DNA of 64,000 nucleotides from Elsinoe ampelina (GCA_010093995.1 ML992506.1:630551-694550); one strand, 5' to 3'; shown: positions 1-64,000, counted from the stretch's first letter. Numbers and translations: made by a program. The notes: generated by a model from the letters alone, not told the origin.

Positions 1-227
1 GACAGATTGATGCCGATCTAAATCTCGGTCAGCCTTGTCCTGAGCTTGTCGCTGTGTGGGAGAAGCGGACAAACGTCAGCGTATTTCAAGGCCTCTGGTG
101 ATGCTGCCGACGGAGGCACTGCGGATAGTCCAGCTGTCAGCGGGTCGGTCGACATCTTGCGAGCAGTAGCCAAGCTCCGGCAGATATGTCGCTGCAGCAA
201 GGTCGGGGAGAAAGGGCGAATAGTCAT
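1..227 (-). CDS. TatD-family DNase, 5' part only (runs off the window edge)
   Basis: Exon ...EALKYAD, then intron 74-18 (GTTTGT...CTGAC...TAG), then exon 17-1 reading IGINLS. This gives KYADIGINLS, matching the N-terminal DIGxNL motif of eukaryotic TatD. In-frame ATGs at 227 and 155. Confidence 0.8.
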
Positions 228-507
228 CAACGGATGGGGATAGCGATGAAGCGATGGTACCCAGATGCGCACGAGTCACTATAGCGGTGTCAAATTGACC
301 AATCAGCGGACAGAGTCGCCGCGGACATCAAACATCAGGCAGGAGAAAGTGCCGACGATGAAAATACTTCCCGTCATTTGCAAGATGCACTACATGATCA
401 GAGCCGCCTAGTGCCACGAAAGAGAGCGATACATAATATTCTGGTTGATCAATGTCGCGAAATCATGTTCAGATGACTCCATTCTGCTTTCACTACATTT
501 CTTAGCA

Positions 508-2665
508 ATGCCCCCAGCTCGACCTCGTAACACATCGAGAGGGCGCGCGTCAACAACACAAGATGGCACTAAGATATTGCTATTTTTGTTAGCCTTCCGA
601 ACATTCAATGCCTTCACTTTGAAGACATTCTTTCAACCAGACGAGTATTTCCAATCTCTCGAGCCTGCCTGGAAGCTTGCCTATGGAGGGGACAGCGGTG
701 CGTGGATCACCTGGGTACGTATATCTAGTCTTGCTTTGTCTCTGATATGCCACATCAGTATTGAGGTCTGCAGCTCACGAGGTCAGGAATGGCGGGAGTA
801 TCTCAGGTCCTCGATACATCCATTCCTCTTCTCCTACGCCTACAAGGTTGTGGCCTGGATCTCGACAGCACTACAATTAGACCTCCACTCCCATGGAGAG
901 CTGCTAGTTGCTGCGCCGAAACTTCTACAAGCTTGCCTGGCTGCTCTAATGGATCTGTACACTTGGAAGTTGTCGAACAAGCATTACGGACCCGGGTCTG
1001 AGGTATCTCTAGCAATGGTCAGTGGTGGTGTCATGTCAGTAGTGGCACGAGACTGATCCTGTCAAAGCTCTACATATCCCTTCTGAGCCCGTGGCAATGG
1101 TTTTGCTCGACGAGAACCCTGATGAACAGTCTTGAGTGCACACTCACTGCTGCTGCGCTATACTACTGGCCTTGGGACATGTTCACAAGTGTCACTAGCC
1201 TCCGGAAACGACCAGAAACCAATCGATCGTGAATATGTCCCAAGCGGATTTGTGCCTAAATCTGACGTTGCACAGTTTACTCTATGCCCTCACCCTAGCT
1301 GCGCTCGCAAGTATATTCCGTGCACCCAACATCCTCATTTGGCTGGTGATTGGCGGTGTCTGCTTCGTTTACAGACTTTGGCTGTGGGAAAGGTCGATCT
1401 CGGTACTGTCAAGAGCCATCGCATATGCCATCCTCGTTGGGTATGAACGGATGTCAGCTCATGTCGTGCTCTCAGCTGACTTGCATAGATGCTATATCCT
1501 GGTGTGGTCAGCATTCCTAGACTGGCGTTTCTACGGAATTGCAGTATTCCCACCGTACCGATTTATCCAGTTCAACGTCGTTCAGAGCCTTGCCGTCTTC
1601 TACGGCCAGAACAGAGCAGACTACTATTTCACAGAAGGACTGCCGATCCTACTTACCGCCCTGCTTCCCTTCGCCATCCATGGCATGTACCGAGCTCTAC
1701 GTAGCAGCCGCACAACCAAATCGACAGTAGCGAGTCATACCGCCCGTGTGCGCGACCTCACCCTCATTCTGGTCGTTCTCGTCACTATAGGTACACTCAC
1801 AACAATTCCACACAAAGAAGTGCGCTTCCTGTATCCACTTGTACCTATTTTCCACCTTTTTGCAGCTCCATCATTCGCTGGCTTCTTTGCTCCGCTCCCT
1901 TTTCCGAACAAGACCGGCCGCAAAATGGTTCTTCTCATCGTGGTGGTATTCAACATTGCTCTTGCGCTATATGCATCGCTCGTGCACCAGCGAGGCGTCA
2001 TTGATGTCATCACCTACCTCCGACACGCCCACGAGATACTCCATCCGACTTCTGATGGCATTCCCTCCGCCGCGGCTGCGGAGGACAATCAGGGTACGAC
2101 GACAGTTGCATTCCTGATGCCCTGCCATTCTACGCCATGGCGCTCGCATCTTGTCCACTCGGGCATTCATGCTTGGGCATTGACGTGCGAGCCCCCACTC
2201 AACCAGACATTGGAACAGCGAGCAATGTATTTGGACGAGGCAGATGTATTCTACGCGAGGTCTACAAAGTGGATGGAGGCAGCAATGGCACCCTTATCGA
2301 CCTTGCCTCGGCTGCCTCGAGATCGAGATGAAGCAAGGAAGCAAGTCACCAGCTTGGGGAAGCAGGGATTAGGGATCTCACCATCAGCATCTGCGGCCAG
2401 CACGAAATCTACGCTGGGAAAGGAGAGAAGAGAGCGGAAATGGCCGATGTTTCTCGTCTTCTTTGAGCAATTGGAGCCAGTCATGCGAGTCTATCCTGGT
2501 CTTGGGAAGGACAACGGCGGATATACGGAGTGTTGGCGGGGATTCAACAGTCACTTTCATGACGACTGGAGACGCAAGGGAGACGTGGTGGTTTGGTGTT
2601 TGCAGAGTGTCAAGATGCTACTCGACGAGGAGTCGCTATCTTCGAAAGGCAAGACGGAATTGTAA
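508..2665 (+). CDS. GPI10: GPI mannosyltransferase 3 (PIG-B/Gpi10, Alg9-like GT22 family)
   Basis: Motifs [80 protein letters not shown]. Introns 715-786, 1018-1067, 1229-1275 and 1441-1488 give a continuous frame. Confidence 0.95.
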
Positions 2666-5526
2666 CCAAGGCAATCAGAACAAACAGTACACGGACAATG
2701 GTCACGTGGTCCGTTCAGGGAATCAGGTCCTCAAGGTATTGTCGCACAAAGGCGATGCCCTCTGCATGCAGGACCATAAAGTCGCAAACAGGCAACAAGG
2801 TCCCATCAGACGACATGCACCATAAGCTATGTGTCAGGCGTGCCCATTCAGGCGTCGTTTTAGCGATGATCAGCCCACCTCACCCTCCATACCCGAGCCA
2901 ATACCAAGCAGATGCAGCGCGCGTATAGCAACCACACCATCTTGCCTCCTTTCAGCTGAACAAGACAGTCATACCCCTGCCTCCCTCAGCCGAACACAAG
3001 AGCCATACTATTCCTCTGACCAAAAAGGGTGGTCAGCAATCAGCATTGCCCCCATCCAGCCTGTGAGCCCCAGCCTACATTTCCCGGCTTCATCTTCCCC
3101 CCTTCACATGGCCACCGATACCCTCTCAATCAAACATGTCCCAATCTCACACCTCCCTACCTCCCCTTCACCCTATCACCTCCAACCATCCGCACATCGT
3201 ACCCTCCCCGTCCCATGCCATGCACGAACAGGAAACAGCCTATTCACCGGAAGCACAAGATACGCAGAGCCTCCTTCCCTTTCCCCTCGTTCGCACATGA
3301 TTGGCTCCCCTCAGGACCTGTGCCTGCAGACCCTCATGGCGCCAGAGCGTGGCGGACGGCGACGGATGGCGACGGTGGTGGGGCTAATGCGTGCCATCGC
3401 GGATCGGGTCTGATCAGGAGGGACACCCTCTTGAATTTCTTATGCGATGAGGGAAGGGAAGGGGATGGGATTGGTGGAGGGTTGGGATAAGGGTGCGGGA
3501 AGGAAGGGGAGGAGCCGTTAGTCTCGTGCGACGGGTCTGGTGGAGTCTGGGAGGGAGAGTTTGGGGCTGGGGATATGCGCGGATGGATGTGGATGGTGGG
3601 TGTGGGGAAGATGATGGGAAGGTTGGTGGATGGTTGTGTATCTGTTTAGAGTAGGGTTCCAAGGGAGATGGGCTGGAAGTGATTCACCTTGGAGGCTGCT
3701 TTGCATGTTCTGATGGAGCGATATGCCGATCTCTGCTTGATGTGATTCGTCAATCAGCTGAAATCGATGCGAATACTTTCCAGTACTTTGTGGCCATGTT
3801 GCACGGACCTATTACGGCTGTGGAGGAATATTGCGACCAAGTCTTTTCATGATGTCAGGCACCATCTTTTGATGCACGGTCGAACTCTCCGTTGATGCTT
3901 GTGCTGGTCTAGTGTACTTTGCAGCCACCACGGGCGACGGTGGACAAGGACAGATACGCTCGTGCTCGAGCTGGGGCGGGCAACTTTGACGCAAGTCCCG
4001 TCGGCGACGGCACGCGGGACATGGCATGAACCTTGAGCTTTACCAAAAGAGGTCTTCGTCTCCAGGTAAAGTGGTTTGTACATGTTTGTATCTGGTCGAT
4101 TGCGCCAACAGGTCTCGTCTGGGAGTGTCAATATCAAACGCATTGGCGTCCAGGCGACCTTTGGGGGAGCTTCGGATGGCGGCCAGCTTCGCCACGAATC
4201 TTAGGTGCAGTACATACCAACTGGCGGCGGGCTTGTCTCGAGCAAGCGCAAAGTGGACCGAGGACAGGGCGGCGGGATCAGTAGCAGTAATGCAGATCGT
4301 TTTTTCGAAAAGGCAGATGCCCATGACATTTTTTTTACTCGTTGATGCACGATTCAATGTCCGAGGCAGCGCGGCAGGTCCCAACAAATTTCAACAGACC
4401 CTGAGGGCATGCGCCCGCCGGAATGTGAACAAAGAAAAATAGCCCTGACGGGCTTGTGTAACAAAACATGTGAAGGGTCGAGGTATCTCAGGGAGGTCTA
4501 TGCTTTGGTTCACTTATCGTGCTGGATGTGGTTGAGATGAAGCCGTGGCCAACCTGTGAACCACCTTGTCCACCGGCTACGACAGGGAGCAGGCTGCAGG
4601 CGAGAGCGAGCCTGGCGAGAAGGAGCGCAGAGTGAGAACGTGGTAAATGCAGGTCCTGACTTGGTCAAACTCCGCGGACTATGTAATTGTGTGTCAGAGT
4701 CCGAGTATACACGGAGTTTCCAGACGGATTCGCAGGTCAAGCTTTTGATCTTTTGGGCGGCAGCTGTACAGCACAGTAATAAAATTATTCTTCGGGTGCG
4801 ACGGCGGAGACGGCGACCATTCCTCAAGGCGTCAAGCTCGATTCCTCCAAGCTGTCCTGGTTGGAGTGAGAGTCTTGGGGACAAGCACGAGTCGTGCATG
4901 CGGGCCTTATTGCGACACCCATGTCTGCTCAAGGGCTAAAAGGAACCTGTGGCGCCATTTCCCGCTACCCAAGATCGACCTGTGTTGGGCAATCACGACT
5001 CGTGCTGTCTTTTTTGGAGAGATATCACGAACAATATAATCTAATGGCAATCGATATGACCTAAATTGAATGTGGATACACAAGTCCATAGTCGTGCGGG
5101 AGAAGTGGGTTTGCTCAAGTTAGGCTCGTCAAGGTTATGGATCATGGATGTTTGGGGTCCGGGTGCATCATGATCATGCGTTCCTCCGGCCGTTCACCAT
5201 GGGTCGTGTGCCTACATGCCGGTGGTTGACCAGGATGAGTTGAGGTTGAAGCCAACTACTGTCCCAAACCTTTCGTCATCCTTCTGTGGCTGGCCATGTT
5301 TCTCTTGCCAGGTGTAGTTATAACGAGTCCGTCGCACGCTTGGCATCTACAGCAGCGGACGATGATCGCAGCCATGCTCGACGAAGAGTACACTTGACAA
5401 GCAGTGCAGATCAATATGAGGGGGCCGAGCTTTCATGGACAGGTTGAGAGTTGAGCCTTTGGTCGTCAAAAGTGCCCCGAGCTTTTCATGAACCGACCGG
5501 CAGCAAAGCAAAGAGCGCAAAGCAGC

Positions 5527-5567
5527 AGGCCCAATCGAAAAGGCCCAATCAAAGGGCCCAATCGAAA
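5527..5567 (+). promoter_or_regulatory. Three tandem CCAATC boxes (GGCCCAATC[G]AAA x3) about 600 bp upstream of the kinase ATG
   Basis: aggcccaatcgaaa-aggcccaatcaaa-gggcccaatcgaaa, with CCAAT at 5531, 5545 and 5558. CCAAT is the HAP/CBC binding core; function here is inferred. Confidence 0.4.
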
Positions 5568-6173
5568 GCCCGCCCAAAATCTCAACTGCCACTGACACAC
5601 ATCCTCGACGCTCTCTTGACTCTTGATGATGATCCATGCTCCTCCTCCAGTTCCACTCTGAACACTGAACACTCGACTCCTCTTTGCTCCTCTCCGCCCC
5701 GACGAACTACTGCTAATCGTCTGGGGCTGCTTTTTTGCTTTCCTTGCCTGTTCGTCGTCAACCGTCACTCCAGCATTTTTTGCTCTCAACCGTCCCTCAC
5801 CTGACCTCGACATTCTCAAGAGCCCCTCACACGACTTCCTCCACTGTCCGTGTCTCACTTTACGATAACACTGTATACACGCTGCACCACAGACTCGGGA
5901 TCTCTCGACACACGGTCAGAGTCCCGGCAGCGCCATGATACGATACTGGCTTCTACACAATTAATTACTGCTCAACCATTTTGCTTCGACCTTGCCGTCA
6001 TACAAAAAAAAAGTCGGACCCGGCGCAGGACTCCCATAACCTCAGGCCGGGTCGCAGGTCGACCGCAAAGGTCTGGATCGCCAGTCCGACTGCTCAAGAC
6101 TTGACCGACTCGCTTGTATACCCTATAGACCTGCTGGGTCTTTCCGGCTTTGGTCTTTTGTAAGAGCAGGACT

Positions 6174-9100
6174 ATGACGGAACCCAATCCAGACCAACCA
6201 CCAGCTCAACGGCTAGACGAGCAACTGCCCGCTATCTCTCCATCCGGCTCTGATGTCACCCCACGAGTCGAGAAACCTCTAATCATAGCAACTCAGCCTA
6301 CACCACTCACGGCGGATCCTCCAAACAGGGATGGATTCTTCGACCTCAAACCGCAGGAGGCATCCCAACCCACTGCAGACACTACTGGATCCCGAAGGTC
6401 TCCGACTCCCTCGATCGCTTCTTCCAGTTCGTCGTCAAGGTTAAGAGATGCTGTGCTCGACGTTGCGAGAAGGATGTCTGCTCAGATCGATTTGGGTTCG
6501 AGCACACGGCCGACGGTACAGAGGGACCTCTCACATGCATCTGCTGCGAGCGCAGAAAGTACGGACAGCACGGCTACTGTCGTACCCGCGAGCCCACGGA
6601 CAGGGAGACCTACTGTGACGTTCGGACCCGTGCCATATCCAAATCAAGCCTTTTCTGCGCTGCATCACCAACAATATCCTTCACCACATTTACCGCCCGC
6701 GCTAAGGACGCCTGGTATATTCGCGTCCTTACCTCCCACAGGCAATCTTCCTCCTTCACAACACATCTCCGGTGCCCGAACCCATGAACATTCACCCGCC
6801 GTCACACCAGGTCTCTTCAACCCATCGCCTGTGAGATCTTCAAGTGGTACCCCGGTGACGGAGGCATCATATCCGAGTCCATATCTACACCACCTTCATA
6901 CACAAGTACCGAAAGAGACGCATGTTGCAGATATCGATGTCGACCCGATATCGGGCCGTAAACTCATCAACGACTACGAAATCATCGACGAGCTTGGTAG
7001 AGGTACACATGGCAAAGTCAAGCTTGGTCGGTCGCTCACCACCGGCGATTTCGTTGCCATCAAGATTGTTGAGCGCTTTCCCAAAAAAAGACGGCTGGGT
7101 CGATTAGGCAATGCCGAGGACAAGGTCAAACGAGAAGTCGCCATCTTGAAAAAGGCACGTCATCCGCATATCGTAGCTTTGCTCGAAGTCATCGATGATC
7201 CAGCCAGACGTAAAGTCTACATCGTGTTGGAACGTGTTGACATGGGCGAGATACCGTGGCGACAAAGCGGACCCAAGGAAATCTGTCTGATCGAATGGCG
7301 CAGATACGAGCGCGAATCGAAAGGCATATTCGACGATCAGGAAGCCGAGAAGGAGGATCGAGCCATCATCAATCTGTGTCGCGTGCGTCGAGTCAAGACT
7401 GCTCGCAGTCGCTATCGAGAAATCAAGCGGATGCATCATCTGGACGACGACGACGACGCTCATTGGAGTATCGAGCTTGCGCCAGATATTGACGAGGAGT
7501 CCGAATTCGACAGCGCCTCAAGATCTGGCTCATACATGGACCCACAGAGTTCACCGGAACTCGATCGCATCCTTTCAAGGTCTACCGACAAACTTCATCG
7601 CGTTGAAACATCCGACCTACTCGCCACTGTCACACCGGAAACGAATCGCTTCTCAGCCGAAGATGAGAGGCTCGCCAGTGCTCTCACGGGTACCATGTAT
7701 GGTGCCTTTGAGGACCCCATGTCCCCACCCGAAGAAGACCCGCCTGCACCAGAGTCCTTGGATCGAGACTCTGCTCGCGCCGAACTTCCCCGCCTTGAAC
7801 AGGTCATCACAGAGGAAGAGGCAAGGACAGACATTCGCGGCCTGACCCGAGATTTGAGCCACGACAATCTTGCACAACGCGCGGCGGATCTGCTAGAAGT
7901 CGATATACATCCCGATCTCATGTATGTGCCTTGCATGACTATGCAAGCAGCACGCGAGTCATTCCGAGACACCTTGCTAGGTCTTCAATACCTTCATTAT
8001 CAGAATATCATCCACCGCGACATCAAGCCCCCCAACCTTCTGCAAACACGAGACTATCGCACCAAGATCTCCGACTTTGGTGTATCCTATCTCGGCCGAC
8101 CTATCGAAGACGCTGACGCAGAAGAATCAGAGACGGACCACGATTACGACGAGGCGAAAGAGCTAGCCAAGAATGTCGGCACAGCTGCTTTCTACGCACC
8201 CGAACTCTGCATCACAGACACTGAGGAGCATCCACCAATCGGCAAAGCCATCGATGTTTGGGCTCTGGGCGTGACGCTGTTCTGTATGATCTTTGCGCGA
8301 GTCCCATTTGTCGACAACGAATGGATCGTCATGCGCCGAATTGCTGAAGAAGAAGTCTACATTCCGAATAAACGCTTACGACCTGTGGACCACAAGCCGC
8401 AGTCCGACACCAATGCGCAAAATCGTCAATGGAACAAATACAGTGCCTTTAGAAATGGGTTCATGCTGGAATACGAACCGGTGCCGGACGACTTGATCGA
8501 CCTTCTCAAGCTGCTTCTCACCAAGGATGCTCGAAAGCGTATCTCACTTGAAGGTGTAAGGCATCACCCGTGGGTCACTCGTGATCTACCCGACCGTGAC
8601 GGCTGGCTGGAGACTTCCAACCCTGCGAAACAAGCTGAAGGCAAAAGGATCGAGGTATCGCGGGAGGATGTCGAGTCATCTGTCGTGCCCATTACCATCA
8701 TGGACAAGATCAAATCCAGTCTTCTCAAGGCAGCTGGCTCGGTCGGACTCGGCAGGAGCGCGTCGACAAAAAGACGCAATGCATCTCAAGACGGGTCTGG
8801 AGCTTCAGCTTCGTCGTCAGCTAGCAACATGCACAGCGAGGTGCGCGACAACCTTCGCGACTTGCGGAGGAAGAGTATGCGTGGCGATGAACCTATTCTG
8901 CAAGCACTCAAGCTGTCCCGCGATCATGATCATCCGTTGTCTAAAAGCTTGACGGCAAGTCCAGTATCAACGCCTCATCACCAACGCATCTCAAACACGA
9001 CCTCACTTGGCACTCCACGCTCCGAGACCACTTCTCTCACACCGACTCAGACCAAGACGGCAAGGCGGGATGTGCATGATTCGACAAGCTCAATGATGTC

Positions 9101-10469
9101 TACGACTGCCTCGGCAAAGACGATAAGGCCAGTCGATGGGCAGGCTCCTGGCTACTTCGACTCTTCGCCTCCTACCTCGCCCACCATGACTATGCACACA
9201 GATACTCACGGACAAGACCGTTTCAGCGGTCTCCTTGGAAGCGCCATCCGCTCGATCAAGAGTGTTCGCGATCGAAGTGCAACTGGTAGGAGCGAGGACA
9301 AGTCGTCGGTCTTGTCGAGCAGATCATCCGACACCGGCACCGAGTCGATACATGGAGATCCTAGTGTGGCTGTCAGCACAGCATCTGCCGCAGGTCAGCT
9401 CAACCCTCCGCGAGCACTGGAAGACTTCACGCCTGCTTCGAGCAAGCCTGTCAGCCCATCGGTCTCTCGCCAAAGCTCTCTTGTCACAACACCGGATCTC
9501 TCCGTCAAACAGGGCGCTTTCGATGACTTCAGACTCTCAAAGGGATCCCCGGTCGCTGTCAATACCGGTCGCCACATTCTGCCGGAGCATAAGCCACCGA
9601 CACCTCAGACAAGACCAGGTTCTCGACTGAATGAGTCGTCCGAGCGAGACTACGATCGTGCTGAAGATGAACTTCTCCGCCGACAAATTGCGGAGGGTCT
9701 CTCCAAGCAGGCTGCATCTCCAGCGACGCTTGGGCATGACACAGATCCTTGTCCACCCAGTCCTGATGACGACCTGTTCCAAGGAGGGCGATTTTCAAGA
9801 AACCTTGGCACCTCGATGGACTCGATGCCCCCGTCACTGGTTAGTGTCGAAACTGGACCGGCATCACCAAGTTCAAGCGTCATGCCTTTGATCACCCCCG
9901 TCTCGTCGGAGGATCGCATCAGACCCCGTGCAACGCCAGCCACTTCGACGCCGTCAATCCCGTCAGTGATCGATGAAGACCAGCACGAAGTTAAGGAGAA
10001 GACACCAGTGACCGCACAGAGGGCATTTCCGTCCGATCGCGACGCTGCATTCGAGCCATCATCGCATCCCGATCATGACGTATCAGCCTTTGATGCAGCA
10101 CAGCACTTCGGCGTGGTACCCCATAGCCTTCACGATGACGAAGGATATCATGCTGACACCGCCATCGATTCCGGCGAGGAGGACAATGACGACGACGACT
10201 CTAGCGATGAAGATGGTGGTCTTCTGATGATGGGTCGCGGCAAGGGCAACCCAACCCCTCCGGGCCCTCAACGAAGCACGAGTGTCAACGTCGCCGCCAT
10301 ATCTCGTCATCGAGAACGCCGCGAGACAGGCAGCAGTACTATCAGCAAGAAGTCCGAACGCAGCGGTAGCGGCGGAACCATGCGTAAAGTCAAACCCACC
10401 GATGTAAAGAGCGACCCAGAAGACGGAAGAGGAGAGCGCAAAATCAGCGCCAGTCTTACTGAAGAATAA
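6174..10469 (+). CDS. SAK1: Ser/Thr protein kinase, CAMKK / Snf1-activating kinase family (Sak1/Ssp1-like), single exon
   Basis: KETH..D.DPISGRKLINDYEI, GRGTHGKV, VAIK, HRDIKPPNLL, ISDFGVS, GTAAFYAPE, DVWALGVTLF. Large acidic insert inside the kinase domain and long disordered termini. Confidence 0.9.
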   Translation: MTEPNPDQPPAQRLDEQLPAISPSGSDVTPRVEKPLIIATQPTPLTADPPNRDGFFDLKPQEASQPTADTTGSRRSPTPSIASSSSSSRLRDAVLDVARRMSAQIDLGSSTRPTVQRDLSHASAASAESTDSTATVVPASPRTGRPTVTFGPVPYPNQAFSALHHQQYPSPHLPPALRTPGIFASLPPTGNLPPSQHISGARTHEHSPAVTPGLFNPSPVRSSSGTPVTEASYPSPYLHHLHTQVPKETHVADIDVDPISGRKLINDYEIIDELGRGTHGKVKLGRSLTTGDFVAIKIVERFPKKRRLGRLGNAEDKVKREVAILKKARHPHIVALLEVIDDPARRKVYIVLERVDMGEIPWRQSGPKEICLIEWRRYERESKGIFDDQEAEKEDRAIINLCRVRRVKTARSRYREIKRMHHLDDDDDAHWSIELAPDIDEESEFDSASRSGSYMDPQSSPELDRILSRSTDKLHRVETSDLLATVTPETNRFSAEDERLASALTGTMYGAFEDPMSPPEEDPPAPESLDRDSARAELPRLEQVITEEEARTDIRGLTRDLSHDNLAQRAADLLEVDIHPDLMYVPCMTMQAARESFRDTLLGLQYLHYQNIIHRDIKPPNLLQTRDYRTKISDFGVSYLGRPIEDADAEESETDHDYDEAKELAKNVGTAAFYAPELCITDTEEHPPIGKAIDVWALGVTLFCMIFARVPFVDNEWIVMRRIAEEEVYIPNKRLRPVDHKPQSDTNAQNRQWNKYSAFRNGFMLEYEPVPDDLIDLLKLLLTKDARKRISLEGVRHHPWVTRDLPDRDGWLETSNPAKQAEGKRIEVSREDVESSVVPITIMDKIKSSLLKAAGSVGLGRSASTKRRNASQDGSGASASSSASNMHSEVRDNLRDLRRKSMRGDEPILQALKLSRDHDHPLSKSLTASPVSTPHHQRISNTTSLGTPRSETTSLTPTQTKTARRDVHDSTSSMMSTTASAKTIRPVDGQAPGYFDSSPPTSPTMTMHTDTHGQDRFSGLLGSAIRSIKSVRDRSATGRSEDKSSVLSSRSSDTGTESIHGDPSVAVSTASAAGQLNPPRALEDFTPASSKPVSPSVSRQSSLVTTPDLSVKQGAFDDFRLSKGSPVAVNTGRHILPEHKPPTPQTRPGSRLNESSERDYDRAEDELLRRQIAEGLSKQAASPATLGHDTDPCPPSPDDDLFQGGRFSRNLGTSMDSMPPSLVSVETGPASPSSSVMPLITPVSSEDRIRPRATPATSTPSIPSVIDEDQHEVKEKTPVTAQRAFPSDRDAAFEPSSHPDHDVSAFDAAQHFGVVPHSLHDDEGYHADTAIDSGEEDNDDDDSSDEDGGLLMMGRGKGNPTPPGPQRSTSVNVAAISRHRERRETGSSTISKKSERSGSGGTMRKVKPTDVKSDPEDGRGERKISASLTEE

Positions 10470-12202
10470 AGAGGAGGACTCAATGAAAACACATGGAAGG
10501 AGGATACCCGGGCAGAGGAGGACTTATAGACACGACCAATACACGAACCGCACCGCCACGACCGCCACGGCATCTACACCAGAACCCACCAGCGTCTTTT
10601 CCGCATCGCCCGCAACGCATTTGCATGCCCTCAGTCTACACTCAACTCCAGCTTCCCGCATTCACAACATACGCTCTCGGCCCCTTGGCCTACCGAAGAA
10701 AGAGCACTTCTTGTAATCACCATTTCCCGCCTTCGACCTCGGAAGGATCGGACTTTCATTTCTCACTTTTGTCTGGCTAAAGGGAAAGGATCTTTCATTC
10801 CCGTCTCAGTCTGGGATAAGCGCCGCCGTTTAAACCATCGTTATGCATCATCTCACCTCTTTGGACCCTCGCTCAACTTAGGAGCTGCTCCGCATACTGG
10901 CTTCGCACTTTGCAATTGACATGTCTGATTGGAAAAATGGGTCGGTAGGGTAGGAATGGGCACAGCGAGGGCGTTTTCTTTTTTCTATTGCTTGGATCTT
11001 CTCTTTCAGGGGGAGGAGATGAGTGGTGGGTGGAGGGAGGGGAGGGGGGACGAGAACGATGGGGACGAAAGGTCAGTGGAGGTGAATCGAGACGCGATCG
11101 GCTCAGGAGCTGTCCATCGCTTGAGGAGAATAGAGAATGGAGACCATTCACTCATCTTTGCCTATCTACACGTGCATGCGCTTATATCCGTGCCTTCCCC
11201 CTTCCTATTGGCAGCTCAGTGACAATCAGCGGCACAGCCATCCAAGTGCCCTCCACATGTCCTAGACGGAATCACGGAGCCTCGTTCTCGCCCTGTGATG
11301 CTATCCACACTCTCCGTCCCTGAAAACCCCGTGCTTTCTGCATTGTCCTCTCCCCTCTGATTCCCGCATCGATGCCGGCCCCCGTCCCCCCCTCCCACAC
11401 CACATCCAGACTTCCTGTCAAAACTCTACCCTCTGAACTTGCTATCATTCCTTCTCTTTCCCGTACCGCGTGACGGTTGGGGAGACCCGGTCCAGGGGAA
11501 GATTCACTCGTGGTGTGGGAGTGGCGGCTATCGACGGGTGCGGAGCGGGGGTCTGGCTTGTTACTGGGTAGAGTGAGGGATGATTGAGAGGGGTGGGAGG
11601 CAGACACAGGGAGAGGCGAGCGAAGGGGGGTGGGGGAAGTGGGTTGGAAAGGCGAGGGGAGGGGGAAGAGAGGAGGTTAGGAGGAGAAAATGGGGAAGTG
11701 AGGGGTTGGTATTGTGGCCGAAGAGAAGGGTTGGGAGGTAGACGAGGTAGCGGTGAGGGTTGAGGGGGGACTGAAATTGAGGTATGCACCTGGGGTGAGA
11801 TGGCGGGTGGTATGCTGGATAGTAGGTGGGGAATGTGTGTGGGGGTAGAAGATGAGCAGAAGAGAAAGGAGGAGAAATTGTTCGTGGAGACCGATGAAGA
11901 GAAAACAAGGCCATAGAAGTAGAGGGGGAAATACGTCGAAATGGTTGCATGTGCGTGGTGTCTATCGTCTATTCCACTCGCCCGTCACTGTGGTCCATCC
12001 AAGTGTGACAGTAGGTCGGTCTCAGGAGTATCATACTGGATGTCCAGACGCCCAGTCTAGTCGTCTACGCCTGTGGTAGAAGTCTGAACCTGGTCTCGTT
12101 TGCCATTACCGCCGTCTCCCCCTGTGGAAATCAACTCCCGCTCTACCCCGTCCTTTCTGCTCAATGTCCTGTTCTAATCCATATGGTTGTGGGAATGTTT
12201 GA

Positions 12203-13845
12203 TCAAGCCCCAACCTTCCCTCTCTTCCGCCCTCTCTCCTCGCCCAGAACATCAGTGTCCTCAGTATCAGCCACGCTTGCCTCTAACCGATCGACCACAC
12301 TGCTCGAGTTGACGGAACCATTCGTGCCTGCCTTGCCCTTGTGGCCGACATGTCCATTTCCGTCCTCGCCCTCGCTACTAGACTCACGTGGCGAGAGCAG
12401 GTCGGTGTGCTCCGTCTGGCCTTCTTCCGAAGTCATGAGGTTGCGGCGGTTGCGTTGCATCTGGTTCATATTAGTATGCATGTCCGGCAAGAGTGTAGTG
12501 AGAGAGATTGTGGTGGGGAGACATACCCAGCCCCTAACGCTGCCCAACAGACCCATTGCGTAGCCCGCTACAAAGTCACGATCGCCTCGCCCGCCCGTGC
12601 CGACGCTGAATCTGCTCCAAGCTCCAGGGCTTCTTGCGGTCCTCTCATCGGCCGGTGTGACGGGCGAAGTCAGGAAGTCGCTCTTACGCTTCCTACCCCT
12701 GACGCTGCCGGTCTCTGGATCGTTTACACTACCACCCACGGCAGGACTGCCTGGTCTGCTCATACCCGGCATCCAGAATTGACGGAACTCCTTGCCCAGC
12801 TCTTGTCCTGTCGTGGACCAGTTTTGCTTGATACTCTCCCTGATCTCGTGGACGTGACGCTTGATATCGAGCTCGTTCTTCTTCATCCAAGAAATATTGA
12901 GCTCCTTTCGAGACTCGCCTCGCTGCAGTTGTCGAGCGATGTAGCTCTCGTAATCGCGGACGATCTTGGTGATGATGCCTGTGGTGCTGACACCTTCAGT
13001 CCGTTGTGTCACGAGGAACTTGCCCTCGGCTTTGATGGGCATATAGATGTCGTCGCCTTCGGCCGCGCCGTACGGAATGTCGTCGTGGGCGACAAAGTCG
13101 ATACTGTGCTTCTCGAGGAACTCTGGAGTAACGACCCACGGGCAGTCCTCGATGACCTCGTCGACCCACCGGCAGTGGCGGACGGATTCAGCGCGCTCCT
13201 TCGCTGATAGGACAGTGAGACCCTTGCGACGATGGGTTTCGCGGTCGCCGGTGACGCCGACGACGAGATGAGTGTCGGGAAAGGCAGATTTGGCTTGCTG
13301 GAGAGCTCGCATGTGGCTAAGACGGGTCAGTGTCTTGGCTCTTGTGGTCGCCCCAAGCATCTACAATGCCCGTTGAAGCTCAGGACTGCACCGCAGGAAA
13401 GTACTCACCCCAGATGGAACAGATCGAAGACTCCATCAGCATACACTCTCACCGCCCTCCCCTCTGGCGGCTTATTTGTCTTGTACCCAACCGGATCAAC
13501 CAGACCAGCCTTCGGTGGAGGGTCCATTCTCATTGTGCCAGCTTCACCATTCTCACCCTTGCCTGTACCTTGCGATTGCTCTTGCTCTTGCTCATCCTCC
13601 ATGTCCTCATCATCACCATCATCGCTCCCTGGTGCACTAGTCACAATCTTCGGCGTCTGAGTACTCGCCTTGGATCCAGCCCTCGTCCGACGTGAAGGAG
13701 TGCCATCTTGCTCTTTCTTATCTAATACGGAGGAGAGGATGGGATCGGCCGTGTCTTCGCCCGACGCATCTCTCGACGAAGGCTGAGGAATGTGATCGTT
13801 CTCACCGTCGGCGTTGTTGGCGGCTCGCTTTCGCTTCGGAGGCAT
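12203..13845 (-). CDS. PCT1: Choline-phosphate cytidylyltransferase (CCT)
   Basis: RVYADGVFDLFHLG|HMR (HxGH motif across intron 13408-13317), HCRWVDEVI, VAHDDIPY, TQRTEGVSTTGIITKIVRDY. Second intron 12526-12461. Confidence 0.95.
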
Positions 13846-14672
13846 TTTGTATGTGGACAGGTGTGAATCTGGAGTGTGATTGATAGCTGGTTGTGGAGAC
13901 TGTGACGCGTTGGGGGATCAGGAGGCTCGGAGGAGACGAGTAACCAAGTCAATGGCTTTTGTGGGAGTCGGAGACCGAAGGTGGAGATCAATTGTCAAGG
14001 TGATGCGTCTCAGGAAGAAAAGTTGCAGCTTCCAATGCCTGCTTTATTCCAGGGCAAAGGGAAATTATCTCTCGTCTTGGTCGAGCGTGGCCTGAGTCGT
14101 GCAGCTTCGCGAGGCGTGGTTGGACAGCTGCAATCTGCCGTCATTGGGAAGCTTGGCGTCACGTGTCGGGTGAGGTGTGGCTCTATCCTTGATTTTTGGG
14201 CGACACGGGAAGTCCATCTTGTCCTGATCAAGGTATTGCGGCTGGTGACACTTGATGACATGATCCTGCCCTCACTGAAAAGGTATCACCGAATCACAAG
14301 CATAGGTAGAGCCCAACATGTCAAGACTGATCAGATACACATTACCACATTATCTCTACCACTAACACCGGAGAAGAATGCACCGTGTATCTCTGCCACG
14401 GAGAAATCCTCCATCTATTCCATACACCTGTGTCGCTCGGGCTCATTAAGAGCGACACCAACCGATCCCCCATGCACTAGTAACCAGACAATCGGGTAAA
14501 AACAAATGTGGTATCACCCTCCCGTATCAGATCAAGTACAGTCGCTCCGTCCATGCAAAGTGCCATAATGTGTTCGACGTGAGTCGGTCGGCCTTCGATA
14601 TCCCAAGAACGCCAGGCTATGCATCGCTAATTACAAGAACAAAAGAAAATCGTTAGTCGATACAAGTCGACA

Positions 14673-16763
14673 TTACAGTTGTTCGCGAGAAGCCTCGTCT
14701 GAGCTCTCTTCCTCCTTGGTAAGAGGGCTAGCGGGTCTCATGTTGTCGCCGGCAATGCCAGCGCTGCTGACCTCGCTGACTTCGCTTCCAGCTTCGCTCT
14801 CCGTGTCGGATCCGCTGGCACTGCTGCCCTCGGAGTCGTAGGCTGACATCGGGCTAAGGATCTCTCCCTCTTCGGCTTCGGCGTCGTAGATGATGGGGCT
14901 CCAGATGTGCCAGTGGAGTACGGCAACATGGGCGATACGCTTGAGGATGGCCTCGATACCCTTGCTCTGCTGGACGCTGGCAGGAGTGGCAGGCGGTGCT
15001 GAACGATCGAAGAGTGCTGACGGCGAAGCGGTGCTGTTGGCGAACATAGCGTCATGCAGGCTGAGGGGAGTAAGTGGCAGGTGTTCGCGGACGAGCTTCT
15101 CCAGGGTCGGCAGCTGCTTGGAGAGGAGCTGACGGATGCGGCAGTGGAAAGCATTCGACCCCGGGGCCAAGTCGTTTCGGAGGTTGCGCTCGGCAAAGTC
15201 GATCTTGACACCGTCGAAGCTGCGAGGCCCGGCGGTCAAGGATCCAGCGATGCGAACCAGCTCCACGGCAATGTTAGCAGCGCAGTCGACTGGGCGCTTG
15301 TGGTCAGGGACGATCGATGGGAGGGATGCCTTGAGTGTAGCATGAGCTTGGCTGCGAGCCTCTGCAGGAATGCTGGAAGGAAGGAGTCGGTCGAGGATGT
15401 CGGCAACGAGTGATGAATGGACGAGAGAGTGGAGATCCGCACGGAAAGAGCGCAGACGATCCGAATCGAGAGAGAAGTTCTCCGGTAGTGATGACAACGA
15501 CGACGAGGAGAGCAGCGACTTGAAGAGAGCAGAGACGAAGACGGAGAGCTTGTCGGGTGATGAAGCGCTCGACAGGTGGAGGCGGTGTTCGCGGTAAAAC
15601 CACTTCCTTGCCTTGTGCACGTCAATGCGGCCATAGTGGATCCTAGTCAAATGGTACTTGGTCTGGAAGTTGACACCGTCCTCGATCAGCATGGCTCGCA
15701 GGTGACGGATCTGGTGGTTGGCGACGTCCAACTTCATGGCTTCGAGTATGCCAAGCAGTTGTCGAAGGCCGAAAGCGAGGTACCTTTCCTCGGTGCATTC
15801 AATGCTCTTCTGCACCTGGCCGACCATCTGGTCAATCCACTCATCACGCATAGGAGCGCAGTGAGCCTTGAGCAGGGTCGCAAGCCAGTTGGCGAGGCTC
15901 ATCATGTCAAAGACCCCTTTGGAGATCTCCTGCATGATCATAGCGACGTCGATACGTTCGGCAACAACAGCTTGGTCACGCTCCGGCACGAGCGTCTTGA
16001 GGATGTCGCGAATCGTCTCGAACATGACAGGCATTCTCCTCTGTGTTGAGCGCATCATGCGCGACCAGTGTTCCGTCTCCTGGACCGTTGAACATTGCAT
16101 GAGCTTGGTACCCACAACCCGGTAAAGCACGAGCTCGGCGATCAAAGCCCTCCAGTAGTCGTCAGCGGCGCGGAGCTTTTGTCGACCCCTTGAACCGTCC
16201 AGATTTGGGCGGAAATGAAGCTCCTTGTCCAAGTTGACATCGTGACGGAGCTTTGGGTTGTTGATGATGCGGCTGATGTCGAGTTCGCTGAGCGATTCGT
16301 GGGTGATGGGAGGATGACGAGCAGCCTTTGCGAAAGCCGTGACGTAGTCGCCATCTTCTGATCCGGTCTCGACTTCAAGAAGCTGGTGGAGCTTGAATTC
16401 AATCTCCATATCCGACAAGACTCCATTTCGAGAGAACGTACTGATGGGTGCAGACGACGGTGTTATGTCGATGCTTCGCGGTCTGCCATTTGACTTGTTG
16501 AGTATTTGCGTCGAAACATGCTTTTTGGGAGTTTGTTGGTCAGCATGGAGGTATGCTTTCTTTGGAGATCCTGTGCTGCATAACGTCGAGGCGTCTGCTG
16601 ATGTGAAGCTTGCGGAAGCAGCAATATGACTTGGGTTCTCTGCTTTCTGTGTCTTGGTCCGGCATGACGGCGATTGTGTCGAAGTGGTGTTTGGTAGAAC
16701 GACTGGTTGCTTGTGGCTCACAGATCCTCTCCTGCCATCATTGGCTCCATCCGAAGTGTCCAT
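14673..16763 (-). CDS. SOK1: T-complex 11 domain protein (Sok1-like)
   Basis: 696-aa ORF with PPIT..SLSELD...IINNPKLRHDVN.D.ELHFRPN.DG.RG, LLKAHCAPMRD and ILEAMKLDVANHQIR, typical of fungal Sok1/Tcp11. Confidence 0.9.
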   Translation of the reverse strand: MDTSDGANDGRRGSVSHKQPVVLPNTTSTQSPSCRTKTQKAENPSHIAASASFTSADASTLCSTGSPKKAYLHADQQTPKKHVSTQILNKSNGRPRSIDITPSSAPISTFSRNGVLSDMEIEFKLHQLLEVETGSEDGDYVTAFAKAARHPPITHESLSELDISRIINNPKLRHDVNLDKELHFRPNLDGSRGRQKLRAADDYWRALIAELVLYRVVGTKLMQCSTVQETEHWSRMMRSTQRRMPVMFETIRDILKTLVPERDQAVVAERIDVAMIMQEISKGVFDMMSLANWLATLLKAHCAPMRDEWIDQMVGQVQKSIECTEERYLAFGLRQLLGILEAMKLDVANHQIRHLRAMLIEDGVNFQTKYHLTRIHYGRIDVHKARKWFYREHRLHLSSASSPDKLSVFVSALFKSLLSSSSLSSLPENFSLDSDRLRSFRADLHSLVHSSLVADILDRLLPSSIPAEARSQAHATLKASLPSIVPDHKRPVDCAANIAVELVRIAGSLTAGPRSFDGVKIDFAERNLRNDLAPGSNAFHCRIRQLLSKQLPTLEKLVREHLPLTPLSLHDAMFANSTASPSALFDRSAPPATPASVQQSKGIEAILKRIAHVAVLHWHIWSPIIYDAEAEEGEILSPMSAYDSEGSSASGSDTESEAGSEVSEVSSAGIAGDNMRPASPLTKEEESSDEASREQL

Positions 16764-19445
16764 TTGATATGTGAATGTAGTGGTGGTCAGAGATGCTCGC
16801 GGGCGAATATGCAGGCGCCCGTAGTACCAGCAGTATTAAAGACGAGTAAGCCTGTGTAACGAAGATCCTTGTGCAACTCTGTATGCGGACTGAGTTGGTG
16901 GTTGTTCGGGTGTTACGTAGCACAAAGCAGTACGGTAGTGATGCTTCGCGGATGTCAGTCGTGTGATCCTCTTTCGATATAGCAATTTCATAGGCCGAGC
17001 GGAGGTGGCACGGAGGGTAGACAAACCTGCTGGAGAAGATCGAACAAAGAAACAAGTATTATCAGTGAATGTAAGTGTGCCAAAAGAGCGGATATGGTCG
17101 GTGGTGGGAGTAGTGGAAGGTGAGGGATTGCGTTCAATAGCGACAGTCCGGATGTGAAGCGACTGGTGACTATCGATGAAACCTCCCAGCGAGGACCTGT
17201 GGCAGTTTTTCTCTCACGAAAAGGGTCAGTCGCAATAATGCATGCGTTTTGTGCCGTTGGTCGGGCGATTGTGCGTTGGCCACAACAAACGCTTGTGCTG
17301 TTTGTTAAAAGTGAGCAGCAAGTCTGGCCGCCGCAACGTTGTTCGGGACCGTTTCGATGATGGAAGCAATAGTCCGGGGGTATAGTTTGAAGCGCAACGA
17401 GGAGGAAATTGTGTGTATATTTGTCGGGCAGAGGCAGGAGGAGGAAGCAAGGATTCGGTTTGTTTGGTGGTCGAAGGTGTTGTGACCTGCGAGGGCGATG
17501 GAATGCAAGTCGCTTAAGAAAAGGTCGTCAGTCGTTGGGTCGAGGAGCAGCCCTTGCTACTTGGTACGGATGGAAAGAGGAAAAAGAGCAAGAAAGCAGA
17601 GACGGAAGGGACAGTGGAGAGATCAAGGGAGCAAGGCAAAGCAGGGAAGGGTCAAGATGCGGTAGGGTCAATGTCATGGGAGGACTGGAAGGACGTCTGG
17701 AGTGGATGTACCAGGCGGATTCCTCCTGAGCATCGACATATCATTACTTTGACTTTGGCAGAGTGGAGCGCAGAATGAGGACAAGGACCACGACGACCCA
17801 GAAAGACAGAAGACAGGCCTTCAGAGGCTCGGACACGCGCCAGACCAAGGGAGAACCAAGGGAGGCTCGAGGGAGATTGCAGGAGAGCAATGACGCTGGC
17901 CACGTTTACCGTCCATCATCTGAGCACCGCGAACCCTACGACTTGCAGCGCGGTGATAGAGGCAGTACCGCGCTACTGTTACTCCCGGCCGTCGCATGTC
18001 TTGACTAACAAGCAGGATGGCCCCTCAGGATGACTTCGCTTATGTGCAGGGTGACACGCTTTTGCGGCTGCCAAAGACAAGCAAAGAAGAGACATCAGAG
18101 ACAAGCACGGCATGACACTTTTGCGGCCAGAATCCTTGATGATCCATCGCGCGGGCGGGATACTAGCCAGTGGAGGCAGATGACGAACGTTGGAAACATG
18201 TTGATCCAGCGTGGATCCAGCGTGGGATCGGACTCAGGATCACATCACTAGGAGGAGTAGCAATGGCATGGCATGGCATAACTAGCAAATGTTGTTGATT
18301 GTGATGCTTCCTGATGCCAGAGCGTCCAGAAAACTTTCCACCACGACGATCATCATCGTGCACCCGGAAATGAATTATCGCGACCTGTTATTGGCCACGT
18401 CCCCTTTACCCCTGCTTGATCGCCGTGTTCACAGTATACATCCCGGTGCCGGTGCCTTGGGGGCCTGTTCACGCGTGCTGGGTCCCAGTCCGTGCATTGT
18501 TCCTCTGTTCCTTCGAGAAGGACGTCTCTCTCCGTCAATGTTGTTTAAAGTGTGCCCCCCCTCCTGCCATTCGACAAGGGCGGTTCCTTTGATGAGCGGG
18601 AAAAACCTCGATACGATCCTATCGTGTAATAAACAGGCTCATCCATGGTCGAGTCCGCATTGCCTTTTTACCCACACAGCCACGATGTGTGCTCGCTTAA
18701 CAGACAGATCTCTTTCCTATCATCGGTATCTCCATCATCTCGCGGCTGTAATTATAATTCTTCCATATCTCCACCATCACGCGGAGTATTCCCCGAACTC
18801 TCACAAGCCTCCGCCCGCCATTCCCAGCGATGGCTTCTGCCCAAATTTCCGAACCAGCCTGAAACCACAGCACTATACTATCCATGCACCTTTTCAGAGA
18901 CAGACAGACACGAGCCGCCGGCTGTCGCACCTCCCGTCGCAAACTGACGACATATTAAACAAGAAGGATCGCTCTCGTGTGACACCTCTTGCAAGTCTTT
19001 TTCTCTTGTCGCTGCAGGCTGTCCATAGCGCATGGTGCACCGAGGGTTTCGACCCGCATTTCGCTTCCATGTCTGTGGAATTCCAAGACGACGGCGTGGG
19101 GGAAAAGGTCTTTCGCAGCTTGACTGCCGGCTGCTTGCTTGCTTCTTTTTTCCTTCTTGATGCCCTGACTTGTGCAGATCCACACGTGGTTTCAGCCGCC
19201 ATGAGCCCTCGAATGTAGGTCTTCATTTCTTCAGGGTCTTGTATGCGTCTCGTCATGTCTTCCTCATATAGATTGAGTTTCCGCTGAAGTCCAGAGGCGA
19301 TGTGGCCTCGTGCTTCAGACGTAATACTGGCACGCTCCAGGCTTCTAGGTATATCTCAACGTTCTATCCTTCACACGTCTGTGTTTGCCGGCGAAGCATG
19401 CTGGCGCTTCAGCGTATGTACTATACAAGTCTACATCGACAATAT

Positions 19446-20801
19446 CTATTCATCCAACGACCACACCTTGACTTCGCCATCATCGCCTGTACTTACAACT
19501 ACCTCTTCATCCTCGAATCGCTTCCCCTTGTCCGCCCTCAGCGCCCAAGTGACATGATTCACTTCAAACACATCATGAGCATTCTCCAACTCAGCAACCA
19601 CAGTCCACTCTGTCAGACTCGCAGCCTGCTCTTCCACCGCGTCTCCATTGGCTCCATCAGCGTCCTGCATCGTAGTGTCTGCTTCCCCTTGCCCCTCCCT
19701 CCACCGCTCCTCATACACCACTATCCGTCCATCACTCCCACAAGTCACGATCCTCCCCGTCCCCTGACTCCAATGCACTGCATACACCGCCCTCTCATGC
19801 ACATCCGGCAATCTCGCCTCCTCCACCCAGTCCTCCGCAATACTATGCGTCTTGATAATACTCGGCATCTTCGTCCTGCCCGTAGAGCTCCCTTGATTCT
19901 CCTTCGGCACCCTCCTCCAGATTTTCACCGACCGATCATCACAACACGTCACCAGCCTCGACCCCGCCCTCTTCCTCTCCTCCACCAAGTCCCCCTTCCT
20001 CCCGTCCGCCGGCCCTCCCTTCCCCACCCTCCCCGCCACCTCCCTCGGCTCGAACTGCACCCCCCACACCGTCCCCTCGAACCCCTCCAACACCGCCGCA
20101 CACCCCCAATCCTCTCCCTCCCCTTCCTCTCTCCACAACCGCACAGAATCATCATAACTCCCGCTCGCAACGAGGATTTCCTCAGGATGCCACGCCACGC
20201 ACTTGACATCCCCCTCATGCTCCTGCAACACCGCCACCGTCTCGAAATTATCATCCTCCAGCTCCTCCCATATCCAAACGCTCTTATCCCTCGAGCAAGT
20301 CGCCAAGTAAGGTCCAACAGGGGAATAAGCCACGCTCTTGATCTCACTATCATGCCCGTCCAAAATGACAGCAAAATTCCACTCGTCGTCGTCGTCGCCG
20401 TCCCCTCGTTGACCCTCCTCCTCCTCCTCCTCAATCCTCGCGTGCTCCCCCCCCTCATACCTCCTCCACACCCCGGCGCTCGCATCAAAACTCCCCGTCA
20501 CCAACACCGACTCCCCCACGCCCTTGACCTCCTCCCCATACCGTCTCACTTTCCTCGCGGGCCCGGACCCCGGCTTCCACGCCACGGAGCGGATGGAGCG
20601 TTTGTGCCCGCCTGACACGGTGGAGAGGACGCGGAAGGACGAGAGGGACGAGATGCGGACGGTTTTGTCGGCTGAGGCGGTGGCGAGGAGGGGGAGGGTG
20701 GGGTGTGGGGTTGTGGACCAGAGGCGGGTTTGGGAGGGGGGGGAGATGGCGGAGAGGGGGGTGAGGGTGAGGCGGCGTGGGGTGGGTGGGGAGGTGGTCA
20801 T
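19446..20801 (-). CDS. CIA1: Cytosolic iron-sulfur assembly WD40 protein Cia1
   Basis: GGHKRSIRSVAW, LDGHDSEIKSVAYS, LATCSRDKSVWIWEE, AVLQEHEGDVKCVAWHP, AHDVFEVNHV, STGDDGEVKVW. Single exon. Confidence 0.95.
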   Translation of the reverse strand: MTTSPPTPRRLTLTPLSAISPPSQTRLWSTTPHPTLPLLATASADKTVRISSLSSFRVLSTVSGGHKRSIRSVAWKPGSGPARKVRRYGEEVKGVGESVLVTGSFDASAGVWRRYEGGEHARIEEEEEEGQRGDGDDDDEWNFAVILDGHDSEIKSVAYSPVGPYLATCSRDKSVWIWEELEDDNFETVAVLQEHEGDVKCVAWHPEEILVASGSYDDSVRLWREEGEGEDWGCAAVLEGFEGTVWGVQFEPREVAGRVGKGGPADGRKGDLVEERKRAGSRLVTCCDDRSVKIWRRVPKENQGSSTGRTKMPSIIKTHSIAEDWVEEARLPDVHERAVYAVHWSQGTGRIVTCGSDGRIVVYEERWREGQGEADTTMQDADGANGDAVEEQAASLTEWTVVAELENAHDVFEVNHVTWALRADKGKRFEDEEVVVSTGDDGEVKVWSLDE

Positions 20802-21193
20802 AGTGGGAGATGGGCGGTGGGGATCGGTGGAAAGGGTGGTGAGCTAGGGGTCGGGTGTTGGTCGTTGGTTGTGGTGGGATGTCTAGGTGAGGGTGGTGCG
20901 CATTGATAGTGAATATGAGACTCGCGCGCCAGGAGGTGTTCGTGTAGCTCTTCTCTGGAGTGGTGGAGCCGGGAGATGATGTGAGGCCTGTACAGTTTGA
21001 GGGGAGAGCTTGTGAGGGGTATGCAGTGCGCAATGGATGGGGTGATGGAGGATAGACTGGAGATGCAAAAATTCGGGACCAACGTCATGCGTGCGGCTCT
21101 GGGCACGGTGGGGCAGATGGCTTCACGTGGATCATCCTGACCCCTTTTATGTGCATATATCAAGTGTCAGATAGCTGCCCTGGCTTCTATTCA

Positions 21194-21499
21194 ATGCGGT
21201 CATTCCTTCTCTCGTCACTCATGATAGCATCTGCTGTCATGGCTGCCGGTGTTCCGACTGGTAATCGCTTTGACACACTCCCTGCTCAAACCGTCTGGAC
21301 ACCTCGGCCGAAGACATTCACCAAGCAAGGAGCCAACAGGCAGGTATGTAATATATATTAATCAATACACTCGCCCAAGGGAGGGCAGAAACACGTTCTT
21401 TACGATCGGCGATATACACGCGAAGCAGGTCACCCCGACCTTGAACCCAGCCTCATTTCCCATCTTTTGAAGTCCACATTGTTCGTACCCGTTGTCTGA
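21194..21499 (+). CDS. Possible small secreted protein (hypothetical)
   Basis: MRSFLLSSLMIASAVMA-AG is signal-peptide-like. A GTATGT donor at 21344 has in-frame AG acceptors at 21379 or 21388, giving a stop at 21499; the unspliced ORF stops at 21361. Confidence 0.35.
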
Positions 21500-21619
21500 A
21501 ATCCCAGCAAATAAAACGACCCATGCAGCATGGAGGGGGTATGTGGCAAGAAACCGACTCCATCCTTCGCTCGAAAACGCCTGGCAATATACATCGGATA
21601 CCACGCAACTCGGCTACTT

Positions 21620-24193
21620 CTAGTAGACCGAGTGCGTCCGCTCCGTCGGTCGCGTTACGCCTCTCAACTTGGCTTGCTCATATAGAGCGTCGGCGTAGGT
21701 CCGGCCTTCATCCCTGCTCTCTGGCACCGCGGTGGCGATGACGCGAGGAGCGAGGTTCTTCATCTCAACCGTCGTGCTATCCTTGACGGTCTGGACGACA
21801 ACAGTATCGGTCGTGGCAAGGATGCCACCCCAGAGCTGCTTGTTGTTGACGGCTGGCGGGGCGATAGATGGATCATACTGCGAGTCGCCTTCGACCTCGA
21901 CGAGACCGCGCTCCGAACTGCTGTCCTCCTTGACGATGCTCTCCTCGTCGCCCTTGCTGCCTCGTGACATCTTGCGCATGAAGCCGCGCTTAGATGACTT
22001 GGGCATGGCGGCCTTCTCATCGGCCTCTATCTGCGATGCCTTGGTAAGGATCGGGCCGAATTCAGTATGAACCTGGGATCGGAACTTGGTCCGCTCGGAG
22101 CACCCAGGGAAGAATGCGGTGCGGACGCGGAAGAAGTCAAGGGGAACGAAAGTGAGACGCTCAGGTTGGTTGACCATACCCTGGTGGATGTCGAGGAGCT
22201 TGGTCAAACCGAAAACCATGGCGGGACCGGAGACAGAAGATTGACCATACTGGGAGACGACGGGCTTGGAATTGAAAATCAGGTCGTTAAACCATTCCTC
22301 GGAGATTTGATGGGCGAGAGATGACATGGAGTTGATCAAGAGAAGGATGAAGCCGCGAACTTCGGGCTGGACATGCTGCTCACGAGAACGCTTCTGCTTG
22401 AGGTCGTTGACCATTTTGCCAGCAGTCCAGCCGTCGTACTGCTTCAGGAAGTTGATCTGAGCAGCGTTGAGATGCTGAGGGGTGAGCTGCATGTCAGGAA
22501 GCTGAGACTGGTTCGCCTTGGAGACGAGAACATCAAAGTGCTTGCTGAGACGACCGAGAGCGGCGAAGCAGGTGATGTAGGTACCTTGCTTGACGACAGC
22601 AGGAGTGTTGATCTCGGCCGAGTATTCTTGTAGGGACTTGATGTGACTGGCGACGAACTGGATGGGAATCTGCATAGTCCTAGCCATCATGGCCTCGACA
22701 CGAGCAGGAGGTGCGAACCGGTAACCGGCAGCGACGAAGCGATCAGCGTCATCCTTGGTCAGAACCTTTGTGAAGAACAGAACTTGACCCTTTTCGAGGA
22801 CAGAGGACGAAGCAATGCTATTGACGTCAGACCTCGACATCTTCTTGGCCTCGGCAGGGGTTGGCATGACACCCGTGCCGGTGACACGGTCGAAGAGAGA
22901 GCCAAGTTGCTCGAGCTTGATATGCATGCGGTCGGCGAGATCGGCGGACGCTACGCAGAAACCTTCGCGGAATAGCAGGGTCTGATCGTTGTAGCTCTCC
23001 TCGTCGAAGGAGCTACCAGTGGAGGCTGAAGTCTGAGGTCGGCTGTTCTGTCGGCTATAGGGGTCGAGACGCTTGAGATGACTCCTCATTCTTGGAATGA
23101 GGTCGGAGACAGAGTCCCAGTCGTTGGACACTTTCCAGAGCCAGTGGAATACAGGGTGGGCGGTGTTGAACTCATCGTCGAAGCGCTGAAGGTTGAAGCG
23201 CTTTGCGATCTTTTGCGCTGGCAAGACACCCTCGTTGGTGACCAGGACGTTGCCATCCTCGTCGAAGTATGCACAAGCCAGGTTGACCTGTTGAGCTTTG
23301 TCGGCGAGCTGCTTGTGGCGCATGCTGGTGAGAAAGATGATGGCAAGACAGATGAAGGCAGCCAGAGCGCACTGTTTATAAGGTTAGTCGAATCCTTTGT
23401 ATCTCTTTCCTCATCAAACTCACCAGAGCTCCTGCAACAATGACGGCCGTGTTACGGTTGAGGTTCGAGGGAGCAATCGTCTTGAGCTGGTAGGTGCATC
23501 CAACGGATGCGGTGTAGTGCATGCCGCACACAGCGACAGCGAGGATAAGAGCGCAAGCCAGACGCTTCCAGAATACGTTGATCCACTTCTCCTTGAAGTA
23601 GAAGAATAGGTTCAGAGCGATAATGCAGTCACCGATTGCGATAATGCATGACGCGATGATAAAGCGAGGCGGGTATATCAAGGTGTAGTTGTATGTTCCC
23701 AGGTTACCGCAGTAGTGCATACCGACAATGGAAAGACCGGCAAAGACACCAGTCAAAACATCGAGGAATCGGCGGAGGATAACATTCTTGACTCTTAGCT
23801 CGGCAATGTAGAAGGCGACTGTCAGACCGATGACGGGGAGAACGCAGGAAAGGACAGTCCAGCCAGGGCTGTAGGTCATCTGCAGCATATCACTGCCATC
23901 ACCGAGAATGACGGATCGATTGCCGATGAAATGCATACACCAGATGGCGATGAGACCCATGGAAATTGCGCAGAGGAGGAGTTGTAATCTGGCTTGCGGT
24001 TAGTCACTGTCAGTGCCTTCCTGGTCTGTTTGACTGACCTTGACATCCAGTTCTTTCCCAACCGCTTCCTGTGAAGCAGCTCAACTGTGAGAACACTACC
24101 AATCAAACTGGCGAAGAACGAGCCAACCACAATGCCTGGTTCAAAGTGCCATGGTATAATCTCGCCGACAACGTACGGCGATGTGGCGTCCAT
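21620..24193 (-). CDS. MHYT-domain membrane signalling protein with long cytoplasmic C-terminus
   Basis: Hydrophobic N-terminal region with IWCMHFIG, VGMHYCG and CGMHYTA repeats. Introns 24038-23989 and 23423-23372 link it to the 567-aa C-terminal ORF (LACAYFDEDGNVLVTNEGVLP). Confidence 0.9.
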
Positions 24194-27100
24194 TGTGTGA
24201 AAGGTACTGCTAGTAGCTAGCAATCTTGAGAATCCGAGGAGAGGTGGAGGAGGCGAGGTTGAAATCAACCACTGCCCTGGTGGCGATGTGAAGGATTGTC
24301 TTCACACAGGACTGTCGGGTCCAGAAAGATGGCCGGGAGTTTGGCTTCCTGCAGTGTCACTCTGATCCCAGCAATGCCGTAGGATTGTGCGACGTGAGAG
24401 CCTGTTCGGGACGTTCGAGGTCCAAGATCCACTGGTCGGGTCTTTGAGGGTGTCGCGGGACTGGCTAACAATGGCTATGTCCCTCCGAGTCGACTTTTCG
24501 ATACTGATATCGCTGATTGATCCGACACGTAGACCGGAATGAGTGACTCGAGTATCCGTCTTAAGACTCCCTCCCTAGAATTAGAATATCGAACAGAATG
24601 TTGGGCTGACGGGGTTGCGTAAGTGTGTGGTGAGAGGCGCGGGGCAAGCTGAAGATGCAAGGAGGCCGCGTCGAGGTTACACACAGATGCAGAAGACCTT
24701 GTTCTGTCCGAAAGGAGTGTATGTCTTGCTGCAGGTGAACAAAGCAAGGACGGAAGAGAAGTGAAGAAGGGAACAAGTCGGATCAAGAACCCAGGTTGGT
24801 GGAGGTGAGTAGGAATAGGATGGGTGGAAGGGTCAGGACGCGGCGTCGATCACTCTCAGAAGGGGATGCCCAGGTAAAGTAGAGAGAGCCGGTGAGATAT
24901 GGGAAACAGTGGTGCCCGGGACCGTTTACATGGATAGCATCATCACTAGGCACCGCATGGTCGAGAGGAAAAAAGATGCCGTTATGCCCGTTCACTAACC
25001 ATCAATGGTAAGACTATCTAGATGGGCCCCATTATCCAGCGGTGCCACCGGCCACGGTCTCTGGCTGTGTGGTACCCTGCTCTTCCCCACAACGGTGAAG
25101 GAATCGGTCGTTCATTCCTTCCAATTTGGCGGGCTACAGCTCAGGAAAAAAGTCTCTGGTAGCTGGGTCTCGCAGGTCTGCCGAGCTGAGAATCTCCAGC
25201 TCCAAAGAGCGTATTTGGGTCGATAGAGTCCGAGCGTCGCTCAGGCCCTCCATGCCGCCCAAGTGTACCACGATTGGGCCCTGTGCCGCCGGAGATCGCG
25301 TCCACGGCTCGTCCGCGCCATGGCGAAAAACCACAGGCGAAGAGGAGTCCAATGCCGTCGCATCAGGCGGTGCCACATCAGTCAGTGGAACCGAGCATGA
25401 GACTTCTCGAGGCCGACCACAGACAGGCCGCCTATCTGTGGCATCCAACATGCATACTGTAGTCTGACTGCATGCAGCTTGCAGACCCAAGCACCTTCCG
25501 ATTTGCTCATTCAACGTTCAACAGCATTGTCATCAAGAGCTAAGAGCTAATCGGCAGAGTCTGTTTGCATTGTTGCCGTAGCCGCACGACGGTTGAACGT
25601 GAGAGATCCCACGTGCCGCCACAAACGGTGTATCAAATCGTCTGGCCGTGGCAGACGCCCAAGACCATGTCAATCACCGGGCTACAGCTTGTCTTTTTCG
25701 ATCTGGTACGGATTGCAGGTTGGAACGAGCTCGCAGCTGTGGATTTCTCAGGACCAACATGTGACTAAAGGTCAAGTGCAAGCCATTGCAGATCCACGAC
25801 TCGCCTTGCTACGCGGGCATGTCCTAGCGAAATGATCAGACGTGGGTCCATCCAAAAGCCACTTTACGCCTCGCGAATCATTTGCTTGTCCATTGGATTT
25901 GCAGGGATCATCCCGAAGCGTGCAAATCCTCTCTCATCGTAGCCAGATTCCTGGGACGCTCTGTTTCTGAGTGCGAGGTCTTCAAGTCGGGTTCCCTGTC
26001 ATGCTCATTGCGGGATCCTGGCTTGCGTACCTCGGTGGAGTTTGTGACCCTTTTCGACTTCATCTATCTGCCTTTACCTCATAGTGCTCATGACAAAGCC
26101 CTACTCCTCTTCTCCACATCCGATGCCCAATTGACGAACTGGACACCTGAGAGGTACATCTCTCGCTGTACTCGACTGTGCCGCCTCGGCCGCACGGGGC
26201 TTTATCCACGCATGGGATAAATTTCACTTCTTTCACCCGTACCTGCAGCATGGCTGCATCGGCTTCGAGCTAAGAGTCAGGTCCAGGGACGACGCGAACA
26301 CGTCGTCTGTGATCCCCTTGCTGACCGACTCTTGTTTCGTCAGGCCGCATCCACCGTCGAGGCTCTTAGCCTCTTCCCTGCACGCTGGGCCACCGCTTGT
26401 GCGAGACCAGATCCCCAAGAGGTCAATGCTGGTCGACTACTGCCGCCAATTCCCCGATGATCAAAAGGCTAAAATGCACCGAAGCTCGAGCTTCATCGTC
26501 TCCACTCCCTTGCTTGACTCTTGTCGCAGTTACCATTTTTGGCCCAAAGCTCTCCAAGCTATTGCAGCAGACAACGAGGAATCGCAAGCAAGAGCACGCG
26601 ATGCCAAATCTTCTCCATCGTCTTGCGTACCCACAAGGCTTCGATAGATTCGATCGATAGTTTTCTGCTGGTTATTCTTGCCTCTCCAGCGAGTCCGTCG
26701 TGGATCTGCTGGCCTGGCCCAGCTCAGCTCGTTGACGTTGCTCGGTCTCTTAGCCGTTGACACCGATCCCTGGATGGTCTCGTCACTTTTGACATCTCCG
26801 CCGTTGATTGCTGTGCAAACGTTGCATCTGCCCTCATGCGAACGCTTCAATCACAGCCATCTCAAGCAACGGTCCTGCTGCTGTACTGCCGGACCGAACA
26901 CAAACTCAACCTCGGTCTATCTGCTTCACTGCACTCGACTCCACTCCCGCCCAGTATCTACTGTCCCTGAGGACCGACACGTCCCAAGCCCTTGGGAAAG
27001 GCCCTTTTCCACCATCCACGGATCAAAGCAGTTCGACTATTCTCCCGACGGCTGATCAGACCAAAACCCAGCCCTTGATGCTCACCCGCTACCGCGCCGT

Positions 27101-28784
27101 GGTTGACCTGCACGCCCGGTATCCACCCCACACCCCCCTACGAACCTCAAACCCTAGTGGCACTGAGAGAAACATCCACGCAAACAAACCACTTTCGTCC
27201 CCGTTGATAAGTCAGAACTTTGCAGGTGTTCACTCACACAGATCAGATGATTGTCTCGGACATCTTCTCGCAGGAAAAAAAACCGTCATCGACTCACTAA
27301 TCACTATCTGCCTGTCAACGTTGCGCCTCACCGTCTCCCCCCCGGACCAGTTGCCTGATGCAGCTTGCCTAGGGCTTCCGAGTCTACAACGGTGGGCGGG
27401 ACAGACCCATCTCGACCCCAATACTCAATCTGCGATCGACTTTGTATCGGAAAACGGTCCGACTGTTCTGCTGTATTGATGCTTGACATCGAGAGCGTGC
27501 GTGCGCAAGTGGCGACCTTGACATCTCCCCTTTTTGCAGATCTGGTTCACAAAGCCACGCGACCAATCTTGTGGTCAAGCCACTTCCTGACCTGCATTCT
27601 CTCGTTCCGGACGGGTTGAGACAGAAGGTGGTTGCGTTGATCCTTCGTCCTTGGCGGGGTCGTGTCTTGTCTATGTGTCTGCTAAACTAGTATTCGTAGT
27701 CGCCGATGGCCCGTTGCTGTGATGGGGTTCTTGACTTCCGGTATGTGTACCTCGGCATGCTCACAGGTGAGATGGCTCTTCGGTGATCCCCACTTGACAA
27801 TGTCGTGGGCCGCCATGCACACGTTGCCTCGCTCGCTTGACTGGACCCATATCCATGTGGTTGTTCCGGATCGACCAGGTGGGATCGACAGGAGATTTCC
27901 CCCAGCTTTTCGCTTGTCGCTCGTCGAAAGATGGCAGAGGTGGCGATGCTTACTGGAGGAGCTGATCGAAGAGATTGTGCTCCGGCTGGTCTCCGTCAAG
28001 TACGTCGAGGGCGCCACCTGCTTGTTCTCTTGGATGCTCGCCTGTGCCTGTGATCCTCACATGCTTGCCGGCCTCGGCATGATCGCACCTTCTTGAGATA
28101 TTGGAGCAGTATCGTCTTTACCATATGGAATGCCAAGGTCACGACGGAGCCAAAGGGGACACTATTCAGCAATATGTCTTTGGCGATGGTATCATGTCGA
28201 GCATTGGAGCAATGGATGATAGACAGTGCAAACCGAAGTATGGCTAAGGTCAGTATGTCAGGCAATGTGGCGAGGCCGGAGCTTCATGCGTGGACAATAA
28301 GGCATACCCCGAGTTCTTCTTCAATCCTTACCACAGCCTCTCGACTGCTTCTTCATGGCTTGTCCACAGCTTCTTTATGATGTCCGCGACACAATTGGGT
28401 CCAGTTTGGATTTCATTTGTTTGGTGTCATTATACCGCCCGTTCTTTCTGCGTCCTACCGAAAGCCACTATGCTTGACCACGACGAATGAATGAACAGGG
28501 TCGGATATATGGTCCTGATGTAACGATGATGTGGAATCAGAGTGATGACCAGGGGAGACAAAGAAGCGTATGACCGGTCGTACATTGGCTTTCTATGAAT
28601 AGTCATGGTATGCGAGCGTGTAATCCAATAAATTTCGACAAACTATCTATATGGTCGGTCTATGGGGGTGTGAGATATCTGGATACAATCCATTCCCGAA
28701 CCCCACTGCCAGTAACGACTGTGTCCAGGAAGCGATATCTTCCTAGGAGTGATGTATGCGCTCTTGTCGAGCAGCATGAAGCCT

Positions 28785-29249
28785 CTATGGGTTCCCAGAA
28801 GCAGAGCCCCCAGGGGCAGAACCTCCAGGGGCAGAACCTCCAGGGGCGGGGGCTGGAGCTTGAGCCGGCGCAGGAGCTGCGGGCCCAGCAGCGGCTTGCT
28901 GTTGTGCCAGATAGCCAGCATCTATTGCCGACCTGTGCTGCTGGTTCGCCTGGGAAGCAGCACCTTTGGTGGGATATGTGTTTCTGGTGTCCGTGACTTG
29001 AAGTGTGTTGCCTTTGCCCATATGAGCAGTACATACGCCATTCGTCCACGCCGCACAGTTCTGCAGGACGGCGCTTTGCTTGGCTGGATCCATTTTATGC
29101 CTGCTAGGCTCCCAGGATGAGTTGTCTTTCCGACTGGAACCAATAACACTTGTATATTTGGCATTGTATTGCACCTTGCCGCTCGGTGCAGCCAAGATGG
29201 TGCATACGAGTAATAGGGTGATGGTTAGGATAGAGTGGATCCCAATCAT
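28785..29249 (-). CDS. Small secreted protein, effector candidate (154 aa)
   Basis: Signal peptide MIGIHSILTITLLLVCTILA-AP, two Cys in the mature part (CAAWTNGVC), and a Pro/Ala/Gly tail with (APGGS)x3 encoded by a 15-nt tandem repeat at about 28800-28850. Confidence 0.7.
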   Translation of the reverse strand: MIGIHSILTITLLLVCTILAAPSGKVQYNAKYTSVIGSSRKDNSSWEPSRHKMDPAKQSAVLQNCAAWTNGVCTAHMGKGNTLQVTDTRNTYPTKGAASQANQQHRSAIDAGYLAQQQAAAGPAAPAPAQAPAPAPGGSAPGGSAPGGSASGNP

Positions 29250-30194
29250 TGTAGGAGTATGGCTGGTTAATGTTCTGGTAGACCGGGCAGGATCTCGATG
29301 ATGATCAGTATTGGTGTAGTGGTGTCAGAGAAGATGCTCAGAGAGGTTCTGGATAGATGTCTCGTAAGGTGAGGAAGAATCCGGTGCTGAGGTGCAGATG
29401 GGATTTGAGTTGATATTGTGAACTGCCCATACCGACTGCGACGCTGCGATTTATATTCTCCATTTCCCATTACCTGGCCTATACTACCATACCATATATC
29501 ATTGGCAAAAGATACTAATTGTGGTATCAGCATGTCTGACACAGAAAGGAGCGCGGGACAGGTCGTCAAGAGGCAATCTTTGATGACCACGTCCGGTGGA
29601 ACAGCCAGATCGGATCGTGGGATCTCTGCGATATGGTGTACGTTGCGTGCCTGGGCCCATGACAATACAATGGAACCCATGTCCGTGCCAATTCACTTGA
29701 AATCAGAGCCATCGATCTGTCCTGATGTTGACCGGAGCTGCACTTTTACTGTAACATAGGGAGGCGCTGCTGTGCGAAGTGATGGAAGGAAGGCGTGGAA
29801 GGTTCAGATCGTGGGGAAGGATTGGGAGGATGCAGCCGCCTGAACCGGTGAAGAACCACGGCAGGGTTTCCTTGTTTCACGACCCAAGTCGTTTAATCTT
29901 GACCAGTCGTATATAGCAAAGCCTTATGGTTGGTTGTTCAGCTTCTCTTGCCCATGCCACACAGGCTGCGCCCCTCCAGCTTTGCCTAAATTTGTCCTCG
30001 CGCCAGCACATGAAGGCACATACGTATACCTTCAGAGATATCCAGCAAGGAATTCGTGCTGCTGTCATTCTTGGTTTCGACAGCATCAGCAATTCAGACA
30101 CTTATCGACTCTCGACAAGGTAAAACACCTCGCCGTCGACCGGGATCCCCGTGATCGATACCAATCGAAGATCAATCAAAGTTGCAAGATCACC

Positions 30195-31004
30195 ATGCCT
30201 GGATTCCCCGATCTACCCGCAGAGCTCCGCGATGCTATTTGGCAGGCTGCACTACCTGAACATCTTTACTCCGGTATATATCGCTGGCACCCCGGCTTGT
30301 GGAGCTGGGACCTCGTCCCAGAAGGCGACATTGAATATTGCGCGAACTTCCCAGACAGTCTGAGATTGGAATTCAACTACAGAGACTTTCGCGGTCCCTC
30401 CTTCAACGCGCCTATGCTGTTCGTCAACCACGAATCCAGAAGTGTCTTTCTCAGCGAATTGCGGAAGCTGAAGGTCACCCTGGTAGAGGTGGAGAATGAC
30501 AGCAGTCGGCGATTTCGACGTCTGTTCAGAGTCGAGCGAGACGTCATGTTCATAGCGAGCGATGATTCGCTGGAGTTCGGGGAAGAAGCCGAAAAGATTG
30601 CTTGGGCGCATTTCATGGATCGGAGCACCGGTAAAACACCTACTCGTTTCACAATCGCTGTGTCGGAGTCATTGATACGAGACCGAGGCGTAGATGCTTT
30701 GGCGGAAGTGCTGGGAGACGAATGGGCTGTCTGGCCGTGGGCCATCTATGTAGTCAAGATGCAAGATGCGCAGGCATCTATTGATACGGCATCGGCATCT
30801 GGAGCAGTCCTGCAGGTGGCAAACATCAGCACCTGGTTCATCCACTGGAGTGTCAAGGCGAGGACCATGGAAATTAGGGGTCCTGCCAGTGAAGATGCTA
30901 CTCGTCTGCTGGAGGATATACGTGCAATATGCGACGGTCGAGACATCGAATATGACCATCACGAGGATATGGAGATCCGCACGGCCGAGGTCGTTGTGAA
31001 GTAA
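30195..31004 (+). CDS. 2EXR-domain protein
   Basis: N-terminal FPDLPAELRDAIWQAALP and PMLFVNHESRSV, followed by F....DVMFI, characteristic of the fungal 2EXR family. ATG in a CACCATG context. Confidence 0.75.
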   Translation: MPGFPDLPAELRDAIWQAALPEHLYSGIYRWHPGLWSWDLVPEGDIEYCANFPDSLRLEFNYRDFRGPSFNAPMLFVNHESRSVFLSELRKLKVTLVEVENDSSRRFRRLFRVERDVMFIASDDSLEFGEEAEKIAWAHFMDRSTGKTPTRFTIAVSESLIRDRGVDALAEVLGDEWAVWPWAIYVVKMQDAQASIDTASASGAVLQVANISTWFIHWSVKARTMEIRGPASEDATRLLEDIRAICDGRDIEYDHHEDMEIRTAEVVVK

Positions 31005-31096
31005 TTCATATCAAGTTTGATCGTCGGGATGTTACGAGTACTGGCAGGACATTCATGCTCGCCAGGTCATGTTGTATTGAAGACTTAAGGATTGCC

Positions 31097-32072
31097 TTAT
31101 ATAAATATATCCGAGTCCATTTCTTCAAACAGATCCTTCCCGCTATCGTCTCCCAGAATTGCCTCACCGTCGGTGATTCTGACGGGCGTCAGTCTTACCC
31201 CGGGTCCACCCTTCAGCAGCTTTCGGAACTTCAGATACCAGAGTCTTTGCTCGTTTTGCTGTCTCTCATTTCCTTCTTGATCAGGTCTAAATCTCGTTGC
31301 TGCTGAACCGAGGCTGGTGGAATTGTTCTTGCTCATTATGCTGCTTATCATGGGTGAGAAGACGGAATGAAGCGCGAAAGCCTGGGAGAGGTTTAGCACG
31401 AGACATGGTGAGTAACGAGTGCACGAATGTGGATACTCGCAGAGCCTGAGGCTTCAACGCGGCCGGTGCTAGTTCGTCGAGCCTGACGAGATTCTTGTCT
31501 TTCTTTACTTTGACATCCGGGGATGGGCTGGTCAGTCGAGGACACAGAATCGTCCGCACGGCAGCATCGAGAATGTCGACGATTCTGCGGATCGACAACA
31601 TGCCATCCTCCTCATCTGGTGCTTGGGCGCTGATTGCAATTTCCGCTCGAGAGGTCTCAGGAGCGAGTGATGAATAGTCGTCGAAAAGATCATTGACAGT
31701 GTCGTTCTTGGAATGAACCTTCCTGTCGTCATCGAAAAGATCTTCGTGCCTGTCATCGTCGAAAAGATCTTCGTCACTATCATCGTCAAATAGGTCAAGC
31801 ATGTCGATATCGCCCGCGTCCGCAGGATCGTCTTTGGATAGATCTATTCCGCTATCGAAACGACGCCTCGTCTGATTTCGATTCGACGCTCTCGTCGTGT
31901 GTCTACAGAAGCTGCATCTGATCTTGACGCTTTCCAAATTGCAAGCAGGTACACCCAATGGTGCTTGCGTGCATTGTGGCATGGAACGGTTATAGATCCT
32001 GTGTGATGCTCTTCGAGTCGATATAGAAGCAGTGTCATGGTCGTTTTGCGTGGAATGAAGAGACAGGACCAT
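31097..32072 (-). CDS. Hypothetical protein with acidic DLFDDD repeats (5' end uncertain; possibly extends to about 32470)
   Basis: 261-aa ORF joined by intron 31436-31382 (GTATCC...GCTAAAC...CAG) to the 31097 ORF: LDELAPAALKPQALR|AFALHSVF...RLW. An overlapping 208-aa upstream ORF in another frame may supply the true 5' exon. Confidence 0.55.
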
Positions 32073-32767
32073 TCGAATGACCTTATCTCCCGCAACAGGA
32101 TCTGTGTACTCTGATGAAGTGTTGTACTGTAATTGAGACCAAAGCTTGAGTCGGCATCAGTAGTCTGGCTCTGCAATGTCCGTCTTTGCGATACCTCTGA
32201 GTTTGCTAAAGTCTCGACAATCGCTCTCGTTGGCCAGCTCGTGGATGTAGAGAAGACCTCATCGTCGAAATTGAGTTCGATGGAGATGCGCATCGTGGTC
32301 GGCTTAGGTATCCATACTTGCCTCTGGCAGATATCTGCTACTGGGAGCTGTCGCAACTCGTCACTGAGACCAGATAGGCTCGCCTCGTATCTCACATTGC
32401 ATTCAATTGCAGCGAGTCGGTGACATGCCTTGATGGAGCCGAGAACCACCTCACATGACATGTCTGACACGGCCTCATTTCTACCGTCTGCAAAGCTAGA
32501 AAGCAGGTCTCGAGGTCGCCTTTAGAGACTTCGGATGCGGACAGTGACGATTTCGGACTAGCGTCGGATCGAGCGCACGAGCCGCAAGTGTTCCCCGGAT
32601 GTGGGCAGATGGCGGCGTCATTCACACTGCCCTGCCACCCTCTACCAAGACTCCGAGACCTCAACAGGACCTCAATTTTCCTCTATTCACCTCTTCCGAC
32701 AAGGCATGATCGAGCGGTGGCACGGATGCCGGCTGTAATCAGCGACAAATATCTTCAAACGCACAAC

Positions 32768-35467
32768 ATGACCGAATCACGAGGAAGCCGGGATGCCTCC
32801 CCCACTAGGGAAGACGAACCGCTCTTATCAGCACAGAACCAAACTGCGCAACCCGACTTAGAGGCGTCTGAAGCGACACCGCTCCTATCACGACCAACAG
32901 AGGACTCGGGAGCCAGTCAAACGAGGCGGAGCTCTGCGGCATCTCTTCTCAAGTCTATTCAGAGCGACGGCAAGAGTCGGCGAAGATGGCCAAGCCTCAT
33001 TGCGCTACTCTTGTTATGCGCCGTGGTTATCGTGATCATGGTCCTTGGCTTCTTGACTCCGGAAGCAATACACGAGTATGCCATGGAGGCTGCCAAGTTT
33101 GAGCCGACGAGTCTGTCAATCCAGGAATTTACCGCCAGCGGCGTCAGAGCAAGAGTACAGGGAGACTTTAGCATGGATGCTAGCAAAGTCAAGAAGCAGT
33201 CTGTTCGGAATCTTGGACGATTGGGCACGTTTGTGGCCGCAAAGGTGGAGACCGGAAAGTCGTTCGTCGAGGTATCCTTGCCCGAGTACGGAAATGTAGT
33301 GCTTGGTACAGCCGAGATACCGCCCATCGTGGTAGACGTCAGGAACGGACATACCACTCACGTCGACGTCGTCGCGGATTTGACACCTGGCGACTACGAT
33401 GGTATCAGACGGATCGTAAAAGGCTTGATTGAGCATCGGATCGGACAGCTACGTGTGATGGGTAAAGCCCAGGTACCGCTAAAGTCTGGACTCATATCGC
33501 TTGGCGAGCAAGCCATATCACAGTCTCTGCTGTTCGAAAACAACGACATTCCGAAACTTCCTCAGTATGACGTTAAGAAGATTCAGTTCCATGATATCGA
33601 TCTTCCTGGTAAAGAGGGAGCAGTGGCTGCGGACGCACAAGTTGTGCTGAAGAACGACTATCCCGTGGACATCCGTCTGCCACCTCTCGGCTTTGAAGTC
33701 CTGGCTCCTAATTGTCACCCTGACCAGCCACGAATCAAACTTGCATACGTATCTTCAGAGCCACTTCATGTATCTCCGCACAAGGACATCGAAGTCGATC
33801 TTCTCGGCGTGGTCCACAAGCTACCGAACGACTTTACGACAATCTGCCCAGATAAGAAGGACTCGCCAATGGATCAATTAGTAGGCAACTACATCCATGG
33901 CAAGGACGTGACAGTCTATGTTAGAGGATCTAGTGCGCCGTCAGACAAGGTCCCCAAGTGGATCTCTGACATGATCTCGGAAGTGACCGTTCCAATTTCG
34001 GTTCCGGGCCACACCTTCGGACATCTGATCAGGAACTTCTCTCTCGCAGATGTCCACTTTGGGCTTCCTGATCCTATGGCCGACGAAGACTCGCCTGAGG
34101 CGAACCCGACAATCTCTGCTGTAATTAGGGCGATAATTGCTTTACCGGAGCAGATGAATCTCAACTTGAGCGTGCACAACGTACGAGCAGATGCGGACGT
34201 CTTTTACAAGGGGAAGAAGTTGGGCAAACTCGACCTACAGAAATGGCAGGATGCCAATTCTACTATGTTGGAGACCAAGGCACCAGACGGCAGCCCTCAG
34301 CTCCTTGTGCAATCGCGTATCGACAAGGCACCACTGGAGATTACAGACGACAACGTCTTTACAGAAGTCGTTCAAGCTCTACTCTTTGGGGGCAGCAGAA
34401 TTGTTCTGGGCATTCAGGCAGATGTCGATGTCAAGCTGGAGACTGCTCTAGGCGTGCTCACGGTCAGGAAGGTTCCTGCCGAGGGCCGCGTTCCTGTCAA
34501 ACGTTCGTGAAGCCCATCTCCTTTGAGTGTAAAGTCTCACCAGCGTGTCCTTGGTTGCGGTCTACTGACACTTCGTTTCACAGCTATCGGTAAGAAAGCT
34601 AGTCTCGCAACTGTAAAGCCGTCTGTAGGCCAACTTCAGATTCTCGACACAACGAAGACGTCCTTGACGCTTTCTGCCCTTGTCAATTTCACCAACCCTA
34701 CCGATTACTCTGCCAGCCTGTCATATGTTGATATCCAATTGTGGAAGAATGGGTCAGTGTTGGGGCACGGCACTATTCAACATGTCCAGATCAAGCCTGG
34801 GAACAACACAAACCTACCGGTGATTGCGGTGTGGGACCCACTGACAATGGGAGGCTCTATCGCTCACCAGGTGGGCGTTGACTTCTTGTCACAATTCATC
34901 TCGGGTTTCAACACAACCATTACCGTTCGAACGCATGCTGGCACAATACCCTCCCAACCAGCTCTTGGTCGGGCGCTCGCTGCGTTCCCAATCGAGATAC
35001 CCACGCCGGATCTTCTGTCGTCACCGGATGATGGCGAAGACGATGAGAATCCAGATCCATCAGACCCTAGACCTGATGATCCGGAGAAGGAGAAGAAGGG
35101 ACCTCACTTCATTTCCGATGCAACGATGCATTTACTCTCGTCGAGCGCAACCTTCACCTTACATTCTCCACTACGCACATCCACTCTCTACATCACAGAT
35201 ATCAATGCCACAGCATTATACAAAGGCGACAAGGTGGGTCACATCGATTATGACCTGCCCTTCGCCGTTCCGCCCTCGATCCCCGTGGTCTCACCAAGCT
35301 TGCCAGTAGACTGGAGTTTAGGCAGCGTTGGATACGACGCCATTCGCCACGCAGTAGGAGGCAGCCTGAAATTGTCCGCAGAAGCAATTGTCGGAGTCAA
35401 GCTAGGCTTATGGGAAGAGCGGATCTGGTACAAAGGCCGCGGCATCGGGGCGAAGATCAGACTGTAG
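32768..35467 (+). CDS. Single-pass membrane protein with repeated beta-rich luminal domains (DUF3712/LEA-2-like; Tag1-like)
   Basis: N-terminal acidic dileucine signals (EDEPLL, EATPLL), one TM segment (LIALLLLCAVVIVIMVLGF), VNFTNPTDYSA, and C-terminal GRGIGAKIRL. Intron 34503-34583 joins the two ORFs. Confidence 0.8.
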
Positions 35468-35641
35468 ACTTCTTTGTACATGATAACGATTCCACCTTCC
35501 ATCCCTGGTGCGCACCACACAGAGTGCATGCCCATCCCCTCAGTGTACCGCTGTGATCATACTCGCCATCGCTGGCACCCATCAATCCCTTGGCTTTATC
35601 ATCCCCTCGCGCCCCTTGCTCCCATCGCCCGATCCCCTGCC

Positions 35642-36100
35642 TCACGTCACCTTCTCGACCCTCTTCACCCCCTCATCCACCCCCTCCCTCGCCCCCTGAA
35701 ACACCCGTCCCCAAACCCCCGCAACCCTCTCCTCCACCTCCTCCCTCACCCCCCTCCAATCCGTCCCATACACCTTCCTCAGATTCCCCTCCAGCTCGCG
35801 GTTCCACCTCTCCTTCAATCTCTCCTGCAGACCAGGCACCGCCGTCCGCGCCGTGCTGGGCGGTGGGGGGAGGGTGGGCGCGACGGCGCTGTCGAGGAGC
35901 GCGGCCTGTTGGCGGAGGAGGAGGGCTTGGGTCTGTCGGTTGCGGGTGTGCAGGGAGAGGGAGAGGTAGATGAGGGTTGTGGTGAGGGTTATGCCTCCTA
36001 GCCGGGGGGATGTTAGTACGGGTCAGGAAAGGGCAGGTTGTGGGGAGGAGGAGTGGAGAGGCCAGGAGGGGAGACGTACGAAGCCGGTTGTGAAGCCCAT
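35642..36100 (-). CDS. MIC12: MICOS complex subunit Mic12 (Aim5-like)
   Basis: MGFTTGF|LGGITLTTTLIYLSLSLHTRNRQTQALLLRQQ...LKERWNRELEG...TDW. Intron 36079-36002 has a GTACGT donor and a TACTAAC branch point, but ends in GG rather than AG (see findings). Confidence 0.8.
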
Positions 36101-36472
36101 GTTTGGGCTGGGCGGTGTGGTGCGCGAAAAGGTGGAGAGAGCCAATTGGTATGGCGGTAGCTGTCGCAGATGATTCCCAGGGGCTGCAGGTGCAACGTGA
36201 GGTGGGGGAAGTGGTATGGACTGGTTTGTTGAGTGTTGGAGCGCGAGGCCTCGGATGATGTCGTGAAGCTCCGGGATGTCGAAAATTTCCTAATCAGGAC
36301 GTCAACTTTGACCACTGAAGAACTTCTTGCGCCTACTTTACTGCACTCCAATACCACTATACACGTCTCACTACCTGTTGAATACGCATCTGCTCTCCAG
36401 ATCCAACATTCTATTGTCTGGAACCATCTAGATCACCTTGTCGAGCAGCCACACCCCCAATCAACCACCGCC

Positions 36473-37353
36473 ATGGCAGGCGGGCACATGAAATACCGCA
36501 CCCTGTCGCGACACTCGGCACACCGACAAGCACTACTCCGAAATCTCGTCACAGCTCTTTTCAAGCATGAATCGATAACGACGACATGGGCGAAAGCAAA
36601 GGAAGCACAACGGATGGCAGACAAGCTCGTCACACTAGGGAAGCGCAACACCGAAGCAGCAAAGAACAAGGCAAAGGGGATATTCTATGTACGTTCCACA
36701 CTACACTCTCCTAACCAAATCCCGTATCCCCGTCCACATCTCACCTCCTCCTACCCGGCCTACCCATCCCTCCCCCTCCCCTCTCCTCCCCTCCACCTCC
36801 CTCTCCCCACTCAAGCTACTCCCTAACATCCCCCCAGGATCCCACCCTCCTCCCCAAACTCTTCACCACCATCCGCCAACGCTACCTCACGCGTCCCGGG
36901 GGCTACACGCGCGTCCTCCGCCTCGAACCCCAACGCGAAGACCAATCCCCCTCCGCGATCCTCGAACTCGTCGACTCGCCCCGAGACACCCGCTTCGCCC
37001 TCACGGCGCGCACGCTCGCGACCCAACGCCGGCTCTCCCCTTCCTCCACCCCCAACGAACTCACGCAAGGCAACGTGCTAAAGGTGACGCGGTTTCGGGA
37101 CAACGGCGCCGAAGAGCTCGAAGAAATGGTCAAGAAGTTCGAGTGGCTGGATGGGAAGCGGGAGTGGGCTGAGGGGGAGAGGGCCAGGGAGGAGGAGAAG
37201 AGGTTTAAGGAGGGCAAGGTGGGGGAGGTGAGGAGGAGCAGGGTGCCGAAAAGGTGGCGGGAGAGGGAGGAGTGGGAGAGGTGGGTTGTGGATGAACGGG
37301 AGGTGGAGGGGAAGGAGAAGGTGTATCCTCCGTTGGAGAGGACGAGGATATGA
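36473..37353 (+). CDS. MRPL8: Mitochondrial ribosomal protein bL17m (yeast Mrpl8-like)
   Basis: [42 protein letters not shown], intron 36689-36837, then LPKLF...[15 protein letters not shown]...SAILELVD. Confidence 0.92.
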
Positions 37354-37582
37354 GGAGTGTGCTTCAAGGCCGGGAATGGAGGGGGTTTGGGGGTTGGGCC
37401 CGAGGATGGGTTCGCAAGGTCGGTGGGTCTGGAGAAGAGACGGGTTTGGCTGGGAGTGCTGGACAGGTATAGCGACGTGGAGGGGGTCATGGCATGCATA
37501 AGATGTAAAGGACATGTCAGCGTTAAAACCACTACCCAACCATCTACCTCTACCCTTCCGTCCGAACACCCTTTCCTCCCCA

Positions 37583-39144
37583 TCATCCAAGATTGATATC
37601 CTCAACCCTATAATGATCCGCCACAATCCTATACAAATAACTCGGCGCATGCCCACCCCTAATCACATTAGCATCCCCTTCTCTCGCCCTCAAACAGCTT
37701 GTGCACTTACAAATTCGTGATGTACAAATCCACCTTGTCCGCATCCACATAATCAAATATCGGATTCAACACCTCCACGTTCTCCACCATCTCCCCGTCC
37801 TCAAACCCCATCACCTTCCCCGGATCGCCGTACTCGATCAAATCCTCCGTGTCAAACGGGTACACGGGACTGAGCTTGTACACCCCGCTCAGCACCACGA
37901 CAGGCGTCTGGTGCACCTTTGCCGCTTGAGCGATCGTCTGTGCCCCCGCAGCGGCGATGAGGGATCCGTTGGCGAGCACGGAGTGAGGTGCCAGGATGAC
38001 TTTGTTGACGCGGGACATGAGCGCGAATACGGCAGAGTCCGGGATCATGATGACTGTGATGCCCATCGCGGTGAGGGGTTTCCAGCGCTCGTCTTCGTCG
38101 TCGCCGTCGCCGTCGCTTTTGCGGTGGCCGCGCATGATGGTGTCGTGGGTCGAGGCGTGGTCGTTGGGGTAGGCTTCGACGTGGACGACGGTGAATTTGC
38201 GTTTTCGCGCGGCGGTGAGGAGGAAGCGTTGGATGGTTTGGGATGAGGTGTGGGTCAGGATGATCTCGTTGCTGTGAATGTGTTCGAGGGCGTAGGCGGC
38301 GATTTGGTCGTCGACGATGTCGAGTTCGTCGAGGAGTTCTTTGATGCCGTCGATGACTTCGGCTTTGACGTCGACTTTGGGGTCGGTGATGTTGGCGATT
38401 TCGCGTGGGGTTTGGCCTTTGATGATGGGGGAGGTGGCGCCGATGGGAGGCGTGGCGGTGGGTGAGCCGCGGTCGGGAGTGGAGAGGAGGCCGAAGAGGG
38501 AGGTCATACCTGTGCTGGTCGCAGTGGTCATCATGGACGGGCGGATGGGCATGTCGACCTTGCTCAGGCTACCATCGATTGGCGATGCTGAAGCGCTGCG
38601 ACTCTGATGCTGTACCGGCACGTCCTCTGGGATGGTGACACCATGATTGAGGGGGCTGAACTGCGAAATGTGGGATGATAGGGCAGGTCGATGTAGAGAA
38701 TCGTTCTTGTTCTCTTTGGCAGTCGAGGAGCTGTTCTGGTCGTAATCGCTAGAGTCGGCGGCATTCGAGTCTGCTCCATCTTCGACCACTTCACGGATCA
38801 ATCCTAGTACTCTTCGAACGATGTTGCCAACGGCCATCTCCCGGGGCTGAGCAGCCACGAGCTTCTGGCCAACTTTGCGCACTCGTTCCAGGAGTGCAGC
38901 AGGCTCTTTAACTTTTGCCGATGCTACCACTCGCAGCAGCAGTTGAGCCGTGGCAATGGCGCATGGCCTTGAGTTGCGGATTTGTCGTCGTTTGAGCAAC
39001 CTATCAAGTCAGCATCTTGATCTTCATCATGTTGCGCCAGACCCACGATACGAATGACTCTATGGCCTTTTCGACGTTCTGCTGCTTCAAAGACTTTAAA
39101 AAGGTGCTTAAGCCAGGCATAGCCTGGACTTGTGTGGGCGCCAT
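37583..39144 (-). CDS. GCD7: Translation initiation factor eIF2B beta subunit
   Basis: AQPREMAVGNIVRRVL, EHIHSNEIILT, PDSAVFALMSRVNKVIL, GVYKLSPVYP, LYITNL|GGHAPSYLYRIVADHY. Introns 39046-39001 and 37710-37659. Confidence 0.95.
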
Positions 39145-39639
39145 TTCGGGATTAGGTAAGTGAGGGTAGCGAGGCCTCAGCACTGCCTGTCAGCGAAGAG
39201 GATGCGGTTCCTGATGTGGTGACTGTTCCAAGCGCGTCCAGTGAGAGACGCCATGGCGAGGATGAGGGGGACACTAGTCCTCCATGACTGCGATATCCAA
39301 AGAAATGTATGCAAGGTTCCACGTTGTAATAATCGTATTGTTCGTTGTGCTTTTGCTGTGTTTAACTTGCTGGTTCACTTCTCGAGACCTTGTGTCTAAT
39401 TCTGAGAGTGCTTTTGGCGATGTGACCTTGCTCTTAGAGGTTGTCCGTCGACCAAGAGGCGAAGATGTCACACACCCTGACCTGAGTCGGGGATACAACT
39501 TTTTCCTTTCCCGCGGCTCAATTTCGGCCCAGTGCAGGCGCGTGCCTTCACGCGCTTCTGCCCCTCCATGCATCTGTCTATAGCCATTGTACCGACCGCA
39601 TCGAAGGTTCTACCCCATATCCTCCTCCCGTAGCCAGCC

Positions 39640-40472
39640 ATGGCGCAGCCTTTCAAGCCCGGTCTTCTCCCCTCAGAAGTCGCCTTTCTGTGCGAGATGG
39701 AGCTTGTCACTGTCATCCCCCGGCAGCGCCTTGCGGGGCTCGACCTCCTCGGCGTTCGTACCTTGAACAATTGTGTACTTTTCCTCTGACACTTCTCCAG
39801 GGCCCAATACCTGAGCTACGACCTCCTTTTCCCACGCCACTACCATTATGGTACGCTCTCCTCTTACGGCGGCAGCAAAGATGCAACATCCGACCTCCAG
39901 CGTGGCTCTCAGTGTCGTCGCTGCAGTTGATTCTTGACTTTGAGCTAGAGCATGCGGGGGAAGCATTCAGTCCAGGACCACGGCTGGGAAAGGCAACGAC
40001 GTCGTCCATGGCAGAATCAAATCATGAGCTGGGAGCGAGTAGTCAGGCGGTAGGACTAGACGGAAGAGGGTACCTGGACGCAAAGAGCCTGGAGCCGTCG
40101 ACGCCTTTCTTGGGACATTGTACGGCGGAGGCGCAGAGGGACGCGTTGCCGTATCATTGGCTGGAGATGGCTCATCTGCTTCTGGCGCACTGCAGTGGAG
40201 ACATCGAGGATGCAGATGGCGTGAGAAGACTGGTCCGAGATCTGAGAGAGGTGAGGATGGCGAAGCTGAGACGAGGCGTAGGGATCCTGGATGCAGGCGC
40301 TGGAGTGCAGATGAATGGCGTAGGTGGGATGGAAGTCTGCGAGGTACGGGGTCTGGTGGGCGGTGTGGTTGATGGACTGAGAAAGATAGGGGCAAGTCGA
40401 GAAGTAGCGAGAAGAGAGCGCGAGGAAAACGGTGGCGTGGATGTAGACGAGGATGATGATGAAGACATATAA
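39640..40472 (+). CDS. PSF2: GINS complex subunit Psf2
   Basis: [19 protein letters not shown]...[12 protein letters not shown]...[41 protein letters not shown]. Intron 39754-39800. Confidence 0.95.
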
Positions 40473-40816
40473 TGACCGTTACGATATCACGACAATTGAA
40501 TAGTAGAGGACGTGTGTCATAAATGGCCGCAGCGTCTCCGCATTCAAAGTAAAAGACAAAGCTATCTCCTGGTATCTCTATGCATGAACCATGATGATGT
40601 GTCTGTCTGTCGTGGGAAACTCAGGGAAAGGGTTGTCGTTGATCGTGACCGGTCTGTTGGTTCAGTGCTAGCTGGTATTGCATAGAAGTACAGCGCCGTT
40701 GGCGACTGCTCGGGTTGAAAGGAAGTGGTCGATGAGAACCTTGAATAGCGGCCATGTCATGTCTATCTTGAAGATGCTCGACGAGTGAGTCAGGTACTGC
40801 GACATGATTCGAGCAA

Positions 40817-42659
40817 CTAGCTCTCCTTAGGAGCTCCGTCTGTCGCCGCTGACATGTTCGGCTCTGCAGGAGTCGAGCCAGGTCCGGTGCCCTTGCTCGC
40901 AGACTCCTCAGCTTTCTGTTGACTCGTCTTTGGCTCGTCCTCCGGACCGGGAGTCTCTTCGCGTTTGCTTCGATCCGACGTGGTAGTCTCGGATTGACCC
41001 TTCTTGACTTGCGACTCGAGGTCTTTCTCTTCGTCATCGCTCTGGTCGAACATATCGGTGTCTTGGTCTGCCGAGTCAGCGTCTGCATGAAACTCAGCGC
41101 CACCATCGCCGAGAAGAATGATGCGGCCCGCACGTGAAGTCAACATCCTAGTCCGCTGGTCAAGGTCCATCTCGTACTCGTCGCTATCGTTGTCGAAGTG
41201 ATGGTGTACTCCGGGGCCCCTAAATTCCGCTGTTGAAGGGGATTCAATATTAGATGTGTGCTTCCAGGTGGAAAAAGTAGCGTGCGGGAAGAGAAGCGAA
41301 GGGGAAAGGCAAAAGCAGTACTCTGGACAAGCACTTCAGATAGCCAGTGAACCAGCGCCAGACGGGTGCAGAAGGGAGGGGCCGCATATGGAAAGATGCT
41401 AGGGAGGGGTTATGACGAACCGTACTCTGGTGGAGCGCAGGGACCATCACCCTGAGCGACTCGGTCTGCGATCAACTGGTACCACTCCTCTTCCGTCTTG
41501 CCTCTGAGGAGAGCGATGACACTCATGGTCATGTTGTCGCATCCGACGCCGCCAGTCTCGCTGTTAGAGGCAAGACAGTTGTCCATCATGTTTTCGCAGA
41601 TCAGTTGGAGTTCCTGCTTTGCGGCGATTCCTCTTCGGACAAATTCGACGACTGCTTGGGAGGATTGGCAATCCCAAATGCCTGTACGTAATTAGATGTG
41701 CCTGATGCCGAGAGTAAATTGACTGTACCATCGCATGCAATGACGAGGAACTCGTCGTCTTCGGAGACGTCGTGTACAGTAACATCGGGAAATGCTGTGA
41801 CGATCTGCTGCTCAGGAGGCAGGTCGGCGCTCTTCTTGAACTCAAAGTCGCCGATGGCACGTGAGAGGGCAAGGTTGCCGTTGACGCGACCGAAGTCGAC
41901 GAAACCACCAGCGGCGCATATTCTGGCCTTCTCGCCTTCATTTTGCGGCTTGTGGTCAAACGAGAGAGGTTTCGCCCGGCCTTTGACACCAAGTACAGTA
42001 CGCGAGTCACCAGCGTTGCCCTGGTATGCTTAGTATCTGTCCATCCTCGCTCTTGTTGATTTGTCATACCACGAAAATCTTGTCTTTTGTGCAGATGGCG
42101 ACAGACGCGGTGCAGCCGGAGACTTCATCCTCGTATCTGGGGTCTTTCAAGTCCGTGTCAGTGCCTGCTCTTTCCTCGATTAAGACGAGGATGCATACCG
42201 CTCAAGATGGCTCGGTCAATGGCGAGAAAGCCGTCCTTCAGGGCCTGCTCGAATTGACCCTTCTTGAAAGCCTCTTGCTTTGCGATGATCTTGTGCAGAT
42301 TCTCCCCAGTGTATATCGCTACCTTGTCTCCTCCGTGACCATCGTAGACACCGAAAAAGCTAATCCGTATATCGGAGGCAGCAGGCTTCAGCTCTTCCTC
42401 GCCCTCGAGGGGTTGTAAATCAAGGATGCAGGCGTGCGCGTCCTCCATGTTGATTCGCCATCCTTGCATACACGAGATGCCATATGCAATGCGGTCATCC
42501 TTGCCTTGTTCCGACTTCTGTAAAATATCATCAGCCTTGAACAATCGCGTGATGCGTATTGTCGGTGGGACTCTGGTGGGTGGGGCGAGCAGGATCTTTG
42601 GTGTGGGAGCTTGGAGGCCATACCTTGTCGACTACGGGTTCTGAGAGAGTCTGACCCAT
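40817..42659 (-). CDS. PTC2: Type 2C protein phosphatase (Ptc2/Ptc3-like), multi-exon
   Basis: MGQTLSEPVVDK, MQGWRINMEDAH, FFGVYDGHGG, SGCTA, NAGDSR, VDFGRVNGNLALSRAIGDFEFK, IACDG|IWDCQSSQ, GVGCDNMT, across several GT-AG introns. Confidence 0.95.
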
Positions 42660-42914
42660 GGTGTAGACAAAGGATCGGGCAGGAGATGTGTGTTGAGTGA
42701 CGTGCCAAGTTGAGGATGAGATACGGTGGTGCGGTAGGTCGGACAAGTGGGGTTCGGAGGCTCTAGATGATGCACAAAGGGTCGGTTGTGCTTTGGTGTG
42801 GGGATCAGATCAGATGCTTTGGCCTGCTGTGGCTCAGCTCTCTCGTCTCTGGCTCAGGTTACCTTGGTCTGCGCGCGTAGATGGGCGAAATTCAAAGCGT
42901 GATTTTAGGCTTCC

Positions 42915-42930
42915 GGGGGGGGGGGGGGGG
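42915..42930 (+). repeat. Poly-G(16) homopolymer about 260 bp upstream of the PTC2 start
   Basis: 16 consecutive G residues, read directly. Confidence 0.9.
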
Positions 42931-44930
42931 CGGCAACGACGTCAGACGGCTGACATTTCCAGTTGGGCAATCGTGTGGTCTCTCGTGTAGTGCTCACTTA
43001 GTAATCGGATCGATAGGTGTATTGTGTCGTTGCCGGGAGTGAAGGACGTTGGAGGATGACGGTCGTGTGTTCGGCTTTGCAACGGCACCAAATTTGCAGA
43101 GATGCAATTCACAGCAATGCGCAGGCGGCCTTTGATAGGATGCTCCTGCCCGGTTGCTTGCCCTGCCTGACCTGCCTGTCCAAGGAGAGTTTTGAACGGA
43201 GCTTTGGCCGGCAGCAGCTCCCAACTTGGGCACTAATAAGCACATGTCACATCGCCCGCGTATTTGACTCGGCTCAACTTCAACTTCATCTCATGTCTCC
43301 ATGTCTTCCATCCCCGTATCATGTGTAGTGAGTATCCGTTTTCTTAGCCATTTGCATGTCAAGTTGTGCGCTTGCAAGCATGAAAACCCAGCGCTGGTCG
43401 ATCAAGATGCAAAGTTTTCGTCCCGCCCTCCCTTCGAGCTTATTCCCCCCTAAAAGAGTGAGCCGACTGGCCACACCAACCACCATCGGGTCAGCCGTAG
43501 AGGCACTGGAAGAGGCGCGCATAGCAATGGTCGAGTCTTACATCGATATGAAATGCACGAATCGCAATGGTGGGAACTCAAAACGCGGCTTTGTGGCATG
43601 TCGCCTGTCCTGCTATTGGGAGATTGGAGTGATCTGATTGGGGAGATTACTCGGTGATAGAGTGCCTCCAGACAGATATGTAGGAGTTCAGAGATGTCGC
43701 CAACGACAGACATCATGCCCTTGACTGTGCGACACATGGCAAAGGAAGATTAGGTCTTGCCCTCCAGCACAGCACAGACGACAAGCCATGCGTGCAGAGA
43801 TGTCATTTGAGAACTTCTCTGAGTCTCATCGAACATGAGAGGGCAATGCAACGGGGAACAGCAAGTGAATATGTATGTGGATAGTGCTCGTGGGTTGAGG
43901 AATATGAAGCTGAATCGTTCGCAGCCTTGTCGAAGCCACCGAGCGAAACCTGGACTCAGGGCACGACGCGTCTCATTCGGATTTGGTCGCGGATAACAGC
44001 TCAGCAGGGTCGTCACTGTCGTTACGAATAGCATGAACATAGATTCATGATCAGTAGTACAACAACATCCAGGCTTGCCGTCCTCGTCGTCGCGGTCGGT
44101 GTGGTGCCTTTCTGGGAGCTTCTTTCCAGATCACGCTTGTGCGATCCCGCGCTTAGCCAATTTCGACCTCGACCTTGACCTCGACCAGCATGTCGCACAA
44201 CACAAATGAATTCTGTCGCATCAATCACTTTGTCTTTTTCATCTTCTAGAAAGATCGGGGGCAGTGCTGAGTGCGTCAGTGCCACCTCACTCTCAAAAAA
44301 AGAAGGTAGGTTGAAGCTAATGCCTGGGCCAGGACCCTCAGCGATGAAATCCACACCGACCACCATTACGCAGAACTCGAATAGCACGTCGACGAGGACG
44401 CCAATCCGACTGATATTCCCACCATCTGGTGATGCGTCGTCTACTGATGAGCATTCTCAATCTCTCCAAACGATTCGCCATGTTTCGAAACTTTACACAA
44501 ACAGTTTCCTTTCGCTCAGATCAAGCTCGCCTCGTCGCCTACAAGCTTTCCCGTCCTTTTGCTTTGGGCAACAGTCACAGTCGCAAACCATGCCAGTACC
44601 TACCACAACTGCATGATACACTTTTCCGAATCATGATATGTTTCTTCTTTTCTCGTGATGCGAGTATTGCTTCTGCGCTGTCGCTTTGCTATAAGTGTCG
44701 CCCGTTTCCTGTCTTCCCTCATTCTCCTTACAAGACCCATCTCCTTTCCAGACATACAAGCATATCATTTATCCCTTGGTATTGCTCACAGTCTATCACT
44801 CAGATTACTTCACAGTTCTCTTCAAGCACTCCTCTTTCATATACCCACCCCCCTTGCTTAGCAAGTATCATCCACAGTTTCCAGTCATACAAGACTATCC
44901 ATCTCATCAGTCATTCAAGCATTCAAGGCA

Positions 44931-46139
44931 ATGGCTTTGTATAGCAAAATGGCAGCCAACAACTCCCATGGCTCTTCATCAGACGACTGGCGGGAGCGAA
45001 GGCCGACACCACCGTTGGTCAGCTCATGGTGTGAGAAGCAGCGGAGAATGGACGGGCCCTGGCGTCGCATGGGCATGAGCGAATCACCCGGCAACCCGGC
45101 TAGCTCACTGGCCACTCCTCCCCCGACCCCCTCACCTAATCCTCCGCCTGAGCCATCGCCAGCTCCTTCCTCTACCCTCTCCTCCTCTCCTCCCCCCACC
45201 ACCTCATCATCCTCCTCTCCCGACCCCTCGCCAACCCCGTCGGCTACCCAGTCGGATAACCCCCCTCCAACCTCTCACCCCGCCAACCCCGCCGACTCTC
45301 AGATCGGCCCCGGGTCCGACAATCCCCCTCCGACAACTCGTGGCACATCCCCACCACGATCGCGATCCTCACCACTGGAGGAAGCGCCTCTGGTAGGACA
45401 AATCATTCACCTACCAGCATTGCAAGAGATCGACCCAAGATCTCTTATCCACAAGTTCAATGCCAAAAATTGGCTCGGACCAAAGCCAGGTGATCATTAT
45501 CTGGTAGTACTCGAGGTCCACGACCAGTACATCGTTGCGGCACAATGCACCGCCTTCTCCGACTATGGATGGGCTCAAAGGTGCAAATCCCAAAAATGGG
45601 CCAGCCGCTACATCCCCCTCGGCCACGACCTCCACTGGACCGCTTCAACCGCCCAAGCTCTCCGCGTCGACCTCGAGCAAGGCAGCATGTCCAAAGAGAC
45701 ATTCATCAACATCGAGACGCCTCTGGTAGTTGAATGGCGCGTCTGTCAGCTCGTGGGCCCCGCGGCAAAGCTCCCCCGTCCTCGCCTGACGCAATACTCA
45801 TGGATGAAGCTGCACGACCTCATGCTTCACTACCAGCCCCCTCCTCCCCGTCCCCCTCCTCGCTACGGCTTCCGCAATTCACCGCCCCCGAGTCGACAAT
45901 ACGACAATATGGGGATGCGCAACTGGCTGTGGACTCAGACTCCCGGTTGGTTCAAGAGGCTCGTCCACGCGAGACCCTACCATGAGCCTTGTGACAATTG
46001 CCGCGAGCAACGCAAGGATCCAGAGTGCGGTCCGCATGTAGCCTGCAATTGTCCTTTCCAGTGGGCGTTTTGGGTCACGCCTGAGAATGGGTACCTCCCG
46101 AGCAGGTGGTACCTCGATCAGCAGCAGACTTTGGATTGA
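44931..46139 (+). CDS. Hypothetical protein: Pro/Ser-rich N-terminus, putative PemK/MazF-like beta-barrel domain, Cys-rich C-terminus
   Basis: 402-aa intronless ORF. Globular segment GQIIHLP...DHYLVVLE...IVAAQCTAF...RYIPL...LRVD...MSKETFINIE...V...RLT..SW.KL (about 45396-45834). C-terminal HEPCDNC..CGPHVACNC. The fold call is pattern-based only. Confidence 0.65.
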   Translation: MALYSKMAANNSHGSSSDDWRERRPTPPLVSSWCEKQRRMDGPWRRMGMSESPGNPASSLATPPPTPSPNPPPEPSPAPSSTLSSSPPPTTSSSSSPDPSPTPSATQSDNPPPTSHPANPADSQIGPGSDNPPPTTRGTSPPRSRSSPLEEAPLVGQIIHLPALQEIDPRSLIHKFNAKNWLGPKPGDHYLVVLEVHDQYIVAAQCTAFSDYGWAQRCKSQKWASRYIPLGHDLHWTASTAQALRVDLEQGSMSKETFINIETPLVVEWRVCQLVGPAAKLPRPRLTQYSWMKLHDLMLHYQPPPPRPPPRYGFRNSPPPSRQYDNMGMRNWLWTQTPGWFKRLVHARPYHEPCDNCREQRKDPECGPHVACNCPFQWAFWVTPENGYLPSRWYLDQQQTLD

Positions 46140-46230
46140 TGGATTTGTTGTTGTTTTCTGTATTCCGCATGGTGTTTTTGGAGGTTTGTATTGCCATTTG
46201 TAGGAGTTCTTGTTGGTATTTGTTGGATTT

Positions 46231-47289
46231 CTGGTAGTTTGTTGCTCAAATGTACATCATGATTCTTCCTAACATCCATCTTGGAATCTCATTCCTTGTC
46301 ATCTCGTGCTACATGTGCTTCGCCATTCACTACCAGCTTTTGATGGTCTCTGGTAGTTTTTGCTCAAATGTACATCAGTCCTACTCACATCGATCTTGCA
46401 AGCTCATTTCCTGCCATTCTATATCGTACGTGTTTCGCCATGTCCTACCAGCTCTTGATGGTGTCTGGTAGTTCTGAGCTTGTTCTGTTTCGCCAGGACT
46501 GCCTCAACTTCGAAGGCACTTCGGATCCTATTGCACAATCTCGACTGTGGCCGGCATTACAACTACCAGCGCTTTCCTGCCATTCTGGTAGTGTTGGCTT
46601 AAATGCACATCGCGATCCTTGCTACGTCAATCATGCAACCTTATTCCCTGTCATCTCATACTGCAATTGTTCCGCCAATTACTACCAGCTATATCTAATT
46701 TCTGGTAGTTACCGATCTATTTCGCGTCGCCACTATTGCCACCACTTCGAAGACACCTTGAGGGCACCTGATCCTGTGGTACAATCTCGACTGTGGCTGG
46801 CGTTGCTACTACCAGCTTTCCTCTCATCCTGGTAGTTTTTTGCGCAGAGATACTTCACGATCCTCATAACCCCTGATGACATCCTCCCTCTCAATGAAAT
46901 ATGGTCTGCCTGTCTCTGACCCGTTCCTACCAGGTCTTACTGGCTTCTGGTAGTTTCAAATACATCCTGCGTCGTCGCCACCACGTCGATCTTCACAGCA
47001 GCTGGAAATGTAATTCAGTCCTACTTTTTGCTGGCCTGATACCTCCCAGCAGTCTCTCGTAGTATTCGTACGATGCACATTACGGCAGCGCTCTTCTACG
47101 TACGCCTGTTTACGTGACATGATTTCTGACATACTCGACCTTAGGTACCCACCGGCTGTGCCCAGCTTCTGGCAGTATTTGCTCGAACATACCCCACTCA
47201 CCTCTTTGATTTATAGACGTCGTCGTGTGATCTTGACCTGAATGCATACGATACAATACTACCAGCACACGGTGATCGTCTCTGGCGAT
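46231..47289. repeat. Non-coding array of about 10 units (period ~109-127 bp), each with the palindrome (A)CTACCAG-N13(13-16)-CTGGTAGT
   Basis: Right-arm CTGGTAGT at 46231, 46350, 46465, 46585, 46702, 46829 and 46947; degenerate copies at about 47056, 47169 and 47282. Left arms at 46329, 46445, 46562, 46681, 46808, 46927 and 47258. Confidence 0.9.
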
Positions 47290-47843
47290 ACCTCGACGAC
47301 GGGTATTGCCTCGTACCTTACGAGGCTTTGATCCTACGAGATAGACCTGCGACGATGTTGTTCCTGGCAGAAGCACCTCCCATTCCAGCCCCCCTTACGC
47401 CGAAGTTCAGGCACGACAAATTCTTCCCCATCAATCGCAAGTCTTCAAGCCATCACCAGCTGACGTCCCACGACCCTGCAAACTCGCCGGTATCCTCTCA
47501 GCCCTTCCACCGAGCCTCTGAGCACCATCTACAGCCTCCAGGTTATTCCGTCCACGAGAGGAGTTGAAGTTGTCGACGTCCCACGCCCCGTCCCTCTCTC
47601 CCCGACACTCAAACCCGCATGCGACCAGTCACCTGCCGACCTTGCGTGCTTCTGAGAACCTTGTGTCACGACTCATGCGTGTCCTCGTCCACGGGGTTGA
47701 CCGAGTCTTGTAGGCTGTTGGACTTGAAATTTCCAGGCCGGGAATGTCCGTGGGGAAGTTATGAAGTCTGATGGGTAAGAGCATTTCGACTCGCACGGTA
47801 GGTGACATCGGTGATAGATGAGCTCGTGAAGTTACTGTGGAGT

Positions 47844-49475
47844 TCAGCTGGAGGGTTTGAGTCGCTTACTCCGCCGTTGTGGTCCAGCTAAGTCGTCTTC
47901 AGCGCGCTTGGTGGGCGGTTTCGTCTTGGACGGCGGTTTGGCCTTTGTCGCAACAGGCTTGGTCACTTTGGCTGGGATCTGGCTCTTCGACTTTGCTGCT
48001 GCTGTGGGCTTCTCCTTCGGGTCTCCGGGGTCGTATTCGTCTTTCGCGAGTGACTCATGCTCGGTCTGCTTGCTTTGCTCATCGGCATCCTCTTCCCCTC
48101 GGACCTGCTGCTCGCTCTTCGACGCTGCCTGCTCACCACCAATACCTTCTCCTTTCGTCTTGCCCAGAACGTAGGCAACACACTCGATATCTCTTGCCGC
48201 CACTCCGAGTCTCTGCCTGATCTCGGCGACTCTCCCAATAAGCAACTCGTACTCTTTCACAGTGTACCCGATCTTCCTATCCCAGCCTGTTCCTCCCTTC
48301 TCGTCATCCCAAGTCACCCATCGGAACAACTCATCGCTGAAGAACAGCAGCTCATCGGGAAAGACTGTCGAGAGCAGTAGTGAAGCCGTTGCAGGTCCGA
48401 TGCCGGAGAGGGAGGTGAGCTGCTTCAAGGCAGCGATGGCTGTGGCGGCGGGGATGGGTGGATGGGACGGTAAGAGGGCAAAGGCCTCGGCGGTGGTGGC
48501 GGGAATGGCGTTGTTGGAACTAGCGAGTGAGAGTAGGCGCGGCCGAAATGTTCCGTGAGATCTAGAGAAATGCTTATTAGCACAATCGCTCAGCAATAGA
48601 TCAGGGACTGGGGTGCGACGGCAATTAAAGGGCAAATATCGGGTAAGCTGTGGATCCTCGAGGCACCCGAGGGTATTGTCCGGGACTGGGAACAGCAGAG
48701 CATGACGATTCATGGTAATGCCCCATCCATAATAAATGGATGTCTTGAGGTGATATGTCATCCGAGCATAGGGCAGTTCCATCGATACGTCTCGAGCAGA
48801 TCCAGCTGCTTGTGAAAGACATTGAGCGTTTAGACGGACCAAACGACCACAGCGCGATCTCTACACCCAGAGCACCGATAAATCCGATCCTCTAGCAGTT
48901 CAACTTGATCTGGATGAGTGCGATTCAGGCCCAAGGGGACTAGCAGTCGATCACGCTGATTCTGATCGGCGGCGCGCATGCTCTGGATGATCTTTGCCTC
49001 CAAATGGGAACCAGTGGGATAAGAAGGGGCGCCGAATTATCTCTGCTAAACCCTCGCCGTGGACTCATAACACGTGGACTGTGTCATATGCCGCTAGACC
49101 GAGATCGCCAGAGAAACGGCTGCAGAGGTTGTTGTATCGTGCCGATCATGTCGTGTTTGAATTGGTTGATGTATGGGTAGGGACAGATGAACAGAGTCGT
49201 ACGTTCTTCGAGGTGGACAACAAAGGATATTTGCTCCTTGACAGGTGAAACGTGCAAAATACTTACAGCTTCCATTTGACCAACGTCACTACCTCATCTT
49301 TGGTCAGATGTACCCCTTCCTTGCTGTGTCGCCGCTTGTCTGTGGCTTTCGGGATATCAATCAAACGTTTTTGGTCGAGATCTTTGAGTTTGTCGGGGAT
49401 GACGGCAGGGTAATGCTTGAGTATTCTGTCAAAGTCAGACTTGGCGATAGTCTTCCAGTGATGGATTTCGTCCAT
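47844..49475 (-). CDS. Conserved hypothetical protein with helix-hairpin-helix motif (Amun-like / DNA-glycosylase-like)
   Basis: HLTKDEVVTLVKWKL|SHGTFRPRLLSL across the 705-nt intron 49266-48562, LTSLSGIGPATASLLLS (HhH), FFSDE, IGYTVKEY, and a basic C-terminal NLS-like RRSKRLK. Confidence 0.8.
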
Positions 49476-49961
49476 GGTCGTTGTGTACGCTAAGCACCAT
49501 GTTCCGTCTCGAGGAAGAAGACAGGAAGTAGGTCGGGATGCGGGCTGGTCCGCAATCGCGGGACCTCGGTCGATGGACAAGCTGGACTTCACACCGTCAC
49601 TCGACTTCGCAAGAACAAACTTCTAAATAGACATGCTGCATTCAGTATGCTCAATGGAAAGAACAGTACTAAAAGGTGGTATATGCTTCCCCTCGGGAGC
49701 GACACAATAAAATCGAAGTTGTTTCCTAAACAAACAAAAGATTGGATCTCGCCACCATTGAAGGGCGTCTTCCTTTCCCACTCAAGCAATTCAAAAACTC
49801 CCGAGGCGTCACGGGCTATGAACAAGATTGACCGACGCCACGGAAGGATACTCCCCCAAACCGTCGGCCCCAGGCCACGCCCGCACTCTGAATGCTGTTT
49901 CTTTGTCCGTCATGCATCTATCATAACGCCGGAGAACTCCAGAAGGTCGCTGAGTGGACGC

Positions 49962-51581
49962 TTAGTAGGAGCCCCAGTATCCGCTGGGCTCGGCCTCATA
50001 GCCGGTGGGGACAGGGAAGTAAGCGGAGGAGGTGGCACCAGTACCGATGGGAGCAACGGCGGAGCTGGTGGTCGGGCGCGGCCTGTGAACGGTAATGAAA
50101 CCAGTGCTCAAGCAGGATGTGGAGCTCGCCTCGCCCGATGCAGTGGCGGTCGGGTAGTATGGGGCCTCGCTGGACTGGATTGGGCCTTCAGTCGGCTCAG
50201 CAGTCGGCTCGGAGTAAGCGCCAGGAGTGACGGTCTGAGATACGTTAGTCTCGAGAAGGAAGAATGATGATTCAGTATTACTCACCACAGTGGCTGTGGC
50301 AGTGACAGTGACGGTGACGGGAGGAGCGCACTCGCCCTCATCGCCCTCGCCATCCGAACCAACAGGCACATCGCCGTAGCCGCCAGTCGGGACAGGCTCG
50401 ACGGTGACGGTGCTGAAGATGGTGGAGGTGGACAATAAAGTGGTGGTGCGGGTAGAATCGACATCAGAAGGAACTGGGCTACCGTCGCTGCCGACTGGGA
50501 CATCACTAGTAGGAGCGGGCTTGGGCACAGTAAGAGTCTGGTAGAGGGTGGAGGTGCGGGTGATGGCAGTGGTGATTGTGGTTGGCTGAGCGCTGCTAGA
50601 GCCATAACCTCCACCGTAGCTGGGGTTGAGAGTGTAGGTGAGGGTGACCGCACTGGTGATGGTGGTAATCGGGCTGCTGACCGTGGTGTAGCCACTTGGG
50701 ACGGTTCCATTGCCGCCTGTTGGGTAAGGAGCGTAGGTAGGAGCAGTTGGCACCGCATCGGTGGTGGTTCCAGCTCCGGTTCCAGTTGGGACCGGGTTGG
50801 CAGTCGACGAGGCAGATGGGTATGGGACTGGCTCGCTGGGGTATGAGCTTGCGCCGGTTGGGCCAGTGACAAGAGGGATGGAGGAAGAGGCAGAGCTCGA
50901 TGTGCTTGGTGCATCAGCGGTGGATGGGCTAGTTGCTGACGGGTAGGGGACAAGGCCGGACGAGGTGGAGTATCCAGTTGGTCCAGTCACGAGAGGCACA
51001 GAGTATGTGCTGCTGCTCGAGGTGCTAGGAGCATCCGCAGTGGATGGGCTGGAGCTGGGGTAGGGAACAAGACCGGATGAGGTCGAGCCGCCTGTCGGGC
51101 CGGTCACGAGAGGAACGGAGTAGGTGCTCGATGTGCTTGGAGCATTGGCGGTCGTGGATGGGGCTGGGTAGGATGAGAGACCAGCAGAGGAGCTCGAGCT
51201 GCTGGTTGATGGAGCATCAGCGGTAGAGGAAGTTGCCGGGTAGCTCGATAGGCCAACAGAAGACGAGCTCGTCGAGGGAGCGTCAGCGGTCGTGGAGGGC
51301 GTCGTGGTTGGAGCCGTGGTGCTCGGGGTGGTAGCTGGGTAGCTGGAGAGGGCAGGGGAGGTAGTAGTCGTGGTAGGAGCTGCGGCCGTGGTGCTTGACG
51401 TCGTAGATGGCAATGGCTCGTACGTGAAACCACCAGTCGATGTAGGGACAGAATCGGCGGTGGAGCTGCTAGGCAGCGGGGCGTAGGCGAAGGAGCCATA
51501 GCCTTGACGCTTCTGCTGGGGCACGCGAGCGTGAGCGGCCACCGCGAGGGCGGCGACGACGAGGGTGCTGCTGAGATGCAT
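49962..51581 (-). CDS. Secreted Ser/Thr/Pro-rich repetitive (cell-wall/adhesin-like) glycoprotein
   Basis: Signal peptide MHLSSTLVVAALAVAAHA, Kex2-like KR site, tandem ADAPSTSSS / VPLVTGPTG / YP repeats, and an in-frame 51-nt intron 50285-50235 (GTGAGT...ACTAAC...CAG). Confidence 0.85.
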   Translation of the reverse strand: MHLSSTLVVAALAVAAHARVPQQKRQGYGSFAYAPLPSSSTADSVPTSTGGFTYEPLPSTTSSTTAAAPTTTTTSPALSSYPATTPSTTAPTTTPSTTADAPSTSSSSVGLSSYPATSSTADAPSTSSSSSSAGLSSYPAPSTTANAPSTSSTYSVPLVTGPTGGSTSSGLVPYPSSSPSTADAPSTSSSSTYSVPLVTGPTGYSTSSGLVPYPSATSPSTADAPSTSSSASSSIPLVTGPTGASSYPSEPVPYPSASSTANPVPTGTGAGTTTDAVPTAPTYAPYPTGGNGTVPSGYTTVSSPITTITSAVTLTYTLNPSYGGGYGSSSAQPTTITTAITRTSTLYQTLTVPKPAPTSDVPVGSDGSPVPSDVDSTRTTTLLSTSTIFSTVTVEPVPTGGYGDVPVGSDGEGDEGECAPPVTVTVTATATVVSNTESSFFLLETNVSQTVTPGAYSEPTAEPTEGPIQSSEAPYYPTATASGEASSTSCLSTGFITVHRPRPTTSSAVAPIGTGATSSAYFPVPTGYEAEPSGYWGSY

Positions 51582-54500
51582 TTTGGTTGATCTGGTGCAA
51601 CGGGCGTAACGATTTACGGGAAGCGTTCGAAACGGTTTGTGGGAACGACTATTGGACGAGAATTCGTTTCAACGGTCGACGGAGAGAGCGGAGGTGGTGA
51701 AAAGATTGATACCGGCGCAGTTGGTAAAGAGTGACTGTGGTGTTAAGTGAATGGACACGCCTACGAGAGACGTAAAGAGCAAGAGCACCGGTTTACAGAG
51801 AGAGCGTGAGGGATGTGAAGCCGTTGAAGAACGAAGAGAAGGGAAGTGAGGGAAAGGCGTAGTGAAAAGATGGCGCTTGGTGTGGGAACGAGCCAATCTG
51901 GCGCCCTCATTGATTTCCCAGCGCAGCGAGCGCAGATTGCGACAGGATGCTGTCTTCCCTTCAACTCTGGTCGGTGCACAAGCGGTCAGCCGAGCTTAGG
52001 CCAGAAGCGGTATAAATCAGGTACAGGCGCATGGTCCGGTCGCTGCCACACGGCCCCTGAGTGGTCGGCAGCTTTGTTCCTGCATATCCACTGCGGATCT
52101 GTGGGCCCGTGAACGCATTTCCAGTTGTCATGGTCCTCAGCTACCTTTCTGGCATCGCTCGCAGCCTCGCTGCCTGTTCGGCACAGCAACGGATCTGTTT
52201 TCCTTCTACATGCTTTTAGATAAAGAGGGCCGCAAATCTCCGCAAACGACATGAAGCTCCACTGCGCCTGCGTACAAGTCGTCACGATCGACACGTAAGT
52301 CAACGAGATGATTGTCATCCTGTGTGGCGTTTGTGTGTCTCTCCCCAGTGATGGTGCTTTGACCAGAGACCTATCATCACAGCAGTGGGCTTGTCTTTCC
52401 GACCTGACTTCCTGAAGAGGGCACGAGTAACCACAGCCAAGACGAAACCTCACGGTCGATCTGGACTGGTACTAATGTTTCTTGTGCTAGGCGCCGTATC
52501 TTGAGAGACATGGGCGCTTGGTGGAAAGAAACTCACTGACCTGCGCTCATCCGGTCTATCCAAATCAGAGTTGCCGAGTCAATTTCACGAGGGTTGCAGC
52601 ATATGACTCGCTGGGTCATCATTTCGCCAGGCGCCCTGCAAGCGCCCAGGGCCTGGACAGCTGGGTCACAACATACGTCAGCGTGGTGCATTGCTTCCTG
52701 TTTTCAATGTTGACTGGGAGTAACAGAGGACGTGGTAAACAATCTCTCACAATGGATGCTATGCATCGAATGTCTCGTCGTCCGGATCGTTGGGTCTGGG
52801 GGATTGTCGACTTCTGGGTCGCCACGTTTCAGGATAATTGCTCCTGACTCTCAAGGCCCTAAAAAGTCTCATAGACTTTCGGTCAAGCCCCAACCATGTC
52901 CACATCTCATTGAACTCACCAGAACAGCTCGTATTCTTTTGATAGACTCACGAACCTTGGGAAGAAGACTTGATCAAGAATGTCACTTTTTCGATGACGT
53001 TTTTGGGAGGGAGCTTGACGACGTTGCAGGACTTTCGGGAGAACCACGACCGTTGGGTGCCGTTTCGCTTTGTCCCTGCTCTCGCGGAGTTGCTTCCATG
53101 CCGCTGTGAATGTGAATTTTGTGGGCTGCCCTCAACCTTGATGAGTCTGACCATTCTCACCTGCAGCAGCTCGCTCTCTTCAAACACGGCAACACGGACA
53201 GATCTCCGCCTGTTGAGATCCCTGCTAATTCATCTCGAAACCATCTCATGAAGAATATGGAGCTTCAAAAAATTGCGCCATCCCTGCCCTCTGCAGATGC
53301 ATAGAATGTCGTGGGCGCGTTTCACAAAATTTTAACAGCAACGCACTCGCTCGCTTCTTTTGCTTTTGTCGAACATGCCATTCCCAACTTTCAGCTTGCT
53401 TGTTCCTTGTGGTTTCTGGCTGGGCTTTTTCAATTTCTGGGGCCGAAGAAAGTGGCCGAAGGCATACCTTATTACCCTCTAAAGTCAATTAGAACCATGC
53501 AATAATCACCCGCCAGAGAGCGAACAGGACAACATGACGGATTGTCGATGCGGGACTGCATGCTTCGGGAGGAACGTCAAGTGCTCACTGACGATGCAGC
53601 ATGCTAGATTCCGTGGCATGCAGCAAATGGCTTCTGCAAGAGAATATGTGGTGATGCTATGTGCTCGATCCGGAGTAACTTATTCGGATATCTCCTCGTT
53701 TCTGATTTGGCTTCCTCTCCTCTCTATTGCATTATTTCCGCATGACTTACCTAACCCATTTCGATCAGCAGACGCTTTTCCGCCTGGGCGCAGTCCCTGA
53801 GATGCTGAACGGTCTGTGGCACTACACTGTGTGAGCACAACCCGCCGTTATTGTGCTTGTTCTTCTGGTGGACGAGAGTCGGAGAATCATGCCGGACTCG
53901 TCGGCTCACGGCACTCGCATGCCCTCCAAATAGCCGTGGTGCCATTCTAGAAGGCCAAAGAGTGGAGTCGGCCCGAAGACATGGCCATTGCCCTCGAGAG
54001 AGGCAGCATCAAGCTCGCCGAGACAAGACCACCGCCCCGTCGTCAATAGGATTGACGTGCTTAGCGGTCTTGTATTTTCTCCGTCTTGTGCGGTGTATCT
54101 CAGCCGGCAGCAAAATGCTGGGCAAAAGCCGCCGTCCTGGCACGGCCACCAAAAGCTCGCCGAGAGAGTGCTGAGACACGGCTACTGGAAGAATTTAGAT
54201 GCGGCGACCAGCGGAGACCAGCGGGCTTCAGCGTGCTCCAAGCGGCGACCCAGGGCCAAAGGGTCCTCGATATGCCCAATCATTGGTGCATTAACTCGGC
54301 CACTTTTTCTAGGCATTCGCGGGGACCCCAGGCCAAAGGTTCAATCTGCACAATCCGCTTGCCAACACCGCTGCACATCGCTCCTGGGCGGCGTTTTCCC
54401 TACAGTACACCCATTTATCCTCCTGTCGCCGTGCGCGCTCGCAATCGCGAATCGCTACTGTCATGTTTCATGTCAATCTGGAGCCTGGCCGCGACAATTC

Positions 54501-54685
54501 TCCGCCGTAATATCTCCCTCCAGATAGAGCTCATCACATGCGACAACCTCTAATTGACACCATTGCTCTCCCGGACCATGCGACACTTCTGTTCCGCTTC
54601 ATAAACAGAGCCTCACCTTGGATCTTACCCCCTGTCTAGCTCTGGACTCCCTACGCTCTTTACACGCCCGCTTCTTTGTGGCAGC

Positions 54686-56710
54686 ATGGCCACTACAGAG
54701 GTCCACCTGCAAACCTCGCTTGCACCCTCCTCCGCAGAGACCAAGACCAGTCCTGTGGTCCATGTTGAAGAGCTGGAGGTAGAAGAGGAGCCGAATGTTG
54801 TGGTGCTATTCGAACATGGGCAGGATCATATTGTTCTGGAGATAGCCAGTGTGCTTGGTCAGCCCTGGTCTTGCCTAAAGTCCGAGGATGAGGCCGGACT
54901 TGTACAAAACGGAACTGTCATTGGTATATCGGACAATCTCGACATATCTTCTCTCAGCAAGTGGAAAGGCAACCGCACAGTCTTGAGCACACATTGTTTA
55001 GACGATTCGAATCGGCGGGTAGCCTCCCGAACTTCACTCTGCGACTATGAGTACCTCTACACAAGTCGACCATTCTACCGGAGAGACCTTGCACGCTTCC
55101 TGGCACTTGTCTTGGGCCAGAGCAATCCACACAGGGAATTGAAGAACAAGAAAAAGACCACTCTAATCTCCACCACCTTCCCCGACGTCCACGCCGCTTT
55201 GCCAAATCTCGACATCTTGTCAGTCGGCGCGGACGCTGTGGAATTGCGTGTTGATCTTCTAGAAGACAAGCAGCCAGACGGAACACATCCTTCAGTCCCC
55301 TCTCTCCAGTACGCCGGAGAGCAACTGATGCTCCTTCGGCAACGAACCGAACTTCCAATCATCTTCACCACGAGATGCACAAACGAGAATGGCCGCTTTC
55401 CTATGGACCGACCAGAGCTGTCCTTCGAATACCTTCACAAGGCCATCCAATGGGGTTGTGAATACATTGATGTCGAGCTTTGGTTGCCAGAGGAGATAAG
55501 GAAACAGCTCTCGGACCGCAAAGCACACAGCAAAATCATCTCCGCTTTCCACGATTTCTCCGGCAATTTCAAATGGACATCACCAGAAGCTCAGCGACTA
55601 TTCGAGCGAGGTGCTGTGTATGGCGATGTGGTCAAGATGATCGCCCTGGTATCGTCCATGCAAGAGAACTACGAATTAGAATATTTCCGGTCTATCATTC
55701 AAACTACCTACCCTTACCCGCCATTTTCGGGTCTCAACATGGGTCCCATGGGACAACTTTCTCGAGCTCTAAACAAGATCTTCACACCTATCACACATCC
55801 TCTTCTTCCCCTGATCGCAGCCCCGGGCCAGTTGAGTGCTGCGGAGATCAATGCTGCCTTACACACCATGGGTCAACTGCCCCGGCTAGATGTGTATGGT
55901 ATCGGCAGCGTGCGTGCGACGGGCCAGGCAATGTTCTACGAGAAGTGCTTCAACGAGCTTAGTCTGCCCCATCATCTCATCTGCATTGACCGCGAGGCAT
56001 CATCGACGGTCGAACACTTTATCAGCAAACCAAACTTCGGTGGCGCTCACCTTAACCCTCCACTGCCCGCAAATGCCGCCAGTCTCCCGTCGATATCGAA
56101 CGCAGCCATGGCCATTGGACAGATCGATACCATATATATTCAAACAATCGGCAACAAGTCAACCTTGACGGCCGACAACGCGACTTGGAAAGCGATAAGA
56201 GCGACGCTTTGCAGAGATTTTGTGCCGACAGCCTACCGGGGTCAAGCAGCACTCGTCCTGGCAAGCCACGAATCTCAAGCTGCGGCCGTCATCTTTGCCC
56301 TGAAGAGCTTGTCAGTCGAGACGATATACACGATCGGATTCCGAGCAACTGGACCTCTGGCTGACTTCGTAGAGCCATTCAAGGGCGTGGAAGATCTGAA
56401 GAAGAACAAGGAGCCAGCCGTGGTGGTATCGGCACTCCGAGCGGACAAATCGTTGGTGGTCAACCCATTGTTAAAACACTACAGGGCAAAGCCAGACGAG
56501 ATCAAGCGGGCAGTCCGAGTATTTGTGGACCTCACCAATGGAGGGCCAAGAAAGGGAGATCCAGAAGCCCTGGCAACATCGCTGGGCTGGACAGCATATG
56601 GCATGGCAGACGTCAATGCGTGGACCACTGTGGAGACATTGAGACTGCTTGTTGGACAAAACGTTCCTTATGACTTTGTCCGACTCGCATCCGGTCGAAG
56701 TCTGTACTGA
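54686..56710 (+). CDS. QutR/qa-1S-like protein derived from the AROM C-terminus (degenerate shikimate kinase + type I 3-dehydroquinase + degenerate shikimate dehydrogenase)
   Basis: GADAVELRVDLL, PIIFTTRCTNENGRF, EYIDVEL, IISAFHDF, DVVKM, NMGPMGQLSRALN, FTPITHPLLP..AAPGQLS. SDH-like C-terminal third. Single exon, 674 aa. Confidence 0.85.
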   Translation: MATTEVHLQTSLAPSSAETKTSPVVHVEELEVEEEPNVVVLFEHGQDHIVLEIASVLGQPWSCLKSEDEAGLVQNGTVIGISDNLDISSLSKWKGNRTVLSTHCLDDSNRRVASRTSLCDYEYLYTSRPFYRRDLARFLALVLGQSNPHRELKNKKKTTLISTTFPDVHAALPNLDILSVGADAVELRVDLLEDKQPDGTHPSVPSLQYAGEQLMLLRQRTELPIIFTTRCTNENGRFPMDRPELSFEYLHKAIQWGCEYIDVELWLPEEIRKQLSDRKAHSKIISAFHDFSGNFKWTSPEAQRLFERGAVYGDVVKMIALVSSMQENYELEYFRSIIQTTYPYPPFSGLNMGPMGQLSRALNKIFTPITHPLLPLIAAPGQLSAAEINAALHTMGQLPRLDVYGIGSVRATGQAMFYEKCFNELSLPHHLICIDREASSTVEHFISKPNFGGAHLNPPLPANAASLPSISNAAMAIGQIDTIYIQTIGNKSTLTADNATWKAIRATLCRDFVPTAYRGQAALVLASHESQAAAVIFALKSLSVETIYTIGFRATGPLADFVEPFKGVEDLKKNKEPAVVVSALRADKSLVVNPLLKHYRAKPDEIKRAVRVFVDLTNGGPRKGDPEALATSLGWTAYGMADVNAWTTVETLRLLVGQNVPYDFVRLASGRSLY

Positions 56711-58680
56711 TATGCAGAGCGAGCGTCAGACAGAACGTCAGGGCATATGATTGCCACTGACATGAGCATATTAAGCATCATGACATTGTTACGGCGCATG
56801 GAGTGGGAGACCCCGGGAGGTTTGTTTCAATAGCACAGATACACAGCTGTCGTTTCGTGGTCAGGCGGCAGACATCAGCATGACTGGGTCTGCTCATTCA
56901 TCCTTGCGGAGCTTTAGGGGTACAGGAAGTGGTTGGTGCGACTTTGCCTTGCACTTGTTCGTGGCAGCTAGACTCTTGGAATGGACTTGGTCACATTACT
57001 GTTCTGCACTGTGGCGATCCGATCCAATGTACGTCGCCACTTTGAGCACTGATGCTAAGTGAGATAGACTCACGGTGGCTTGATCATAGCGTCTAGACCG
57101 GCAGATTGATGGCGAAAACAATGGTCAGCAGACTCGACAGGTACTTCCGCCCTTCTGTCGAGCCCTGCCTCCGAACCCTCCACCACACGTGGTAGGTAAC
57201 GATGGAAAAGGGACCAGCTGTGCCACATGTCGACTCGCAGACATGTCAGACATGGCTTTCTAGAAATCCAATTCATTTCACCGCGACATGTCGTGACTCG
57301 AATGGCTCAACCCGCCGGGAGTGCAAGAGCTTAGATCCGCTTTTTCATCAAAGCTGTTGGAGCCAAGGACCTCCCTGTTCCGGTGGGCGTGGCCGACGAG
57401 ACTGGATTTACGGATGTGGTAGACTAAAATGAAGATCAAAATGGGGAAAGGACGAATTATTGCCTTGCCGCGGTTCAACGACCGAACGACTACCTACGAG
57501 ACGGAGAAGTTGACAGGACACATGGCGTCCACTCACAGCTACGACCCGCTGCAAGGCCCGTACAACGTGACCTCGTTCCTGCGCAATCTCATTATTTGGG
57601 TACATCTTGGTCACCCTGCATCGCCTCTGTCCTTTGATGTTGGCACACTCTAGCCCGATTCGCCGGTCCGCCTCAAGCTCGAGGACTGCTCCAGGACCGC
57701 GCCACTAATTTAGCACAGGTCAAACCCTGCAGGAATTTGCTTCTCTGGGCAAGAAGATGCTCCCCAGCTTTTGAGCTCCACTTCATCTGCGCGTGTGACA
57801 ATCACCGCGAATGCCCTTCAGACCGCGGCACCTGTCTCAAAAACCATTGCAACTGGTGCACACCCATGTCAGCTAATTCTTCCATACCAAGTCACCCCCG
57901 ACCGAGGCAGCATCTCGCTACCAGATCTCGACGGAATAAGTAAACCCTGGAAAGTGAGGAGTCCTTCTCCGTATAACCAGCTGCAGCGGAGCCTGGATCA
58001 CAACAGCAAGCGCGCCAGGATCACGCCTACTTTGCTACTTTCCGTAATGGTCATCCTTGTGCGATGGGAGTGTTGCCCCAGAGCGATGACCAGCATGATC
58101 TGCGTCTTGTGCGGGCTATCCGAGTATGAGACCCACTGGCATCAAGGGGGATCCAAACAGGAGCCACGAGGGAAAAGAGGAGCAGAGGACGCTTGAAGAC
58201 GCTTGAAGCAATCGTGACCAGTTTGACCACACGCAGCAGCCAACCAGGACGAGGCGGGGATCAAGCCATGCTGCTCTTCCTCTGGTCCCCTCAGTGCTCT
58301 CGTGTCAAGTGCTGCCGTTAGCTTGAATCTCTGCTCGCTTTTCGCTCTCCCCACAAATCCACCCTTCAGCACGCACCCTGGGATGCTCTGAATCAGCTTT
58401 TTGTTTCACTCTTCCCCGTCACCGAGAAACGCTCGCCGTCTGCGATCTTCGCCTCTGACCATTCCATCCCGAACATCTACCTGCCCCAGCTGCTTCTATA
58501 CTTCTCTACTGTCTCTTCTGGAAACACTCGACCATTCCATCCAACTTCTCGCATCCCTCGTGACTGGCTCACCCGTGCCCCGAGCTCCTCTGGCCGCATT
58601 GATGCATTAGACACCGCGGCGGGAGCCAAATCTTCCGCACCTCGCTGGATGCGCGACATCGTCACCTCATGAGCTGCACA

Positions 58681-61518
58681 ATGGCAGCCACAGCACCCGA
58701 GGGCGGCCTCGTCCAGATGCCACAGAGACCTATAGAGCGTCTGCCCGTACGGAGATTAAGCAATGAACCCAAAGAGGCCATGAACTGCAAAAGCTGCAGG
58801 AAGCGCAAGGTACCACTTTCGACACCGCCGCAGCGCCGCAGAACGGTCAACTCACAGGAAGACAGATTAAGTGCAACCGTCTTCGACCATCTTGTGAAGC
58901 TTGCAAGGTTTTTAATGCGGAATGCGTTTATGGTGCGATCACTCCATATTTGTTGTCGTGTGGTACTGACAGGACAAGATGCCGTTCCCAAAAAGCGAGG
59001 TCCCAAGACAGATGTTCTTGAAGCCCTACTCAAACGTGTCAATGGACTCGAGAAACGATTAAAGGATGACGACAAGAACGCATCCCCAGAGGAGAGCAAG
59101 TCCGACTCTTCGCCCACAGCTCGCACCACCAAGTCTTCAGGCTCCGAGGGCAGCACCAAACGAAAGCAGTCTCGCAGCGACAATGTCCGACCAAAGCCAG
59201 AACCACAGACCCCAAGTCTCGCCACACATCAGACTTTGCCATACACGAATTCGATAGCCCAGTGAGCTTGTTGGTCTACATCCGCCCGAGTCGTGCTGAT
59301 AATGTCAGGTTCCCGCAAACTGTATCGACACCAAAGGACGCCCTTCTCGACCTATACTTTGAGCGCCTGCATGGCAAGCCATACTACATTCTCGACGAGG
59401 CCGCGACTCGACAACGTTTCGAAGCTGGCCAGTTACCTGCGAATATCCTCGACTCGATACACGCCGTGGCAGCAAGGTTCGATGATCGGCTTGCGCGATC
59501 ATACTCTGATGCTGACATGGCCAGATATGGTCAACATCTTCTCGGCAACTTAAACACGGCGGTACGACTCAGCGACGAATGCTGCAACCGAGCACGCCTA
59601 TCCCTCAACAGCGACGAGCCCACTATCGAGAACTTGCAGACTTCACTGCTCTTGGCCAATGCTTTCTTCCAAGCTGGCAAGGGCAAAAAGTCGTACATGC
59701 TTCTGTGTACGTCGCACTTCCAAAAGCAGCCTGGGCTCTACTGACAAGTTCCAGCGAGCGCCATCAGCATGGCAATAGCTCTAGGCCTTCACAGAGAACT
59801 CCCCTCCGCGTTTCGAATACCACTAGCAGAAAGAGAAGGTCGCCGGAGATTATTTTGGACGTGCTACCTCATGGACCGATTCACAGCCTCTGGCTCCAAG
59901 CGACCATCACTGATCGCCGACGAATCGATTCAACTGCGATTACCCGCCTGGCCGACTGACGGATCCGCGATTTATCAAGAGGGACAGTACTTCTCGAATG
60001 GATCCAACCTGCCCATGGCAGCCGGGAACAACACAAGCGGAGGACGAGTCGGACACAGCACATATGCTTCGCTCATTGAGATTACCCGAATCTTGGGCAT
60101 TACAAATCGATATCTGGCCGCTGGAGGTGTCAAGGGCGACTCGCACTTCCCATGGCACTCGCAGTCGAACCTGTCGCGGATTCGACAAGATCTGGAAGTC
60201 TGGGCTAGCAGCAATCAGGAAGTCTTCATGGCGGTCGAGGCGCTATTTGCGCAGCCAGAGAGTCTGACGATTGTTCTGGCGAGACTAGTCTACCACTTGA
60301 TTCACTGCTTGATATACCGGCCATTCTTGCCGGTCGATCTGATCGAACTCGCTGGAACAGAGCAACATCAGCCATGGCAACTCGAAGCCACGAACCTTTG
60401 TTTCTTGCACGCAAATGCGATTGCAAACTTGGTCGAAGTCGGCAAGGCTTGCTCGGTCATGGACTGGCCTGCGTTTGTCGGATACTGTCTCTGCACTGCT
60501 GGCACGATCCACGTTCATGGAGCGCATTACGTTGGCAGGGACGGTGACTTTTTTGCGAGAAGTGCAGAATTTCTCTCGCGCGAGATGACTCAACTCAACG
60601 AGATCCGGATGTACTATGCTGGAGTGCAGCACCAACGCGAGACTTTACAGACGGTCTATGGGTGTCACTCGCAACTGGTCAAGTCGCTGGCCAGCAATCC
60701 AATGCGCTTTTCGCCCGTCTTCCAGATGGAGGACTTCTTCGATCGGTACCCAGGACAGTACATCGACGGTGCGCACATAATACTCAGTGATGTCACCGTC
60801 GAGCAGTTTCATGAAAGGTCAGTTGAAAACGAGCAATGGAATACGGAGGACGAGACTGACAAGTTACAGTATACCTGCATACAATGGAATTCAGCAGCAG
60901 CATCAGCAACAGCAACAAGGTCGTCCTTGGGGCCTCAGCTCGGCTGAAATGTCGGCGTTCATGCCTGCCACGAGTCTGCCACCATTGGCTAGCACACCTA
61001 TCATGCCTAGCAAGAAGCGGCGCAGGACCAATGATGAGAGTCAACAGGCAATTACTGCCATTCCCACCACTGAGAACATGCACTCTATGATGCAAGATCA
61101 TCAAATGCCAGATCAAGGCGAGAACGCAGCACAGTCATCGCTCCCGACACCAACAGAGTGTCCCGAACCCACCGCTACTGCAACGGACCAGCAGACTCTT
61201 ACGCATAACCCCTTCTCCCCCAACTTCTCCTTCAGTCCCTGGCCACCTTCTTTCCTCAACAGCCCTGCAGAGCAGCGCCAGACCCTCCCAGCCCAACCTC
61301 ACCAGCAATACCAGTACAACGGCCAGATGGACCAAGCTTTCACCTTTGGATATCAGGACAAGGAAACCCCAGGCGGGATCAGCAACAACGGAAGCGTGCC
61401 TTCCGAGACGGAGAAGGATCCCTTCTTGAGCCTGCTGGAGCAGCTCGCCGAGAATGAAAACTCGCAGCAAGGAGGACCGAGTGATTTGGATTTCTTTCTC
61501 CGAGGACAGTCGTCGTGA
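58681..61518 (+). CDS. Zn(II)2Cys6 transcription factor with fungal-specific TF domain
   Basis: [40 protein letters not shown] after removing introns 58810-58865 and 58933-58978. Later exons encode AIALGLHRE and [17 protein letters not shown], and an acidic C-terminal DLDFFL. Alternative ATG at 58669. Confidence 0.92.
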
Positions 61519-62103
61519 TGGCGGGACGTGATGAATGAGGGATCGGCGTCATATCTTCATCTTATGCGCGGGTTGGGTGCAGGAGGGGCTTGGACGATAT
61601 CCCATACGCCTTGACGGTGTGTACAGTACTATTTCTCAGGAGGAATGACAAAAGGGCATGAGGGATGAGAAATGGGCATTTTTTAGTGTATATAATCCAA
61701 GCTGGATGAAGTAATGTGACTCGACACTCCACTATCGTGCCATCGTTGTGACATCTGCCTGCAAGTGACAGCGACTATGGCGATACGAACTGTGGTTTGA
61801 TTTACTAGACCAGCATCCAGCCGTCAAGAGAGCAGATTCATGGTAATTTCTACCATCCTGGTCCAAACAGCCCGAGAGTCCTGCTCATGATCCAAGTGTC
61901 TTTGACCCTGCAGATCCTTGGGGAAAGTGCTCATCGTCACCGCCAGCCTCGAGAGTCCAAAGCCCCGATTTCTCCCTAAACTTTACCTACTGTACCGCGC
62001 CAACAAATCCTGTGCCACAACAATTGCTCTTCCTCCTCCTCCTTTCACATGTCTTTTACAGCTCGGATACGCCTCATTGACACCGCGGTCTGAAACACCC
62101 AGC

Positions 62104-63690
62104 ATGTCTTCACCAGCGGCACCACGGAGATCAGGCTCGAGATCGAGGAGGTCTCACCCCTCCTTCTCAGACCTCCGCCTTGCACCTCTCTCGACACCAG
62201 CCCCGATTCAGCAAGAAAAGGTAGACAAGTCTACAATGCGGATATCTCTCGACAGCCCTCGCACTCCTGGTAGTATAGACCCGAGCACGGCACACGCATA
62301 CAAGGTCAACCACCCAAGCTACCTTGCTGGACGATCGGCCCCAACCACACCTGGTATCCTTTCACGATCCTCGAGCAGGAAAGCAGATGCAGATGGTCTA
62401 AGCCGAAATGTTGTATACGCCGACGACGAAGACGAGAACATCGATCCAAGCACAAGCTACTTCGACACGCCAAACTACGCGGCCGTTCGCGTCAATGCCC
62501 AAGGTGGAGTAGACTCCAATACAGGGTACATGGGTGACAAGGGCAAGAGCAAGAGCGAATCCGGTCTCAACAACGCCGCAGCGGTTCGAAAAGCCCGCCT
62601 CCGCCCTCTCAGCACTGCCGGCCCCCTAGGCCTCAAGTCTCGCACACCCAACACCGCCAGCACTCCCCGTGGCCGCTCAGCCCGCCCCGTTGCTCCCTCC
62701 GCAGACGACGACTGGCTCTCCCACGCCACCTCCTTCACCACCTCCCTCCTCCAAGAAGGCAAAGCCGGCGCCTGGGTCTCCTCCCACTCCTCCGTGACAA
62801 ACCTCCACTCCTACTCCAACCCCAAATCCCATAGCGCCTACCCCTCATCCGACTCGGACGACGACACACCAAACTCACACTCCTCCCGCCCGACCCACCT
62901 CCCCTTCTCCCCGGCCGCCCACGATGCCTCCTCCCCCGCGCTGCGCTCCCCCAACCTCAACCACCAAACCCACGGCTGGTCCTCCCGCTTCGGCTCCCGC
63001 CTCCCCTCCGCCGCCCACTCGCGCAGAAACTCCCGCGTACACCTCCGCCCTTTATCCGGCTCCACGACACCCTACCCCCTGTCCTCCACCACCGACCGGC
63101 CCCAAACAGCCACTTCCATCGACGCGATCCTCAAGCCTGACTTCGTCGACCCCCGCGCACAAAAAGAGATGGAGACCAGCCTCGCGGAGCTACAGCGTGA
63201 GCGAGCCGCCGCGCAGCAAGGGGACTACTTCGACTCCCCCAGCCAGGCCCCGTATCACCGCGGGAGACACGCGGACGACGGCGCAGGGATCGACGACGGA
63301 GACGACGACGAGGCCGAAGTCGCTCGCCTTGCGCAGACGCCTGGCTTCGGGCTGGGGGGGTTCGGGATCATCGACGCGTTGGTGGGGTTGGGTGGTTTCG
63401 GCCCGGGGGAGGAAGGGGGGGATACAGATGGTGAGACGACGTCGGGAGGGATAGGGAGGGGAAGAGATGATGATGGGGAGCGGGAGGTGGGAGGAGAGGT
63501 GGGGAATAAGAAGCGCAGGAGCGTGATGTTGGATTTGCAGGGGTGGTTCGGGAGGCAGGGGACGGGGGACGGGCGGGTGGGTGAAGGGTCAGGGGAGGGG
63601 GAGAGGGAGAGGAAGGGAGACGAGGGGGAGGGTGGGTGGAGCGATGCTGCTTGGTTGTTGAGCGTGGCTAGTAAGGCGCTTTTGTCGTAG
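62104..63690 (+). CDS. DUF3984-family fungal protein
   Basis: LRLAPLS, SYLAGRSAPTTPGILSRS, DDWL, EGKAGAWVSSHSS.TNL, and C-terminal GGWSDAAWLLSVASKALL. Confidence 0.75.
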   Translation: MSSPAAPRRSGSRSRRSHPSFSDLRLAPLSTPAPIQQEKVDKSTMRISLDSPRTPGSIDPSTAHAYKVNHPSYLAGRSAPTTPGILSRSSSRKADADGLSRNVVYADDEDENIDPSTSYFDTPNYAAVRVNAQGGVDSNTGYMGDKGKSKSESGLNNAAAVRKARLRPLSTAGPLGLKSRTPNTASTPRGRSARPVAPSADDDWLSHATSFTTSLLQEGKAGAWVSSHSSVTNLHSYSNPKSHSAYPSSDSDDDTPNSHSSRPTHLPFSPAAHDASSPALRSPNLNHQTHGWSSRFGSRLPSAAHSRRNSRVHLRPLSGSTTPYPLSSTTDRPQTATSIDAILKPDFVDPRAQKEMETSLAELQRERAAAQQGDYFDSPSQAPYHRGRHADDGAGIDDGDDDEAEVARLAQTPGFGLGGFGIIDALVGLGGFGPGEEGGDTDGETTSGGIGRGRDDDGEREVGGEVGNKKRRSVMLDLQGWFGRQGTGDGRVGEGSGEGERERKGDEGEGGWSDAAWLLSVASKALLS

Positions 63691-64000
63691 GTTTGCTTGG
63701 TGTCGTCTCGTGCAAAGGTTTTGGGAACGGGAACTGGGACTGGAAGCAGTAAATTTCATGCGGGTTAAAGTGGATCAAAGGTCATGGAACAAGAGGGGGA
63801 AAGAGCCGTGGTTTCTTGGGAGGCACGTAGATATCCTGGACTGAAATCTTTTGACATCTACGCTGGTCGTGTCCCGGGACCTACTTGTACGTGATTGCTG
63901 CACATGGCGGTGACTGAGTTGTCTTTGCGTGTCGATGCGGCAGTCGCTGTCGATCAGATCGATTTTGATGTTCCTACCGAGGGCGTATCGCTGTTGAAGA

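Follow-up and report, generated by a model that had tools for sequence, protein, structure and literature searches.

An array of palindromes with invariant arms downstream of a gene for a predicted MazF/CptN-fold protein in Elsinoe ampelina, and its possible action as an RNA partner of that gene

A 64,000-nt stretch of DNA from Elsinoe ampelina (GCA_010093995.1 ML992506.1:630551-694550; referred to as a whole as the window) carries an array of about 1.1 kb, consisting of about 10 units of 115–127 bp and of two unit types, in which the arms of a short palindrome are kept while the sequence between them has diverged. The array lies directly downstream of an open reading frame (ORF) of 402 codons, whose product is predicted to adopt the fold of the MazF/Kid/CcdB/ToxN toxin superfamily, and which itself contains several copies of the palindrome arm. 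We tentatively propose that the array belongs functionally to this upstream gene and acts as RNA, working like a type III toxin–antitoxin pair. We regard this as a possibility worth pursuing rather than as an established relationship. The assignment of the DNA to a fungal genome, made in the initial annotation, is borne out by the split eukaryotic housekeeping genes and a Fungal_trans domain in the window, as well as by the origin of the named homologues of the ORF product (Elsinoe, Sphaceloma and Myriangium).

A scan of the window for CTACCAG-N10-18-CTGGTAG returned six matches, at 46330, 46445, 46563, 46682, 46809 and 46927, and dinucleotide-preserving shuffles contained on average 0.00 such palindromes, with six reached in 0 of 100. 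Clearly, the regular array of palindromes about every 118 bp that had been noticed previously is real. The six palindromes are perfect, of the form CTACCAG-N13/15-CTGGTAG, and span 46330-46953 (expected number, 0). Their loops, which the initial annotation had listed exactly, are 13 nt long in five of the six intact hairpins and 15 nt long in one, and the distances from hairpin to hairpin are 115, 118, 119, 127 and 118 bp. The bare 7-mer, counted on both strands, occurs 28 times in the 64-kb window, compared with 5.23 +/- 2.14 expected and with 12 in the richest shuffle; 19 of these 28 copies fall in 45390-47265 and nine outside. Along the + strand, a CTACCAG or a one-mismatch copy of it comes after each CTGGTAG, all the way from 45390 to 47049.

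The array opens with a lone CTGGTAG at 46231, 92 bp past the stop codon of the ORF, and fills the convergent intergenic gap between 46139 and 47844. Its end had been placed at 47289, which turned out to be too early: arm remnants with one mismatch are present at 47043/47056, 47169, 47259, 47334 and 47364, and the decayed copies thus extend to about 47370. Tandem Repeats Finder (TRF) detected the first 2.1 copies only (46230-46473, period 115, 80% matches), along with a 10-bp period (TTGTTGGTAT) at 46210-46244. As had been stated, no single frame runs through the whole array; an ATG-initiated ORF of 155 aa (46368-46835) crosses four units only, and the hairpins lie in differing frames within it. 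The parts of the array are as follows:

46140..46230, + strand: gap from the stop codon to the first arm, 91 nt, T/G-rich
46231..46953, + strand: intact part of the array, units A0 to A5 and the first arm of B6
46231-46336, + strand: unit A0, CTGGTAG...CTACCAG
46350-46451, + strand: unit A1, CTGGTAG...CTACCAG
46465-46569, + strand: unit B2, CTGGTAG...CTACCAG
46585-46688, + strand: unit A3, CTGGTAG...CTACCAG
46702-46815, + strand: unit B4, CTGGTAG...CTACCAG
46829-46933, + strand: unit A5, CTGGTAG...CTACCAG
46330..46356, no strand assigned: hairpin 1, CTACCAG-CTTTTGATGGTCT-CTGGTAG; RNA fold of 46328-46358, -9.8 kcal/mol
46445..46471, no strand assigned: hairpin 2, loop CTCTTGATGGTGT; -11.2 kcal/mol
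46563..46591, no strand assigned: hairpin 3, 15-nt loop CGCTTTCCTGCCATT; -12.2 kcal/mol
46682..46708, no strand assigned: hairpin 4, loop CTATATCTAATTT; -10.1 kcal/mol
46809..46835, no strand assigned: hairpin 5, loop CTTTCCTCTCATC; -9.2 kcal/mol
46927..46953, no strand assigned: hairpin 6, loop GTCTTACTGGCTT; -11.7 kcal/mol
46954..47370, + strand: decayed distal array, with B6, A7, A8 and a further remnant; at least one arm mismatch
47043/47056, + strand: decayed arms CTCCCAG/CTCGTAG, one-mismatch remnants
47169, + strand: decayed arm CTGGCAG, one-mismatch remnant
47259, + strand: exact CTACCAG, then CTGGCGA, in the distal array
47334/47364, + strand: decayed arms CTACGAG/CTGGCAG, the last remnant

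The arms can pair in two registers, giving either hairpins of arm, 13-nt loop and arm, or units of 102-114 nt, each closed by its own two arms. In the arm-closed register the units read CTGGTAG, about 90 nt and CTACCAG, with pyrimidine-rich 13-nt linkers between them (13 or 15 nt between A0 and A5), and no orphan arm is left at 46231. The local hairpins are stable as RNA (-9.2 to -12.2 kcal/mol). The folds of the units have z values of -0.1 to -3.3, with two to three compensatory pairs among three sequences, and consensus folding found no conserved interior structure or pseudoknot in the units, the closing stem alone being robust in both unit types. Folds of 801 nt gave a z of about -2.7 for either strand, a value that does not discriminate. 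None of 4227 Rfam covariance models matched the window at its gathering score, and the one match at E<=10 in 44000-49000, adapt33_2 (22.5 bits, gathering score 60), was at chance level and lay outside the array.

Unit types A and B make up a higher-order repeat with a period of about 233 bp, its units being labelled A0 A1 B2 A3 B4 A5 B6 A7 A8. In a self-comparison, 46329-46825 and 46562-47058 matched at 65.5% over 519 columns. The most similar pair, A0 and A1 (78% identical), is located at one end of the array. The interiors of A0, A1 and A3 are clearly related (Smith-Waterman z 14-20), as are those of B2 and B4 (z 20), but A and B interiors have no similarity detectable by Smith-Waterman comparison or in a purine/pyrimidine alphabet, save for A1 and B6 (z 5.3). 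As A1 and B6 have a stretch of about 20 nt in common, B6 may be a hybrid. In A5 the similarity of the interior is nearly gone (z 0.5-3.2), with both arms retained, and in A5 and the later units the interiors are almost unrecognisable. Since the decayed copies are all at the distal end, conservation drops with the distance from the upstream gene. No other copies of A or B units were found elsewhere in the 64-kb window.

Against this turnover, the arms stand out. All 14 of their positions are identical in 6/6 copies, while the ungapped flanks and loop ends have pairwise identities of 0.34-0.52. In a MAFFT alignment of A0, A1, A3 and A5, the arm columns were invariant in 14 of 14 cases, compared with 30 of the 105 other columns (29%). 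If all columns were alike, the chance of such arms (f^14) would be 2.4e-8, and the longest invariant run outside them is 2. Low mutability is not the reason for this invariance, as the arms hold C and T, the bases that changed most often: differences between copies were C<->T in 14, 11, 14 and 13 cases and A<->G in 3, 7, 5 and 7. The + strand of the intact array is itself rich in pyrimidines (62%; T 0.33, A 0.20, C 0.29, G 0.18). We conclude, on the evidence of these alignments, that the arm sequence is under purifying selection. This upholds the earlier claim that the palindrome is selected and not left over from neutral minisatellite decay. The alignment of units that had been suggested as a check answered in part: the arms are indeed kept far better than the rest, but they do so without covariation, and for that reason selection at the RNA level and at the DNA level are indistinguishable from the arms. 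Apart from the 7-8-nt arms, CUGGUAG(U) and (A)CUACCAG, nothing in the array is preserved. A palindrome preserved perfectly through an otherwise complete turnover of sequence is, as far as alignment can tell, a clean case of nucleotide-level selection.

The ORF at 44931-46139, to which the initial annotation had pointed, proved to be the key lead, both by its content of the 7-mer, five copies in all, and by the predicted MazF/CptN toxin fold of its product. The features of the gene are listed below:

44931..46139, + strand: ORF, 402 aa, with an N-terminus, a folded domain and a low-confidence C-terminus
45378..45965, + strand: domain with the MazF/Kid/CcdB/ToxN-superfamily fold, aa 150-345, predicted structure
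45390..45417, + strand: everted palindrome CTGGTAG-N14-CTACCAG, encoding L-V-G...L-P of the conserved GxxVxLP strand
45501..45527, + strand: everted palindrome CTGGTAG-N13-CGACCAG with one mismatch, encoding the conserved H(P/Y)LVVLEV strand
45723..45836, + strand: unit-like coding segment, 114 nt, bounded by CTCTGGTAGTT ... TTCACTACCAGC, encoding the conserved PLVVEW...PRL..SW

The exact 7-mer occurs in the ORF as CTGGTAG three times and as CTACCAG twice, with 0.15-0.17 copies expected in 1209 nt (Poisson P of at least five, 5e-7 to 1e-6). Each of the three CTGGTAG copies codes for Leu-Val in a conserved strand, and CTG-GTA makes up three of the six Leu-Val dipeptides of the ORF, compared with 1 of 44 in 12 background open frames (P 2e-4). 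Among the codons used in the window, CTA (Leu) and GTA (Val) are rare, and four of the five GTA codons of the ORF lie in the 7-mer motifs or directly abut them. The two CTACCAG copies sit in different reading frames, which indicates a motif at the level of nucleotides. We take this as nucleotide-level selection on the 7-mer inside the gene, at least as codon usage and frame suggest it, and a word selected within the gene would mean a real tie of the gene to the array.

As RNA, the everted palindrome at 45390 would form an 8-bp stem (-11.3 kcal/mol, z -4.6), and the one at 45501, which starts 111 nt after it, a weak hairpin (-6.0 kcal/mol, z about 0). The pattern CTGGTAG-N80-110-CTACCAG has seven matches in the window, the six array units and 45723-45836, and the ends of the latter have 11-12 nt identical to those of array units, in addition to the length of a unit. 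This segment aligns with homologues, which rules it out as an intron or insertion. Comparison of ORF segments with array units, in both the plain and the purine/pyrimidine alphabet, found no interior similarity, and an HMM of the protein family run against the six frames of 46140-47600 reached a best E of 0.73, with negative bit scores. A descent of the array from coding sequence was dropped, as no interior similarity supported it.

The invariance of the arms would suit recognition of DNA just as well. A dimeric sequence-specific protein could bind CTACCAG-N13-CTGGTAG, in which the half-site centres are 20 bp apart, and at least six such sites would constitute a regulatory, barrier or recombination element between convergent genes. 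Sequence-specific recognition predicts precisely invariant arms without covariation, and the constant 13-nt loop in five of six copies and the filling of the convergent gap agree with it. However, binding of this kind leaves the five rare-codon motifs of the ORF unexplained, which stand twice in everted order, one that a dimer would read differently, and it accounts neither for the strand-asymmetric composition nor for the C<->T bias. Moreover, no candidate binding protein came to light, and the 7-mer is not enriched elsewhere (the nine copies outside 45390-47265 compare with 5.2 expected in the whole window). We consider this explanation unlikely, though it is the strongest competitor.

Less likely still, the array may be a functionless higher-order minisatellite, possibly seeded from 45723-45836, with arms that seem conserved for some mutational or mechanical reason. 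Its organization is typical in this respect: the units run head to tail with a higher-order A-B period and 65-78% identity, the edge is degenerate, the most similar pair A0/A1 sits at one end, and the proposed seed has its ends and its length in common with the units. Unlike in minisatellites, however, conservation is very uneven (14/14 arm columns against 29% of the others, P 2.4e-8), and the motif is common to the neighbouring gene. A5 has nearly lost its interior and retained both arms, the arms contain precisely the most often changed bases, and neither the interiors of the ORF segments nor the family HMM in six frames of the array link the units to coding sequence.

We rate as improbable, slightly more so than a minisatellite, that the array serves termination or 3'-end processing of both convergent genes. 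As the arms are reverse complements, a transcript from either direction would meet the same CUGGUAGU words and U-rich linkers, and both the palindromic design, which puts the same word on both strands, and the position between convergent ORFs speak for such a role; GUAG and UCUU-like words also resemble the yeast Nrd1/Nab3 motifs. However, the conservation covers the full 7-9 nt together with inverted pairing, which is beyond the needs of short termination words, the composition is strand-asymmetric, and the presence of the motif within coding sequence would be left unexplained.

The least probable of the explanations is a tandem cluster of small, non-autonomous mobile elements, MITE-like or introner-like, of subfamilies A and B with 8-bp terminal inverted repeats (CTGGTAGT...ACTACCAG): all six units of 102-114 bp do have perfect terminal inverted repeats of 7-8 bp, CTGGTAG(T)...(A)CTACCAG, and interiors as unrelated as those of MITE subfamilies with a common transposase, and their GT...AG ends recall introns, but no target-site duplication or direct repeat flanks them, no further copy exists in the remaining 62 kb, the A/B alternation at 233 bp reflects duplication in tandem instead of separate insertions, the unit-like stretch within the ORF codes for conserved residues, and no homologous array turned up in scans of metagenomes, prokaryote genomes and viral contigs. 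Nor are the units introners or spliceosomal introns by their ends, GTAGTT...CCAG, or by the in-gene copy at 45723-45836, which encodes conserved residues; GTAGTT does not conform to the 5' splice consensus of fungi. In the available text of a paper on introner-like elements (PMC4457414), 'inverted repeat' and 'Elsinoe' each occur 0 times.

For these scans we used the pattern CTACCAG-N11-17-CTGGTAGT-N75-105-CTACCAG, which picked up 31 metagenome loci, 16 prokaryote-genome loci and one viral locus. A single hairpin was present in 37 of the 48, consistent with chance, and 11 held two or three (L002, L005, L009, L018, L019, L022, L028, L029, L043 and L044 among them). L019, L022 and L028 are motif-rich among these multi-hairpin loci. 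As relatives of the array, the multi-hairpin loci were rejected, the six inspected being unrelated repeats of short period (31 and 56 bp, for example). Together with three bacterial PemK loci (51 loci in all), the 48 yielded no match to the array by blastn and no match to the protein family by HMM.

The 7-mers of the ORF and the toxin fold of its product together favour the proposed action of the array as RNA and supply a candidate protein partner. The protein has a disordered, Pro/Ser-rich N-terminal part (residues 1-145), a folded part (about 150-345) and a disordered end (346-402). In a model of the full-length protein, pLDDT was <60 for residues 1-140 and 80-97 for 150-310, and the Trp-Arg motifs of the N-terminus did not dock confidently on the domain (pLDDT below 60). 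The core alone (aa 150-345) was modelled with a pLDDT of 89.1 and a pTM of 0.86. When this core was compared with the PDB by Foldseek, the top match was E. coli MazF (E 8.4e-4), followed by CptN (1.0e-3), and, among the matches listed, all were MazF-superfamily toxins. An independent structure alignment of the core, all against 48,161 chains, gave scores of 10.0 for CptN (140 residues aligned, chain length 155), 9.7 for S. aureus MazF, 8.5 for Kid, 7.2 for CcdB, 6.9 for AbiQ and 6.5 and 6.2 for ToxN, with the next unrelated fold at 4.6. The predicted structure thus has both the ToxN/CptN/AbiQ endoribonuclease fold and the CcdB/MazF SH3-like barrel. Type III toxins align over model residues 4-190 and MazF chains end at about 157, so that the extra C-terminal helices find counterparts in the type III toxins alone, a suggestive difference, albeit one within the tie margin of Z. 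Solved members of the MazF/ToxN superfamily are mostly endoribonuclease toxins, and cleavage by enzymes of this class leaves 5'-OH and 2',3'-cyclic-phosphate ends.

An exhaustive HMMER search found homologues of the ORF product in 11 clusters at E<=1e-3 and in nine at <=1e-10; where a source is named, the homologue is a hypothetical protein from Elsinoe batatas, E. fawcettii, Sphaceloma murrayae or Myriangium duriaei. Members of the family include KAG8631458.1, KAF4551683.1, PNS14028.1 and KAF2153031.1. By word-indexed protein search no homologue was recovered, and a profile search of the word-indexed database returned only two proteins that were already known. The family is thus real and, as far as seen, confined to Myriangiales (Dothideomycetes); no paralogue of the ORF is present in the 64-kb window. 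By sequence, the ORF product matched nothing in Pfam, NCBIfam or PADLOC, and the family profile gave a single chance match to PDB sequences (E 1.3). At E<=10, none of the ToxN, CptN, TenpN and AbiQ family models was matched (0 families; 11 members against Pfam, PADLOC and NCBIfam), nor was PF02452 (PemK) in the 13 family members scanned, nor PF20233 (DUF6590). An hhalign comparison with three bacterial PemK proteins was not significant (probability 0.6%, E 0.089). A feature search of the ESM Atlas placed Ascomycota DUF6590 clusters nearest (0.94; 203/256 features in common; 12/30 matches), with a PemK/MazF cluster in 16th place (0.87), scores that are leads only.

The alignments of homologues contain the conserved core motifs GxxVxLP, HPLVVLEV..CAQCTSFS, WA.RY.P.GH..H and Y.NVE.PL.VEW. 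His189, Thr207, His235 and Glu268 are invariant in the family and His232 is nearly so, and these five residues could be catalytic. Their equivalence to the catalytic residues of MazF is our assumption, the alignment behind it being non-significant.

In known type III systems, a tandem-repeat RNA is cut by a toxin of this fold, and the resulting units inhibit the toxin (PMC3401426, PMC4627078, as far as the available text of these papers goes). There, the array sits upstream of the toxin gene and behind a terminator (PMC3401426), the units are 36 nt long in ToxI and 45 nt in CptI, and the systems described come from bacteria, one archaeon and one phage (PMC3401426, PMC4627078). The string 'eukaryot' occurs 0 times in the available text of the type III survey of Blower 2012 (PMC3401426), and a full-text literature search listed no paper on MazF-like proteins of fungi, on type III systems in eukaryotes or on DUF6590.

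The gene–array pair is not a member of this class. In contrast to ToxIN, CptIN, TenpIN and AbiQ, whose arrays lie upstream, the array here lies downstream of the stop codon, and TRF found no array upstream in 44000-44930, only 6- and 8-bp microrepeats. Its units (115-127 nt) are about three times longer than those of ToxI and CptI, are of two types and are 65-78% identical or less; only the 7-8-nt inverted arms are kept, and no pseudoknot was detected. The toxin-fold protein has a disordered N-terminus of 150 aa and matches no type III model, and the host is a fungus, a eukaryote. The pair differs likewise from MazEF and Kid-Kis (PF02452): there is no profile match, no protein antitoxin gene was recognised by a Pfam scan of the neighbouring ORFs, the domain is about 190 aa long and has C-terminal helices that lie beyond the part covered by MazF chains, and the gene, a eukaryotic one, is monocistronic. 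DUF6590 (PF20233), an uncharacterised Ascomycota domain, is nearest in the ESM Atlas but gave no HMM match. With CRISPR arrays, the array has in common regular short palindromes, longer variable stretches between them and a decayed distal end, but here the "repeat" is constant in its arms only and varies in its loop, the "spacers" are two related families in a 233-bp tandem period, and the genome is eukaryotic. A Pfam scan found no Cas family in the 39 largest open frames of the window, in keeping with the earlier statement that this is not a true CRISPR.

If the array acts as RNA, it would be transcribed with the gene, as a 3' UTR or a read-through tail, and each unit would fold as a module closed by its two arms; alternatively, neighbouring arms would pair as 7-8-bp hairpins across the 13-nt linkers. 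The gene product may then bind these elements or cut in the pyrimidine-rich linkers, and the array may titrate the protein or silence it, with feedback on the mRNA, much as ToxI or CptI repeat RNA is processed by a type III toxin and inhibits that toxin, while the mRNA would be subject to this control as well through the motif copies in its coding part. The strand asymmetry and the C<->T excess would fit sense-strand transcription in the direction of the gene. In its most specific form, with the mRNA of a fungal MazF/CptN-fold endoribonuclease ending in a tail of about 10 stem-closed units, and the enzyme recognising the 7-nt word, cutting the linkers and being restrained by the units, and with the same word in the coding region giving autoregulation, we consider the scheme rather unlikely to be correct as it stands. 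A 3' UTR of 1.2 kb is long for a fungus, which counts against RNA; an invariant palindrome without covariation is equally compatible with sequence-specific recognition of DNA, and a nuclease specific for single strands would recognise just one of the two arms. The interpretation as RNA rests on a single locus.

Should the link between gene and array hold, it would represent a control circuit of protein plus repeat RNA in a eukaryote, and would carry RNA-antitoxin systems beyond phages and prokaryotes, in an inverted gene order that suits the monocistronic transcripts of eukaryotes. It would also give a function to an orphan Myriangiales family, perhaps to the wider DUF6590 domain to which the Atlas lead points, and an RNase specific for a 7-nt word might come out of it. 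Even if the comparison with toxin–antitoxin pairs fails, a perfectly kept palindrome, and a word imposed on the codons of the neighbouring gene, need explaining.

The predicted MazF/ToxN-superfamily domain of the 402-aa protein encoded upstream of the array (ORF 44931-46139, forward strand; domain at 45378-45965) was compared with the ESM Atlas, in which its nearest feature-space clusters consisted of Ascomycota DUF6590 (PF20233) proteins. Because DUF6590 lies nearest to this domain there, the uncharacterised DUF6590 domain may also be MazF-like in fold. An HMM match between the family of the domain and PF20233 was not obtained, and DUF6590 was not mentioned in any paper of the searched library.

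Short Trp-Arg motifs recur in the disordered N-terminal regions of this protein family, both in the window ORF (44931-45375; for example DDWRERR and GPWRRMG) and in its homologues P0001, P0003, P0005, P0006 and P0010, the examples among homologues being NWRDRS, NWRSRG, NWRRRS and NWRAR. In P0010, such motifs are present in the disordered C-terminal region as well. The motif could be a localisation, RNA-binding or self-inhibitory peptide; in the model of the full-length ORF 44931-46139 product, no docking of the motif on the folded domain was seen.

The CTGGTAG copies inside the ORF start at 45390, 45501 and 45723, and are thus spaced by 111 and 222 nt, or 37 and 74 codons. This spacing resembles the period of the array. 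Three of the four segments of 37-38 aa that these copies define start with LV(G/V) and finish with HY, RY or HYQ, and sequence comparison detected no similarity among the four.

Dense short-period repeats using the words of the array were also observed in three unrelated metagenome contigs from the hairpin pattern scan: L022 (1-1140), L019 (1300-2140) and L028 (1-380). The L022 repeat has a 56-bp period and contains ACTACCAG-GCTTGG-CTGGTAGT palindromes in both orientations; in L019 and L028 the period is 31 bp (CCCACTGGTAGTACCCAGG). None of them showed similarity to the fungal array.

Other open frames in the window were as follows:

23379-23999, reverse strand: open frame in which the MHYT repeat (PF03707) occurs twice (Pfam, E 2.4e-20)
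47844-48782, reverse strand: 312-aa ORF, the convergent neighbour (weak matches)
49962-51581, reverse strand: Ser/Thr/Pro-rich ORF of 539 aa (ORF listing; Pfam scan)

The MHYT repeats sit here in a fungal gene; Pfam describes PF03707 as an N-terminal repeat of a bacterial signalling protein. The convergent neighbour, whose 3' end is directed toward the decayed end of the array, gave only weak helix-hairpin-helix and OGG-like matches (E 1e-3 to 0.14), below cut-offs. The 539-aa ORF has an extremely high content of Ser, Thr and Pro; it contains internal repeats (SSYPA..STADAPSTSSS), and its start resembles a signal peptide. It had no match in Pfam, and it has the look of a secreted wall protein of mucin-like or adhesin-like type.

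Downstream of the TGA stop of ORF 44931-46139, its frame stays open for 40 further codons (46140-46262) and encodes a very hydrophobic stretch, WICCCFLYSAWCFWRFVLPFVGVLVGICWISGSLLLKCTS. This is probably a by-product of T/G-rich sequence. If the stop were read through, the frame would give a membrane-like tail to the ORF product.
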